Positions 1 through 43,314 of a stretch of 43,314 nucleotides of DNA are shown here, piece by piece. How positions within the stretch are numbered: the stretch's first letter is position 1; every line of letters begins with the position of its first letter. A model generated the notes under the pieces. It was given only the letters and a program-made list of their open reading frames with translations. It did not search any database and was not told where the DNA came from. The stretch is taken from the NCBI GenBank assembly GCA_016207275.1, contig JACQPY010000005.1, positions 1 to 43,314 on the forward strand. The letters are read 5' to 3'. A program made the position numbers and the translations under genes. Source of the DNA: Candidatus Kerfeldbacteria bacterium. Lineage in GTDB: Bacteria > Patescibacteriota > Patescibacteriia > SBBC01.

Positions 1-136
1 GGCCGATGCCGATGCAGGCCGCCATCACCAGGATCGATCCGCCTTCGAGACGAATGAACCCCTTGATTCGCTCACGCCACCCCGACAGCGGGATGTGCTC
101 TTCGATGGTATTGCGCATCTCCTGACGCCAATTCAT
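1..136 (-). CDS. hypothetical protein, N-terminal part only (gene runs off the window start)
   Basis: ATG at 136-134 with AAGGAG about 7 nt upstream. The frame stays open to position 1 (MNWRQEMRNTIEEHIPLSGWRERIKGFIRLEGGSILVMAACIGIG). It is missing from the ORF track only because it is truncated. Confidence 0.4.
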   Translation of the reverse strand, partial: MNWRQEMRNTIEEHIPLSGWRERIKGFIRLEGGSILVMAACIGIG

Positions 137-149
137 AGGGTGCTCCTTT

Positions 150-1031
150 TTACCTGCCGAGCAACACTGCTCGGGCGATAGTCCAGAACAGTTGCGGGTT
201 CTCGTTGAATCGTCTGAGTGAATACTCGAACCACTGCTGGCCGAACGGTACATAGACGAGCACCGGGTGTCCGTCAGCGAGCAGTCGCTGCGTGCGTTCC
301 GGACGAACGCCGAGCAGCACTTCGAACTCGTACTTCGATCGCGGGATGGAGAAGTCCTTGATCAGGCCCTGTCCCGCGGTCAGCAAAACCTCGTCGTGCG
401 TCGCCAGCCCGACAAAGCAGCCAGCGGCCAGCAGCAGCCGACAGATACGCCGGTAATGCCGTTGAATCTCCCGTCGGTTTTGGTAGGCGACGGCCGGCGA
501 TTCCCGGTAGGCGCCCTTGCAGACGCGAACATTGGCACCAACGGTGACCAAGAGTTCAGCATCTCGCCAGCTCCGACGGAGCATGGCTTGGAGCACCACG
601 CCGGTATTTGGATACCGCTGTTGAAGCACGCGGTAGGCTTCGAGCGTGCAGTGCGTGCACGATGAATCTTCCATGTCCCAACGGACGAACGTGCCGAGCG
701 ATTCAGCCCGAGCCAGCAACGCTCCGGCGCGGTCCAGGAAGGCGTGGTAGTGAAGCTTGAGTCCAAGCTGCGACGGTTTGACCGACAAGCTGGCTCGCAG
801 CCGTAAGGTGCGAATCAGCTCCAGTACCTGTTGGTACATATGCAGCGCTTGATCGCAGTCGGCCAGCGTCGTCGCGTGTTCACCGAGGTACGAGACGGCC
901 GTGGTGAATCCTACGTCATTGAGTGACCGAATCGTCGCGACGGCGTCAACCAGCGTCGGTCCGGCAATGTAGCGACGGGCCACCTGCCAAACCAGTTTTT
1001 TTGGCGCGACTCTCAGGACGCGAGCAATCAC
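150..1031 (-). CDS. proline dehydrogenase (monofunctional, PutA catalytic-domain family)
   Basis: 293-aa ORF with family-typical blocks SVKPSQLG, VRVCKGAY, GLATHD, FEVLLGV and VYVPFG..W..Y..RR. GTG start lies 7 nt after AAGGAGGG. Confidence 0.8.
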   Translation of the reverse strand: MIARVLRVAPKKLVWQVARRYIAGPTLVDAVATIRSLNDVGFTTAVSYLGEHATTLADCDQALHMYQQVLELIRTLRLRASLSVKPSQLGLKLHYHAFLDRAGALLARAESLGTFVRWDMEDSSCTHCTLEAYRVLQQRYPNTGVVLQAMLRRSWRDAELLVTVGANVRVCKGAYRESPAVAYQNRREIQRHYRRICRLLLAAGCFVGLATHDEVLLTAGQGLIKDFSIPRSKYEFEVLLGVRPERTQRLLADGHPVLVYVPFGQQWFEYSLRRFNENPQLFWTIARAVLLGR

Positions 1032-1070
1032 GGCCAGACCCTCCTTTCTGGTGGGTTGATGGCAGTCGTT

Positions 1071-1940
1071 TTAAGACGTGTTGTCAGGGAGCCGAGTAGC
1101 TTCCTGGACTCCTTCGAGCGCCTGACGAAGCCGACGTTCGTAACGGGCACGATACTTGGTAGACAGGCGTTTCGTCAGTTGACTGATCGGCACATGCATC
1201 CAAGTATGGATTGAGTCGGCAAGCGGCTTCTTGTCGATCAGCCGAACCCGAATCATTGTTCTGGTCTCAACCTCAACGAACACACGTCCGGGATAGAGCT
1301 CGATCAGCCGATTCAGAGTCTGACTCTTCCGGGTGTAGAGCGCGTCGACAGCCTCGCCGTACGATCTCTTGTACTGTAGTGCGTGAGCCCAACGGTTAAG
1401 CCAGTGGGCGTAGGTGAAGAGCGCGCGATGTGACGGCTTGAGGTCCCCGATTGATAACGACATCAGCCGATCAAGAATTTCCACAACCCGTTCCTGGTCG
1501 AGCCGCTCCGGAAACTTGACGGTTGTCCAAAAGCCGTCCCAGGATGCCTCCGGATCTTCTGTCTGAGCCTTAGCTTCAGTCTGTTCAAGCTCTTCTTCTG
1601 TGTCCGGCGTCGGCAGCGAAGACGGAACGAGCTCGGGGAAGCGCTCAATCAACGATCCGTGCAGGTCTTGGAGTCGCGGGTGATCGACCGTGTCGAGGAT
1701 GGCCGAAAGATCCCGCGCTTCGCCAACGGTCCGAACGCGAGAGGCGCTCAGTTTTTCCAACCTCTTGACCAGTCGCCCCTGTGCTTGCGGCGGTAGCGCG
1801 GTCCACACACCTTGCTGGAAGAACCCCAGCATTCTGGAGATGGATCCGTCAGTAATGATTCGCTGAGCGTCAGACTGGTAACCAGCCATGAACTTCATAA
1901 ACCGAAACCTGAGACTTGCCTCCGTTGTCCTAGGCGGCAT
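1071..1940 (-). CDS. hypothetical protein, no recognisable family
   Basis: 289-aa ORF with an ATG start, GAAAGG upstream and an acidic central linker. It is co-directional with and closely spaced to the proline dehydrogenase gene. Confidence 0.55.
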   Translation of the reverse strand: MPPRTTEASLRFRFMKFMAGYQSDAQRIITDGSISRMLGFFQQGVWTALPPQAQGRLVKRLEKLSASRVRTVGEARDLSAILDTVDHPRLQDLHGSLIERFPELVPSSLPTPDTEEELEQTEAKAQTEDPEASWDGFWTTVKFPERLDQERVVEILDRLMSLSIGDLKPSHRALFTYAHWLNRWAHALQYKRSYGEAVDALYTRKSQTLNRLIELYPGRVFVEVETRTMIRVRLIDKKPLADSIHTWMHVPISQLTKRLSTKYRARYERRLRQALEGVQEATRLPDNTS

Positions 1941-2169
1941 GATGGACCTTTCTATGTTCAGGGTTATTAAGTTGTCAGGGAGCAGGCAAAACCCCGTCCC
2001 TCCGCTGTGAGTTTCGCAGGTACTCTACTCTACGAATGCGCCGTAATGCAAGTTTGTCGTTTGTTTGTCCACAAATTTGTGGAAAAAGCGTGTTCATAAG
2101 GTGTGTGCAACCGGACTTGCGCCTAGTTTTAGGCATGCGGTATGCTGTTTTTGTTCTGTGCGGTGCGTG

Positions 2170-2362
2170 CGTGGATCCTTCTCCAAAAAGGAGTAATCCC
2201 GAAAGGGAAAGCTTCTCGAGGAGATCGAGGCGCGAGCCCCGAGGCTCAAGTTTCGAGGGCGCAAGCTCTCGAAATCCATAGCCCAGAGGCCTCAGCCCTG
2301 GATCCACCGCGCTACCGCGCAGCACGGGCCAAACCACTCTGTGGCGAGGCCCTTTTTCTTTG
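2170..2362 (+). ncRNA. candidate structured small RNA, class unknown
   Basis: Lies in a 516-nt gap with no credible ORF. A long-range stem GTGGATCC (2171-2178) / GGATCCAC (2300-2307) encloses several hairpins. Two have plus-strand GNRA loops (TCCC-GAAA-GGGA and GC-GCAA-GC). The region ends in a stem plus TTTTTCTTT. Confidence 0.3.
2326..2362 (+). terminator. putative intrinsic terminator of the candidate sRNA
   Basis: GGGCC (2326-2330) pairs with GGCCC (2348-2352), with an inner CCAC/GTGG pair, followed by TTTTTCTTT. Confidence 0.4.
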
Positions 2363-2403
2363 GAAAAAACGAAACAGGCCCTTGACGATTTTCGCCGAGG
2401 GCC
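2356..2403 (-). terminator. putative intrinsic terminator downstream of punA
   Basis: On the minus strand GGGCC...GGCCC is followed by TGTTTCGTTTTTTCC. The stem is short (5-7 bp) and the loop is 17 nt, so this is a weak call. Confidence 0.35.
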
Positions 2404-2456
2404 CGTGGTTTTCTCGATAATGAGCAGCCTCCAAGGTTCAGTAGTAGGATGAATGG

Positions 2457-3281
2457 TTACAGCCGGTTGATGACCTGAGCGAGCTGCAGAGCCAGCGTGC
2501 TCGCGGTCTGTCTGACGACTGCCAACACGTCGCCGTGACTGGTGAGCTCTCCGGCCGAGTCTGTGACGATCGACAGGCCGAGGACTTCCATCTTCAGATC
2601 ACGCGCCGTCAGTGCTTCGGTGGCGATGGACATGCCGACGATGTCGACACCCATTCGCCGCAGGAACTCGGCCTCGGCCGGCGACTCGAAGTGCGGACCG
2701 CGAACCTGCGCGTAGATGCCTTCCGGCAGATTAAGTTCCCGGCATGCCCCTCGCAGTCGCCGTGAGTAGACCTCGTCGCACTGCAGAAAGTTCGGACCGG
2801 CGAGCGGCGAGGGGACGAAGAAGCTGACGTGATCCTTGATCAGGACGGTCGTGCCGGTCGGCATGGCCGGGTTGAGGCCGCCGACCGCGTTGGTCAGAAT
2901 GATGCTCGTGCAGCCAGCCGCGGCCGCAGTTCGGACGGCGTGGACTGTTGCGGCCACAGGCAGGTTGTGACCGTCCTCGCCTACCTCGTACAGATGCTTC
3001 CGTCCGAGGAAAGCCAAGACCCGCTTGTCTTCGGCTCTGATGCTCCGAATCCGACCGGCGTGTCCCTCCACGCCAGACGGCAGGAATCCGGGCAGCTCGG
3101 CGGCCGGAAAGTCGAGCGCCATTTCCCCGAGATACGGTGCGACCACGTCCCAGCCGCTGCCGAGGATGATGGCGACGTGGTGCTTGACGACACCGGTACG
3201 ACGTTTGAGCTCGGCCGCGGCCTGGCTCGCCGCCGCGATCGGGTTGCGTTTGAGTAGATCCAGCGTCTCTAGCGTACTCAT
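2457..3281 (-). CDS. punA: purine nucleoside phosphorylase (trimeric PNP/MTAP family)
   Basis: 274 aa with AIILGSGW, GHAGRI, LGRKHLYE, TNAVGGLN and VGMSIATEA blocks typical of PunA-type phosphorylases. Confidence 0.85.
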   Translation of the reverse strand: MSTLETLDLLKRNPIAAASQAAAELKRRTGVVKHHVAIILGSGWDVVAPYLGEMALDFPAAELPGFLPSGVEGHAGRIRSIRAEDKRVLAFLGRKHLYEVGEDGHNLPVAATVHAVRTAAAAGCTSIILTNAVGGLNPAMPTGTTVLIKDHVSFFVPSPLAGPNFLQCDEVYSRRLRGACRELNLPEGIYAQVRGPHFESPAEAEFLRRMGVDIVGMSIATEALTARDLKMEVLGLSIVTDSAGELTSHGDVLAVVRQTASTLALQLAQVINRL

Positions 3282-3778
3282 CTTGCCATCCCGTGAGGAG
3301 CGACCACGCGCTTCCCGTTGCCCAGTACCTTTTTGGTTCCGAACGAATGCGGGGCCAGCGTGGCGAGTGTCTTGTAGATGATTCGCTTCCGGTCAGGTCC
3401 GGCAAAGCCAACGATCCTGATGCCCAGACCGAAGTCCGTTAGGAACTGCCGGCACTGGAGGCAGGGCCAGGGATCGGTCGGATTCTTGACCTGGAAGATG
3501 GCCAAGGCTTCGATGAAGCCGTCCTTGGTCAAGTCCCTACCGAGGGCCCGCTCAAGCGCGCCGTCGGCAATGGCCGTACAGACCGCTACTTCTTCGGCGT
3601 GCACCGTTTGCGACAAGGCGGCGTTTTCGACGTTGCAGCCCGGGTAGAAACGGCCGTCGAAGGTGAGCACGGCCGCCCCGACCGGGTAGTCGGAGTACGG
3701 CCGGTAAGCGAATGGCGCAGCTGATCGCGCGATGTCGATGAGCTGGCGGTACTGCCCTAACTTCACTTGGCTAAGCAT
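3278..3778 (-). CDS. cdd: cytidine deaminase
   Basis: Zinc motifs HAEE and PCLQCRQ are present. I chose the start at MLSQVKL (ATG 3778-3776) rather than the longer ORF-track start at 3859. The stop overlaps the punA start by 4 nt. Confidence 0.8.
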   Translation of the reverse strand: MLSQVKLGQYRQLIDIARSAAPFAYRPYSDYPVGAAVLTFDGRFYPGCNVENAALSQTVHAEEVAVCTAIADGALERALGRDLTKDGFIEALAIFQVKNPTDPWPCLQCRQFLTDFGLGIRIVGFAGPDRKRIIYKTLATLAPHSFGTKKVLGNGKRVVAPHGMAR

Positions 3779-3907
3779 GGTCTGCCTCGCAGGCGGAAGG
3801 GGTTGTTGATTCGGGTTGTGAGGGAGCAAAGCAGCCGCCCCCTCCGGAAAGCCGCGCAAGCACTCTACAGAAAGTTTCGGTGAATGGCAAGCTCACCGAA
3901 ACAGAAC

Positions 3908-3935
3908 TTGAAAAATCGAGAAAACGTGATATGCT
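3908..3935 (+). promoter_or_regulatory. sigma70-like promoter of the tRNA-Leu operon
   Basis: TTGAAA (3908-3913), 16-nt spacer, TATGCT (3930-3935). The predicted start is just upstream of element A. Confidence 0.4.
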
Positions 3936-3948
3936 ACTGTACTGGACT

Positions 3949-4023
3949 GCGCGCGGATGTGACCAAACTGGCATACTCCGCAGTTGTTCTCACTTTGATC
4001 GAACAGTGCGGGGCAGGCGCGCC
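3949..4023 (+). ncRNA. tRNA-derived structured element A (not a canonical tRNA)
   Basis: GCGCGC/GCGCGC closing stem, a D-loop-like AACTGGCATAC block, a 13-bp hairpin CTCCGCA-GTTGTTC / GAACAG-TGCGGGG and an 11-nt loop TCACTTTGATC. There is no T arm. Confidence 0.4.
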
Positions 4024-4035
4024 AGGATGGGTGGT

Positions 4036-4106
4036 GCGCGAGTGGCGGAACTGGCATACCCCGCACAACTCCTCGCAGAGCTCGGAGTATGCGGGGCGCA
4101 GCGCGC
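4036..4106 (+). ncRNA. tRNA-derived structured element B (paralogue of A)
   Basis: GCGCG/CGCGC closing stem, TGGCGGAACTGGCATAC (near-identical to the D arm of the adjacent tRNA-Leu), hairpin CCCCGCA-AACTCC / GGAGT-TGCGGGG and an 11-nt loop TCGCAGAGCTC. Confidence 0.4.
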
Positions 4107-4121
4107 TAGTGAGCAGTTGGT

Positions 4122-4208
4122 GCGGACGTGGCGGAATTGGTATACGCGCCAGCTTGAGGGGCTGGTGGTCGCAAGACCTTGGAGGTTCGAGTCCTCTCGT
4201 CCGCACCA
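4122..4208 (+). tRNA. tRNA-Leu (anticodon GAG), class II, CCA encoded
   Basis: Manual cloverleaf: acceptor GCGGACG/CGTCCGC, D arm GCG-GAATTGGTATA-CGC, anticodon arm CCAGC-TTGAGGG-GCTGG, long variable arm TGGTCGCAAGACCTT, T arm GGAGG-TTCGAGT-CCTCT, discriminator A followed by CCA. Confidence 0.9.
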
Positions 4209-4232
4209 ACTGCTTAGAAAGCGCAAGCTTGC

Positions 4233-4260
4233 CTGTCCCGAGCGGAGTCGAGGGAAGGGG
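4233..4260. repeat. solo left-half copy of the CTGTCA..CCGAGCGGAG palindromic element family
   Basis: CTGTCCCGAGCGGAGTCGAGGGAAGGGG resembles CTGTCATCCCGAGCGGAGCGAGGGATCTCC at 32348-32377. Confidence 0.5.
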
Positions 4261-4286
4261 CTAATGCCCGCAAGGGCTTGAGGGTT

Positions 4287-4325
4287 TCCCGCCACCTTGA
4301 TTCAAAAACTCAAATGACGGCGGGA
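4287..4325 (+). repeat. REP-like hairpin, family TCCCGCC-N25-GGCGGGA (copy a)
   Basis: 7-bp stem TCCCGCC/GGCGGGA with loop ACCTTGATTCAAAAACTCAAATGAC. Related copies lie at 11774-11811 and 22125-22163. Confidence 0.6.
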
Positions 4326-4340
4326 TCCCGTCGGACCTGT

Positions 4341-4356
4341 CCCGTCGAATGACGGG
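4341..4356. repeat. short hairpin CCCGTC-GAAT-GACGGG
   Basis: An identical 16-mer recurs at about 42517-42532 in the rRNA leader. Confidence 0.5.
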
Positions 4357-4520
4357 ATGGCGGGACAAATCCCTCCTCGCGCACCACCCGCTCTGGATAG
4401 CCAGCTTGCTTGCCCCGCACCTGAGTCGTCTCATCTGCGCTATGGTGGCATTCGTCAGTTAATCGCTGGTGGCGGAATAGCAAAAACAGCCGAACGTCGC
4501 GCGGCCGAGGTCAGGCGGAG

Positions 4521-4859
4521 TTATTTGTTACGCTCAAGTTTTTCCAAGCCGTGCGTGCGCAGGTAGTTGAGCTTGGCGCGGCGGACCTTGGCTTGGCGGA
4601 CGACTTCGAGCTTGGCAATGTTTGGCGAGTGAAGCGGAAAGATTTTTTCAACGCCAATGCCCTCGGATACCTTCCGAACCGTCATCGTGCCGTCGAGTCC
4701 GCGCCCGCCGGACCGGCCGATGACAATGCCTTCGAAAATTTGAATACGCTCTTTCTCACCTTCCTTCAGTTTCTGGTGGACGCGAACCGTCGCGCCTGGC
4801 CGAACGTCCGGCAAGTCAGCTTTTAATTTCGGTTGGTTGATTGCTTGAATGGTGACCAT
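4521..4859 (-). CDS. rplS: 50S ribosomal protein L19
   Basis: The 112 aa from MVTIQAINQ (ATG 4859-4857) match L19 throughout ([38 protein letters not shown]). The longer ORF-track N-terminus was rejected. Confidence 0.9.
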
Positions 4860-4886
4860 GGTGAACGCAAAAATACGAGCGGAGTG

Positions 4887-4915
4887 AGTATAGCGGCGGC
4901 GAGGTTTTACGTCAA
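4887..4915 (-). promoter_or_regulatory. sigma70-like promoter for rplS
   Basis: On the minus strand: TTGACG, 17-nt spacer, TATACT, about 28 nt upstream of the rplS ATG. Confidence 0.45.
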
Positions 4916-4941
4916 GGAAGTAAGATTTCAGACCGGAGTGT

Positions 4942-6042
4942 TCAGGTGAGTCCTGATTGAAGGTACGCTTTAAGCTCTCTCGGCAACGGCGCCTCGAACT
5001 CCCGCGTCGTGCCATCGAGATCCTGAAACTTTAGCCGGGCAGCATGAAGCCAAGGCCGCGACAACGTTGTCGATTTCCGGCGAGCTGGCTTGGTCGTGTA
5101 GACCGTGTCACCGACAATCGGATGACCAAGGGCTTTAAGGTGAACGCGGATTTGGTGCGTTCGGCCGGTTTCGAGTTGAATACGAAGTAGGGCGTTGCCG
5201 TTGAAGACGCGTTCGACGGTGTAGCGAGTAACGGCTTGCCGACCGCGCTCCTCCCCTCGGCTTCGCCGTATCCCCTCCCCCTTCGGCCTCCCGTTCAGGG
5301 TCTGAGGACCCCTCAGGGTCTCGAACGACGAGCTCATCTCGATGCCGAGCCCTCGATGCCGAGGCAGGGCCGAGAGGTCAGGCAGGAGGGGAAGCGCGCG
5401 CATGCGGCCATGCTGCCGCCTTGACCGTTCAATCCGAAAGTTAATGGTGCCTGATCGTTGCTTTGGTACACCGTGAACCAGGGCGAGGTATTCTTTCTCG
5501 ACGGTCCGGTTTTTGAACTGTTGCTTGAGATGCTTGAACGATGTCTGGGTTTTGGCAATGACCATCACTCCGGAAACGTCGCGATCAAGGCGGTGGACAA
5601 TCCCCGGCCGGATCGCCGGATCGTCGCCGACGGTCGTGACCGACGGCGCGCGCTTAACCAACCAGTCAATCAGCGTTGGCCCATGGACACCGGCGCCGGG
5701 GTGGACGATTAAACCGGCCGGTTTATTGACAACCAGCAGCCGCTCATTCTCAAACAGAACGGTCGGACTTGGCGCGGCCGCCGCCGGCAACGGCTGAGCA
5801 GCGACTTCTTTGATTAATACCCGATCGCCGTCTTTGAGCAGACGGTGGGCTGATACGATTCGGCCGTTGAGCAGAATTGCGCCGGCTTTAATGAGCTTCT
5901 GCAGCTGGCGGCGCGAATAGGCGGGGAGCCGGCGGGTCAGGTAGCGGTCAAGCCGTTCACCGCCATCAGTGGCGGATAGTTCAGTGGGCATGACGTTTAC
6001 GAACGAACGCTTCGGCTTCGGCGCGGGTGGAAACTTTTCCAC
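4942..6042 (-). CDS. rluD: 23S rRNA pseudouridine synthase, RluA/RluD family, with N-terminal S4 domain
   Basis: S4-like RLDRYL..., catalytic [12 protein letters not shown], and C-terminal GRTHQIRVH and LHA blocks. An alternative start at ATG 5991 (MPTEL) is possible. The gene carries an in-frame insert of about 53 aa (see repeat 5242-5400). Confidence 0.85.
5242..5400. repeat. palindromic-element-like insertion lying in frame inside rluD
   Basis: The insert encodes [53 protein letters not shown], placed between conserved RluD blocks that are normally separated by only a few residues. The DNA holds CTGAGG/CCTCAG and CCTCGGC/GCCGAGG inverted repeats and a CCTTCGG..TCAGGGT motif like the 32.3 kb and 34.4 kb elements. 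Confidence 0.5.
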
Positions 6043-7438
6043 TCAGCTGAGCGTCGCGTAACTCCTGGAGCAGTTGACCAATCCGCGGACCGCCAGCAAT
6101 ACCGAGCAGCCGCATGATATCGTCACCGCTCAGGAGCGTCTTGACGCGTTGGCCTTCGTAGCCGATGGCCTGCAGCTCGGCGAGTTGCCGTCGCAGTTGG
6201 GCGAAGCGTTTCGGCTCCTTAAATTGGCGACCAGCGTTGACGGCGTCGGGACCGAGCGAGGCGCGGCTGTCGGCCCAGGTCAGCTGTAGCAGCAACGGGC
6301 CGCGGACCGGCCTCAAGTACGTCTGCTCGAGCGTCGACGGCTTGATTGAATCGAGGTTGAGAATGTCGAGGTGGTGTTCAATGCACCAAACAATCATGTC
6401 GAGATCAACGCCAGCCGCATCGAGGCGGAGACGCTGGCCAATCTCGTCAGCAAGCTGGGCGCCGACCGGGGCATGGCGATCAAAACGGATGCGGTCGACA
6501 TGGTCGCGCTCCGGCGTTTTCTGGGTTGGCGGCTTGCCGACATCGTGTAGGAGCACGGCGACGACGAGCTGCGGCGTAAGGGTTGCTTTCGGAAAGGTTT
6601 GGGAAAAGCCCGGGTCAGTCAGCGCCATCAGGGCCAAGCGCGTATGTGTCCAGACATCGCCTTCGGCATGGAACTCGGCAGGCTGCGCGCAGCCTTTCAT
6701 GGCCGTTACTTCGGGAATTAACGTTTGAAACAAACCGTGATCATCCCACAGGTCAAAGGCTCGAACCGGATTAGCAACGAACGCCCGAGTCAGTTCGTGG
6801 GCAATGACCTCGCGCGGGGTGATGGCTTGATCGTTCAGGAGAGGCAGCTTTTCCGACATCGCGTCGGCGGTGACTGGCTCAATGGTGAAGTTGAGCTGAA
6901 CCGCAAAACGGACTGCGCGCAGGATGCGGGTGGCGTCCTCTTGAAAGCGCTCGCGCGGATCGCCGACCGCCCGGACAAGATGCTGGGCGAGGTCGGCCTG
7001 ACCGCCAAAAGGATCAACTAGTCGTTGTTTGCGTATATCCCAGGCGATGGCGTTGACCGTCAGGTCGCGGCGGGCCAGGTCGGCTTCAATCGGCAGATCT
7101 GGATCGGCCGTGATAGCGACGTCGCGGTAGCGGCCGGTGCGGAAACTCTGATCGGTCCGCGGCAGGGCCACGTCGAGCTCGCGGCCTTCAGCCAGCCAGA
7201 CCTTCAAGACACCGAACCGTTTGCCGACGCGATCAACCCGACCCAGCCGTTTTAGCACATCTTCAACCTGGTCGATCGGCAGGCCGCGAATAATCACGTC
7301 GACGTCGGTGAATGGCCGACCGAGCAAGGCGTTGCGAACCACCCCGCCGACGGCAAAGACTTCAGCCCGGGGCATCGACTCGAACAAGCTGGCCAAGGTC
7401 TGCACCAGCGGGTGTTGCTTGAGGGTGGTTAGCGGCAT
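5981..7438 (-). CDS. cca: CCA-adding enzyme / tRNA nucleotidyltransferase with HD domain
   Basis: Start chosen at MPLTTLKQ (ATG 7438-7436). Motifs GGVVRNALLGRPFTDVDV and an HD block (LLHDVGKP) are present. The 105 upstream codons of the ORF-track entry overlap the neighbouring gene and have aberrant composition. Confidence 0.8.
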   Translation of the reverse strand: MPLTTLKQHPLVQTLASLFESMPRAEVFAVGGVVRNALLGRPFTDVDVIIRGLPIDQVEDVLKRLGRVDRVGKRFGVLKVWLAEGRELDVALPRTDQSFRTGRYRDVAITADPDLPIEADLARRDLTVNAIAWDIRKQRLVDPFGGQADLAQHLVRAVGDPRERFQEDATRILRAVRFAVQLNFTIEPVTADAMSEKLPLLNDQAITPREVIAHELTRAFVANPVRAFDLWDDHGLFQTLIPEVTAMKGCAQPAEFHAEGDVWTHTRLALMALTDPGFSQTFPKATLTPQLVVAVLLHDVGKPPTQKTPERDHVDRIRFDRHAPVGAQLADEIGQRLRLDAAGVDLDMIVWCIEHHLDILNLDSIKPSTLEQTYLRPVRGPLLLQLTWADSRASLGPDAVNAGRQFKEPKRFAQLRRQLAELQAIGYEGQRVKTLLSGDDIMRLLGIAGGPRIGQLLQELRDAQLSGKVSTRAEAEAFVRKRHAH

Positions 7439-7502
7439 ACCGTACGTGTCGAGTATAGCAAAAAATAATGAAAACAACCGTGTCGCCTTGGATGTTTGGC
7501 GG

Positions 7503-8438
7503 CTAGTGGCGAGCCGGTGGCGATGGGGGCGTCCGCACGAAGGCGGCGACCAGGCGGACGCCGAGGCTGCCGAAGAGCAGGGCCACGCCGACGGCCAGCA
7601 AGGGATAGCTGACGGTCGACAGCACGTTGCGCGCCAGACTGGCAATGGCCGCTTGGGTGGCCGGCTGTAAGCCGCCGAGGGCCAGCTGGCCGACGACCAA
7701 GGCGTTGGCGCCGAGCACGCCGATGGCACCGACTGCCAGCAGCAGCACCGCACTGACCCACAGCATCGTGCTGAGCCAACGGATCTGGCGTGGCCGCTGG
7801 GGAGCCATCAGCATCAGCTCAAGCAGGCCGACGATGACGATGCCAACCAAGCTAATCGTCAGGCCGCGGCGAAACGCTTCAACGCCGACCTTAAATGATT
7901 CTAGGGCAGTGCGGATTTGATCGGTGCCGCTAAGGGGCGGTGCGTTAATGGCCTCTAAAAAAGGCGCCAGCGACTGGTTAAGATCGAGCAGGTCAATTTC
8001 ATTTGGCAACACGTTGGCGGCGGTCGCGGCCACCTGATCGGGGAGCTGCTTCTGGAGGGCGTTTTCCAGCGCCATTCGTCGGCTGGTCAAGTCAAGCGTC
8101 AGGCGCAGCGGCTGGTTGCGGTTTAGCCAGCCATCGAGCGCATCGAGATTGCGTTCGATTTCGGTTTGCAGCCAGCTCGGCTCGACCACGCTGTTGATAA
8201 TCGCAGAGAGCTGAGGTGAAAGCGCGGCTGGTCGTCCGGGAAGACCGCTCGATTTTGTTAGTTGCTGCTGCAGCTCATGGGTCAGGACTTCGTAAGCCTT
8301 GACCTTGGTTAATTCGGCTTTGAGAAAGTTGGCTCGGAGCACTGTTTCGTTGACCGATGTGCCGAGGACAAACCCAACGATCGCTGCAGCCAACAGCGGC
8401 AGCAGTAGCATCGCCACGAACTTTCGGAGCACCAGCAT
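7503..8438 (-). CDS. hypothetical membrane protein
   Basis: 311 aa with an N-terminal TM helix, a long soluble region and a C-terminal cluster of hydrophobic helices. GGGAG lies upstream of the ATG. Confidence 0.6.
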   Translation of the reverse strand: MLVLRKFVAMLLLPLLAAAIVGFVLGTSVNETVLRANFLKAELTKVKAYEVLTHELQQQLTKSSGLPGRPAALSPQLSAIINSVVEPSWLQTEIERNLDALDGWLNRNQPLRLTLDLTSRRMALENALQKQLPDQVAATAANVLPNEIDLLDLNQSLAPFLEAINAPPLSGTDQIRTALESFKVGVEAFRRGLTISLVGIVIVGLLELMLMAPQRPRQIRWLSTMLWVSAVLLLAVGAIGVLGANALVVGQLALGGLQPATQAAIASLARNVLSTVSYPLLAVGVALLFGSLGVRLVAAFVRTPPSPPARH

Positions 8439-8474
8439 GGCGCTCCCTAGCGTAGCATGTTGTCGTAGATTGGT

Positions 8475-9425
8475 TTAGGGCTTGTAGTCGACGACGATGG
8501 CCGTCATGTCATCAACTTTGGCGCGGAGGTGCTCGTGTTTTCCGTCGGCGGACTGCTCGTGGCTGCGCGCGACGGCAGCTTCAAAAAGCCGGCTGGTTGC
8601 CTCGTCCGGTTGCGATGCGTCAGTGATTATCTTTTCAATCTCAGCGGTGGTGAGGTTATCATGGATTCCGTCGGAACTTAGAAGAATCCTATCGCCCGGC
8701 TGGACATCGAACGACAGCACGGTTGGTTCGGCCTCCCCTCCCACAACATTGGTTAATCCGTGTCGCTCCATGAACAGCCGGAGTTCCCTATCGGTCGGAA
8801 ACTCATCGAGGTTAGTAACACGGTCGTAGAACGCTTGTCGAGCGCGACGCTCTTCCCGACTGCCGAGCAGCGCCAGCGAATAACTGTCGTCAAGGGTCAT
8901 GGTCGTAATCCGACCGTTACGGAGCAAAGACACTCGGCTGTCGCCAACGTGACCGACGACGGCGGTGCGCTGGCTCCCCTCTCCCCGAACAAACTTTAAT
9001 ACCGTCGCGGTCGTGCCAATTTCTTTGTTAACTGGATGGTTTTCCGGATACTCGCGAACTGACGCGTCGGCAGCTTTAAACGACCTGACCATCCACTCTT
9101 TCGCTTGATCGAGCGTGGCGTCTTCGGGCAGTTGCCTGAGCAATTCTTGAAAACGTTCGCGGGCAACTCGAGCGGCGATTCCGCCGCCGGCAGGGTGAGT
9201 CATGCCGTCAAAGACCCCGAACGCTCCGCGTCCAAGGTCGGCAAAAAACAAGTCTTCATTACGATTCGGATGCTCTTCACTCGCTTCCGATTGGCCAGCG
9301 TAAACCAGCCCTCGTTCTGCTTCCGCGTTGCCTTCAGGGCTGCGTGGTAATCCTTCTCTTTCCATATTGCTTCTGGTGGAGGCTCTATCAGAGAATCCGA
9401 ACGGAATTCGTGGGATCTCCTGCAA
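8475..9425 (-). CDS. PP2C-family Ser/Thr protein phosphatase
   Basis: FGVFDGM, GTTATV, VGHVGDSRV, SSDGIHDNL and DDMTAIVV motifs. The start is uncertain; the alternative is ATG 9365 (MEREGL). Confidence 0.8.
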   Translation of the reverse strand: MQEIPRIPFGFSDRASTRSNMEREGLPRSPEGNAEAERGLVYAGQSEASEEHPNRNEDLFFADLGRGAFGVFDGMTHPAGGGIAARVARERFQELLRQLPEDATLDQAKEWMVRSFKAADASVREYPENHPVNKEIGTTATVLKFVRGEGSQRTAVVGHVGDSRVSLLRNGRITTMTLDDSYSLALLGSREERRARQAFYDRVTNLDEFPTDRELRLFMERHGLTNVVGGEAEPTVLSFDVQPGDRILLSSDGIHDNLTTAEIEKIITDASQPDEATSRLFEAAVARSHEQSADGKHEHLRAKVDDMTAIVVDYKP

Positions 9426-9488
9426 GGGCGGGAGAATCCCGAACCCCGCGTTGCTCGTTCGGGACGGCGCCTCTCGTCCAGACTCGGG

Positions 9489-9562
9489 TGGGCGGCAGAG
9501 GACTCGAACCTCTGACCTTCACAATGTCAATGTGACGCTCTAACCAACTGAGCTAGCCGCCC
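9489..9562 (-). tRNA. tRNA-Val (anticodon GAC), CCA not encoded
   Basis: Manual cloverleaf: GGGCGGC TA GCTC-AGTTGGTTA-GAGC G TCACA-TTGACAT-TGTGA AGGTC AGAGG-TTCGAGT-CCTCT GCCGCCC A. Confidence 0.9.
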
Positions 9563-9594
9563 ACCCGAGTCTGGATTGTCAAGAATTACTTACT

Positions 9595-9678
9595 CCACAA
9601 TGCTTGCCCCGTGAAGTTGAGCGAAGCGAAACTTTTACGGGGTCAATGTGGCGCTCTAACCAACTGAGCTACGAACCT
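9595..9678 (-). pseudogene. tRNA-Val-like 5' portion with a 40-nt hairpin inserted in the anticodon loop; no T arm or 3' acceptor strand
   Basis: AGGTTCG TA GCTC-AGTTGGTTA-GAGC G CCACA TTGAC[CCCGTAAAAG...CACGGGGCAAGC]AT TGTGG. The D arm is identical to that of the intact tRNA-Val 30 nt downstream. Confidence 0.6.
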
Positions 9679-9689
9679 ATGAACCAGAA

Positions 9690-9885
9690 GGTGCGGGATC
9701 AATGTAACGCTCTATCCTGGGCTTCGGTGCGCCTCTGGCGCATACCTCAGCCCGTTCTCCCCCGCACCAGGCGCTTGCGCTTCGGTGCGGGGTCGAACCC
9801 AACTGAGTCCCGATACTCGCTCTACGGACGAGTATCGAGGATCCTCGACCGCCTCATGAGGCGGTCGGGACTAACCGCCCGTTCG
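9690..9885 (-). other. leader of the tRNA-Val operon, made of further tRNA 5' fragments interleaved with palindromic modules
   Basis: GGGCGGTTAG | 67-nt four-way module (9806-9872: AGTCCCGA/TCGGGACT closing stem plus three hairpins) | CTCAGTTGGGT | CCCCGCACC..GGTGCGGGG hairpin | GGATAGAGCG TTACA TTGAT | CCCGCACC. Confidence 0.5.
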
Positions 9886-9890
9886 GTAGG

Positions 9891-9919
9891 AGGGTAGCAT
9901 GGGAGGATGAATAACTCAA
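9891..9919 (-). promoter_or_regulatory. possible promoter of the tRNA-Val operon
   Basis: On the minus strand: TTGAGT, 17-nt spacer, TACCCT, just upstream of the fragment array. Confidence 0.3.
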
Positions 9920-9940
9920 GATCTCGGTGGTCTACCTCAA

Positions 9941-10966
9941 CTATGAACTGTAGTCAAATGGGCGGCGAAATACCCAGACGTTCGCAAAGTTTTTGAGTGG
10001 AATCAGATCGATCGGCACGAGGTCGTGATCTTCGTTGCTGGCTTGCTCAAGTTGTCCCGGCGAGAGGATGCGGTCGTAGAACTTCTCGTCGCGCTGCTCG
10101 AGTACGCCGAAGCCGGTCCAGAACTTGGTGCGTGAGGATTTGGTAGTGCCGATTGGAATCGCGTTATTGATCGGATTGGAAAAGATTACGATCTTGTTGG
10201 CCCCGCGGACAAAGGCTCGGCGTCGCGAGACGGCGCAGTGAGCGTCGTGCAAGATGGGACCGAAGTCGATGATTTCCCGCTTCTCCTGGTCAGACAGCCC
10301 AGTCAAGTCACGAACCCCATCCCAGCGGATGTTGAGCTCCGAGCTTTTGTTTTTAGCTTCTCGTTTTTTTGGAGCCACGGCCGCGTATGTCTTGGTGTAT
10401 TCCTGGATCTGTTCAGCCAGCTCTCGCTCGTACTCGGATTTATCCGGATACATGTCGGCGACGCGCACCAATTCCATTTTCATGTTTGGCGGAAAGTATT
10501 TCCGGAAGTTTTCCAGCAATTGTTTGAACGATTCGATATACGCTTCTGGTTCGGTGTGCGGAACATTGTTCATTCGTTCAACAATAACGTCGTCCGAAGA
10601 AAACGAAAACAGCACGCCAGGCTGATAGGCTTGCAAGACGGGAGCTACGTACTGGCAGTAGTATGAGAAAGTAAAAAATTCCGCCCAATCAACTTCGGGC
10701 GTTGATGGTAAGCGCCATAGTTTATACGCACCGAACGGAAAGGTCAGTTTGATCGGTTCGTTTTTGGCCAGGTTGAGCTGAATCGCTTTTTTGATGTTGT
10801 TTTGAGTAGTCTCGTCAATTGACCACTTGCGGAATTTTTTGCTGGTCAGGACTTTGTAAATAAAGGCCTCAGTGCCGTCGCGCTCTAGCACGGCGCGGTC
10901 GGTTTTCGTCAGCTCGTAGGCTGTGCAATGCCTGAGCTTGCCTTCGAGGTAAGCGGGGGCGTCCAT
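9941..10966 (-). CDS. hypothetical protein, 341 aa, in a lower-GC segment
   Basis: Start taken at MDAPAYLEG (ATG 10966-10964); the upstream ORF-track extension is a translated repeat. The block PIKLTFPFGAYK...PEVDWAE...YQPGVLFSFSSDD loosely recalls the PvcA/Dit1-type layout, but I cannot assign a family. Confidence 0.65.
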   Translation of the reverse strand: MDAPAYLEGKLRHCTAYELTKTDRAVLERDGTEAFIYKVLTSKKFRKWSIDETTQNNIKKAIQLNLAKNEPIKLTFPFGAYKLWRLPSTPEVDWAEFFTFSYYCQYVAPVLQAYQPGVLFSFSSDDVIVERMNNVPHTEPEAYIESFKQLLENFRKYFPPNMKMELVRVADMYPDKSEYERELAEQIQEYTKTYAAVAPKKREAKNKSSELNIRWDGVRDLTGLSDQEKREIIDFGPILHDAHCAVSRRRAFVRGANKIVIFSNPINNAIPIGTTKSSRTKFWTGFGVLEQRDEKFYDRILSPGQLEQASNEDHDLVPIDLIPLKNFANVWVFRRPFDYSS

Positions 10967-10980
10967 TGTGCTAAGGTAAT

Positions 10981-11069
10981 TTCTCGACTCGTTCCCCTCG
11001 ACTCGCCCTGCTCGCTCGGGGTCCTCGCTCGAAAACAAACAAGAGTTTGCGTTCGAGCGAAGTCGAGAA
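10981..11069. repeat. palindromic intergenic element
   Basis: TTCTCGACTCG...CGAAGTCGAGAA outer arms and CTCGCTCGAA...TTCGAGCGAA inner arms. Confidence 0.55.
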
Positions 11070-11074
11070 CCGTT

Positions 11075-11689
11075 TTACTGTAGTCGCCATTCTTGCAGAA
11101 TCTTGCGGCATGTATTGAAATTGCCGAGGTGGCAAACGGCCAAGCGAGAGGCGGTGAAGGAGAACGGTTCGTTAAGCACAGGCGTTGGCCCGACCCCGAG
11201 TGTCATGTGCGGATGATGACTCGATTTCGTTCGGAACTCATCGACCCACTTCAAGCTGCCCGTCCGGATTGATTCTCCAGAATCACGGTACCAGCCATTC
11301 TCATCTCCGGTCGCTACAAACGGCTCAAGTTTGGCTAAAAGAATATTCTGTAGTCGCTGAAAATTCGCGGGATTGCTGAGTTCAAAACCGAAAATATTCA
11401 GTCCTTCAAAGGTTTCCGCGGAAATTTTCGTGATATCAAATGTAATCGGTCTTGTGTTATTTGCGATGCTTGTGATGGCTGTCATCACTGCCGGCTGGTC
11501 AGCTGATCGAATATATTGTTGGACAAGAGTGATGTGCGGCAGGTGGGTGTCATCAAATCGAAAACCTTGTTTGGTTTCTTCCCAAAGTCGCGCGTTTAAC
11601 TCACGGCATTTTGCCATTACATCTTCCGGCGGCAGCAGAACGACGTCGATGGCGAGGGATTTTGGCATGCTGTGAATTATACCATCCAT
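11075..11689 (-). CDS. 2H phosphoesterase superfamily protein (LigT / 2'-5' RNA ligase-like)
   Basis: Two H-x-T-x motifs at the expected spacing (PHITLVQ and PHMTLGV). The start is either 11689 or ATG 11668 (MPKSLA). Confidence 0.7.
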   Translation of the reverse strand: MDGIIHSMPKSLAIDVVLLPPEDVMAKCRELNARLWEETKQGFRFDDTHLPHITLVQQYIRSADQPAVMTAITSIANNTRPITFDITKISAETFEGLNIFGFELSNPANFQRLQNILLAKLEPFVATGDENGWYRDSGESIRTGSLKWVDEFRTKSSHHPHMTLGVGPTPVLNEPFSFTASRLAVCHLGNFNTCRKILQEWRLQ

Positions 11690-11690
11690 A

Positions 11691-11722
11691 CCGCAGCGTG
11701 GGGTTTAAACCCCACGCTGCGG
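11691..11722. repeat. perfect 32-nt palindrome
   Basis: CCGCAGCGTGGGG TTTAAA CCCCACGCTGCGG, immediately upstream of the 2H phosphoesterase gene. Confidence 0.7.
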
Positions 11723-11753
11723 GTGATGAAATTTACACGGGTAGGCGGGCTAG

Positions 11754-11816
11754 GGTTCTCCCGCGGAGTGGGATCCCGCCTTCCTTGAATTGTTAAGTCA
11801 ATGTGGCGGGAGAACC
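11754..11816 (+). repeat. REP-like hairpin, family TCCCGCC-N24-GGCGGGA (copy b), with an alternative outer arm
   Basis: TCCCGCC (11774-11780) / GGCGGGA (11805-11811) with loop TTCCTTGAATTGTTAAGTCAATGT. GGTTCTCCC (11754-11762) can alternatively pair with GGGAGAACC (11808-11816). Confidence 0.6.
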
Positions 11817-11946
11817 TAGGACTGGTCGTGTACCCCGCACGATGACCCCCTTTCGGCAAGCTCAAGGTCGTCAAATGCGGGGCAAGTCCGCCCAGCATCG
11901 GAGTGAAACGACTGGTGCTGGGTAAGACGACCGCCTGGGCACTTAG

Positions 11947-12019
11947 TGCGCACCCCAGGAGTCGAACCTGGAACCACTCGTGTATAAGACGAGAGCTCTA
12001 ACCATTGAGCTAGGTGCGC
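11947..12019 (-). tRNA. tRNA-Ile (anticodon UAU)
   Basis: Manual cloverleaf: GCGCACC TA GCTC-AATGGTTA-GAGC T CTCGT-CTTATAC-ACGAG TGGTT CCAGG-TTCGACT-CCTGG GGTGCGC A. CCA is not encoded. Confidence 0.85.
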
Positions 12020-12063
12020 ACTAAGTGCCCATTGCGACGACTGCTCCTCGCCCGGCGCCTGAG

Positions 12064-12081
12064 TCCCGCCGTCCGGCGGGA
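12064..12081. repeat. minimal TCCCGCC-GTCC-GGCGGGA hairpin (core of the REP-like family)
   Basis: Same 7-bp stem as the 4287, 11774 and 22125 copies, but with a 4-nt loop. Confidence 0.5.
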
Positions 12082-12221
12082 TAAACTCCGCGAATGGTGC
12101 TGGGTACCGTTGAGCCACAGGCCGACCAGGGGGTGGATTCCTGCCCGTGCCGATAGTACGTTGTCAGCACGAATGTGTCAAAAAAGCAGCTCTGGTTTGG
12201 CCGCCGAACCGCTGGTTGCCG

Positions 12222-13208
12222 CTACCGCCGAACACGCGCAGCAACTGCCGGTTTGGACGGCTGCTCGCGTATATCCAGCAGGTAGTGGATGATCCGCTTT
12301 AGCTTGGACGGCGCCTCGTCCGCTTCGAGCCGGAGGAAGAGGAACGTCCAGGCCATGAACTGGAAGGTCGTCAGCCAGGCGAAGATGAAGCCGAGGATGA
12401 CGAAGAAGGCGAGGTACTCCCCGGTCGCGAGGTTGGGAAAGTCGAAAGCGTTGATCAAGGTCGAGACCGTAACGTAGACGGTGACGAAGTTGACGGCGAT
12501 CAAGAGCAAGGCGAGCTCGATGGTCACCAGCCAGTGCCGGGTGAACAGGGTCCAGCCGGCGGCAATGGCCTGGCGGACCGGGTACTGCTTGATGACAATG
12601 TAGGCGTTGGCGAATTTGGTGACGAAGGCGATAATGACGATCAGCGGAAAAAGGACGATGAAGGTCCAGAGCATGATGCTGAGGGCCGCGGCGATGCTGC
12701 CAGTTTTAAAGAAGACTAAGGCCAGCGGCGCGATCACTACCAACAGCGCGCCGTAAACCACGACCTTGGCAATGACGTTGACCAAGAAGATCGGCCAGAA
12801 GTTACTCATACCGACGTCAAAGCCGCCGAGGACGTTGAGCGATTTGCCTTCCTCGTGGCGACGGGCGCCCTCGATCAGCGCGCCCTGGGCGACGATGACC
12901 AGCCAAGCCAGGGCCAAGACGGCGATCGCCCATGTGGCGATGATGTTCAGTGAGCCCGCCGGGTTGACCTGGAAAAAGGTTTTGAGGCTGTCGGTGAAGC
13001 CGGCAAAGATGCCTTGCTCGGCCGCCACCTTGAACTGCTCGAGTCGTCGCGGGATGCCGTCGAGGATGTCGCCGTTGCGGATCAGGATGTCGTATTCTTC
13101 CCCAAACGACAGGATGGCGGCGAACAAACCGAAAAACCACAAACTCTTGTGGGTCCAGGTGGCGCTCCACGCCTTACCGAGGACGTCGTTTCGAAAGAAT
13201 GAGGCCAT
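12222..13208 (-). CDS. hypothetical polytopic membrane protein
   Basis: 328 aa with about 7 hydrophobic helices. No family assigned. Confidence 0.65.
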   Translation of the reverse strand: MASFFRNDVLGKAWSATWTHKSLWFFGLFAAILSFGEEYDILIRNGDILDGIPRRLEQFKVAAEQGIFAGFTDSLKTFFQVNPAGSLNIIATWAIAVLALAWLVIVAQGALIEGARRHEEGKSLNVLGGFDVGMSNFWPIFLVNVIAKVVVYGALLVVIAPLALVFFKTGSIAAALSIMLWTFIVLFPLIVIIAFVTKFANAYIVIKQYPVRQAIAAGWTLFTRHWLVTIELALLLIAVNFVTVYVTVSTLINAFDFPNLATGEYLAFFVILGFIFAWLTTFQFMAWTFLFLRLEADEAPSKLKRIIHYLLDIREQPSKPAVAARVRR

Positions 13209-13316
13209 TCGTTTGTGGTTTCGCTCCAGTAGGCCAAATTATAGCACAGTTCTCCATCCTCCGCATAGGCGCGGAGGTTGACGGAAGCAATCCACCTCGG
13301 TCAGCCTGAGCAGAGG

Positions 13317-15164
13317 TCAGGCAGGGACAGCTTGTGGTTGCTTGGCTGGCGTTTTGGCGAACAGGGCTTCGAACTCTTCGCGTTCGAGCGTCTCTTTCTT
13401 GAGTAATTCGTCGACGATACGGTCGAGCATCCGGCGCTGCTTGCCGACGATTGACTTGGCCGTCTTAAAGGCTTCGTCCAGGAAGCGGGCCACTTCGGCG
13501 TCGATCTGTTGGGCAACTTTTTCCGAGTAATCGCGTTGCTCGGCAATCTCGCGGCCGAGGAAGATCAACTCTTCTTTTTCGCCAAAGGTCCGCGGCCCGA
13601 GCTTGTCGCTCATGCCGTACTTGGTAACCAGTTGGCGGGCGAGCTTAGTCGCCTGCTGCAAGTCGTTCGAGGCGCCGGTGGTCAGGTCACCGAAAACTTC
13701 AAGCTCAACCACGTAGCCGCCGAGCATGACCGCTAGATCAGCCAGGAACTCTTTCTTGGAGTGGAGCTTCTTGTCTTCGGTCGGGAGCTTGAGTGTGTAG
13801 CCGGCGGCTCGGCCGCGCGAGATGATGGAAACTTTATGAACCGGATCGGCGCCGGGAGATTCGTGGGCGACCAGGGCGTGTCCGGCTTCGTGGTAGGCGG
13901 TAATTTTCTTCTCCCGCTCCGAGAGCACGTAGCTCTTCCGTTCCGGGCCAAGCATAACCTTCTCAATGGCGTCGAAGCAGTCTTTGACGTCGACGACCTT
14001 CTTGTTCTGGCGGGCGGCGAGAATGGCGGCTTCGTTCAGGAGGTTAGCCAGGTCGGCGCCGGTAAAGCCCGGCGTCCGCTCCGCCACCCGGCGCAGCGAG
14101 ACGTCAGGGGCCAGCGGCTTCTTCTTGGCGTGGACCTTGAGGATGGCCTCCCGGTCATTGATATCAGGTACGTCAACCACGATCCGTCGATCGAAGCGTC
14201 CCGGTCGTAGCAGCGCCGGGTCAAGGATGTCCGGTCGGTTCGTGGCGGCGATAATAATGACGTTGGTGTCGGTCTCAAAGCCGTCCATCTCGACCAGGAT
14301 CTGGTTGAGCGTTTGCTCGCGCTCGTCGTGGCTGCCGCCCAGTCCGGCGCCGCGCTGGCGGCCGACGGCGTCGATCTCGTCGATGAAGACGATGGCCGGG
14401 GCGCCCTTCTTGGCCTTGCGGAAAAGGTCGCGAACGCGGGAAGCGCCGACGCCGACGAACATCTCGACGAACTCGGAGCCGGAAATAGAGAAGAACGGCA
14501 CGTTCGCCTCGCCGGCCACGGCCTTGGCCAAGAGGGTTTTGCCCGTGCCTGGGCTGCCGAGCAGCAGCACGCCCTTGGGAATGCGCGCGCCCAGACTAAT
14601 GAATTTGAGCGGGGTCTTGAGAAATTCGACTACCTCGTAGAGTTCCTCCTTAGCTTCTTTGGCCCCGGCGACGTCGGCGAAGGTAATGCGGATGCGCTTG
14701 TCTTGCGGCTGAATCTCGCGGGCATTGGCTTGCCCGAACGACAGGGCGCGGTTGCTTTGGCCCTGGGCTTGCCGGAAGATGAACCATAAGAAACCGGAAA
14801 TCAACAGGAACGGCAAAAGGAAGGAGAACAGCGCGTTTACCCAGAAGGCGCCGGTCGACGTCTTGACCGAGACCGCCGCGGCCGTCAGCTTCTCGGCCGG
14901 CACGTCGTAGTTAGCCGCCAGTTCAGACAAGCTTTGCGTTTCTTCCTTATAGGTAATTTGGTGCTTGCCGTCCTTGAGTTGGATGGTTAGCTTGCCGCCG
15001 TCAACTTCAATGGCCTTGATTTTGTCTTCTTTCAGCTCGGTGACGAACGTCCCGAGGTCGACGGTGGTCGGTTTAGACAGCGGGACCGAGACACGGCTAA
15101 AAATGAAGAAGATCAGCAGGAAGACGCCGAAAAAGGCCAGAAAGTTTTTGAGGACGTTACGCAT
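13317..15164 (-). CDS. ftsH: ATP-dependent zinc metalloprotease FtsH
   Basis: Two N-terminal TM helices, AAA+ Walker A GSPGTGKT, Walker [12 protein letters not shown], and the zinc motif HEAGHAL. Confidence 0.95.
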
Positions 15165-15210
15165 AGGTTGGTATGGTCAGCCTACCGGTCTGGTGGCGAG
15201 GTGACAAGCG

Positions 15211-16467
15211 CTACAGCGGAGTTGGTTCAGACGTGGCTGGGGTTTCCGCTGGCAGCGGCGCCGATTCCGGGCTAGTCGCGCCCCGCGTCGCGGCTTCCGC
15301 CGCCGCTGATGGCAGCGGCGCCGCCTTGGTTTCGAGCCGTTTCTTAATTTCGTCCGGCGGTTCTTCCAACGCCTTGAGCGACAGACCGAGCCGGTGGGCG
15401 TCGGGGTCGAGGGAAATGATCTTGAATTTCCTCAGCTCGTCGAGCTTCACTACTTCACCAGGGTGCTTGATCATCTTCCATGACAGTTCGGAAATATGAC
15501 AGAGGCCTTGGATGTCGGGGTCGAGTTCGACAAAAACGCCGAACGGGTTGAGCTTGATGACCTTGCCTTCGATGATCTGCCCGATCGAGTACTTCTTGAT
15601 CGCTTCTTTCCAGGGGTTGTCGAGCAACCGCTTGCGCGAGAGTGAAATTTTGGTGCCGTCGATGCCGATAATCTGCACTTTGATCGACTCGCCGACCTGC
15701 GCGATCTGGCGGGGGTCTTCAATCCGTTGCCAGGCTAGTTCACTGATGTGGACCAGACCTTCGAGCTTGGGGCCGAACTCGACAAAAACGCCGAAGTTAA
15801 CAATGCCGGTGACTCGGCCTCCCACCACGTCGCCGAGGTGGTATTGGCTGATGATTTCCGCCTGTTGCTCCTCCCAAGCGGCTTTTTCCGAGACAATCAG
15901 TTTGGACTCGCGTTCGTTGACGTCGATGACCTTGACCTTGAGGCTTTTACCAACGAGCTGCTGGAGAAGCTCGAGAATCTTCTGTTTATCACCGCCCTCG
16001 ACCCGCGGATAGTGTTCGGTGGTCAGCTGAGAAACAGGTAAAAATCCCTCGATTCGGTTGACCCGGACGAGCAAGCCCCCGCGGTTGGCGTCAACCGCCG
16101 GTGCGTCGATGGCTTGTTTTTTTTCCATCAGTTCTTGCAGTTCATCCCAGGCTCGTTGGTGGCCGGCGGAGCGGAACGACAGTTCCATCTCGCCGTCTTC
16201 GTTTTCCAGATCGAGGACCGTGGCCTGGACCACCTCACCAACTTTGAGGTTGGTGAATTGTCCCGATTCATCAAACAGCTCGCGGCCGCGGATAGTCCCG
16301 GCGGCAATGCCGTCGATATCGACGTGGACTTCCGACTTGGAGACACTTAAGATCGTTCCGGAAATTATTTGGCCGACCTTGGGAACGGACGGCAACTCGG
16401 CGCTCTTGAGGAGCTCTTCCATGGCCGACGGTTTAGTGCCGGCAGTCGTCGTGTTTAACGTCGTCAT
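15211..16467 (-). CDS. rpsA: 30S ribosomal protein S1 (multiple S1 domains)
   Basis: Repeated S1/OB modules (G..V.G.V..I..FG.FV). Start taken at MTTLNTT (ATG 16467-16465). Confidence 0.85.
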   Translation of the reverse strand: MTTLNTTTAGTKPSAMEELLKSAELPSVPKVGQIISGTILSVSKSEVHVDIDGIAAGTIRGRELFDESGQFTNLKVGEVVQATVLDLENEDGEMELSFRSAGHQRAWDELQELMEKKQAIDAPAVDANRGGLLVRVNRIEGFLPVSQLTTEHYPRVEGGDKQKILELLQQLVGKSLKVKVIDVNERESKLIVSEKAAWEEQQAEIISQYHLGDVVGGRVTGIVNFGVFVEFGPKLEGLVHISELAWQRIEDPRQIAQVGESIKVQIIGIDGTKISLSRKRLLDNPWKEAIKKYSIGQIIEGKVIKLNPFGVFVELDPDIQGLCHISELSWKMIKHPGEVVKLDELRKFKIISLDPDAHRLGLSLKALEEPPDEIKKRLETKAAPLPSAAAEAATRGATSPESAPLPAETPATSEPTPL

Positions 16468-16582
16468 GATTAATGCTCGGTAAACTCGGGATATCGGGAT
16501 AGCCGAGTGTCGGTTTGGTAATCCGACTGAATTTAAAGCTGTACGAGTGTAGCTCAAGCGGGGATTTTTCGCAAGCGGTCGG

Positions 16583-16611
16583 TTGACGAATGAGCAAAAA
16601 AGTTGTACAAT
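16583..16611 (+). promoter_or_regulatory. sigma70-like promoter, probably giving a leaderless or near-leaderless mRNA
   Basis: TTGACG, 17-nt spacer, TACAAT. The ATG of the next ORF begins 8 nt after the -10 element and no SD is present. Confidence 0.45.
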
Positions 16612-16619
16612 GACGATAT

Positions 16620-17645
16620 ATGGCTGATGTTCCCTACCGACCGAGCGTTAAACTCGGGTCGTTGCGACAGACCACCAAGAAAATGATGGTCACGAAAGTC
16701 AGTGGTTCGAACGTTGGCGAGCAGAAGCTAAAAAAGTTTTTACAGGAAGATAAAGGACTCCGTCGAGCCGCCTACGGTGATCAACGACAGACCATGGAGT
16801 CGTGGCGCGCCCGGCACTACTTCAAGGACGTTAAAGAAAAGGTCAAGGGCTCGGCCCAGTATCGGGAGACGCTCTACGGCAAAAAGACAACGGCGACCCG
16901 GGAGTTTCGTGACACGGTTCGGGAAGAAGTTCGGCAGGACGAAGCGGCTCACCCGGCCGGACCGGGTAAGGACGAGCCGGAGCGACAGCATCGCCTGGAG
17001 CACGCCAAGCAAAGCCTCCACCGTTACGAGCAGGCTAAACAAATTGAACGCGAACAAGGAAAGCCGCTGGAAGCAGTTCATGATCGGAGCGATGGCGGCC
17101 CGGCTACGTCGATAACCGCGCAGACGGTCAAGCCGACGTCAGCGGGCGGCGGGTCAGTCAAAGGCGTACCGCTGGCTGGCAGCGGGCCGGGCGGGGGTGG
17201 CCACGCGCCGGCTGGCGGGACCGCGGCGCCAGCTGGTCTGGGCAGTACGACGGCCGTCTCGACAAAGGCTGCTGCGGTACCGCCTATTTTTGGCTTGCGC
17301 GGGCGCGTCCTCCGATCCGCCCCGGATCAAGTCGGGGGTCAGGGCAGTGAGCTGCTGGTGCGGGTGCTCAATGCGCCGCCCGAACTGGCCGTGTTTATTG
17401 GCCGCGACCGAAGTTTAACCGTCGACGCTAACACCCGGTACGTTCGTGATCGCGCGTCCAGCTCGGCTAACGAGGTGGTGGTCGGCGATTTGATTGATGT
17501 CCGCGGTAAGGTTGTACATGAAGCGTTTATGGCTGACGAAGTGTACGTCAACAACAGCGAACTGCCGGATTTTGTCATTCACCTGAGCAGTTCGGAGGTG
17601 TCGAAAGATGTACCGATTCAGCCACCGAGTGAATTAGCAATTTAG
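16620..17645 (+). CDS. hypothetical protein with a Gly/Ala/Pro-rich central region
   Basis: 341-aa ORF with a basic N-terminal half, a low-complexity centre and a beta-rich C-terminus. No family recognised. Confidence 0.55.
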   Translation: MADVPYRPSVKLGSLRQTTKKMMVTKVSGSNVGEQKLKKFLQEDKGLRRAAYGDQRQTMESWRARHYFKDVKEKVKGSAQYRETLYGKKTTATREFRDTVREEVRQDEAAHPAGPGKDEPERQHRLEHAKQSLHRYEQAKQIEREQGKPLEAVHDRSDGGPATSITAQTVKPTSAGGGSVKGVPLAGSGPGGGGHAPAGGTAAPAGLGSTTAVSTKAAAVPPIFGLRGRVLRSAPDQVGGQGSELLVRVLNAPPELAVFIGRDRSLTVDANTRYVRDRASSSANEVVVGDLIDVRGKVVHEAFMADEVYVNNSELPDFVIHLSSSEVSKDVPIQPPSELAI

Positions 17646-17680
17646 GTGTTAGGAGTTAGGTATTAGGGGGTTAGGGCGGG
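17642..17680 (+). repeat. five TTAGG units with 7-7-7-8 nt spacing, followed by a G-run tract
   Basis: TTAGG starts at 17642, 17649, 17656, 17663 and 17671, followed by GGGCGGGCGG. The array resembles the arms flanking the four-helix-bundle cassette at 24.4-24.9 kb. Confidence 0.6.
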
Positions 17681-17748
17681 CGGTTGTTATGCTACTCCTC
17701 TTTTGTAAAGAGGACGATCGGGTGCGGAGGAAACAGCGAGCAGCGCGC

Positions 17749-17777
17749 TTGAAAATAGTGCTGATTGATGCTACATT
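17749..17777 (+). promoter_or_regulatory. sigma70-like promoter upstream of the MBL-fold hydrolase / gyrA gene group
   Basis: TTGAAA, 17-nt spacer, TACATT. Confidence 0.4.
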
Positions 17778-17814
17778 TTAGTTGTTCGAGACAACCTTTT
17801 TATTGTCAGTCATC

Positions 17815-18426
17815 ATGACGATTGAGTGGTTTGGAAAAACCTGCGTGCGACTGACGACCGCGAATGCGACGGTCGTGATTGATCCGTTGCTGGCGTCCAC
17901 CGGCTTAAAAGTTCCGAAGCTGACCGCCGATCTTGTCCTGGCCACTGACCAGCAGGCCGATCTTAAAGCAGTCGCCGGTTCACCGTTCGTGGTCAGCGGT
18001 CCGGGCGAGTACGAAGTTAAGAAGGTGTTTGTCTACGGCGTACCGGTGGCTAATGAACAAGCCGACCGACGGACCATCTACCTGATTGAAGCGGAAGGAG
18101 TTTCCTGCGCCCACCTCGGCCACCTCGGTCATCAGCTGACCAACGGTGAACTAGAACGTCTCGAGGGCGTTGACATTCTGTGTATTCCGGTTGGTGGCCA
18201 CGGCGTACTCAATGCTGAACAAGCCGCCACCGCCATCAGCGCGATCGAACCGCGGGTGGTCATCCCGATGCAGTATAAGATCGCCGGTCTTAAGGACAAC
18301 CTCGATCCAGTCAGCGCCTTTGCCAAGGAGTTGGGTGTTAAAGAGTCGGAAACAATGCAGAAGTTTAAGGTCACGACCCGCGACTTGCCACAAGACAACA
18401 TGAGGGTCGTAATTCTCACTCCTTAG
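17815..18426 (+). CDS. MBL-fold metal-dependent hydrolase (UPF0173-like)
   Basis: Start at MTIEWFGKTCVRL, typical of this family. Later blocks include HLGHLGH and PVGGH. Confidence 0.7.
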   Translation: MTIEWFGKTCVRLTTANATVVIDPLLASTGLKVPKLTADLVLATDQQADLKAVAGSPFVVSGPGEYEVKKVFVYGVPVANEQADRRTIYLIEAEGVSCAHLGHLGHQLTNGELERLEGVDILCIPVGGHGVLNAEQAATAISAIEPRVVIPMQYKIAGLKDNLDPVSAFAKELGVKESETMQKFKVTTRDLPQDNMRVVILTP

Positions 18427-18427
18427 T

Positions 18428-18847
18428 ATGGCTGCGCTCACCGTCCCGACGCCTCCGCGCCGCAACGATCATCATCGCGCCCACGCCGTGCCGGTCCGGG
18501 TCGTTCGTTCGAGCCGGCCGCGGCGAATCCCGGCCACCGACCCTTCGCTCGCCGACCGTCGGGTTAGCGGACACCGGCGCGACCAGGCGGCGACTGAGCC
18601 AGACCGCCGTCTGCTGATGTGGCTTGGCGTATCGGTGGTGACGGTCGCGATGGTAGTTTTCTGGCTTAGTTTTATCCGCGGTTATGAACCCCGGCCGGCC
18701 GGTCGCGACACCATCTTCGAGAAAGTGCGGCAGCAAATCACTTCGTTCCTGCAGCAAGTACGGTTGTTCCGCGCTACGCCGCCAAGTCAGGACCAAGAAC
18801 TCAACGATCTCCGCGACCGCGTCTTTCCGGAGATTAACAATCAGTAA
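18428..18847 (+). CDS. hypothetical small membrane protein (start uncertain)
   Basis: The Arg/Pro-rich first 63 codons look non-genic, so ATG 18617 (MWLGVSVVTVAMVVFWL) is the more plausible start. Confidence 0.4.
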   Translation: MAALTVPTPPRRNDHHRAHAVPVRVVRSSRPRRIPATDPSLADRRVSGHRRDQAATEPDRRLLMWLGVSVVTVAMVVFWLSFIRGYEPRPAGRDTIFEKVRQQITSFLQQVRLFRATPPSQDQELNDLRDRVFPEINNQ

Positions 18848-18850
18848 TCC

Positions 18851-21361
18851 ATGAGCGCCAAAAAGAAAGGTACTGGTAAACCACAGCCGACCCCGGTTGA
18901 TCCGCCGGCCCCGCCCGGGGCGGCTATCGGTATGGTTGAACCACGGCCAATCGTCGAGGAGATGTCCCAGTCATACCTCGACTACGCCATGTCGGTCATC
19001 ATCAGCCGGGCCTTGCCCGATGTTCGCGACGGCTTGAAACCGGTCACCCGTCGGATTTTGTACGCCATGTGGCAGAACGGCATCCGGCCGGGGGCGAAAC
19101 ACCGTAAGTCAGCGTACGTGGTCGGCGAAGTCCTCGGTAAGTACCACCCGCACGGCGATATTCCGGTCTACGAAGCGATGGTGCGGATGGCGCAGGACTT
19201 TGCCATGCGCTATCCCCTGATCGATGGGCAGGGCAACTTCGGCTCGATGGACGGCGATGCCCCGGCGGCCATGCGCTACACCGAAGCGCGGCTGGCGAGA
19301 ATTTCTACCGAGCTCCTGCAGGACATTGAAAGGAACACCGTTGACCTCGTTCCCAACTACGACAACACGCAGCGAGAACCGAGCGTCGTGCCGGCCCGGC
19401 TACCGAACCTGCTGCTCAACGGTACGGTCGGCATTGCCGTCGGCATGGCCACCAACATTCCGCCGCACAACCTCGGCGAGATCGCGGACGCCGTTATCCA
19501 TTTAATTGACCACCCCAACGCTACGGTCGAGGACTTACTCCAGTTCGTCAAAGGCCCCGACTTCCCGACTGGCGGGCACATCTTCGATGCCGAAGCGATC
19601 AAGCAGGCCTACGCCACCGGCAAAGGCTCAATTGTGATGCGCGGCGTGGCCGAGGTCGTCGAAGGCAAGGGCAACGACTTCCGAATCGTCATCACCTCCA
19701 TCCCGTACCAAGTGAACAAAGCTCAGCTGGTCGAGCACATTGCCAACTTGGTTCGCGATAAGAAGCTCGAAGGAATAAAAGATCTCCGCGACGAATCCGA
19801 CAAATCGGGCGTGCGCGTCGTCGTTGAGCTCAAGCGCGACGCCTACCCAAAAAAAGTGCTCAACCGTCTCTACTCGTTGACCCAGCTGCAGGAAACGTTC
19901 CACGTCAACACCTTGGCGATCGTCGACGGCATCCAGCCGCGCGTGCTGACCCTGAAGATGGTGCTGGAAGAGTATCTCAAGCACCGCCGCGAGGTGGTCC
20001 GCCGGCGAACCGAGTACGACCTGGGCGTAGCCAAGGACCGGGTGCACATTTTGGAAGGCTTGAAGATCGCTTTGCTGCACATCGACACGGTGATTAAGAC
20101 GATCAAGCAGTCGAAGGACAAGGACGAAGCGCGAGGCAACTTAATGAAGCGGTTCAAATTGACTGAACGGCAGGCGGTGGCCATTTTGGAAATGCGACTG
20201 CAGCAGCTGGCCAACCTGGAACGACTGAAGATCGAGCAAGAGTACAAAGAAAAGAAAGCCTTGATGGCTGAGCTCGAGTCAATTCTGAATTCGCCGAAAA
20301 AATTGCTCGGCGTGATTCGTAAAGAAGTCGTCGATTTGAAAACGGCCTACGCCGACGAACGAAAGACCAAGGTTTTTGTCAATCCGGTCGGCGAGTTCAC
20401 CCAGGAAGACCTGATTCCAAACGAACCGGCGATCGTGGTGGTCACCCGCGACGGCTACCTTAAGCGCGTTTCGCCGGAGCTGTTTAAGACCCAGGGCCGC
20501 GGCGGCAAGGGCGTGATCGGTCTGACCACCAAGGAAGAAGATGCCGTCAGCCATTTCCTGTCGACCACGACACACGCTGATATCCTGTTCTTCACCAACC
20601 GCGGCCGGGTGTTCCAGCTCAAGGCCTACGACGTGCCGGCGGCCTCGCGCACGGCCAAAGGCCAAGCCATCGTCAATTTCCTGCAGCTGCCGACTGAAGA
20701 AAAGGTCAACGTGGTGCTGTCGACGCCCGACCTCAAGCCGTACAAGTTTTTGGTGATGGTGACGAAGAACGGTATCATCAAGAAAGTGGACATCAACTCG
20801 TTTTTGAGCGTCCGGAAGTCAGGTTTGATCGCCATTAAGCTCAAGCCGGGCGACCAGCTGCGTTGGGTCCGGCCGTCGGCCGGCAAAGACGACGTGGTCT
20901 TGATTACCGCGAATGGCCAGTCGATCCGTTTCCGCGAGACCAACATCCGGGAAATGGGTCGGAACGCGGCCGGCGTCCGCGGTATCAAAGTGAAATCGGG
21001 TGATGAAATCAGCGGCATGGATCTTGTTCATGAAGGCCAGGCTGAGGCCGGCGAGCAGATTTTGGTGGTCATGGCGAACGGATTTGGAAAGCGTACACCC
21101 CTGAAGCAGTACAAGGTCCAGGGCCGCGGTGGCACTGGCATTCGGACCGCCAAGATCACGGAAAGGACCGGCAAGGCCGTGGCGGCGTTCATCGTCAACG
21201 CGAAACTTGAGCAAAACGACATTATCGTGATTTCCGGGAAAGGCCAGGTCATTCGCCTGCCGTTGAAGTCGGTCTCAGTGCTGGGCCGCGATACCCAGGG
21301 CGTCCGCGTGATGCGGTTTTCGGAGAGTGGGGACAAGGTGGCGTCGGTAACCTTTATTTAA
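18851..21361 (+). CDS. gyrA: DNA gyrase subunit A
   Basis: 836 aa with [14 protein letters not shown], the YHPHGD catalytic region, AMRYTE, and C-terminal beta-pinwheel repeats with GRGGKG. Confidence 0.97.
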
Positions 21362-21442
21362 ATGATTTCCACAGCCGACGCCACCCCGCGCTGGTCGCGG
21401 GATCTCCGGGTGTGACGTTTGTGTAGGGCTTTGCCACCCTTC

Positions 21443-21471
21443 TTGCAACTCAGAATTGAGAAGTGCATACT
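21443..21471 (+). promoter_or_regulatory. sigma70-like promoter giving a leaderless mRNA
   Basis: TTGCAA, 17-nt spacer, CATACT. The ATG at 21478 starts 7 nt after the -10 element. Confidence 0.4.
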
Positions 21472-21477
21472 GAATCC

Positions 21478-21657
21478 ATGGACGCACCATCACAAAATCC
21501 AAGCGGTTACGGCAAACGCCCGCTTTGGCAGTGGATCGTGATCTACCTCGTTGTCGGCGGGGTTATTTACGGGGCGATTTACTATTTCGCCATTGCCAAG
21601 AAAGGCGGCTACGGCACGGATAGCGGAAACACGAACACCAGCCGCAGCCTTTACTAA
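21478..21657 (+). CDS. small membrane protein (59 aa)
   Basis: MDAPSQNPSGYGKRPLWQWIVIYLVVGGVIYGAIYYFAI... has one TM helix. The ORF-track start at 21463 overlaps the predicted -10 element. Confidence 0.5.
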   Translation: MDAPSQNPSGYGKRPLWQWIVIYLVVGGVIYGAIYYFAIAKKGGYGTDSGNTNTSRSLY

Positions 21658-21686
21658 AGCCAAGAACTTCGCTCCCTAGGTAGCGA

Positions 21687-21742
21687 GCCCCGCACCACTC
21701 CCCATTCGACTCACTCCGTTCGCTTAGGATCAGGTGCGGGGC
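21687..21742. repeat. hairpin with GCCCCGCACC / GGTGCGGGGC termini
   Basis: 10-bp perfect arms around a 36-nt loop. The same termini occur at 9758-9790 and 34381-34487. Confidence 0.6.
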
Positions 21743-21847
21743 AGGCGTGACGATTGTGTAAAAATCGGAGGTCAGCGGTTGGAGGTTGGAAATCGGAGTT
21801 CAAACCCTTGCGTGGTTTGGGCCACACCTCACCGGTTCGTGGTTCGA

Positions 21848-22468
21848 TCAGCAGAGTTTTTTGATCCGCTCCCAATCCACGTACACGAATGGTGGCTGAC
21901 CATAGCGGTCTTCAAGCGCCTCCTTTTTGTAGTTGTGGATGATGTAGTCGACCGTGTTGGCCAGGCGGCTGTGAGTTTCGACGATGCGGAAGTTAGAGCG
22001 GTGTTGCCAGAACTTGCCCTTAGGAAGGGTTCGTGAAAACGTGCCCTTGATCGACCGCATGAGGTCTGACAGCGTGTACTGCTGACAAGGCGTACATCGC
22101 CGACTGGCCCCGCCATCCGACGGGGTCCCGCCGTCCTTAGAATTCTTAGATAAATGTGGCGGGAAGAGTCGACGATGTGGGAAGAGGAAGGCCGCAGGTG
22201 AGCGCCTGCACGCTGCCTCACAACGTACTCTCTCAAGAGTGCGTTGTGAGCCGAGAAGCACACCATGGCTGAGTTTTCGCACCAGCAGGTGAACGTGATT
22301 CGGCAGGATGCAGTAAGCGAGAAGATCGAAGTTTTTCAACTTACAGCACGTCTGGATGGTCTGGCCAAGAACAGTCGCCCGTTCTGGCGTGACGAAAAAA
22401 CACCGTCGATCCTGGACGTTTACGGTCACAAAGTAGATATAGTCCCCATCAACGGCGCGTTGAGTCAT
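21848..22468 (-). CDS. REP-associated tyrosine transposase (RAYT, IS200/IS605-like Y1 transposase) carrying an in-frame insert
   Basis: HUH motif LPNHVHLLV, then SDLMRSIKG, WQHRSNFRIV and the C-terminal Tyr motif VDYIIHNY. About 64 aa of repeat-derived sequence lie between the HUH block and the following conserved helix. Confidence 0.7.
   Translation of the reverse strand: MTQRAVDGDYIYFVTVNVQDRRCFFVTPERATVLGQTIQTCCKLKNFDLLAYCILPNHVHLLVRKLSHGVLLGSQRTLERVRCEAACRRSPAAFLFPHRRLFPPHLSKNSKDGGTPSDGGASRRCTPCQQYTLSDLMRSIKGTFSRTLPKGKFWQHRSNFRIVETHSRLANTVDYIIHNYKKEALEDRYGQPPFVYVDWERIKKLC
22079..22270. repeat. repeat-derived insertion inside the RAYT gene
   Basis: Contains REP-like copy c (TCCCGCC 22125-22131 / GGCGGGA 22157-22163, loop GTCCTTAGAATTCTTAGATAAATGT), hairpin CCCCGCCATCCGACGGGG and the 9-bp hairpin CTCACAACG..CGTTGTGAG. 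Confidence 0.55.
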
Positions 22469-22530
22469 TGGTTCCGCCGCGCCACCGTTTTGTCGTTGCC
22501 AGATTATCGAAAAACGTTTCAGCTGTCAAA

Positions 22531-22565
22531 CAATAGCAGAAACCCCAGGTTCTCCAAGCCTGGGG
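22531..22565 (-). terminator. intrinsic terminator of the small-gene operon
   Basis: On the minus strand CCCCAGG-CTTGGAGAA-CCTGGGG is followed by TTTCTGCTATTGTTT. Confidence 0.5.
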
Positions 22566-22589
22566 TGTTGATATCGAGCGTGTTGTTGC

Positions 22590-22703
22590 CTACTCAGTTG
22601 TTCCGTTCTTGAGCTTCCCCCCGAACAGGAAGTTCCGCCACTCCGGGTCGTCGTCATCAATCTGGCGCTTGCCGCCGGTCAGACGATAGTACTCTCTCAC
22701 CAT
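22590..22703 (-). CDS. very small protein (37 aa)
   Basis: MVREYYRLTGGKRQIDDDDPEWRNFLFGGKLKNGTTE. Its ATG overlaps the stop of the preceding ORF (ATGGTGA). It is too short for the ORF track. Confidence 0.35.
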   Translation of the reverse strand: MVREYYRLTGGKRQIDDDDPEWRNFLFGGKLKNGTTE

Positions 22704-22771
22704 TCGCTGATCGCGACGTAGATGACCCAGTAAGTCAGGCCGATGATGAAAGTCAAGATGTACGGCTTCAT
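22697..22771 (-). CDS. very small hydrophobic peptide (24 aa)
   Basis: MKPYILTFIIGLTYWVIYVAISEW, with AAGGAGGTG 5 nt upstream of the ATG. Confidence 0.4.
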   Translation of the reverse strand: MKPYILTFIIGLTYWVIYVAISEW

Positions 22772-22790
22772 CAGTTCACCTCCTTGAGTG

Positions 22791-22865
22791 TCATGATGTC
22801 AGCCGATGACCAGACACTTGTTCAGCGACGATGTTGCCGGTCTGGGGTTCCTTGTGGCTCTTCAT
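22791..22865 (-). CDS. very small protein (24 aa)
   Basis: MKSHKEPQTGNIVAEQVSGHRLTS, with TAGGAGGAC directly upstream. Confidence 0.3.
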   Translation of the reverse strand: MKSHKEPQTGNIVAEQVSGHRLTS

Positions 22866-22873
22866 GCGTCCTC

Positions 22874-23071
22874 CTAGTCTGCCAGCCGGCAGTCGGTTAG
22901 TCGCCAGTGTTCTTGGACGATGCCTCGGCTGGTGGTGACGTTGACCACGGCGTAGCGGTGCGGTCGGCCGCCGGTCTTTTTGGTGGTGAATGCTTTGATG
23001 AAACCGATGCGGCTGGGATTGTCCTGGCGGTAGACGCGGTCGCCACGACGCAGCGTGACGGTCTGGATCAT
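22874..23071 (-). CDS. hypothetical small protein (65 aa)
   Basis: GGGAGGA upstream, and an ATGA start/stop overlap with the upstream ORF. No family recognised. Confidence 0.5.
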   Translation of the reverse strand: MIQTVTLRRGDRVYRQDNPSRIGFIKAFTTKKTGGRPHRYAVVNVTTSRGIVQEHWRLTDCRLAD

Positions 23072-23421
23072 AGTTCCTCCCTCGGTGGCTCGTTGATGGC
23101 CGCCGGCTGTGGTCGTGATACGGCATGGTAGGCCCGGACAGCCTCGTCGGTCTCGGAGCGAGCCAGCCGATGCAGCCGGTGGATGAACTTACCAAATCCT
23201 CCAGCCAGCGCACGCGGATGTTCAGCGATCTCGCTGAGTTTTTCCCAGCTCACGCGAAACCGCGGCTCTTGGCCGCGCAAAACCAGTTCTTGTTCAAACT
23301 GGTGGCGGCGGGAGAAAATCCTACCAGCCAGGTACAGTCGGCGTGCCGTTTGGAGGTTGCGTTTGAATTGTCGGTCCAGCATTGCTGGTTTGCCACGAGG
23401 TTGGTCAGCCGGGTGGTTCAT
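23068..23421 (-). CDS. hypothetical protein (117 aa from MNHPADQ)
   Basis: GGGGAGAG upstream of ATG 23421. The protein is basic and helical. The ORF-track start at 23466 is also possible. Confidence 0.5.
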   Translation of the reverse strand: MNHPADQPRGKPAMLDRQFKRNLQTARRLYLAGRIFSRRHQFEQELVLRGQEPRFRVSWEKLSEIAEHPRALAGGFGKFIHRLHRLARSETDEAVRAYHAVSRPQPAAINEPPREEL

Positions 23422-23521
23422 GTCTCTCCCCATAACGCCATCAACAGTGGCAGTTTTGATTGTCAACGAAGCTAAGGAGCGGTATTAGAAACGAGCGCAT
23501 AGTAACAGCGCCTTGAGGCCC

Positions 23522-23550
23522 TTGTCAAACCGTCGTTTTTTCGGTAGACT
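23522..23550 (+). promoter_or_regulatory. sigma70-like promoter for rpmF
   Basis: TTGTCA, 17-nt spacer, TAGACT. Confidence 0.4.
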
Positions 23551-23592
23551 ACAAACGTTTATTAGCTAGTTCAATAAGAACAACTCCGAGAC

Positions 23593-23838
23593 ATGGGACT
23601 GCCAGCCAAACGCCGGACCAAGCAAAGTAAGCGGGAACGGGCGTCACACTTTGCCCTGGTGAAGGCGAATCTCACGACCTGCAGCCACTGCAAGCGTAAG
23701 ATTCTTCCTCACCGCGTCTGCCCGTACTGCGGTTACTACCGAGGTCGGGAAGTTTTGAAATTGGAGACTATCCTCGGGAAGAAAGCGCAGCGGCGCGCCG
23801 AAGAAAAGAAGGCGAAGACACCCGAACATCGCCACTAG
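23593..23838 (+). CDS. rpmF: 50S ribosomal protein L32
   Basis: N-terminal PAKRRTKQSKRERASH and zinc-ribbon CSHC...CPYCGYY, with a basic C-terminal extension. Confidence 0.9.
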   Translation: MGLPAKRRTKQSKRERASHFALVKANLTTCSHCKRKILPHRVCPYCGYYRGREVLKLETILGKKAQRRAEEKKAKTPEHRH

Positions 23839-23881
23839 TTCCGAAGAATAGGATTTGCCATGTCCAATCGCCACCTTGCCC

Positions 23882-23907
23882 GGATCCTTCGACTTTGCTC
23901 AGGATGG
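23882..23907. repeat. solo right-half copy of the CTGTCA-family palindromic element
   Basis: GGATCCTTCGACTTTGCTCAGGATGG resembles GGAGATCCTTCGCTGACGCTCAGGATGACAG at 34441-34471. Confidence 0.45.
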
Positions 23908-23961
23908 CGCTTGGCTTTTATTGAAGACTATCCCTTATATCTCTGATGGAGCCGGTAGAGT

Positions 23962-24417
23962 ATGTCTAACCGACATCTGGCGCGCACGGTGGCTATGCAG
24001 ACGCTCTATGAGTGGGATTTCCACGGCCGCAAACGCAACCTGGTCGAGCTGATGCGTCACAACCTCAAGGAGTTTGCCCCGGACTTTAACGACGGCGGTT
24101 TTTCCGAACGGATCGTCAAGGGCGTCGAGCAGCACGAGGCCGAGATTGATAAGGTCATTGAGCGCTACGCGCCGGAATGGCCGATCAATCAGATTACCAT
24201 CGTCGATCGGAACATCTTGCGGATCGGTGTCTACGAACTGAAGTTCACCAAAGACATTCCGCCCAAGGTGGCGATCAACGAAGCGATTGAGCTCGCGAAA
24301 TCGTTCGGTGGCGAGTCGTCGGGCCGCTTTGTCAATGGCGTGCTTGGCGCGGTCTTTAAGGATATGGGCGGACTGCCACCCGCACGAGAACGAACGTCGG
24401 AGCAGAGGGCAGGATAG
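23962..24417 (+). CDS. nusB: transcription antitermination factor NusB
   Basis: [31 protein letters not shown] and INEAIELAK blocks. Confidence 0.9.
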
Positions 24418-24441
24418 GGGTTTGGTGGTTTTGGGGTTTAG
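24417..24441 (+). repeat. left arm of the inverted repeat bracketing the four-helix-bundle ORF
   Basis: GGGGTTTGGTGGTTTTGGGGTTTAG pairs with 24838-24862 at 19 Watson-Crick plus 2 G-U of 25 positions (counted by hand). Confidence 0.55.
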
Positions 24442-24460
24442 AAGATTAGACAGATGAATC

Positions 24461-24808
24461 GTGAGAAGTTATAAAGAACTTCGTGTCTGGGAGAGATCTC
24501 GCCGGTTAGTAAAACTGGTATATCAAATCACAAGGGGCTTCCCTAGTGATGAACAGTACGGAATGGTTTCACAAATGCGACGGTCAGCACTGTCAATCCC
24601 TTCAAATATTGCCGAAGGCTACGTCCGAAGCACGAAAAAAGAGTTTAGGCAGTTCGTAGCCGTGGCACGCGGATCGTGTGCGGAGCTCGAAACACAGACA
24701 GTCATTGCGTCCGATCTAAACTATCTAACCAGCGGCGAAGGGGAGACTCTCTTGCGTGAGATTGAGGTTGTTGCCAAGATGTTGTCCTCACTTTTTGGAA
24801 AACTGTAA
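24461..24808 (+). CDS. four-helix-bundle protein (23S rRNA intervening-sequence protein family)
   Basis: 115 aa with YKELRVWERS, SQMRRSALSIPSNIAEGY and ARGSCAELETQ, diagnostic of the IVS/S23p four-helix-bundle family. The start is GTG. Confidence 0.85.
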   Translation: MRSYKELRVWERSRRLVKLVYQITRGFPSDEQYGMVSQMRRSALSIPSNIAEGYVRSTKKEFRQFVAVARGSCAELETQTVIASDLNYLTSGEGETLLREIEVVAKMLSSLFGKL

Positions 24809-24837
24809 ACTGAATTGAATAAATCGTTTTACAATTG

Positions 24838-24862
24838 CTAAACTCCTACTCCCCCAAGCCCC
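24838..24862 (+). repeat. right arm of the inverted repeat bracketing the four-helix-bundle ORF
   Basis: CTAAACTCCTACTCCCCCAAGCCCC, 15 nt upstream of the rnc ATG. Confidence 0.55.
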
Positions 24863-24877
24863 TAATAGACTACATCC

Positions 24878-25582
24878 ATGCCTGACCTAACTGTTTTCTC
24901 CAAACTGGAAACCGACCTCGGGGTCACTTTTAGCCGCCGCGACCTGCTGGTGCAGGCGTTTACCCACCGTTCGTACCTGAACGAGAATCCAGGCTTCAAG
25001 CTCAGCCATAACGAGCGGCTGGAGTTTTTGGGTGACGCCGTGCTCGAGCTGATCGTGACCGAGCATCTCTACCACACCTTCCCCAACCCCGAGGGCGACC
25101 TCACCAACCTGCGGGCCAGCCTGGTCAACGCCAAGACCCTGGCCGAGGTGGCGCTGTCGTTGAACTTCGACACCTACCTGCTGCTGTCGCGCGGCGAGGC
25201 CAAGGATACGAACTCGAAAGCCCGGCACACCATCCTGGCCAACGCGGTTGAGGCCCTGATCGGCGCGATCTACCTTGACCAGGGCATGGCGGTGGTCAAG
25301 CGGTTCATTGAGCAGCACCTCCTGACCAGGCTCGACGCCATCGTGGCCGGACAGAAGTACCGCGACCCGAAGAGCACCTTCCAAGAGTTTGCCCAGAAGT
25401 ACGTCAACGTTACGCCAGCCTACAAGGTGCTGGCCGAGTGGGGGCCTGACCACGACAAGCATTTCCGCGTCGGGGTGTACTTGGGTGAGGAAGAGGTAGC
25501 CGTCGGCGAGGGACAGTCGAAGCAAGAGGCGCAGGTGGCCGCCGCCGCCGCCGCCATCACCGTCAAAGGGTGGGGCGGGTGA
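24878..25582 (+). CDS. rnc: ribonuclease III
   Basis: Signature ERLEFLGDAVLELIV, a second catalytic block NAVEALIGAIYLD and a C-terminal dsRBD. Confidence 0.95.
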   Translation: MPDLTVFSKLETDLGVTFSRRDLLVQAFTHRSYLNENPGFKLSHNERLEFLGDAVLELIVTEHLYHTFPNPEGDLTNLRASLVNAKTLAEVALSLNFDTYLLLSRGEAKDTNSKARHTILANAVEALIGAIYLDQGMAVVKRFIEQHLLTRLDAIVAGQKYRDPKSTFQEFAQKYVNVTPAYKVLAEWGPDHDKHFRVGVYLGEEEVAVGEGQSKQEAQVAAAAAAITVKGWGG

Positions 25583-25663
25583 TCCCGTTAGAAGCCATTG
25601 CGGTATTGCAACGTCAGATGAAATTATATATCAGAGCTCATGCAGCGGGGCTTCTAACGGGAT
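25582..25663. repeat. REPIN/MITE-like element, ATCCCGTTAGA terminal inverted repeats (copy 1)
   Basis: ATCCCGTTAGAAG ... CTTCTAACGGGAT: 13-bp perfect arms around 56 nt. The first base is the last base of the rnc stop codon. Confidence 0.65.
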
Positions 25664-25664
25664 G

Positions 25665-25743
25665 ATCCCGTTAGAGCGCCCGGTACGCAGCGTCGGTCAT
25701 GTTGGAAACATTTTCGTGCTGTCAGCTAACACTCTAACGGGAT
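25665..25743. repeat. REPIN/MITE-like element, ATCCCGTTAGA terminal inverted repeats (copy 2)
   Basis: ATCCCGTTAGAG ... CTCTAACGGGAT. The final GGGAT supplies the AT of the next gene's ATG (25742). Confidence 0.65.
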
Positions 25744-26245
25744 GAACATTCCCAACGTCCTAACCTCGGCGATCTTCCTGGCCACGTTTGCCGTCACCAT
25801 CGTCGGTTTGGTCAGCATCGTTTTCCCGTTCCTGCCCTCGATTCCGGTCATTTGGTTAGGGATCTTTTTGTACGGCGTTGGCACCAACTTTCAGGTCGTC
25901 GATTCCAGCTTTATGCTGCTGATTTCGCTGCTGGCCTTCGCCACTATTTTTCTGGACTACACGACCAGCGTCTGGGGCCTGAAAAAGTACCACGGCAGCG
26001 CCTGGGGGATTTTGGGGGCGGTGGCCGGCGGCTTGATCGGCTCGCTGTTCGGCATCCTCGGCGGCTTCGTCATCGGGCCGATCTCCGGGGCGGTGGTGTT
26101 CGAAATGCTGCGCGGTCGCGACAACGTCTTTGGGATCGAGACCGACCGCTTCACCATCGTCGGCTTCGTCGGCGGCACCCTGGTCAAGTTTTCGGTCGGC
26201 GTGGCGATGATCGGGTTGTTCCTTTGGAAAATTATCACGGCTTAA
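25742..26245 (+). CDS. DUF456-family membrane protein
   Basis: 167 aa with four or five TM helices. The N-terminal pattern FPFLPSIPVIWLGIFLYG and the Gly-rich helices are typical of DUF456. Confidence 0.7.
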   Translation: MNIPNVLTSAIFLATFAVTIVGLVSIVFPFLPSIPVIWLGIFLYGVGTNFQVVDSSFMLLISLLAFATIFLDYTTSVWGLKKYHGSAWGILGAVAGGLIGSLFGILGGFVIGPISGAVVFEMLRGRDNVFGIETDRFTIVGFVGGTLVKFSVGVAMIGLFLWKIITA

Positions 26246-26253
26246 TAAAACGT

Positions 26254-26333
26254 TTGACACTTGACTTTTGACGTTTGACCAGAGGCTACGCATGCTAACA
26301 GTTGGGAACGTCAAATGTTAACAGTCAAACGTC
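26254..26333. promoter_or_regulatory. array of TTGAC heptads with inverted GTCAA partners upstream of smc
   Basis: TTGAC starts at 26254, 26261, 26268 and 26275 (exact 7-nt period). GTCAA occurs at 26310 and 26324. GACGTTTGAC (26270-26279) and GTCAAACGTC (26324-26333) form a perfect 10-bp inverted repeat. Confidence 0.4.
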
Positions 26334-26348
26334 ACATGTCTGACTAGT

Positions 26349-28994
26349 ATGCACCTGGAGCGCCTTGAGGTTCAGGGTTTTAAATCGTTTGCCAGCAAAA
26401 CCGAGCTTGAGTTCGGTCGCGGCGTCACGGCGATTGTCGGGCCGAACGGCTCGGGTAAGTCGAACATTGCCGACGCCGTGCGCTGGGTTTTAGGTGAACA
26501 ATCATTAAAGTTGATCCGCGGCAAAAAGGCCGAGGACGTCATTTTTGCCGGCTCCGATAAAAAAACGAAGCTCGGCGCAGCCGAGGTGTCGCTGTACTTG
26601 AATAACGAAGATCGAGCCGCGCCGATTGATTTCTCCGAACTGGTGATTACCCGTCGGGTCTACCGTGACGGCGTCGGCGAATACCTGGTCAACAAACGAC
26701 CGGTGCGACTGCAGGATATCCAAATGCTGCTGGCTAAGGCCAATTTCGGTCAACGGACGTACTCGGTCATCGGCCAGGGCATGGTCGACTCATTCTTGGT
26801 GACCAGTCCGCAGGAACGAAAACACTTTTTTGATGAAGCCGCCGGCGTGCGGCAATACCAACTCAAGCGTGAGCAGGCGATCAGCAAGCTCGAGCACACT
26901 CGGGAGAACTTGCGTCAGGCCGAAGCCTTGCTGCAGGAAATTGAACCGCGGCTCCGTTCGTTGACCAGACAGGTTCGTCGGCTGGAGCGCCGGACCGAGG
27001 TCGAGCAGCAGCTAACGGAAGCCCAGGTCAAGGCCTACCGCGGGATGTGGCAAGAACTGCGGCAGCACCTGTCCAAGGCACAAGCTCAGTTGAGCCAATT
27101 CGAGGCCGAACGAGGCAAGCATGACCAGGCGGTTCAGCGCCTCAACCGTCAGCTGTCACAGCTCGAGCAAGAGCAGTCGCGATCCGAGGTTTTTTCCGCC
27201 CTCCAGCGGGAGTTTGAACGGGCGCAGGCCGACAAAGGGGTGCTGCTGGCCGAACAAGCGGTGCTCAAGGGTCAGCGCGACGCCGCCTTTGCGCAGCAAG
27301 GTAAGGTCAACGTGGTGTGGTTGGAAAAGCAAGCGGCGGCGGTGGCCCAGCAGCTGGCCGACGTTGCTGGCGAAGTGACCGTCCTGGAGCACGGTCTCGG
27401 CGTCGAGCAGTCGAAGTTGACCGCGCTCGAAGCTGAGGAAGCACAGCGCCGAAAGGGCTACCAGAAACTGGAGGATGAGGTGCATAAGGCCCACACGGCC
27501 TTGGCCCAAGGCGCCGTGACCGTGCCGGAGGTCCAGCGCGAATTTACTGAGTTCGTCGCGTTCGAGCAGGCTTTCGTGGCTGAGCTGCGGGCAGTAACCT
27601 CGCCCGAACAGCTGGCCAAGTTGCAGCGACAAGCCAATGAACTTGAGGAGCGCACCGCACGGCTAGGTTCGCGGCTGGAGCGAATCGGCGCGACGGTCAC
27701 GGCCGAGCAGGTCATCCAGCTGCAAGACAAGGTTCGGCAGGCGCTGCGGGTCCGCGATGAAGCCATGCAACGGGCCAACGACCTTCGCCTGTCAGTGCAG
27801 TTGAAGACGGAGAAGCGGTCGCAGCTCGAGCGTGGTCACGAACGGCTGGTTAATGAGCGGGATCGGCTGCAGCGCGAACTGGCCCGGGCAAGCGCGGAGA
27901 CCAAAGAAGACGCCGCGGCGATGTTCCGCGAACAGTCTGAAACGTTGACCGCCAAGATCGCCGCCGTTGACCAGCGGCTATCCAAAGTCACCGCCGACCT
28001 GCAGCGGTTCAACCAAGCCGAGACCGAGAAGCGCGATGAGCTTTTCCGCGTCCAGCGCGAGCTGCGGTCGGCCCAAGACCAGCTCAACCAAGTGGTAACA
28101 GAGCAGAACGAGGTTAAGGTCGAAGTGGCGCGGCTGGAAACTCGCCAGCAAGACGTCGAACGTGAAATTCGGGAGGAGGTTAAAGAAGCAGCCTGGGCAG
28201 CGATTTTCGACCGCCCCGAAGCGACGTCACCGCCAACCCCCGAGCAGCTCGACGAGGTGCAACGGTTGAAGCACCAGCTCGGCTTGATCGGCGGTCTCGA
28301 TGAGGCAGTTGAAAAAGAGTACACCGACACCAAAGAACGCTACACTTTTTTGAAAACACAGTACGATGATTTAATCAAAGCCGCGGGCCAACTCGAACAG
28401 GGTATTGCCGAGCTCGACCGGACCATAAAGGAGCGGTTCGATGAGGCATTTCATAAGATTAACGAGGAGTTCGGCAAGTTTTTCAAAACGCTGTTCAGCG
28501 GCGGTTCGGCCAAGCTGGTGCTCCTAAAAGAGGAGGTAGCTGAAGAAGCGCCAACCGATGAGGAAGGCGAAGGTGAAGATGAAGAAGAGGAAGTGGTGCC
28601 GAAGCAGACTGGCGAGAAAGTGGTGACGGGCATTGACATTCAGGCCACGCCGCCGGGTAAGCGGCTCAAGGGCATTGCCATGCTGTCCGGCGGCGAACGG
28701 GCGCTGACGTCGATCGCGCTCATCTGCGCCATCATCGCCAATAATCCCTCACCGTTTGTAGTCTTAGACGAAGTCGACGCCGCCCTCGACGAAGCAAACT
28801 CGCAGCGGTTTGCCGCCATTCTCGAACACCTAGCCAAGCAGACGCAGTTCGTGGTCATCACGCACAACCGCGCGACCATGGAAAAATCCAACATTCTCTA
28901 CGGCGTGACCATGGGCGATGACGGCGTGTCGCGGATGCTGTCGGTCAAGCTGGAAGAAGCGGAGCACGTTATCAAGAAGTACGGAAACAGATAA
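26349..28994 (+). CDS. smc: chromosome segregation ATPase SMC (short, no recognisable hinge)
   Basis: Canonical SMC head: FKSF, GPNGSGKSN, C-terminal LSGGERAL and FVVLDEVDAALD. The position directly downstream of rnc matches the known rnc-smc arrangement. It is only 881 aa, and the middle is continuous heptad-like coiled coil. Confidence 0.85.
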   Translation: MHLERLEVQGFKSFASKTELEFGRGVTAIVGPNGSGKSNIADAVRWVLGEQSLKLIRGKKAEDVIFAGSDKKTKLGAAEVSLYLNNEDRAAPIDFSELVITRRVYRDGVGEYLVNKRPVRLQDIQMLLAKANFGQRTYSVIGQGMVDSFLVTSPQERKHFFDEAAGVRQYQLKREQAISKLEHTRENLRQAEALLQEIEPRLRSLTRQVRRLERRTEVEQQLTEAQVKAYRGMWQELRQHLSKAQAQLSQFEAERGKHDQAVQRLNRQLSQLEQEQSRSEVFSALQREFERAQADKGVLLAEQAVLKGQRDAAFAQQGKVNVVWLEKQAAAVAQQLADVAGEVTVLEHGLGVEQSKLTALEAEEAQRRKGYQKLEDEVHKAHTALAQGAVTVPEVQREFTEFVAFEQAFVAELRAVTSPEQLAKLQRQANELEERTARLGSRLERIGATVTAEQVIQLQDKVRQALRVRDEAMQRANDLRLSVQLKTEKRSQLERGHERLVNERDRLQRELARASAETKEDAAAMFREQSETLTAKIAAVDQRLSKVTADLQRFNQAETEKRDELFRVQRELRSAQDQLNQVVTEQNEVKVEVARLETRQQDVEREIREEVKEAAWAAIFDRPEATSPPTPEQLDEVQRLKHQLGLIGGLDEAVEKEYTDTKERYTFLKTQYDDLIKAAGQLEQGIAELDRTIKERFDEAFHKINEEFGKFFKTLFSGGSAKLVLLKEEVAEEAPTDEEGEGEDEEEEVVPKQTGEKVVTGIDIQATPPGKRLKGIAMLSGGERALTSIALICAIIANNPSPFVVLDEVDAALDEANSQRFAAILEHLAKQTQFVVITHNRATMEKSNILYGVTMGDDGVSRMLSVKLEEAEHVIKKYGNR

Positions 28995-28995
28995 T

Positions 28996-29050
28996 CCGAA
29001 TCTACGAATGTGGGCGAAACTACGAATTTGTTGATTCGTACTATTCGTAG
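28996..29050. repeat. TTCGTA-rich inverted repeats upstream of the GxxExxY ORF
   Basis: CGAATCTACGAAT..CTACGAAT..ATTCGTACTATTCGTAG. The reverse complement of 29534-29572 shares GAATCTACG and GCGAAT blocks with it. Confidence 0.45.
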
Positions 29051-29110
29051 CTTCGAGACGACTCACTGCCCTGTTGACAAAAGAAGCATAATACTATATA
29101 CGAGATATAG

Positions 29111-29560
29111 GTGGCGATGGTTAACGCCGCCGGATTTATTATGGAAACATCAAGGACCCTGCGAAAAGATATTATTGAAAAGGAGTTGTCATATCAATTG
29201 GTAGGCATTTTCTTTCACGTGCAGGAACAGTTAGGAAGATATTGTCGAGAGATTCAATATTGCGATGCCCTTGAACAAGAATTGAAAATCCGAAAAATAC
29301 AGTATCAACGAGAATATTCCATTCCGGTTGCTGGCAGATTATCGAATCGAATTGACTTTCTCATTGCCGCTCGTGTGATTGTCGACGTTAAGGCTAAACC
29401 ATTCGTCGAACGTGAGGATTACGACCAGATGCGCAGGTATCTTCAGAGTGCTAATGTCAAACTCGGAATGATTGTCAATTTCCGAAATAAATTTCTTCTA
29501 CCAAAACGCGTTCTGAACCCTGCTTACGAACCCCATTCGCATAATTCGCATCTTCCGTAG
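29111..29560 (+). CDS. GxxExxY family protein (PD-(D/E)XK-like; often encoded in rRNA intervening sequences)
   Basis: ELSYQLVGIFFHV, CREIQYCDALEQEL, RIDFLIAARVIVDVKA and GMIVNF match the family layout. The segment is AT-rich. The likely start is METSRT at 29141. Confidence 0.8.
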   Translation: MAMVNAAGFIMETSRTLRKDIIEKELSYQLVGIFFHVQEQLGRYCREIQYCDALEQELKIRKIQYQREYSIPVAGRLSNRIDFLIAARVIVDVKAKPFVEREDYDQMRRYLQSANVKLGMIVNFRNKFLLPKRVLNPAYEPHSHNSHLP

Positions 29561-29572
29561 ATTCGTACTATA
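29534..29572. repeat. TTCGTA-rich repeat at the 3' end of the GxxExxY ORF
   Basis: CATTCGCATAATTCGCATCTTCCGTAGATTCGTACTATA, the inverted partner of 28996-29050. Confidence 0.45.
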
Positions 29573-29663
29573 CCCATTGACGTTAAGTCGGGGAAAATGG
29601 TAAAGAGCGGTCAGGAGCAGCTCGCTGAAAACTGAATAGCACCTTTTTCGTGAAAGGGCACGT

Positions 29664-29933
29664 ATGGGACCCCAGTGGGTAATTCTCCGTACCTTTGCTC
29701 TGACACGAAATGTCCGAGCATTGGCAGTCGGCGACCTTGTGCAATTCGAGGTTATGAGCGAAGAGAGCCGTTCCATTTCGCGACTGAAGGTAACGATTTC
29801 GAAAGTCTCTGATGTTGATGAGGCTGACGAAAGGCGTAACTTCGAAGGCGAAACGCGGATTGGGAAGAAGTCGATCCTGGTTCAAGGTACGCTGTCGGAA
29901 AAAATCGGATCAGGCCGGATGGTGCAGCGATAA
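29664..29933 (+). CDS. hypothetical small protein (89 aa)
   Basis: ORF directly upstream of the patatin gene on the same strand. No family recognised and no clear SD. Confidence 0.35.
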   Translation: MGPQWVILRTFALTRNVRALAVGDLVQFEVMSEESRSISRLKVTISKVSDVDEADERRNFEGETRIGKKSILVQGTLSEKIGSGRMVQR

Positions 29934-29958
29934 CCAGAATGACGAGGAGGTGAGGACG

Positions 29959-30891
29959 GTGTTCGAATTGCGGCGGAACCATCCGGTGGTTAAGCGGTTG
30001 CGGTGGAAGCAGCAGATGGGTTCAGGCGCCAAGCACATCCGTCCGCTCCTCTTGGTTACGAGCGGCGGGATGCGCGGCGTCTACGGCGGCGGTACGGTTT
30101 TGGCCTTGCGTGAGCTTGGACTACTTGACGCCTTCGACGTGGTCGTCGGAATCTCAGCTGGCGGACCGATCGCCGCCTACAGCTTGGCTGGTGATCAGCA
30201 GGCAGAAGTCGGTGTCTCGGTCTACCTCGAAGAGTGCACCGGCGGTCCACCAACGAACTACCCGTTCATCGCGCTGTATCGACTGTCCAAGATCGTCGAC
30301 GTTGACTTCCTACACTTCGTCTTCGGACTTGGTCGGAAGCGAATTGACGTCGAGGCGGTTCGACGGTCGCGGCCGGACTTCTACCTGGGCGCGTTCAACG
30401 TCGAGACCAGACAGCTCGACGTGATCAACGCCAAGACGGCTGAGCCCGACATGCTGACCGCGATCAAAGCCTCGATGGCGATCGTCGGCTGCGTCGAGGA
30501 GCCGGTCTCGCTGAACGGCAGCCGGTACCTTGACGGCTGGCTTGACCCGTTGCCGCTGCAGCAACTGGTCGAGCGATTTCAGCCGACGGATATGATCGTC
30601 GTGCCCAACTGTACTGTCCAGCAGATGCAGCAGCGGACAACGGTTAGCCCGACCGTGGTGGCGCTGGCAACGCTGGCGCTCCGCTACCGATCGCGTCGGA
30701 TCGTGGAGGCGGTTCTAACGGAACCTCGTCGTATCGCCCAGTCACTGCGCTGGCTGAAGCAGCAGCACCAGGTCAATGTCGGCGTGCTGTGGGCGCCGGA
30801 CAACAGCGTTCATCAGCTGACGACTGATCCGAAGAAGCTTCTAAGGGCTATGAAACTGGCTCACTGGAAGACGTTAGAGGCCTTCAAGTAG
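29959..30891 (+). CDS. patatin-like phospholipase
   Basis: Oxyanion loop TSGGMRG, nucleophile elbow GISAG and catalytic Asp in LDGWLD. The start is GTG 29959, preceded by GAGGAGG. The alternatives are GTG 29950 and ATG 30016; the ORF-track start at 29812 overlaps the upstream ORF. Confidence 0.8.
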   Translation: MFELRRNHPVVKRLRWKQQMGSGAKHIRPLLLVTSGGMRGVYGGGTVLALRELGLLDAFDVVVGISAGGPIAAYSLAGDQQAEVGVSVYLEECTGGPPTNYPFIALYRLSKIVDVDFLHFVFGLGRKRIDVEAVRRSRPDFYLGAFNVETRQLDVINAKTAEPDMLTAIKASMAIVGCVEEPVSLNGSRYLDGWLDPLPLQQLVERFQPTDMIVVPNCTVQQMQQRTTVSPTVVALATLALRYRSRRIVEAVLTEPRRIAQSLRWLKQQHQVNVGVLWAPDNSVHQLTTDPKKLLRAMKLAHWKTLEAFK

Positions 30892-30893
30892 TC

Positions 30894-30945
30894 GCATCAG
30901 CCCCGTACTGCAAAAATTGTGGTACGGGGTCAGCCGGATGCTGAC
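30894..30945 (+). repeat. double-hairpin intergenic module E1
   Basis: CCCCGTAC-N13-GTACGGGG followed by TCAGC-CGGAT-GCTGA. It begins 3 nt after the patatin stop and ends 25 nt before the next ATG. Confidence 0.6.
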
Positions 30946-30969
30946 TGTCGGAACAAAAGGAGGAGTCAC

Positions 30970-31401
30970 ATGCGTCCACGGACAGTTGTTTGGAATCTCG
31001 CAGCAGTTGCGGCGGCTGTATTCCTCGTTATCCTCATCGGGCAGAGGTCAACACAACCTTTGAGGGGGGTCGAAGTTCCTGAGGAATTCAGGGCCTATCT
31101 CAACACGCGCGATTTCCTCGCCAAGGCGGAACTTCTATCGACGCAGCACCTTCTGGAAACCACCGTGCGATGGAAGATCGAAGTGCGCGTACTCGACTGC
31201 TCGGACAAAGCCCTACGAGGCAGCCGCGTCGAGCTGTACTCGCTGCGCCGCCCGCCCGAGCTTCGTCAAGGCGCGATCGTGCTCGTCTACGGAAAGAAGA
31301 CCGTTTCAGACGGCGGTCGTCTCTGGGGAAGCGTCTTGCCAATCGTGACCGGACCCGACGGTCGCAAGCGCGTTGCCCTCGACGACACGGCAGTACCGTG
31401 A
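30970..31401 (+). CDS. hypothetical membrane-anchored protein (143 aa)
   Basis: AAGGAGGAG upstream of the ATG, an N-terminal TM helix (VVWNLAAVAAAVFLVILI) and a beta-rich remainder. Confidence 0.55.
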   Translation: MRPRTVVWNLAAVAAAVFLVILIGQRSTQPLRGVEVPEEFRAYLNTRDFLAKAELLSTQHLLETTVRWKIEVRVLDCSDKALRGSRVELYSLRRPPELRQGAIVLVYGKKTVSDGGRLWGSVLPIVTGPDGRKRVALDDTAVP

Positions 31402-31418
31402 TTTGAAGATCCCGCGCC

Positions 31419-31467
31419 TGCCCCGTACTACAACAGGTTTTAGTAATACGGGGTCAGCCGGAGGCTG
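31419..31467 (+). repeat. double-hairpin intergenic module E2
   Basis: CCCCGTA-N19-TACGGGG followed by TCAGCC-GGA-GGCTGA. Confidence 0.6.
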
Positions 31468-31492
31468 ATTGTTCTCTATGCGGAGGTGACGA

Positions 31493-31675
31493 ATGGCTTC
31501 GAAGAAGGCCGTGAAACTTCCGGAGGAAATCCGGAAAGAAGTACGCGCTCAGGTTCGCGCCTACTTTCAAGAACCGGATGTCTGGATGGAGCGGTACATT
31601 CACTACTGTTTCCAGCGCTGGTTGCGTGAGGGCAAGTTGAAGCTTCCGAGGACGCGGACTCGACGGAAGAAGTAA
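31493..31675 (+). CDS. hypothetical small basic protein (60 aa)
   Basis: GGAGGTG upstream. MASKKAVKLPEEIRKEV...PRTRTRRKK. Confidence 0.5.
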   Translation: MASKKAVKLPEEIRKEVRAQVRAYFQEPDVWMERYIHYCFQRWLREGKLKLPRTRTRRKK

Positions 31676-31687
31676 CTGAGTCAGCCC

Positions 31688-31735
31688 CGTGCTACGTTGG
31701 GTGCGGGGCAGGCCGGATGCTGATTCGTGTCGTAC
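31688..31735 (+). repeat. double-hairpin intergenic module E3
   Basis: CCCCGTGC-N8-GTGCGGGG followed by CAGGCCGGATGCTGA. The 5' GAGTCAGC can alternatively pair with GCTGATTC. Confidence 0.6.
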
Positions 31736-31751
31736 GAAAGGAGAGTTCCCA

Positions 31752-32084
31752 ATGTGGCAGACCCTACTGGAAGGAATCGGTTACCTGATGTTGGTTGCGA
31801 ACCTCGTTCACGCCATCTGGATGATGAAGCGCGTGTTCCCCGTCGATCAAGACAACGACAGCGTGTTCTGCACGCCGTTCAACATCGGTATGGCTGCGGC
31901 CATCTTGACCGCCTTTCCGTTCAGCTTCATGGCGCCGTTTCGTCCGCTGATCTCCGGGTGGTTTCCAGTCTTCATCGCACTCGGCTCGGTCATCTTCCAC
32001 CTGATCTACAACACCCCGATTCTCAGTCGGGCAGCGAAGCATCACGAATTCCGACATGGAGTCAGGTCGTTCTGGATGTTCTAG
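31752..32084 (+). CDS. hypothetical membrane protein (110 aa, about 3 TM helices)
   Basis: AAGGAGAG upstream. MWQTLLEGIGYLMLVANLVHAIWMM... Confidence 0.55.
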   Translation: MWQTLLEGIGYLMLVANLVHAIWMMKRVFPVDQDNDSVFCTPFNIGMAAAILTAFPFSFMAPFRPLISGWFPVFIALGSVIFHLIYNTPILSRAAKHHEFRHGVRSFWMF

Positions 32085-32121
32085 CCCGTCTCATCCGGAA
32101 GCTGACAAGTAAGGAGGGTTG

Positions 32122-32301
32122 ATGACCAAACGCAAAAAGCCCCGACGAAAAACAACGGGGACGAAAGTCCGTCGACCCAGCCTCGCGCGACTGCTCGACG
32201 CGTTGTGGCAAGCGATCGAGAAGCATGACGAGAGAACCTTCAAACTGCCGAAACGGCCGTCGCGCAAATCTTGGATTCACCCAGCCCGTCGGGCCGATTA
32301 G
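32122..32301 (+). CDS. hypothetical small basic protein (59 aa)
   Basis: AAGGAGGG upstream. MTKRKKPRRKTTGTKVRRPSLARLLDALWQAIEKH... It is preceded by a partial module (CCGGAAGCTGA). Confidence 0.45.
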   Translation: MTKRKKPRRKTTGTKVRRPSLARLLDALWQAIEKHDERTFKLPKRPSRKSWIHPARRAD

Positions 32302-32332
32302 ATCTGGAGGATTGCTCGCGAATCGAAAAACA

Positions 32333-32439
32333 CTCCCCGCTCCCATTCTGTCATCCCGAGCGGAGCGAGGGATCTCCACACAAACTGCGGTGTGTTGGAG
32401 ACCCTTCGACTTCGTCTCAGGGTGACAGGGGGCGGGGAG
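32333..32439. repeat. 107-nt nested palindromic element (copy P1)
   Basis: Outer arms CTCCCCGC / GCGGGGAG. Inner 31-nt arms CTGTCATCCCGAGCGGAGCGAGGGATCTCC / GGAGACCCTTCGACTTCGTCTCAGGGTGACAG. Confidence 0.7.
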
Positions 32440-32474
32440 TTGCTGTATCCAGTAATGAGGAATACCCTGAAATC

Positions 32475-33248
32475 ATGGTGGTGCGTCATCGCCGGATACC
32501 GTACGTGATTCTCGGCGCTGTTTTCGCGTTGTGGTGTTTCCCTCGTGTTGCATCGGCGAAGGTTCCGGCGACATTTTCAGAAGGTATGGCGTCTTTGAAC
32601 TTCGACGACGGGTGGAAAAATTTTTACACGAACGCGTTGCCGCTTCTCCAAAAAGCAAAGGTGAAAGCCACGCTCTACCCCGTTTCCGGCTATGTCAAAG
32701 AACGGCGCAAGCAGTTCATGACCGCGGCGCTGTTGCGAGCAGTCGAAGCGCAGGGACACGAGATCGGTGCCCATACGCAGTACCACGTGCTTCTGACAAA
32801 GGTGACGCGCCAGCGCGCCGACCGTGAGATTCGGCAATCACGTCAGGATCTCGAAGACCTCGGTGTTCGCTCGGTCACGACCTTTGCGTATCCGTACGGC
32901 GTTTACAGCCGACGCCTCCGCGGCGTGGTGCGGGAGACGGGCTACTCCGGCGCGCGCATCAGTTCGTGCGGTCTAAACTCGCCGCGGAGCGATCGATTAT
33001 TGCTCAAAACGTGCGCGGTTAGCAGGAAGATGAAGGTTGCGCGGCTCAAATCATGGATTGATGATGCGGTACGAGAAAAACGATGGTTGATTATCACCTT
33101 CCATGACGTACAAAAGAAGCCAAGGAGGTACGGGACAACGCCGAACGTCCTGGAAGAAATCCTGAAATACTTGAAGCAGAAACGGGTCCGAGTGGTCACC
33201 AACAGCCAGGGCCTGCAAATCATCAACGAAATCAGGCTGACCAATTGA
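32475..33248 (+). CDS. polysaccharide deacetylase (NodB homology domain) with N-terminal membrane anchor
   Basis: LNFDDGW, EIGAHTQYH and FAYPYG motifs. The start is taken at MVVRHRRIPYVILGAVF (ATG 32475); the ORF-track extension upstream is the translated P1 repeat. Confidence 0.8.
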   Translation: MVVRHRRIPYVILGAVFALWCFPRVASAKVPATFSEGMASLNFDDGWKNFYTNALPLLQKAKVKATLYPVSGYVKERRKQFMTAALLRAVEAQGHEIGAHTQYHVLLTKVTRQRADREIRQSRQDLEDLGVRSVTTFAYPYGVYSRRLRGVVRETGYSGARISSCGLNSPRSDRLLLKTCAVSRKMKVARLKSWIDDAVREKRWLIITFHDVQKKPRRYGTTPNVLEEILKYLKQKRVRVVTNSQGLQIINEIRLTN

Positions 33249-33382
33249 AGGCGTTGCTCAAAATCAGGATGTTGACTGCTGCAACTCGGTGCGACTAATA
33301 GTTACGAGGGGCTGAAGTTCGGCTTGACCCCCCCTCGGGGGTTGTATAGTGTTATTTCAGGTATCATTAACTACCAGATATT

Positions 33383-34366
33383 ATGAAAAAGGCAGAGCTC
33401 ACCCTAGCATCAGGAGCGCTTATTGGCGCTCTAGTCTTTTTCGGTCAGTCGGTTCAGGCGGCCGGCCCGGACATTGATGACATTACCGCATCCACAGGGA
33501 AAAACTCCGCTACGGTCAGCTGGACGACTGACGTTTCCTCGTCCTGCACTTTGGAGTACGGTACAGAATCTGGAGTCTACGCCGCGCGTCAATCATCGAA
33601 TCCTGGGACTGAGCATAGCGTGTACTCGGGTGGTTTGGCGGAGACGACAACGTACTACTACCGGATGAGCTGTACTGACGGCGATGGAGCAACAACTCGT
33701 TCCACGGAACGCTCATTCACCACAAAAACTACAACTCTCGCCTTCACCGATGTCCACGTCACGGCTCTCGGCAGCAACGCGATGGTAGTGGAAGCCGTGA
33801 CGAATAAAAATGCCCACACCACACTGTACTACGGCACCTCACCTGATGCGCTTACCAACACCGCAGCGGAAGCAAACAGATTCAGTCCCGTTGGCCAGAC
33901 AGTTCACTACCATGCGATCAAGAATCTCAAACCAGAAACGACGTACTACTTCAAAGTGACCGCCGGGCAGAACTCGACGTTCTTCGACAATCCAGAGACG
34001 GCTGAGTCAGTCGTTGAGAACGACACGACGAGGAAGCAGACGAAAGTCACGAGCATAAAACCGACGAAGGGCGGAAACGGAACCAAGCTGACAATCAAGG
34101 GTCAAGGATTCGGCGGAGGACACAGCTCATTGAATCCTGAACTCCTGACCGCGGTCGGCGTCGGATGCAAGCTCAGCAAGTGGCCGAAGACCGCCCCCTC
34201 GTGTCTGGCGAGGGTGCTCTCATGGACTGATTCAAAGATTGTCGTCCGAGTCGGGAAAAACGCAAAAACCGGTCCAGTCTACATCGGTAAAGCGTATGAC
34301 ATCGGCTTCCAGTTTACTCCAGAGAACATCTATACGGTCAAAGGACCGACGTTCACAAAGAAATAG
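33383..34366 (+). CDS. secreted protein with fibronectin-III-like repeats and a C-terminal IPT/TIG-like domain
   Basis: Signal peptide MKKAELTLASGALIGALVFFGQSVQAAG, two SWTT...YGT...TYYY(R/F)-type modules, and VTSIKPTKGGNGTKLTIKGQGFG. Confidence 0.7.
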   Translation: MKKAELTLASGALIGALVFFGQSVQAAGPDIDDITASTGKNSATVSWTTDVSSSCTLEYGTESGVYAARQSSNPGTEHSVYSGGLAETTTYYYRMSCTDGDGATTRSTERSFTTKTTTLAFTDVHVTALGSNAMVVEAVTNKNAHTTLYYGTSPDALTNTAAEANRFSPVGQTVHYHAIKNLKPETTYYFKVTAGQNSTFFDNPETAESVVENDTTRKQTKVTSIKPTKGGNGTKLTIKGQGFGGGHSSLNPELLTAVGVGCKLSKWPKTAPSCLARVLSWTDSKIVVRVGKNAKTGPVYIGKAYDIGFQFTPENIYTVKGPTFTKK

Positions 34367-34380
34367 CATCAACGGACAAT

Positions 34381-34487
34381 CCCCCGCACCCTGTCACTCT
34401 GAGGCGAAGCCGAAGAGCCTCCAACAGACTACAGCCTGGCTGGAGATCCTTCGCTGACGCTCAGGATGACAGGATGGGTGCGGGGGG
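34381..34487. repeat. 107-nt nested palindromic element (copy P2)
   Basis: Outer arms CCCCCGCACC / GGTGCGGGGG. Inner arms CTGTCACTCTGAGGCGAAGCCGAAGAGCCTCC / GGAGATCCTTCGCTGACGCTCAGGATGACAG. It lies between convergent genes. Confidence 0.7.
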
Positions 34488-34495
34488 TTGATTAT

Positions 34496-35698
34496 TTAAA
34501 ACACCGCCAACTGCGGATTGGCCGACGTCACGCGGTAGACTTCCTCGAGCGTCGTCCTTCCGGCCTTCGCCTTTGCAATGCCATCGTCGCGGAGCGTCCT
34601 CATTCCTTTGTGCCGCGCTGCTTTCGCGATAGTCTCGTACGCCGCCCGACCGGTGATGAGGCTGCGGATCTCCTCGTCCGGTTCAAGCAGCTCGAAGATG
34701 CCGGTTCGGCCGAGGTAGCCGGTCAGGCCGCACTGCTCGCAGCCTTTGGCGCGGTAGAGCGTGACGTTTTTGCCGGTCAAGCCGAGCTCGTCAGCCAGCT
34801 CGGGCGAGGCTTGGTAGGCTTCACGGCAGGTTTGGCAGACCAGACGCACCAGTCGCTGGGCCACGACACCGATGGTTGAGGAAGCGATTAAAACCGGCTC
34901 CACACCCATGTCAGTCAGGCGGGCTAACGCCCCGATCGAGTCGTTGGTGTGGACCGTGGCTAAGACCAGGTGGCCGGTCAGCGCCGCCCGGACGGCGATT
35001 TCGCCGGTTTCGGTGTCGCGAATTTCGCCGAGCAGCAGGACATCCGGGTCTTGCCGCAAGACCGCCCGCAAGCCCGAGGCAAAGGTCAGGCCGGCGTCGG
35101 GATCGACCTGGGTCTGTCGAATCAGCGGCAGCTGGTACTCGACCGGGTCTTCCAGCGTAACGATGCTCTTCTCGACTGAGTTAATCATGTTAAGGGTCGA
35201 GTAGAGGGTGGTGGTTTTGCCGGAGCCGTTCGGGCCGGTGACGAAGATAATGCCGTACGGACTCCGGACCATCTGGTCGTAGGCTTGCCGCGTCTCCGGC
35301 GACATGCCGAGCTGCTCCAGGCCGAAGACGATCGACGATTTGTCGAGCAGGCGCAAGACGATGTTCTCGCCGAAAATGGTGGGGAAGGTCGAGACGCGGA
35401 CATCGAGCGCTCGGTCGCCGACGGTCAGGTGAAAGCGGCCATCCTGCGGACGGCGGCGTTCGGTGATATCAAGTTCGGCCAAGATTTTGACTCGCGAGAC
35501 CAGTGATTCCAGCAGCGAGATTGGGTGCTTCTCGATTTCCCGTAAAATTCCGTCGATGCGAAAGCGTACCCGGACGACGTCAAGCTCTGGTTCAAGGTGG
35601 ATGTCCGAGGCGTTGTTGGTCACGCCCAACTGAACGATCGTGGTCAGGAGCTGGACAATGACGCCGGAGCTTTCGGTGGTCGACGGCTGCTTGGCCAT
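34496..35698 (-). CDS. type II secretion / type IV pilus assembly ATPase (GspE/PilB family, short form)
   Basis: DIHLEP...VRFRIDG, Walker A GPNGSGKTTT, Asp and His boxes, and a C-terminal tetracysteine CQTC...CEQC. Confidence 0.85.
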   Translation of the reverse strand: MAKQPSTTESSGVIVQLLTTIVQLGVTNNASDIHLEPELDVVRVRFRIDGILREIEKHPISLLESLVSRVKILAELDITERRRPQDGRFHLTVGDRALDVRVSTFPTIFGENIVLRLLDKSSIVFGLEQLGMSPETRQAYDQMVRSPYGIIFVTGPNGSGKTTTLYSTLNMINSVEKSIVTLEDPVEYQLPLIRQTQVDPDAGLTFASGLRAVLRQDPDVLLLGEIRDTETGEIAVRAALTGHLVLATVHTNDSIGALARLTDMGVEPVLIASSTIGVVAQRLVRLVCQTCREAYQASPELADELGLTGKNVTLYRAKGCEQCGLTGYLGRTGIFELLEPDEEIRSLITGRAAYETIAKAARHKGMRTLRDDGIAKAKAGRTTLEEVYRVTSANPQLAVF

Positions 35699-35704
35699 GA
35701 AAGC

Positions 35705-35713
35705 ATTGTAGCA
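35705..35713 (-). promoter_or_regulatory. extended -10 element giving a leaderless mRNA for the ATPase gene
   Basis: On the minus strand TGCTACAAT is followed by 6 nt and then the ATG. There is no SD and the -35 is poor. Confidence 0.35.
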
Positions 35714-35747
35714 CTTTTCTCACCTGACACCATACGGAATGAGCGGC

Positions 35748-35776
35748 TTGACCTTTTTTTCGTCTTCCGATATCCT
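35748..35776 (+). promoter_or_regulatory. sigma70-like promoter for rpsP
   Basis: TTGACC, 17-nt spacer, TATCCT. Confidence 0.45.
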
Positions 35777-35840
35777 GTCCAAGCAATCATACCGCCGATA
35801 CAGCGGCGGGCTACTGATAACCGTCAACTGTTAACTGATT

Positions 35841-36245
35841 ATGCTCACCATCCGTCTCCGCCGCATCGGCAAACGCCGGCACGCCACCTTCCGCTTCGTG
35901 GTGATGGAAAAATCGCGCAGTCCGCAGAGCCGGGCGGTTGAATTCGTCGGCTCGTACGATCCCCACGCCGATCCGCCGACGGTCAACCTTAAACGCGACC
36001 GCGTGGAGCACTGGCTGAAGGTTGGCGCCCAGCCGTCTGAAACTGTCCATAATATTTTAGTTGATGCCGGGTTGGTAACTGGTCCAAAGGTGAAGGTGGC
36101 TAAGCCGAAGAAGAAAGAAGCTCCGGCTGAACCATCCGCTGCCGCCGCTCCGGCCGCGCCAGAGGCAAAAACTGAAGAGAAGAAAGAGGAAAAGACTGAA
36201 GTCAAGGCGGAGGCTAAAACTGAAGCGTCGGCTGAGGCGAAGTAA
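35841..36245 (+). CDS. rpsP: 30S ribosomal protein S16 with Ala/Lys/Glu-rich C-terminal tail
   Basis: MLTIRLRRIGKRRHATFRFVV...YDP...RVEHWLKVGAQPSETV. Confidence 0.9.
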   Translation: MLTIRLRRIGKRRHATFRFVVMEKSRSPQSRAVEFVGSYDPHADPPTVNLKRDRVEHWLKVGAQPSETVHNILVDAGLVTGPKVKVAKPKKKEAPAEPSAAAAPAAPEAKTEEKKEEKTEVKAEAKTEASAEAK

Positions 36246-36510
36246 CTGGCTACGCGCCGGGGACTACCCCGTACCGTCACCTCGAGCAACGCGAGAGGTC
36301 TCATTTTCATCGGGATTTCTCGCTACACTCGAAATGACGGCTTTTTTTGGGGTCCGGCGCAAGCGGGTTGACGTCGGCTAGGAGCCGCTGGTACCCTGGG
36401 TAGTATCCACGAGCTGGGGAAGGGGCAGGAATCTCCGCTGTACCCGAGGTCGACAGACTCGCTGGCAATGATAGTTCGAACTGTACGGTAACGAATCTAC
36501 TGAGCACTGT

Positions 36511-36882
36511 ATGGCAGAAGGAACACAGGAAGACCAGGTGTTCGTCGAGTACGTCGTCAAAGCGCTGGTGGACCGGCCGGACGACGTTAAGTCCGAGCGC
36601 ACGGTCGATGAAATGGGCGTCCTGATCACCCTTAAGGTCAATCCGCAGGACCTCGGCCAAGTCATCGGTCGTCAGGGTCAAACGGCGAAGTCACTCCGTA
36701 CCCTGTTGCGGGTGGTTGGCGCAAAAAACCACGCCCGGGTAAACCTCAAGATTTACGAACCGGAAGGTTACCGCAAGGGGCCGCGACGCGAGAGCGCTGG
36801 CGGCGGCGACCAAGCCGGGCCGGCACCGGCACCGGCCGCGACTGATGACATAATGTCACCGGTCGACGACCTGAAACTGTAA
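36511..36882 (+). CDS. KH-domain RNA-binding protein (YlqC/UPF0109 family)
   Basis: VEYVVKALVDRPDDV and the GxxG-type KH loop VIGRQGQTAKSLRTLL. It occupies the usual position after rpsP. Confidence 0.8.
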   Translation: MAEGTQEDQVFVEYVVKALVDRPDDVKSERTVDEMGVLITLKVNPQDLGQVIGRQGQTAKSLRTLLRVVGAKNHARVNLKIYEPEGYRKGPRRESAGGGDQAGPAPAPAATDDIMSPVDDLKL

Positions 36883-36900
36883 TTCGCATTAAAAACCGGA

Positions 36901-36929
36901 CGCTCTCGTTACGAGGGCGTTTTGGTTTT
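36901..36929 (+). terminator. putative intrinsic terminator after the KH-protein gene
   Basis: CGCTCTCG-TTAC-GAGGGCG followed by TTTTGGTTTT. Confidence 0.5.
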
Positions 36930-36948
36930 ATGAACAAAGTAGATCGCT

Positions 36949-37028
36949 CCTCACCTGTCCTCTCCTCAGAGAGGAGAGGGACTGATTGTAGAGTGCCTCT
37001 CTTTTGAAAAAGGAGAGGCCAGGTGAGG
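36949..37028. repeat. 80-nt palindromic element between the KH-protein gene and trmD
   Basis: CCTCACCTGTCCTCTCC ... GGAGAGGCCAGGTGAGG: 17-nt arms with one mismatch. Confidence 0.6.
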
Positions 37029-37055
37029 ATATTCATGGCGTGATATAATCATGAC

Positions 37056-37700
37056 ATGCGTTTTGACGTCGTCACCATCTTTCCGAAAATGTTTGGTGCG
37101 TACCTGAACGAGAGCATTATCAAGCGGGCGCAGCGGAAAAAATTGGTGTCGTTCCATTTCCACGATCTGCGCGACTTCACGACTGACAAGCATCGCAGCG
37201 TGGACGATCGGCCGTACGGCGGCGGGCCAGGCATGGTCATGAAAGTTGAGCCGATTTACAAAGCTTTGAAAGCTGTCCCGCGAAAAGGCAAACGGCGCGT
37301 GCTCCTGATGTCCGCCAAGGGTAAGATGTTCATGCAAGCCGATGCGCGGCGGCTATTGAAATACAAACAAATCGTCATCATTTGCCCGCGGTACGAAGGG
37401 GTGGATGAACGGGTACTCGATTACGTTGACGAGGAGATTTCCATCGGGCCGTACGTCCTGACGGGCGGCGAACTGCCGGCGATGGTGGTGATGGATGCAG
37501 TCACGAGGCTGATTCCCGGTGTCCTGGGCAAGGACGAGTCGAGCCTGGACGAATCGCATAGCCAAGCGGGCGTTTTGGAGTACCCGCAGTTTACACGGCC
37601 GGAAGTGTGGCGTCGAAAACACGTACCAAGGGTGTTGCTGTCTGGAGATCATAACAAAATCGCGGCCTGGAGGCAGCGATTGAGGAAACGTATTCAATGA
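37056..37700 (+). CDS. trmD: tRNA (guanine37-N1)-methyltransferase
   Basis: MRFDVVTIFPKMF, DDRPYGGGPGMVM, CPRYEGVDERV and LTGGELPAMV. Confidence 0.93.
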   Translation: MRFDVVTIFPKMFGAYLNESIIKRAQRKKLVSFHFHDLRDFTTDKHRSVDDRPYGGGPGMVMKVEPIYKALKAVPRKGKRRVLLMSAKGKMFMQADARRLLKYKQIVIICPRYEGVDERVLDYVDEEISIGPYVLTGGELPAMVVMDAVTRLIPGVLGKDESSLDESHSQAGVLEYPQFTRPEVWRRKHVPRVLLSGDHNKIAAWRQRLRKRIQ

Positions 37701-37809
37701 ACTTGTAGCGTGCCCATATATGGGCGGTCAACCTAATGGATGGAAGAAAGAAATTACAATTGACTTTTATTAGAGTCGCCGATGAATCGGCACGCTACCA
37801 GGTTTTTTA

Positions 37810-38457
37810 ATGTTTAAATCCGAACCATTTCTGTTGTGTGTTCAGTCCGTCGTCAAGCTCAAGGATAAATCGGTCCTCGACATCGGTTGCGGCGACGGCC
37901 TGCGAACGAAGGGAATAGCCGCCGTGGCGAAGCACGTCATGGCTGTTGATCCCGATGCTGAGGTGATTGCCCAAGCGAAAAAGGAAAACGGCGCCAAGAA
38001 CGTCGAATATCGGCGGGCTGACGGGCGGAAGCTCCCCTTCAGCGATCGAATCTTTGACGTCGTCATCTTCACCATGTCGTTCCACCACCTGCCGACCAAA
38101 GACATGCCGCCAGCGCTCGACGAGGCATTACGCGTGACGAAACGCGGCGGATACTTGGCGTTTTTCGAACCGGACTGGGCCGGGACCATCATTGAGGCGG
38201 AACGACGATTTGGATTTGGCGATGGTGACATTCGCGACGTTAAGGCGTACGCCTACCACGTGATGCTGACTGAATCGCGGATGGCAGAAGTGGCCGAATT
38301 CTTTAACCAGGCCGTCTTCACCTACCGCTCGGTCCAGGAGTTTGCCAAGCTCGAGCAACCGCGGCGCGGTTCGCGGTCCGAGTGGAAAGCTTTTTTAGAA
38401 AAGAATCGCTACCGGCTCTGGGCAGACGAACGGACGAACATTTTCAGAAAAAAATAG
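37810..38457 (+). CDS. class I SAM-dependent methyltransferase
   Basis: Motif I VLDIGCGDGL and post-I/II blocks (FDVVIFTMSFHH). The substrate is unknown. Confidence 0.75.
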   Translation: MFKSEPFLLCVQSVVKLKDKSVLDIGCGDGLRTKGIAAVAKHVMAVDPDAEVIAQAKKENGAKNVEYRRADGRKLPFSDRIFDVVIFTMSFHHLPTKDMPPALDEALRVTKRGGYLAFFEPDWAGTIIEAERRFGFGDGDIRDVKAYAYHVMLTESRMAEVAEFFNQAVFTYRSVQEFAKLEQPRRGSRSEWKAFLEKNRYRLWADERTNIFRKK

Positions 38458-39879
38458 ATGGACGACGCCGTTCCGATTCCGTCTGGAGGGCTGAAGAAGT
38501 ACCTGAGCGTGCTGGCGCACCGGAATTTTCGCTTACTCTGGCTCGCCCAGGTCTGCGCCAAGCTCTCGGAAAACTTCCTGAACTTTGCGCTGGTCATCCT
38601 GCTGTTTCAGGTGACCAACTCGACGTTCCTGGTATCGGTGTTGGTGGCCTTGGTGTCGATTCCGCCGATTCTGTTTTCGGCCGGCGCCGGCGTATTCGCC
38701 GATTCGTACAACCGCAAGAAAATTATGTTAGCGACCAACTTCTTGCGTTTGTTGCTGGTGGTGCCGGTGTTGGTCTCATGGCAAGAACCGTCATTCCTGC
38801 TCGGTAGCGCGTTTGTCCTGGCCGTGTTCGCGCAGTTCTTTTCCCCGGCGGAAGTGGCATCGATTCCGACGCTCGTCCCGAAAGAACAGCTCTTTACGGC
38901 CAATGCTTTCTACCAGTTCACCGGCTACGCCGCCTTTCTGCTCGGCTACTCGCTGGCCGGACCGTCGCTCCATCGTCTCGGTGAAGGATCGACGTTGCTG
39001 ATTTCCCTTGGCTTGTACGCGCTCGCCGTGATCCTGGTGGCCTTCTTACCGAACCTCAACGCCCACCTGCTGAAACTGTCGCAGATCGAACTCGCAGTTC
39101 ACCGAAGTTACCGGCAGTTCTGGCAGCGCCTGCTCGAAGGCGTGCGGTTCATCCGCCAGCATCCCGTGGTGTTATTCATCATCATTCAAGTCGGAGTGCT
39201 GTTCGCGATAGAAAAGAGTTTCATCTCCCTCGCCCCGTCGTTCTCGCAAAACCTCCTGAGGTTCAACGTCGAAGAGCTGAGCTTGTTCCTGATCGTGCCG
39301 ACCGGCATCGGCGCGTTCGTCGGCGCCATCGTGGCCAACGCGGTCAGGGGTAAATTCCAAAAAGACCACTTGATCAGTTTTGGCATGGTGCTCGATGGTA
39401 TTGCATTGTTTTTCTTGGCATTCATAACGCAGATCGTTGATTTCGGCGTTGGCCTGGGGTTGTCAGCGGCCGTCGCCCTGAAAACGTTCGTGGTGATGAT
39501 GGCCTTCCTGTCCGGATTTGCCGATCCGTTCATTATCATTTCTGCACAAACGGCTATCCATGAACTGGTACCGAACGAAGACCGCGGCCGCGTGTTCGGC
39601 GTGCTCTACACAGTCATCAACACCATGAGCATCGTTCCGGTGCTGATCATCGGCGCATTAACTACACGCGGCATTGCCATTCAGGCGATTGTCGTTGGCC
39701 TGGGGCTGGTCATCCTGGCAGCCGCGGTCATTGGCGTGGTGTACTATCGTGGACATCATCTGGGAAGAGAGGCTCCCACCACCCCCTCCCTCATCGCCCC
39801 CGATCGAGTCGGGGCTGCTCGGGACACCCCTTCCCGAAACAAGTTCGGGACAGGCTCTCGGGCAGGAGGGGATGTATAA
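38458..39879 (+). CDS. MFS transporter
   Basis: 473 aa with about 12 TM helices and N-terminal FRLLWLAQVCAKLSENF typical of the MFS_3/EntS-like group. The last 35 or so codons run into repeat-like sequence, so the C-terminus is uncertain. Confidence 0.8.
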   Translation: MDDAVPIPSGGLKKYLSVLAHRNFRLLWLAQVCAKLSENFLNFALVILLFQVTNSTFLVSVLVALVSIPPILFSAGAGVFADSYNRKKIMLATNFLRLLLVVPVLVSWQEPSFLLGSAFVLAVFAQFFSPAEVASIPTLVPKEQLFTANAFYQFTGYAAFLLGYSLAGPSLHRLGEGSTLLISLGLYALAVILVAFLPNLNAHLLKLSQIELAVHRSYRQFWQRLLEGVRFIRQHPVVLFIIIQVGVLFAIEKSFISLAPSFSQNLLRFNVEELSLFLIVPTGIGAFVGAIVANAVRGKFQKDHLISFGMVLDGIALFFLAFITQIVDFGVGLGLSAAVALKTFVVMMAFLSGFADPFIIISAQTAIHELVPNEDRGRVFGVLYTVINTMSIVPVLIIGALTTRGIAIQAIVVGLGLVILAAAVIGVVYYRGHHLGREAPTTPSLIAPDRVGAARDTPSRNKFGTGSRAGGDV

Positions 39880-40025
39880 GAAACGAGCCCCGCTGGATGT
39901 TCAGTCCATTGGGGCTCTGTAATGCTTGCGACCTCGCGTATCTCCTTGAAGGAGAACGGTTGGCACGCGTTGTTCGACCTACGTCGTGGGCTGGTAAACG
40001 GACATGGTCGGCAGACACTGTTTTT

Positions 40026-40130
40026 CTAAGGCGGGGACCTGAAGGCCAGGTCGAGCGCCAGGCAGAACAACAGAACGAGAATGATTGCTGTTTTCGGATG
40101 TCGATCAAAGAAATCCAGTAACCTCTGCAT
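40026..40130 (-). CDS. very small membrane peptide (34 aa)
   Basis: GAGGAGGAG upstream. MQRLLDFFDRHPKTAIILVLLFCLALDLAFRSPP. It is too short for the ORF track. Confidence 0.35.
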   Translation of the reverse strand: MQRLLDFFDRHPKTAIILVLLFCLALDLAFRSPP

Positions 40131-40161
40131 AGCTTCTTCTCCTCCTCACGCTTCCGGATCA

Positions 40162-40242
40162 ATCCCGTTAGAGGGTTGCTCCGGTCGGCGCGTTGAGACT
40201 GTCCGTTCATCAGGGCTGTTAACTGCGGCCCTCTAACGGGAT
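40162..40242. repeat. REPIN/MITE-like element, ATCCCGTTAGA terminal inverted repeats (copy 3)
   Basis: ATCCCGTTAGAGGG ... CCCTCTAACGGGAT: 14-bp perfect arms around 53 nt. The interior is unrelated to copies 1 and 2. Confidence 0.65.
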
Positions 40243-40302
40243 CAATCCGGGCGTGGTTGGTCCGTTTCGTCGTGAGACAATTCGGACACGGGGGTGGTTG
40301 AC

Positions 40303-40455
40303 TTAGTCCGGAATCTCTTCCATCTCCCGAACCGGCGGCTCGTGGCTGCCGGCGCAGAAGTTGTCCTCCCGATCGTGGTGCGGCTTGATCACCAGCTGGC
40401 GCTCGTGCATCTCGAGCTCGACCGTCGCACGACACACTGAACAGGTTCCGTTCAC
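40303..40455 (-). CDS. small Cys/His-containing protein (50 aa)
   Basis: GTG start 6 nt after AAGGAGG. VNGTCSVCRATVELEMHERQLVIKPHHDREDNFCAGSHEPPVREMEEIPD, with a CxxC...C..H pattern. Confidence 0.4.
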   Translation of the reverse strand: MNGTCSVCRATVELEMHERQLVIKPHHDREDNFCAGSHEPPVREMEEIPD

Positions 40456-40501
40456 GGCTCGCCTCCTTGGCTTGGGGTTTACTGCATTACTGCAACTACA
40501 G

Positions 40502-40687
40502 CTAGTGGTACGGGGTTCCGGATCGGTAGGCCGCCAGAGCAGCGACCGCTCGTTCCTTCATGCCGCGCCACAGGTCTTTGAGCGGACTGCCGTTCGCCTG
40601 ACGAATGAGACGGTTGGCCTCGTCCATCAGGAACACATACGGCTGTTCGAGGATCCGCCATTCCTCCGGCGTGTCGGTCAGGTACAT
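40502..40687 (-). CDS. hypothetical small protein (61 aa)
   Basis: AAGGAGAC upstream of ATG 40687 (MYLTDTPEEWRILEQ...). The ORF-track start at 40807 overlaps the upstream gene. Confidence 0.5.
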   Translation of the reverse strand: MYLTDTPEEWRILEQPYVFLMDEANRLIRQANGSPLKDLWRGMKERAVAALAAYRSGTPYH

Positions 40688-40719
40688 TATTTGTCTCCTT
40701 CGGATTGCGTTTGATCGAT

Positions 40720-41217
40720 TTACTCCGGTTCGGCATCCGATTCGAGGCCACACTCCTCGATCGTCGGTTCCAGCTCGATCTTCGCGGCGCGAACTGCGTA
40801 ACACCACTTACTCAATCGTTTGATCGACGGGTGCGGATCGTCGGGGGCCTGCGGCCGCTTCGCGTCGTACACGACGTCACCGCCGGTCTCGACGACGATG
40901 TCTCCCCAGACGCGAATCCAGAATTGAGGCGCGATGAGAGTATTCTCAAAGGCCTCGGCGATAACTTGCCGTGGGTCTTCGGAAGAACGATCCGGCTCGA
41001 TCGGAGTGAACCGCAACAAACTACGCTGTACTTCTTCAAGTGACATTACCTCGTCGTGTTTCAAGAAGACGGTGTTGTTCGATGTCCGGATTTCGAGCGA
41101 ACCAAACAGGGGAACCGGAATCTCGTCGACGGTAAAAAACGATGCGTCTTCCGCCCTGAAGTCCCGGTAGCTTTCGACAGCCAGTGAAACAAGGAGTGCT
41201 ACACCACTGAGTTCCAT
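40720..41217 (-). CDS. hypothetical protein (165 aa)
   Basis: TAGGAGGCG upstream of the ATG. The C-terminus is acidic. No family recognised. Confidence 0.55.
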   Translation of the reverse strand: MELSGVALLVSLAVESYRDFRAEDASFFTVDEIPVPLFGSLEIRTSNNTVFLKHDEVMSLEEVQRSLLRFTPIEPDRSSEDPRQVIAEAFENTLIAPQFWIRVWGDIVVETGGDVVYDAKRPQAPDDPHPSIKRLSKWCYAVRAAKIELEPTIEECGLESDAEPE

Positions 41218-41279
41218 ACGCGCCTCCTATTTCGCGCTCACTTCGTCGCGTCGTAGATGCGGCCGCGAGCAGTCGTGGT

Positions 41280-41747
41280 TTACTTGACATGTCGCTTTCG
41301 CCACTCGTAGGCTGGAACAACCATCAGGTAGAATGTGGCGCCGGCTAGTACTTGGCCGATGATGATACCGAAGTTGACGCTGCCAACCAAGCGCGGCGCC
41401 CAGAACATGAAGAACGGTCGGGTGACGACCGTGTCAATGGTGTCGGCGACGCTGTATTCGAGTACGACGTCGCGAAACGCAAGCGCGATTGCCTTGATGC
41501 CGCGAGCGTGATTGTGGCGATGTCTGCGCAGTTCACGGACAAACGCATAGCCGTAATAGGCAATTGCGTCGGCGATGGTGACAATGTAGGCAGCCGCGAC
41601 CTTGCTCCAGGCGAATCTGTCGTCGAGGAAGAGCGGTCGCAGCATGTTCGCCGCGTAGAGCGCGAAGAGCAACGCCACGACTTCCTGAGGAACATACCGC
41701 CGAATCCACTCCCAGATTTTCTTCCGGGAGGGTATGGTCAAATTCAT
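41280..41747 (-). CDS. hypothetical membrane protein (155 aa, about 4 TM helices)
   Basis: GGGAGGAG upstream of ATG 41747 (MNLTIPSRKKIWEW...). The longer ORF-track N-terminus is translated repeat. Confidence 0.55.
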   Translation of the reverse strand: MNLTIPSRKKIWEWIRRYVPQEVVALLFALYAANMLRPLFLDDRFAWSKVAAAYIVTIADAIAYYGYAFVRELRRHRHNHARGIKAIALAFRDVVLEYSVADTIDTVVTRPFFMFWAPRLVGSVNFGIIIGQVLAGATFYLMVVPAYEWRKRHVK

Positions 41748-41789
41748 GATCGACTCCTCCCGATTGTAGGTCGAATTGTAAGGTGCAGC

Positions 41790-41860
41790 ATCCTTCGACT
41801 CAGCCGCACTTGTCATCCTGAGGTTCTCGAAGGAACAAGTGCGGCTTCGCTCAGGACAGG
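41790..41860. repeat. rearranged copy of the CTGTCA-family palindromic element
   Basis: ATCCTTCGACTCAGC, GTCATCCTGAGG and CTTCGCTCAGGACAG blocks, plus the inverted repeat CGCACTTGT / ACAAGTGCG. Confidence 0.5.
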
Positions 41861-42061
41861 TCCGCTGCGCCTTGATGATTCGACGCAGCAGATTTGGTTC
41901 CGAAGTTGGAACGCCTGAATCTAACAGCAATGGCAGGGAAAGTCAAGGCCGCCTCCCCTTGTCCTTCGCGTAAAGCGACGTGGTCGCCACGCGACTTTAC
42001 GTCGGACAATCCCCTCCACACTGTGGAGGGGAGGCCGCAGAGCGGCGGGGAGGGAGAAGCC

Positions 42062-42090
42062 TTGACAGGCTGTCAAATCTGGGTTATCCT
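42062..42090 (+). promoter_or_regulatory. candidate rRNA operon promoter
   Basis: TTGACA, 17-nt spacer, TATCCT, about 770 nt upstream of the 16S 5' end. Confidence 0.4.
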
Positions 42091-42856
42091 CACATTGTCG
42101 ATAATTATTGTCGTTCCCCGCGTCTGCGGGGACCCATCAACAAGGAGACGATAGATTCGGCACTACACATTTGCGCACATTGAACTGAACTGATCCCAGC
42201 TCAAGGCTGGGAAGAGAAGACAGGGATTGCTGAAGTTTTGGCACTCACTGTTTTTGTTTGCCAGGCGAGCCAAAGGCCTTTGGCTCTTAGTTCCCTCGCC
42301 TCAGCACGAAGTAAATTCGTGCTTCGGCCCGAGCCGATCCACATTAGTTGCTGCTCACCACCGGTGACTAGACAAGTGATGTGAATCCTGGATCCACGAG
42401 GATGCCAGTGGTCTCAATGGGACCCTTCGTCCGCAGTAGCGGAACTCAGGGTTTCAGTCGAGGCCCCGCCTCTCCTGAAATTTGACAACTGAAGTGCGGT
42501 AAGGAAACTCCGTAAATCCCGTCGAATGACGGGACACGGGGTAAAGAGCCCCCTGTACCAGTCGCCCGCCATTCGGCGTGGCTCCGGTGCAGGGTTAGAC
42601 GTGATCGTCGGAGCAGCGAGGGTTGAGTTTCAGGGCCAGGGCACCCATAAAATTCTTTAGGAATTTTATGGGAACCCGCCAGAGCGTTTTTTATAGCTCG
42701 TTTGGATTCCTGCTCCCCTCACTCCTCCGACGGTCCGTCACCAAGTCAATTCTAAACGGTCTTAAGCGATTCCCCCGTCATCCTCGTGATGATGTCTCAA
42801 GTGAATCGCGCCGCGGCTGGGTCCCCCGATCAAGTCGGGGGTAACCACCGCGGGTC

Positions 42857-43314
<458 letters not shown>

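What the first reader, a model, noticed from the sequence alone, without database searches (positions are those of the whole stretch)
3908..4218. Two paralogous ~72-nt structured RNAs co-transcribed ahead of tRNA-Leu(GAG)
Two tandem elements (3949-4023 and 4036-4106) lie between a TTGAAA-16-TATGCT promoter and tRNA-Leu, and share one architecture:
- a GCGCG/CGCGC closing stem;
- a conserved single-stranded block AACTGGCATAC that mimics the D loop of the adjacent class II tRNA (GGAATTGGTATAC), and in copy B the whole TGGCGGAACTGGCATAC;
- a bipartite hairpin (7 bp CYCCGCA/TGCGGGG, one bulged or mismatched base, then 5-6 bp) capped by an 11-nt loop that starts and ends with TC.

The inner stem sequence differs between the copies (GTTGTTC/GAACAG versus AACTCC/GGAGT) yet pairs in both. 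There is no T arm and no 7-nt anticodon loop, so they are not tRNAs by any standard model.

They are either an unrecognised tRNA-like RNA class or tRNA-Leu paralogues whose distal two thirds were replaced by a CCCCGCA-type palindromic element. One caveat applies: a palindromic mobile element is self-complementary by origin, so pairing in both copies is not proof of selection.
Basis: seen in the sequence. Interest (0 to 1): 0.7.

Follow-up and report, generated by a model that had tools for sequence, protein, structure and literature searches.

The report
Nested tRNA-Leu relics carrying mobile palindromes
The two "structured RNAs" are the leftover front ends of two older tRNA-Leu genes, each pierced by a 38-base REP-like palindrome, and the present tRNA-Leu gene sits inside them like the innermost Russian doll; this is not a new RNA class, but it is an unusual way for tRNA genes to be replaced, and I found no description of it in a limited literature search.

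Summary
Copies A (3949-4025) and B (4036-4109) exist as described, downstream of a promoter-like site and upstream of tRNA-Leu(GAG).

They are not a tRNA-like RNA class. Each copy consists of:
- tRNA-Leu positions 1-22;
- a 38-nt palindrome with a 4-5-nt tail, inserted between D loop and D stem;
- tRNA positions 23-30, after which the copy stops.

B's missing 3' part lies downstream of the living tRNA (4221-4386). With the inner gene and the palindromes removed, B + B' is called by ARAGORN as a perfect 87-nt tRNA-Leu(GAG). A and A' form an older, more decayed outer shell.

The palindromes belong to a REP-like family that also occurs in ordinary intergenic spacers. A RAYT-like Y1 transposase gene (21848-22468) lies in the same window. 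The tRNA-Val and tRNA-Ile loci here show related remnants, and Patescibacteria relatives carry similar tRNA-Leu and tRNA-Val remnants. Living and dead alleles alternate between genomes, and one living cassette has been exchanged inside a conserved shell.

How the nesting arises is inferred, not shown.

The parts
3908..3935 (+). Promoter-like site TTGAAA-16-TATGCT with a TG extension. It is the presumed promoter of the outermost (oldest) shell and now the only candidate promoter for the living tRNA-Leu.
   Evidence: The consensus scan found 2 sites in 3700-4600 against 0.2 expected. Only 10-12 nt separate A, B and the tRNA, which leaves no room for another promoter.
3949..3975 (+). A5: decayed 5' part of the oldest tRNA-Leu gene (acceptor 5' strand and D arm, roughly positions 1-22).
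   Evidence: It is collinear with tRNA-Leu and contains AACTGGCATA.
3976..4017 (+). Palindrome H_A: a 38-nt REP-like hairpin (3976-4013) plus tail CAGG, inserted at tRNA position 22/23.
   Evidence: Fold. It has the same 38-nt architecture as eight other units.
4018..4025 (+). A 23-30: CGCGCCAG, the D-stem 3' strand, G26 and the start of the anticodon stem. Shell A breaks off here.
   Evidence: Identical to 4145-4152 of the living tRNA.
4026..4035 (+). Leader of old gene B (GATGGGTGGT). GGGTGGT is complementary to the trailer ACCACCC at 4383-4389.
4036..4058 (+). B5: positions 1-22 of old tRNA-Leu gene B (acceptor 5' strand GCGCGAG, then the D arm).
   Evidence: The allele matches the living tRNA-Leu of L001 and L026.
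4059..4101 (+). Palindrome H_B: a 38-nt REP-like hairpin (4059-4096) plus tail CGCAG, inserted at tRNA position 22/23.
   Evidence: It is orthologous to the hairpins of L022 and L024.
4102..4109 (+). B 23-30: CGCGCTAG. The 5' half of shell B ends here.
4110..4121 (+). Leader of the living tRNA (TGAGCAGTTGGT). It pairs over 12 bp with 4205-4216 (ACCAACTGCTTA) and so extends the acceptor stem.
4122..4208 (+). Living tRNA-Leu(GAG), acceptor GCGGACG. This is the innermost gene of the nest.
   Evidence: ARAGORN and Rfam tRNA at 54 bits.
4209..4220 (+). Trailer of the living tRNA. Its first 8 nt complete the 12-bp leader/trailer helix.
4221..4230 (+). B' 24-33: GCGCAAGCTT. Old gene B resumes here and overlaps B 23-30 by 7 nt.
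4231..4255 (+). Reversed palindrome (GCCTG tail, then TCCCGAGCGGAGTCGAGGGA) inserted in the anticodon loop of B at 33/34.
   Evidence: A homologous element sits at the same site in L026, L022 and L020.
4256..4286 (+). B' 35-65: rest of the anticodon loop, anticodon-stem 3' strand, variable arm and T-stem 5' strand.
4287..4365 (+). 79-nt insertion of two to three YCCC..GGGR palindromes in the T loop of B'.
   Evidence: The 18-mer TCCCGTCGAATGACGGGA recurs at 42517-42534.
4366..4386 (+). B' end: rest of the T loop, T-stem 3' strand, acceptor 3' strand CTCGCGC (complement of B's GCGCGAG) and ACCA.
   Evidence: The peeled B + B' is called tRNA-Leu(gag), 87 nt.
4400..4439 (+). A': GCCAGCTT (positions 26-33) followed by a reversed, decayed palindrome (GCTTG CCCCGCACCTGA...). 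This is the start of the 3' half of the outer shell.
   Evidence: It is homologous to the 3' remnant of L001, CCAGCTTGCCTGCCCCGCACCTGA.
21848..22468 (-). RAYT-like Y1 (HUH) transposase gene, the candidate enzyme for the palindrome family. It is itself interrupted by palindromes (22094-22250) and flanked by family hairpins at 21688-21741 and 22543-22565.
   Evidence: - Pfam Y1_Tnp scores 32.5 bits, above the cutoff of 23.
- NCBIfam REP-associated tyrosine transposase gives E 4.4e-19 at 68.8 bits, below the curated cutoff of 80.
- The only PDB hit is 4ER8, TnpA-REP.
- Hairpins are documented.

The link between this enzyme and the palindromes is inferred.

Best explanation
A and B are not genes for a structured RNA. 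They are the 5' remnants of two successive earlier tRNA-Leu(GAG) genes at this locus.

**Structure of the locus.** It is a nest: A[ B[ living tRNA ]B' ]A'.
- Each older gene was split between the D arm and the anticodon loop (positions 23-33) by the arrival of a compact cassette.
- The cassette is a complete tRNA-Leu gene with a short leader and trailer that pair with each other.
- The older gene's front part, with its promoter, was left upstream. Its back part was left downstream.
- Each remnant carries a REP-like palindrome next to the break. In 5' remnants it is a 38-nt hairpin plus a CARG tail at position 22/23. In 3' remnants it sits reversed at 33/34. The tail always points towards the inner gene.

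**The palindromes.** They are members of a short-hairpin family that is also scattered through ordinary spacers of this Patescibacteria genome. A RAYT-type Y1 (HUH) single-strand transposase encoded 17 kb away is the candidate enzyme.

**How the locus works today.**
- Transcription starts at the oldest shell's promoter (3908-3935) and reads through A and B as a roughly 180-nt leader.
- The tRNA is cut out. The 12-bp leader/trailer helix is probably a double-strand processing stem, with RNase P making the 5' cut.
- A and B are by-products. Their GC-rich hairpins may make them long-lived.

**What is shown.**
- Collinearity of A and B with the tRNA.
- Reconstitution of gene B from its two halves.
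- The same kind of remnant pattern at other tRNA genes and in relatives.
- Alternation of living and dead alleles between genomes.
- Exchange of the inner cassette inside a conserved shell.
- Family membership of the hairpins.

**What is inferred.**
- That RAYT-type cleavage and rejoining of single-stranded DNA a few nucleotides from the hairpin tails makes the breaks and lets cassettes in. I put this at about 0.3.
- Co-transcription of A, B and the tRNA, and the processing route.
For: **1. A and B are collinear with tRNA-Leu.** Positions 1-22 come before each hairpin and positions 23-30 after it.

**2. Gene B can be rebuilt.** Removing the inner cassette and the palindromes and joining 4036-4058, 4102-4109 and 4228-4230, supplying the one G34 that is not unambiguously present at the palindrome junction, and adding 4256-4286 and 4366-4386, gives an 87-nt sequence.
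- ARAGORN calls it tRNA-Leu(gag), with a perfect 7-bp acceptor stem GCGCGAG/CTCGCGC, a D stem, a variable arm and a T arm.
- B's leader GGGTGGT pairs with the trailer ACCACCC.

**3. The same peeling works elsewhere.** It rebuilds tRNA-Leu(gag) in L019 and tRNA-Val(gac) in L020.

**4. Remnants are sorted by side.** 5' fragments lie upstream and 3' fragments downstream of tRNA genes in the window and in L001, L010, L015, L019 and L020. The window's tRNA-Val locus has upstream 5' remnants carrying palindromes. The tRNA-Ile locus has both a 5' and a 3' remnant; these were read by eye.

**5. Alleles alternate.** Window B (GCGCGAG) is the living gene in L001 and L026. The window's living type (GCGGACG) is a dead 5' remnant in L001. 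The same holds for tRNA-Val between the window and L020.

**6. The locus is a mosaic.**
- The hairpin 3' arm, tail and CGCGCT are near-identical between the window and its closest relative L022 (rplS DNA 82%).
- From there on, AGTGAGCAGTTGGT + tRNA + ACTGC is 100% identical to L024 (rplS 72%) and unlike L022.
- So the cassette was exchanged inside an inherited shell.

**7. The unit is widespread.** Pattern scans returned 14 loci (several are the same sequence). Twelve of them, about eight different sequences, lie directly upstream of a tRNA-Leu. Two are named Patescibacteria MAGs. The other two are chance matches.

**8. The closing stem is not conserved**.

**9. The hairpins are a dispersed family.**
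- Nine hairpins from six loci (five other genomes plus the window) are all exactly 38 nt. 116 of 135 pair cells are Watson-Crick, and there are several pair types per inner-stem position.
- There is no sense-strand G.U bias: 5 G.T against 8 C.A.
- The same arms, and in two cases the same CAGGC tail, occur in ordinary spacers.
- 25 such hairpins are found against 12.1 +/- 3.2 expected. Ten of them lie in the 1.58 kb of tRNA nests.

**10. A candidate enzyme is present.** A RAYT-like gene with an HUH motif and a catalytic Tyr lies in the window. E. coli TnpA-REP cuts single-stranded DNA at sites on either side of its hairpin and can transfer strands (PMC3479197).

**11. RNase III is encoded at 24878-25582**. 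The three window tRNAs each have a 12-bp leader/trailer helix.
Against: - No expression data exist. Co-transcription and processing are inferred.
- Distant lineages (L008, L009, L011, L012) keep the 5' unit but have no detectable 3' partner. For them, nesting is an extrapolation. Loss of useless 3' halves is an assumption.
- The 5' unit, including its palindrome position, is strikingly constant across lineages. That could reflect a function rather than recurrent site-specific insertion.
- The outer shell A/A' cannot be rebuilt into a tRNA because it is too decayed.
- The amount of target duplicated at the break varies from 0 to 7 nt. It does not point to one known transposition chemistry.
- The RAYT-like gene scores below NCBIfam's curated cutoff and carries a roughly 70-residue insertion made of palindromes. 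It may be inactive, and nothing links it experimentally to these hairpins.
- The family lacks the GTAG/CGTC tag of classical REPs.
- Cassette exchange could be plain homologous recombination between strains rather than transposition.
Confidence: 0.75

Rival explanations
1. A and B are members of a functional tRNA-like small-RNA or leader class. The D-arm-plus-hairpin module upstream of tRNA-Leu would be kept by selection, for example as a decoy or binding platform for a D-loop-recognising enzyme such as LeuRS or a modification or processing factor, or as a processing or stability element of the tRNA-Leu transcript.
For: - The module [TGGCGGAAYTGGYATA + palindrome + CARG + CGCGC] sits directly upstream of a tRNA-Leu in 12 of the 14 scan loci, about eight different sequences. 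These include distant Patescibacteria with different GC content and different Leu anticodons.
- A promoter-like site directly precedes it in the window. Visual reading suggests the same in L008 and L009.
- The hairpin keeps its pairing through changes on both sides.
- The loop TCGCNNNRCTC is conserved.
Against: - The closing stem is not conserved.
- The 7-nt 5' strand varies freely and pairs with nothing nearby.
- B has a matching 3' half, and together they make a tRNA gene.
- The same palindromes occur reversed in 3' remnants, in the T loop, inside a protein-coding gene and in ordinary spacers.
- There is no sense-strand G.U bias.
- There is no Rfam match.
- In L024 the D-arm part of the orthologous unit has been deleted while the hairpin stays.
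Confidence: 0.08
2. A and B are classical attachment-site remnants. Integrase-bearing genomic islands or phages would have integrated repeatedly into tRNA-Leu and later been deleted, leaving displaced tRNA fragments.
For: - Displaced partial tRNA copies next to tRNA genes are the known signature of integrative elements (PMC9897764).
- The break lies around the anticodon stem, a known integrase target region (from my own knowledge of Williams 2002).
- The short duplicated segment (positions 23-30) resembles a crossover core.
Against: - The DNA between the two halves is only the roughly 111-nt tRNA cassette in every lineage.
- No integrase domain appeared among the 28 ORFs of the window that I scanned against Pfam. 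The scan was not exhaustive.
- Both halves of the old gene are displaced and a whole new gene with a different acceptor stem sits between them. Integrases instead rebuild a hybrid gene and displace one part.
- 5' remnants are as regular as 3' remnants.
- The duplicated length varies from 0 to 7 nt.
Confidence: 0.07
3. The locus arose by plain tandem duplication of tRNA-Leu followed by decay, with no nested insertion. In this view A, B and the tRNA are three tandem copies, the upstream ones truncated by deletions, and palindromes then landed in dead DNA by chance.
For: - The spacing is regular at 86-87 nt: A starts at 3949, B at 4036 and the tRNA at 4122.
- Tandem tRNA arrays are common.
- L011 has a 5' fragment of tRNA-Val(TAC) without any palindrome.
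Against: - B's 3' half, with the complementary acceptor strand and complementary trailer, lies on the far side of the living gene. Tandem duplication cannot place it there.
- The living gene differs from B in every stem, so it is not a recent copy of B.
- The palindromes sit at the same two positions, with their tails inward, in every lineage.
Confidence: 0.07

Closest known systems
REP / REPIN elements and their RAYT (REP-associated tyrosine transposase), e.g. E. coli REP-BIME with TnpA-REP and Pseudomonas REPINs
   Same: - Short GC-rich imperfect palindromes (here 38 nt).
- Many copies in non-coding DNA, often as inverted pairs.
- An asymmetric 4-5-nt tag next to the stem.
- A RAYT-like Y1/HUH gene in the genome with family hairpins on both sides of it.
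- Known RAYT chemistry (single-strand cuts near the hairpin, strand transfer) would fit breaks 4-10 nt from the hairpin tails.
   Different: - The tag is 3' CARG(C), not 5' GTAG or CGTC.
- The inner stem is variable while the outer stem and the 11-nt loop are conserved.
- There is a strong preference for loops of tRNA-gene remnants and for leaders of stable-RNA genes.
- The host is a Patescibacteria genome. As far as I recall, and not checked here, REP/RAYT work has mostly concerned Proteobacteria.
- No REP system is known to me that flanks serially replaced tRNA genes.
tRNA gene fragments left by integrative elements (attL/attR remnants; see PMC9897764)
   Same: Partial, non-functional tRNA copies lie next to an intact tRNA gene. 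The break falls near the anticodon stem, and a short segment is shared by both remnants.
   Different: - Here both halves of the old gene are displaced around a complete new gene.
- 5' remnants are as regular as 3' remnants.
- The inserted DNA is only about 110 nt.
- No integrase is present, and the remnants are nested in several generations.
Disrupted tRNA genes of archaea and red algae (multiple-intron, split and permuted tRNA genes processed at bulge-helix-bulge motifs)
   Same: tRNA sequence is interrupted at non-canonical positions, including the D arm, by short structured inserts. The 5' and 3' parts are separated in the genome, and leader and trailer are complementary.
   Different: - Those genes are functional and are reassembled by the splicing endonuclease.
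- Here the interrupted copies are dead. The T arm of B' holds 79 nt of palindromes, stems carry substitutions, and there is no bulge-helix-bulge motif.
- A separate intact gene does the work.
- The organism is a bacterium.
Insertion sequences that target REP palindromes (PMC1525189)
   Same: DNA is inserted at or between palindromic units. In L019 the living tRNA sits inside a CCCCGTACC..GGTACGGGG helix, and elsewhere it sits between two inward-facing palindromes.
   Different: The inserted DNA is a bare tRNA gene without a transposase or terminal repeats of its own, apart from the acceptor stem and its extension.

Membership tests
tRNA (A or B taken alone) | Cloverleaf with a 7-bp acceptor stem, an anticodon arm with a 7-nt loop and a T arm; detected by tRNA finders | tested here: not met
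   ARAGORN finds only 4122-4208 in this region. Rfam tRNA has no match over A or B even at E<=10. The 3' acceptor strand, anticodon arm and T arm are absent from 3949-4109.
tRNA pseudogene split in two (B + B') | After removal of inserted DNA, the two parts are collinear with a tRNA and fold as one, with complementary acceptor strands | tested here: met
   The peeled B + B' is called tRNA-Leu(gag), 87 nt, with a perfect acceptor stem. The allele equals the living tRNA-Leu of L001 and L026. The same result holds for L019 and L020.
   The closing stem gives only 2-6 contiguous pairs in ten units. Only the palindrome is conserved, and it also occurs in reverse orientation and outside tRNA contexts.
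REP / REPIN | Short imperfect palindrome repeated many times in extragenic DNA | tested here: met
   25 YCCC..GGGR hairpins are found in 43 kb against 12.1 +/- 3.2 in shuffles. CCCGCA..TGCGGG pairs occur 4 times against 0.19 expected. The architecture is a constant 38 nt. A genome-wide copy number could not be obtained.
REP / REPIN | Conserved tetranucleotide tag (GTAG or CGTC) at the 5' foot of the hairpin | tested here: not met
   The tag here is a 3' tail, CAGG, CAAG, CACG or CGCAG, often followed by C. No GTAG or CGTC is present.
REP / REPIN | A cognate RAYT gene, usually single-copy and flanked by REPs | tested here: inconclusive
   ORF 21848-22468 matches Pfam Y1_Tnp above cutoff. It matches NCBIfam REP_Tyr_transpos at E 4.4e-19 but below the curated cutoff, and PDB 4ER8. 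HUH and Tyr motifs are present. Family hairpins lie on both sides. The gene is interrupted by palindromes. Copy number and activity are unknown.
REP / REPIN | Inverted doublets as the repeated unit | tested here: met
   Inward-facing pairs flank each nest break. Outward-facing doublets lie at 36279-36335 and about 32353-32440.
Integrase attachment-site remnants | tRNA fragment bounding an integrated element that encodes an integrase, with one hybrid intact gene | tested here: not met
   Only about 111 nt lie between the halves. No integrase domain was found among the 28 scanned ORFs. The inner gene is a complete, different allele.
tRNA intron (group I or bulge-helix-bulge type) | Insert lies in the functional gene and is removed from the transcript; either a catalytic core of 200 nt or more, or a bulge-helix-bulge motif | tested here: not met
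   The inserts are 42-43 nt simple hairpins found only in truncated copies. The living tRNAs carry none. Splicing itself cannot be tested with these tools.

The most novel reading that the evidence does not exclude
In Kerfeldbacteria-like Patescibacteria, tRNA genes turn over by a dedicated single-strand-DNA mechanism.

- REP-like palindromes recognised by a RAYT-type HUH enzyme insert site-specifically into loops of tRNA genes. In tRNA-Leu the sites are D loop 22/23 and anticodon loop 33/34.
- A pair of inward-facing palindromes then acts as a docking site.
- The enzyme cuts a few nucleotides from each tail and splices in a compact, helix-ended tRNA cassette taken from another strain or locus.

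The result would be an 'addictive' self-replacing tRNA gene. It kills the resident copy and supplies its own, leaves onion-like shells behind, and lets tRNA alleles spread horizontally independently of the genome.
Probability: 0.25. Interest if true: 0.8.

Novelty: new variant of a known kind. Interest (0 to 1): 0.55.

Why it matters
**For annotation.** Tandem tRNA-like hairpin modules upstream of tRNA genes in candidate-phyla-radiation genomes should be read as gene remnants, not as new RNA genes. Stable ~70-90-nt fragments in RNA-seq would not by themselves prove function.

**For biology.**
- The locus gives a readable fossil record of at least three successive tRNA-Leu genes at one site. 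Related remnants surround the tRNA-Val and tRNA-Ile genes of this window, and tRNA-Leu and tRNA-Val genes in relatives.
- There is direct comparative evidence that the living cassette was swapped inside an inherited shell.
- This makes two open questions testable in a group that cannot yet be handled genetically. One is how REP/RAYT systems move and what they do to their hosts. The other is how essential single-copy tRNA genes are replaced in streamlined genomes.
- It also extends REP/RAYT-type systems to Patescibacteria.

Tried and rejected
- **Rfam.** Searches at gathering threshold and at E<=10 over 3800-4500 found nothing over A or B.
- **Whole-unit folds.** z-scores were only -1.8 to -2.4. 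The minus strand of B folds as well as the plus strand.
- **Closing stem.** I first took GCGCG/CGCGC for acceptor 5' and 3' strands. I rejected this once L001 unit 4 showed the post-hairpin CGCGC running on into the anticodon loop.
- **Hairpins as tRNA cassettes that lost their tRNA.** Rejected, because the inner stems never carry the TGGT/ACCA that borders real cassettes.
- **Hairpins as footprints of hairpin-capped breaks (P-nucleotide-like).** Rejected, because the arms are a conserved family and are not copies of the flanks.
- **Integron attC, Xer/dif modules, IS200/IS605 ends, IS91/Helitron ends.** None fits. The orientation pattern (tails inward, hairpins outside the cassette) and the consensus sequences disagree.
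- **A fixed target-site duplication or a conserved dinucleotide at the breaks.** None was found. The overlap is 0-7 nt.
- **H_B versus the L024 hairpin.** I first thought them unrelated, which would have meant hypervariability. Position-by-position comparison shows about 70% identity with one compensatory pair, so this is ordinary divergence.
- **Literature.** Five searches found nothing on nested tRNA genes or on REPs in Patescibacteria.
- **Taxonomy.** The genome-contig scan did not return the window's own genome. Taxonomy therefore rests on the named L19 relatives.
Full report
**1.

- tRNA-Leu(GAG) lies at 4122-4208.
- A sigma-70-like TTGAAA-16-TATGCT with a TG extension lies at 3908-3935. 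It is one of two sites found in 3700-4600, against 0.2 expected.
- Two tandem elements follow the promoter. They share AACTGGCATAC exactly, at 3966 and 4049. Each has a bipartite hairpin with an 11-nt TC...TC loop.
- Neither element is called a tRNA. Neither matches any Rfam family at E<=10.

**2. What the two copies are made of.**

Alignment with the tRNA and exact parsing show that each copy has three parts:
- tRNA-Leu positions 1-22 (acceptor 5' strand, D-stem 5' strand, D loop);
- an insert of 42-43 nt;
- tRNA positions 23-30 (CGCGCCAG in A, CGCGCTAG in B).

After these, only a 10-12-nt leader precedes the next unit. In ten distinct homologous units from other genomes, the best contiguous pairing between these segments is 2-6 bp. 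That gives no support for a conserved helix.

**3. The other half of B lies downstream of the living gene.**

After the tRNA and a 12-nt trailer, the sequence runs as follows:
- GCGCAAGCTT, positions 24-33 (4221-4230);
- a reversed palindrome (4231-4255);
- the rest of the anticodon arm, the variable arm and the T-stem 5' strand (4256-4286);
- 79 nt of palindromes in the T loop (4287-4365);
- CAAATCCCTCCTCGCGCACCA (4366-4386).

The acceptor 3' strand CTCGCGC is the complement of B's GCGCGAG. The trailer ACCACCC is the complement of B's leader GGGTGGT.

The B and B' pieces were joined with the inserts removed, and the one G34 that is not unambiguously present at the palindrome junction was supplied. 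ARAGORN calls the result an 87-nt tRNA-Leu(gag) with perfect stems; without that G it returns an ambiguous 86-nt call.

Further out, GCCAGCTT (positions 26-33) followed by a decayed reversed palindrome at 4400-4439 marks the start of A'. This piece is homologous to the 3' remnant in L001. The locus is therefore A[B[tRNA ]B' ]A'.

**4. The pattern is general in this lineage.**

- The L19 protein next to the locus is closest to named Candidatus Kerfeldbacteria (81%) and Patescibacteria (about 70%) proteins.
- Relatives were fetched through cdd and L19 homologues: L001, L022, L024 and L026. Two DNA-pattern scans added two named Patescibacteria MAGs and twelve metagenome loci. The fourteen scan loci amount to about eight different sequences, because several are copies of the same sequence.
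- Twelve of the fourteen pattern hits lie directly upstream of a tRNA-Leu gene with anticodon GAG, CAG or TAG. The other two are chance matches.
- A k-mer map shows 5' fragments upstream and 3' fragments downstream of tRNA genes in the window and in L001, L010, L015, L019 and L020.
- Peeling rebuilds tRNA-Leu(gag) in L019 and tRNA-Val(gac) in L020.
- The window's own tRNA-Val(GAC) locus has upstream 5' remnants carrying palindromes; no 3' partner was identified. The tRNA-Ile(TAT) locus has a 5' and a 3' remnant. These two loci were read by eye.

**5. Alleles alternate and cassettes are exchanged.**

- Window B (GCGCGAG) is the living tRNA-Leu of L001 and L026. The window's living allele (GCGGACG) is a dead 5' remnant in L001.
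- For tRNA-Val(GAC), the window's living GGGCGGC type is the dead shell in L020, and L020's living GGGTTCG type is the window's dead remnant.
- rplS DNA identity to the window is 82% for L022 and 72% for L024.
- The hairpin 3' arm, tail and CGCGCT are near-identical between the window and L022. From that point on, AGTGAGCAGTTGGT + tRNA + ACTGC is 100% identical between the window and L024 and different in L022. To the right of the cassette, the window again resembles L022.
- The living cassette has therefore been replaced inside a vertically inherited shell. Whether this happened by transposition or by homologous recombination using the conserved shell as arms cannot be told.
- The nest also flips orientation relative to rplS between relatives.

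**6. The inserts are a REP-like family.**

- Nine inserts from six loci (five other genomes plus the window) and two tRNA types are all exactly 38 nt. The layout is a 7-bp outer stem CCCCGYA/TRCGGGG, one unpaired base, a 6-bp variable inner stem and an 11-nt loop TCRYNNNRHTC, followed by a 4-5-nt tail CARG(C).
- 116 of 135 pair cells are Watson-Crick, and inner-stem positions take 3-5 pair types. G.T (5) does not exceed C.A (8) on the sense strand, which argues against selection on the sense transcript.
- In 5' remnants of tRNA-Leu the insert sits at 22/23 with its tail downstream. In 3' remnants it sits reversed at 33/34. In both, the tail points to the inner gene and lies 4-11 nt from the break.
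- Hairpins with the same arms, two of them with the same CAGGC tail, occur after stop codons and before genes at 21688-21741, 30901-30929, 31421-31453 and 31685-31708.
- A broader count finds 25 YCCC..GGGR hairpins against 12.1 +/- 3.2 in shuffles. Ten of them lie in the 1.58 kb of tRNA nests, and five more in the 16S leader.

**7. A candidate enzyme is encoded in the window.**

- ORF 21848-22468 (-) matches Pfam Y1_Tnp above its cutoff.
- It matches NCBIfam 'REP-associated tyrosine transposase' at E 4.4e-19. The score of 68.8 bits is below the curated 80. IS200 scores only 21 bits.
- In the PDB it matches only E. coli TnpA-REP, 4ER8.
- It has an HUH motif (NHVHLL) and a Tyr in VDYIIHN.
- It carries a roughly 70-residue insertion made of palindromes. 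Family hairpins lie on both sides of the gene.
- For the E. coli enzyme, binding of the hairpin plus tag, single-strand cuts on either side of the hairpin and strand transfer are documented (PMC3479197).
- Breaks a few nucleotides from inward-pointing tails would fit such chemistry. This step is inference, and I put it at about 0.3.

**8. How the locus most likely works now.**

- With 10 and 12 nt between units and no terminator-like site on the + strand, the living tRNA must be transcribed from the oldest shell's promoter through A and B.
- All three tRNAs of the window have exactly 12 bp of leader/trailer pairing beyond the acceptor stem. Relatives have 10-14 bp, and distant lineages 0-5 bp.
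- An RNase III gene lies at 24878-25582.
- I infer double-strand processing of this helix plus RNase P cleavage. A and B would be released as by-products.

**9. Comparison with known systems and novelty.**

- The nearest known kinds are REP/REPIN-RAYT systems and tRNA fragments left by integrative elements.
- The locus fails the REP tag criterion and the integrase criteria (see the membership table).
- The nested arrangement, the regular 5' remnants and the exchange of a bare tRNA cassette are not described in anything I could find.
- I classify it as a new variant of known kinds. As a 'new structured RNA' the finding is not supported. As a window on tRNA-gene turnover in Patescibacteria it is moderately interesting.

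**10. Weak points.**

- There are no expression data.
- A/A' is too decayed to rebuild into a tRNA.
- Distant lineages show only the 5' unit.
- The RAYT-like gene may be dead.
- The event that creates a nest has not been caught in the act.

Noticed in passing
window 9590-9870 (- strand), upstream of tRNA-Val(GAC) 9486-9563: There is a pseudo-tRNA-Val 5' remnant (GGTTCG + D arm + anticodon stem). A 36-nt palindrome (9607-9642) is inserted at anticodon position 35/36, and the remnant is truncated at about position 45. More fragments and palindromes extend up to 9870. The same remnant with the same insert is present in L015 (4990-5075).
   Followed up: partly
window 11946-12019 (-) and flanks 11774-11934, 12032-12081: This is a tRNA-Ile with anticodon TAT, which as far as I recall is uncommon in bacteria. 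The same gene order, Leu(GAG)..Val(GAC)..Ile(TAT), occurs in L015 and L021. It too lies between remnants of an older tRNA-Ile allele: GAGCAGTCGTC upstream, and TCGTCTTA..TACACGACCAGTCCTAGGTTC downstream. The downstream remnant is interrupted by three palindromes.
   Followed up: partly
window 4110-4121/4205-4216; 9564-9575/9474-9488; 12020-12031/11935-11949: All three tRNA genes have exactly 12 bp of leader/trailer pairing that extends the acceptor stem across the discriminator and CCA. The outermost pair is always T-A. Relatives have 10-14 bp with different sequences, so the helix covaries. L011, L003, L008, L009 and L012 have 0-5 bp.
   Followed up: partly
window 21848-22468 (-): This RAYT-like Y1 transposase ORF stays open although about 200 nt of palindromes sit in its middle (22094-22250). 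One is a 39-nt element, TCCCGCCAC..GACGGCGGGA. That element also occurs at 4287-4325 and 11774-11811.
   Followed up: partly
window 42010-42841, upstream of the 16S gene (starts 42857): Five short YCCC..GGGR hairpins lie in the 16S leader. One, TCCCGTCGAATGACGGGA (42517-42534), is identical to a hairpin inside the tRNA-Leu nest (4340-4357). The family seems concentrated in stable-RNA loci.
   Followed up: no
window 42857-43314: 458 nt of the window align to positions 1-371 of the bacterial SSU model. The 16S 5' domain therefore carries about 87 extra nucleotides, an insertion of the kind reported for candidate-phyla-radiation rRNAs.
   Followed up: no
window 36279-36335 and about 32353-32440: Two hairpins with TCGCNNNGCTC-type loops lie in opposite orientation just after gene ends. 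Their tails (GACGG, GACAG) point outward. These are REPIN/BIME-like doublets. The pair near 36300 ends in a T run and may act as a bidirectional terminator.
   Followed up: no
window 30901-30945, 31421-31470, 31685-31720: There are three copies of a composite repeat: a CCCCGT.C..G.ACGGGG hairpin followed by TCAGCCGGAKGCTGA or CAGGCCGGATGC. They lie in front of small genes that have Shine-Dalgarno-like GGAGG sequences.
   Followed up: no
window 3949-4440 versus L024:4340-4790, L001:5040-5900, L022:350-700, L026:1150-1420: The whole tRNA-Leu nest is inverted relative to the neighbouring rplS gene in the window, L022 and L026, compared with L024, L001 and L019.
   Followed up: partly
window 4942-7753, 11075-11689, 24878-25582: Genes for RNA handling cluster around the tRNA loci. 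They encode an RluD-like pseudouridine synthase, a CCA-adding/poly(A) polymerase-family enzyme with an HD domain, a LigT-like 2'-5' RNA ligase family protein next to tRNA-Ile, and RNase III.
   Followed up: no
L019:880-1010 (- strand): The living tRNA-Leu sits directly inside a CCCCGTACCAGAGG..CCTCTGGTACGGGG helix inserted at position 22/23 of the older gene. This is a single-insert form of the nest. The orthologous gene in L001 has since been killed by a new palindrome at 22/23.
   Followed up: partly

What the first reader, a model, noticed from the sequence alone, without database searches (positions are those of the whole stretch)
29959..32301. Patatin-like phospholipase operon with four small membrane or basic proteins, separated by a repeated double-hairpin module
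A patatin-like lipase (GGMRG oxyanion loop, GISAG nucleophile, DGW catalytic Asp) is followed on the same strand by four short ORFs, each with a strong SD. They are a 143-aa membrane-anchored protein, a 60-aa Lys/Arg-rich protein, a 110-aa protein with about 3 TM helices, and a 59-aa Lys/Arg-rich protein.

Three consecutive intergenic gaps carry the same ~50-nt module. It starts 3-18 nt after the upstream stop codon and consists of hairpin CCCCGTRC..GYACGGGG followed by TCAGCCGGAKGCTGA, ending 17-26 nt before the next ATG. A fourth gap keeps only CCGGAAGCTGA. A 5' TCAGC, the second TCAGC and GCTGA could pair alternatively, as in an attenuator or processing switch.

Patatin lipases serve as membrane-attacking effectors in known anti-phage systems such as CBASS CapV. 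No cyclase, sensor or other known partner is recognisable here, and none of the small proteins matches a family I know. The layout of ORF, conserved structured junction, ORF also resembles a cassette array.
Basis: partly seen in the sequence, partly recalled or inferred. Interest (0 to 1): 0.72.

Follow-up and report, generated by a model that had tools for sequence, protein, structure and literature searches.

The report
Variable small-gene array with repeated junctions
A lipase gene in an uncultured groundwater-type bacterium is followed by four real small genes separated by copies of a repeated hairpin-plus-motif junction; a related genome carries the same junctions around partly different genes, so this looks like a reshuffling accessory gene array rather than a known anti-phage system.

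Summary
A patatin-fold lipase gene (29959-30891) is followed on the same strand by four small ORFs with strong ribosome-binding sites. Three gaps carry a ~50-nt module and the fourth a remnant. The module occurs nowhere else in the 43 kb window.

The module is composite.
- Hairpin 1 (CCCCGYRC..GYRCGGGG, flank CARGC) belongs to a palindrome family dispersed through the window. One copy lies beside a REP-associated tyrosine transposase-like gene.
- The second half is best described as an 11-nt box, CCGGANGCTGA, not a conserved hairpin. It is specific to the array.

ORF110 and ORF59 have homologues under purifying selection on one related contig (L072). That array carries the same box and hairpin, but between partly different ORFs. 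Hairpin 1 is present or absent at orthologous junctions. The window's fourth junction is a hybrid of two L072 modules, which indicates a box-to-box indel.

Six patatin relatives are solitary in unrelated contexts. No cyclase, sensor or integrase was found. The proposed alternative-pairing switch is not conserved.

Best reading: a recombining accessory small-gene array punctuated by REP-like junction repeats. Defence-system membership is unsupported. A true site-specific cassette system remains possible but unproven.

The parts
29664..29933 (+). ORF89, a small protein of unknown function and probably the first gene of the unit
   Evidence: ORF list. Best coding score in its own frame. No family hit. 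Called on an independent Logan assembly of the same population.
29959..30891 (+). Patatin-like serine lipase, 310 aa, GTG start
   Evidence: PF01734 at E=1.8e-10. GGMRG, G64-S66-G68 and D192 are invariant in 16 homologues. AF2 pLDDT 87.7; Foldseek top hits CapV, PlpD, CapE and patatin at TM 0.5-0.6 and 12-17% identity. Only 16 relatives among 5.8 billion proteins.
30897..30944 (+). Junction module J1: TCAGC, a 13-bp hairpin, then TCAGCCGGATGCTGA
   Evidence: Its 5' 15-mer CGCATCAGCCCCGTA is identical to module Ma of the related contig L072.
30970..31401 (+). ORF143, an N-terminal membrane anchor plus a beta-rich domain; no known relatives
   Evidence: The single-sequence AF2 model is unusable (pLDDT 35). 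No PDB, Pfam, PADLOC or PHROG hit.
31417..31468 (+). Junction module J2: its left flank GCGCCTGCCCCGTAC matches the dispersed palindrome family, followed by the box TCAGCCGGAGGCTGA
31493..31675 (+). ORF60, a Lys/Arg-rich small protein; no known relatives
31681..31723 (+). Junction module J3: the hairpin's 3' arm and flank GTGCGGGGCAGGC are identical to dispersed copies at 4006 and 21734, followed by the box CCGGATGCTGA
   Evidence: The orthologous junction in L072 lacks the hairpin but keeps the box.
31752..32084 (+). ORF110, a conserved small membrane protein with about 3 TM helices and an invariant AFPF motif
   Evidence: Exhaustive HMMER search found 3 relatives (69%, 34% and 30% identity) plus one marginal hit. 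Alignment A2. dN/dS 0.19 against L072.
32085..32105 (+). Junction J4: box only (CCGGAAGCTGA), without hairpin 1; a hybrid of L072 modules Ma (left part) and Mb (right part)
32122..32301 (+). ORF59, a Lys/Arg-rich small protein with a conserved core VRRPSLARLL.ALW.AIEKHD.RTFK
   Evidence: 63% identity to ORF71 of L072. Core dN/dS 0.11.
32331..32441 (.). Long nested palindrome (outer arms CTCCCCGC/GCGGGGAG, -76 kcal/mol) closing the array; the boundary is orthologous in L072
   Evidence: A Logan contig of the same population ends inside it.
21688..21741 (.). Dispersed family member (GCCCCGCACC..GGTGCGGGGCAGGC), 107 nt from the 3' end of the RAYT-like gene
21848..22468 (-). REP-associated tyrosine transposase-like gene with an in-frame insertion
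   Evidence: NF047646 at E=4.4e-19 and 68.8 bits, below the 80-bit cut-off, in two matched stretches. Pfam Y1_Tnp at E=1.1e-7.
34382..34487 (.). Second long nested palindrome of the same family (CCCCGCACC..GGGTGCGGGG, -66 kcal/mol), between convergent genes

Best explanation
The locus is an accessory, strain-variable operon-like array (ORF89, patatin-like lipase, ORF143, ORF60, ORF110, ORF59) in a small-genome uncultured bacterium.

**What the junction repeat is.** It has two layers.
1. A GC-rich palindrome of the genome's own REP-like family (consensus GCYTGCCCCGYRC ... GYRCGGGGCARGC). The same contig encodes a RAYT-like transposase.
2. An array-specific 11-nt box, CCGGANGCTGA, lying 14-34 nt upstream of the next start codon.

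**Shown.**
- The repeats mark the points where ORF content differs between related genomes.
- Segments are gained or lost box-to-box.
- The palindrome comes and goes at orthologous junctions.

**Inferred.**
- The repeats act as substrates for recombination, either homologous or slippage-type between short direct repeats, or an unidentified site-specific activity. This shuffles small-gene units behind the lipase gene.
- On the polycistronic mRNA the stable hairpins, 5-15 nt past each stop codon and lacking U-tracts, act as REP-type intercistronic barriers or stabilisers. These would set the relative expression of each cistron.
- The lipase is a solitary membrane-lipid enzyme of a rare family. 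It is not the effector of a recognised defence system, and its link to the small genes is local to this lineage.
For: **Module is real and array-restricted in the window:**

**Hairpin 1 belongs to a dispersed family.**
- 8 palindromes carry CCCCGYR/YRCGGGG arms, where I estimate about 0.1 by chance (hand calculation from base composition, not a tool result).
- The 13-mer GTGCGGGGCAGGC recurs at 4006, 21734 and 31701.
- The CARGC flank is shared by 7 arms.
- A RAYT-like gene lies at 21848-22468 with a family member 107 nt away.
- One family member sits at an orthologous site beside tRNA-Leu in the syntenic relative L003.

**Related array L072.**
- ORF110 and ORF59 homologues are present, with dN/dS of 0.19 and 0.11.
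- The box core is invariant in 7 of 7 junctions, and the hairpin is present in 5 of 7.
- Different ORFs (ORF79, ORF105, ORF108, ORF92) lie between the shared ones.
- J4 equals the left part of Ma plus the right part of Mb.
- L072 contains an internal duplication of the ORF92 start.
- The 3' boundary palindrome is orthologous.
- dS is about 1.07, yet a 15-mer and the box are identical at non-orthologous junctions. This implies constraint, conversion or spread.

**Native-like codon usage of all ORFs:**

**Patatin relatives are solitary and relocated:**
Against: - Only one related array, a 2.6-kb contig, is available. 'Variable array' therefore rests on a single comparison. Its upstream end is cut, so patatin linkage there is unknown.
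- Homology breakpoints around ORF59/ORF71 do not all fall at boxes, so part of the mosaic is ordinary divergence or illegitimate recombination.
- No RNA data exist, so the RNA-level role is inferred from REP literature recalled from memory.
- The strand preference of hairpin 1 is mixed: J1 and J3 fold better on the + strand, J2 and Ma on the - strand. There is therefore no sequence signature of selection on the transcript.
- The rest of the genome could not be searched. The box could occur elsewhere, or the full module could be common.
- The RAYT match is below the curated cut-off, and the gene carries an insertion.
Confidence: 0.55

Rival explanations
1. This is a genuine site-specific gene-cassette system analogous to an integron but with a different site. 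Hairpin 1 plus CCGGANGC|TGA would be the attC-like recombination site folded from single-stranded DNA. Each unit (SD, ORF(s), hairpin, half-box) would be a mobile promoterless cassette. It would be inserted or excised by an unidentified recombinase, possibly the HUH/RAYT-type enzyme, which cleaves at a fixed distance from a hairpin foot.
For: - Same-strand ORFs are each followed by the site.
- The stem base and flanks are conserved while the centre varies.
- The L072 segment ORF79-ORF105 is bounded by two boxes, and the window holds a single hybrid box at that point.
- Module copies are near-identical at non-orthologous junctions despite dS of about 1.
- A RAYT-like gene lies on the same contig.
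Against: - No integrase or other recombinase lies next to the array or anywhere in the 43 kb.
- There are no R''/R' core sites (RYYYAAC/GTTRRRY).
- Two of seven boxes lack the hairpin.
- The last ORF has no closing module.
- Several L072 junctions have no module at all.
- Some breakpoints lie inside ORFs.
- Recombination between short direct repeats explains the hybrid box equally well.
- The module was not found in GTDB representative genomes, JGI metagenomes or IMG/VR.
Confidence: 0.15
2. The locus is an anti-phage or other conflict system in which the patatin lipase is a membrane-attacking effector. The small membrane and basic proteins would be its sensors, regulators or immunity partners, as in CBASS CapV or phospholipase effector-immunity arrays.
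For: - The patatin fold's best structural matches include CapV and CapE.
- The locus lies in a variable island next to a low-GC GxxExxY/PD-(D/E)XK gene.
- Two small partners are membrane proteins.
- The ORF110 family is followed by a Lys/Arg-rich small ORF in three genomes.
Against: - PADLOC hits are weak and cover only the N-terminus. The CapV equivalog model scores 12 bits against a cut-off of 200.
- TM-scores of 0.5-0.6 at 12-17% identity show a generic patatin fold only.
- No cyclase, sensor or NTPase is present.
- Five patatin relatives with readable flanks are solitary, one beside a fatty-acid desaturase.
- ORF110 relatives occur without patatin.
- The Lys/Arg-rich neighbours are not detectably homologous to each other.
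Confidence: 0.1
3. The module is a dedicated cis-regulatory RNA. It would be an attenuator or processing switch using alternative pairing of the 5' TCAGC, the second TCAGC and GCTGA, or a binding site for one of the basic small proteins. It would control each downstream cistron.
For: - It has a fixed position between the stop codon and the next SD.
- The box is conserved 14-34 nt before 7 start codons in two genomes.
- J1 folds significantly better than shuffles (z = -3.1).
- The small Lys/Arg-rich proteins could bind nucleic acid.
Against: - Both alternative helices can form only in J1. The outer pairs of hairpin 2 form in 2 of 5 copies, and there is no significant covariation.
- J2 and J3 are not significantly more stable than shuffles.
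- There is no Rfam match and no U-tract.
- Hairpin 1 is dispensable at two junctions.
- Strand preference is mixed.
Confidence: 0.1

Closest known systems
REP/BIME elements and REPINs with their RAYT transposases (E. coli, Pseudomonas)
   Same: - Short GC-rich extragenic palindromes with a shared stem base and flank.
- They are dispersed through the genome, placed just after stop codons and inside operons, and sometimes clustered.
- A RAYT-like gene has a family member beside it.
- Long hairpin (REPIN-like) versions occur at 32331-32441 and 34382-34487.
   Different: - The full module adds an array-specific box that is not seen at the other family members.
- Copies sit in consecutive junctions of one small-ORF array and recur around different ORFs in a relative.
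- A conserved GTAG head is not evident.
- The RAYT match is below the curated cut-off.
- Genome-wide abundance is unknown.
Integron cassette arrays, and CALINs (attC clusters lacking an integrase)
   Same: - A same-strand series of short, apparently promoterless ORFs, each followed by an imperfect palindrome with conserved ends and a variable centre.
- ORF content differs between relatives.
- No integrase is nearby, as in CALINs.
   Different: - There are no RYYYAAC/GTTRRRY core sites.
- The architecture is asymmetric (hairpin plus a 3' box).
- Some units hold several ORFs without sites.
- The hairpin is missing at 2 of 7 boxes.
- No IntI was found anywhere in 43 kb.
CBASS with a CapV/CapE patatin effector
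   Same: Patatin fold with a Ser-Asp dyad and a glycine-rich oxyanion loop. CapV and CapE are the best structural matches.
   Different: - No CD-NTase or other signalling partner is present.
- The CapV model score is far below its cut-off.
- Relatives are solitary genes in housekeeping-like contexts.
Solitary bacterial patatin-like proteins (COG4667-type 'predicted patatin/cPLA2 family phospholipase')
   Same: Size of about 310 aa, the same motifs and a stand-alone occurrence. One relative carries this JGI name.
   Different: This family is very rare (16 sequences found) and reaches Pfam only over its N-terminal 50 residues.

Membership tests
Patatin-like phospholipase (PF01734) | Profile match above the gathering score | tested here: met
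   41.8 bits against a cut-off of 27.7, E=1.8e-10.
Patatin-like phospholipase (PF01734) | Gly-rich oxyanion loop GGxR/K, nucleophile elbow GxSxG and catalytic Asp in a DG/DD motif | tested here: met
   GGMRG (36-40), G64-x-S66-x-G68 and D192 are invariant in 16 homologues.
Patatin-like phospholipase (PF01734) | Patatin alpha/beta fold | tested here: met
   AF2 pLDDT 87.7 and pTM 0.90. Foldseek probability 1.00 to CapV, PlpD, CapE and patatin.
CBASS (CapV effector type) | Adjacent CD-NTase cyclase | tested here: not met
   No such domain in any neighbouring ORF (Pfam, PADLOC, NCBIfam).
CBASS (CapV effector type) | Lipase matches the CapV equivalog model | tested here: not met
   NF041079 scores 12.3 bits against a cut-off of 200. 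PADLOC phospholipase E=0.0036, N-terminus only.
Integron / CALIN | attC sites with R''(RYYYAAC)/R'(GTTRRRY) core sites | tested here: not met
   The junction sequences contain no GTTRRRY or RYYYAAC pair. This was checked by eye only; no attC covariance model was available.
Integron / CALIN | IntI tyrosine recombinase next to the array (required for a complete integron, not for a CALIN) | tested here: not met
   No Phage_integrase-type hit in the window ORFs that were scanned.
Integron / CALIN | Array of same-strand ORFs, each followed by a structured site, with cassette content varying between relatives | tested here: met
   Window against L072. This is a single comparison only.
REP / REPIN-RAYT | Short GC-rich imperfect palindromes in extragenic positions with shared sequence | tested here: met
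REP / REPIN-RAYT | High copy number dispersed over the genome | tested here: inconclusive
   At least 9 family members lie in 43 kb, and the octamer GYRCGGGG occurs 19 times against 10 expected. The rest of the genome is not available. The full module with the box is seen only in the array.
REP / REPIN-RAYT | Cognate RAYT gene flanked by family members | tested here: inconclusive
   NF047646 scores 68.8 bits, below the cut-off of 80, and the gene carries an insertion. A family member is present on one flank only.
REP / REPIN-RAYT | Conserved 5' tetranucleotide (GTAG-type) head | tested here: inconclusive
   GTAG lies upstream of 21688 and of J1, but at variable distance. In J1 it overlaps the stop codon.
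Intrinsic terminator | GC-rich stem followed by a U-tract | tested here: not met
   Only the small second hairpin of J2 passes the scan. Hairpin 1 copies have no T-run.
Known cis-regulatory RNA (Rfam) | Match to a curated covariance model | tested here: not met
   No hit at gathering score, and nothing on the modules at E<=10.

The most novel reading that the evidence does not exclude
The array is a previously undescribed gene-cassette platform in a candidate-phylum-type bacterium. Its recombination site would be a REP-derived hairpin plus the box CCGGANGC|TGA, with the crossover inside the box. It would be processed as single-stranded DNA by a HUH/RAYT-type or unknown recombinase. It would capture and reshuffle small membrane and basic proteins behind a lipase gene. 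That would make it a functional analogue of integrons built from REP machinery.
Probability: 0.15. Interest if true: 0.8.

Novelty: new variant of a known kind. Interest (0 to 1): 0.45.

Why it matters
If the junction repeats drive gain and loss of small genes, this gives a concrete, testable case of how reduced-genome uncultured bacteria diversify small membrane and basic proteins without integrons or obvious mobile-element genes. It would also extend the roles of REP-type palindromes from RNA punctuation to structuring variable gene arrays.

The work also removes a tempting mis-annotation, 'patatin equals defence effector'. This rare patatin family behaves as a solitary, relocating lipid enzyme.

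The evidence base is thin, resting on one related contig. For now this is a well-documented lead rather than a discovery.

Tried and rejected
1. **Concatenated query.** One homology search used all five small proteins joined together. It returned nothing, not even self-hits, so the search was wasted.
2. **ORF110 word-index search.** It found only itself. The exhaustive HMMER search was needed to find relatives.
3. **Module pattern in GTDB representative genomes.** 62 single hits, all lacking the 5' arm and mostly in coding sequence of high-GC genomes. These are chance.
4. **Strict module pattern in JGI metagenomes.** 0 hits.
5. **ORF110-family search in JGI metagenomes and IMG/VR.** Nothing.
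6. **Looser patterns in IMG/VR.** Chance only.
7. **AF2 on ORF143 without an alignment.** pLDDT 35, unusable.
8. **PDB sequence searches for ORF143, ORF60, ORF59 and the ORF110 profile.** Nothing credible.
9. **Paralogy among the small ORFs, and their presence near patatin relatives.** None found.
10. **GU wobbles as a transcript-strand signature.** I first took wobbles in J1 and J3 as evidence that the sense RNA strand is favoured. I rejected this after folding both strands of all copies, because J2 and Ma favour the other strand.
11. **5-bp TCAGC target-site duplication around hairpin 1.** It holds only for J1 and was not pursued.
12. **Second patatin paralogue at the position syntenic with L003 (1071-1940).** There is no similarity.
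14. **Literature search for integrons or attC in Patescibacteria.** Nothing relevant.


Full report
**1. Observation**

- A 310-aa ORF at 29959-30891 (GTG start) carries GGMRG, GISAG and DGW.
- It is followed on the + strand by ORF143 (30970-31401), ORF60 (31493-31675), ORF110 (31752-32084) and ORF59 (32122-32301).
- Each small ORF sits behind an AGGAGG-type ribosome-binding site.
- A further small ORF, ORF89 (29664-29933), lies directly upstream of the lipase gene.

Three gaps carry a roughly 50-nt module:
- J1 at 30897-30944
- J2 at 31417-31468
- J3 at 31681-31723

The fourth gap, J4 at 32085-32105, keeps only CCCGT...CCGGAAGCTGA.

Chance does not explain this.
- The hairpin pattern had no match in 100 shuffles.
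- The exact box CCGGAKGCTGA occurs three times in 43 kb, all in this locus.
- The repeat finder returns the 26-nt family independently.

**2. The proteins**

*The lipase.*
- It is a patatin-fold enzyme: Pfam PF01734 at E=1.8e-10.
- The oxyanion loop, GxSxG and the catalytic Asp are invariant across 16 homologues.
- The AF2 model has pLDDT 87.7. Its best PDB matches are CapV, PlpD, CapE and potato patatin, at TM 0.5-0.6 and 12-17% identity. That indicates a generic patatin fold, not a CapV orthologue.
- PADLOC and NCBIfam give only weak N-terminal hits. The CapV model scores 12 bits against a cut-off of 200.
- The family is rare, with 16 sequences among 5.8 billion.

*The small ORFs.*
- None has a Pfam, NCBIfam, PADLOC, PHROG or PDB match.
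- They are not paralogues of one another.
- All score best in their annotated frame, with host-like GC3 of 0.65-0.78.
- An exhaustive HMMER search found three ORF110 relatives at 69%, 34% and 30% identity, sharing an invariant AFPF motif, plus one marginal hit to an unrelated repetitive protein.
- ORF59 has a 63%-identical homologue on the same contig as the closest ORF110 relative.
- dN/dS is 0.19 for ORF110 and 0.11 for the ORF59 core. At least these two are real, constrained genes.

**3. Is the lipase linked to the small genes?**

Six patatin relatives were placed on contigs.
- L001 is cut 65 nt after the stop and shows no module.
- L002 lies after a CYTH-domain gene.
- L003 is a true relative of this genome, with 66-79% nucleotide identity and synteny over PolyA-pol, RluD, L19, PNP and Pro_dh. 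Its patatin gene sits at the Pro_dh locus, not next to SMC.
- L005 lies after a Xer-like recombinase gene.
- L079 is solitary.
- L113/L114 lie next to a fatty-acid desaturase gene.

None has the small ORFs downstream. More distant ORF110 relatives (L073, L074) have neither patatin nor the module.

So the lipase is a relocating, solitary gene, and its association with the array is local. No cyclase, sensor or integrase is present in the window. The defence-system reading therefore has no positive support beyond the fold.

**4. The module is composite**

*Hairpin 1.* It belongs to a family of GC-rich palindromes spread over the window, all extragenic:
- 4059-4096
- 9760-9792
- 11833-11882
- 21688-21741
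- two roughly 110-nt nested palindromes at 32331-32441 (-76 kcal/mol) and 34382-34487 (-66 kcal/mol)

Shared sequence ties the array copies to this family.
- The 13-mer GTGCGGGGCAGGC occurs at 4006, at 21734 and in J3.
- J2's left flank read on the other strand (GTACGGGGCAGGCGCG) matches the copy at 4006.
- Seven arms share the flank CARGC.

A gene at 21848-22468(-) matches the REP-associated tyrosine transposase model at E=4.4e-19 and 68.8 bits. That is below the 80-bit cut-off, and the gene carries an in-frame insertion. A family member lies 107 nt from its 3' end. One family member is conserved at the orthologous site beside tRNA-Leu in L003. Hairpin 1 is thus a REP-like element of this lineage.

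*The second half.*
- A full 5-bp stem exists only in J1 and J2.
- Across five copies the outer two pairs form in 2 of 5.
- The alternative outer helix forms in 3 of 4 and shows no covariation.
- What is conserved is the sequence CCGGANGC(T)GA.

*The proposed switch.* It is not conserved. Strand preference of hairpin 1 is mixed, and Rfam has no match.

**5. The related array**

The closest ORF110 homologue lies on a 2.6-kb Logan contig, L072. Its layout, in order, is:
1. a box without a hairpin (CTGAGACCGGATCCTGAC)
2. the ORF110 homologue
3. module Ma (TCAGCCCCGTAG..CACGGGACAGGCCGGAAGC)
4. ORF79
5. ORF105
6. a truncated duplicate of the ORF92 start
7. module Mb (..GCGGGGCGGGCCGGACGCTGAC)
8. ORF108, a membrane protein
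9. ORF71, the ORF59 homologue
10. ORF92
11. a CTCCCCGC..GGGGAG palindrome at a boundary orthologous to the window's 32331-32441

Four points follow.
- The box core is invariant in 7 of 7 junctions of the two genomes, 14-34 nt before the next start codon. Hairpin 1 is present in 5 of 7.
- At orthologous junctions the hairpin is present in one genome and absent in the other, in both directions.
- The window's J4 aligns with the left part of Ma up to CCGGAAGC and with the right part of Mb from TGACAAG. The ORF79-ORF105 segment is therefore an indel bounded box-to-box.
- J1's CGCATCAGCCCCGTA is identical to Ma's although they follow unrelated genes. The synonymous distance between the genomes is about 1.07.

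The junction repeats are therefore maintained or spread, and they coincide with points of gene gain and loss. Not every breakpoint is at a box. The ends of ORF59 and ORF71 diverge inside the coding region, and several L072 junctions have no module.

**6. Distribution**

- The 3' part of the module (the 3' hairpin arm plus the box) gave only chance hits in 185,579 GTDB representative genomes and in IMG/VR.
- The full module gave none in JGI metagenomes.
- A relaxed hairpin-plus-half-box pattern gave chance hits only in IMG/VR.
- The small proteins are singletons at 90% identity. They are seen only on assemblies of the same population.
- The rest of the source genome was not available. Whether the full module is confined to the array genome-wide remains open.

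**7. Interpretation**

Best supported (confidence about 0.55): this is an accessory, variable small-gene array behind a solitary patatin-like lipase, punctuated by REP-family palindromes fused to an array-specific box.
- Shown: the repeats are non-random, conserved across two lineages, and coincide with indels.
- Inferred: they serve as recombination substrates. On the mRNA, the stable hairpins just past each stop codon, lacking U-tracts, would act as REP-type intercistronic barriers. That role rests on established knowledge of E. coli REP/BIME elements recalled from memory, not tested here.

Rivals:
- A true site-specific cassette system with a novel site (about 0.15). It is attractive because of the hybrid box. 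It lacks a recombinase, a closing site and consistent breakpoints.
- A defence or effector-immunity system (about 0.1).
- A dedicated riboregulator (about 0.1).

**8. Verdict**

The locus is not a member of CBASS or of integrons, because defining features were tested and not met. It works most like REP/BIME-punctuated operons, with a CALIN-like variable layout. Novelty: a new variant of a known kind. Interest is moderate (0.45). A minority reading, a REP-derived cassette platform, would be of high interest if further genomes or read-level evidence confirmed it.

Noticed in passing
window 32331-32441 and 34382-34487: Two roughly 110-nt near-perfect nested palindromes (-76 and -66 kcal/mol). Outer arms are CCCCGC(ACC); inner arms are TGTCAYYCYGAG..CGARGR..CTCC. 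They look like REPIN- or MITE-type elements. A Logan assembly of the same population breaks inside the first one.
   Followed up: partly
window 21848-22468 (-), with 22123-22164 and 11770-11811: The RAYT-like gene is about 60 codons longer than the model. The extra in-frame stretch contains a 42-nt repeat (GGGNCCCGCC...TGTGGCGGGA) that also occurs near tRNA-Ile. This suggests a small element inserted into the transposase gene.
   Followed up: partly
window 28995-29600: A GxxExxY / PD-(D/E)XK_3 gene (29111-29560) has GC3 of 0.41 against about 0.7 for host genes. It sits in the only low-GC kilobase of the window (0.46) and is flanked by TACGAAT/ATTCGTA inverted repeats. It looks like a recently acquired mini-element immediately upstream of the array.
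   Followed up: partly
window 9563-9830: Upstream of tRNA-Val (9486-9563, -) lies a partial duplicate of the tRNA (9631-9671, 85% identical to 9515-9555), plus another T-arm-like fragment fused to family palindromes. This may be a scar of integration at the tRNA gene.
   Followed up: no
window 17320-17339, 39797-39816, 42823-42842: A second short hairpin family, CCCC(C/G)GATC(A/G)AGTCGGGG(G/C)T, has three copies. One lies 15 nt upstream of the start of the 16S rRNA match.
   Followed up: no
L072 397-431: The ORF110 homologue has an in-frame TGA where the window has CGA. The next 10 codons (HGIRPSWLF) remain conserved, and more distant relatives also end in FWF. This could be a recent nonsense mutation, a sequencing error or read-through.
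   Followed up: partly
L003 6935-6970: The patatin homologue of the syntenic relative ends inside a hairpin, GAACCCCGTAG..CGGACGGGGTTC, with the same CCCCGTA stem base as J1 and L072 Ma. The lipase gene may therefore have carried a hairpin of this type at its 3' end before the array formed.
   Followed up: partly
window 36162-36242: Three tandem 24-nt units (GAGGCNAAAACTGAAG...) lie in the region where ORFs 35831-36310 (-) and 35841-36245 (+) overlap; which of the two is the real gene was not checked.
   Followed up: no
window 30970 vs 31060: The NCBI annotation of this contig calls ORF143 as 113 aa (TTG start at codon 31) and ORF89 as 59 aa. The longer ATG starts have far better Shine-Dalgarno sequences, and the independent Logan gene calls use them.
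   Followed up: partly
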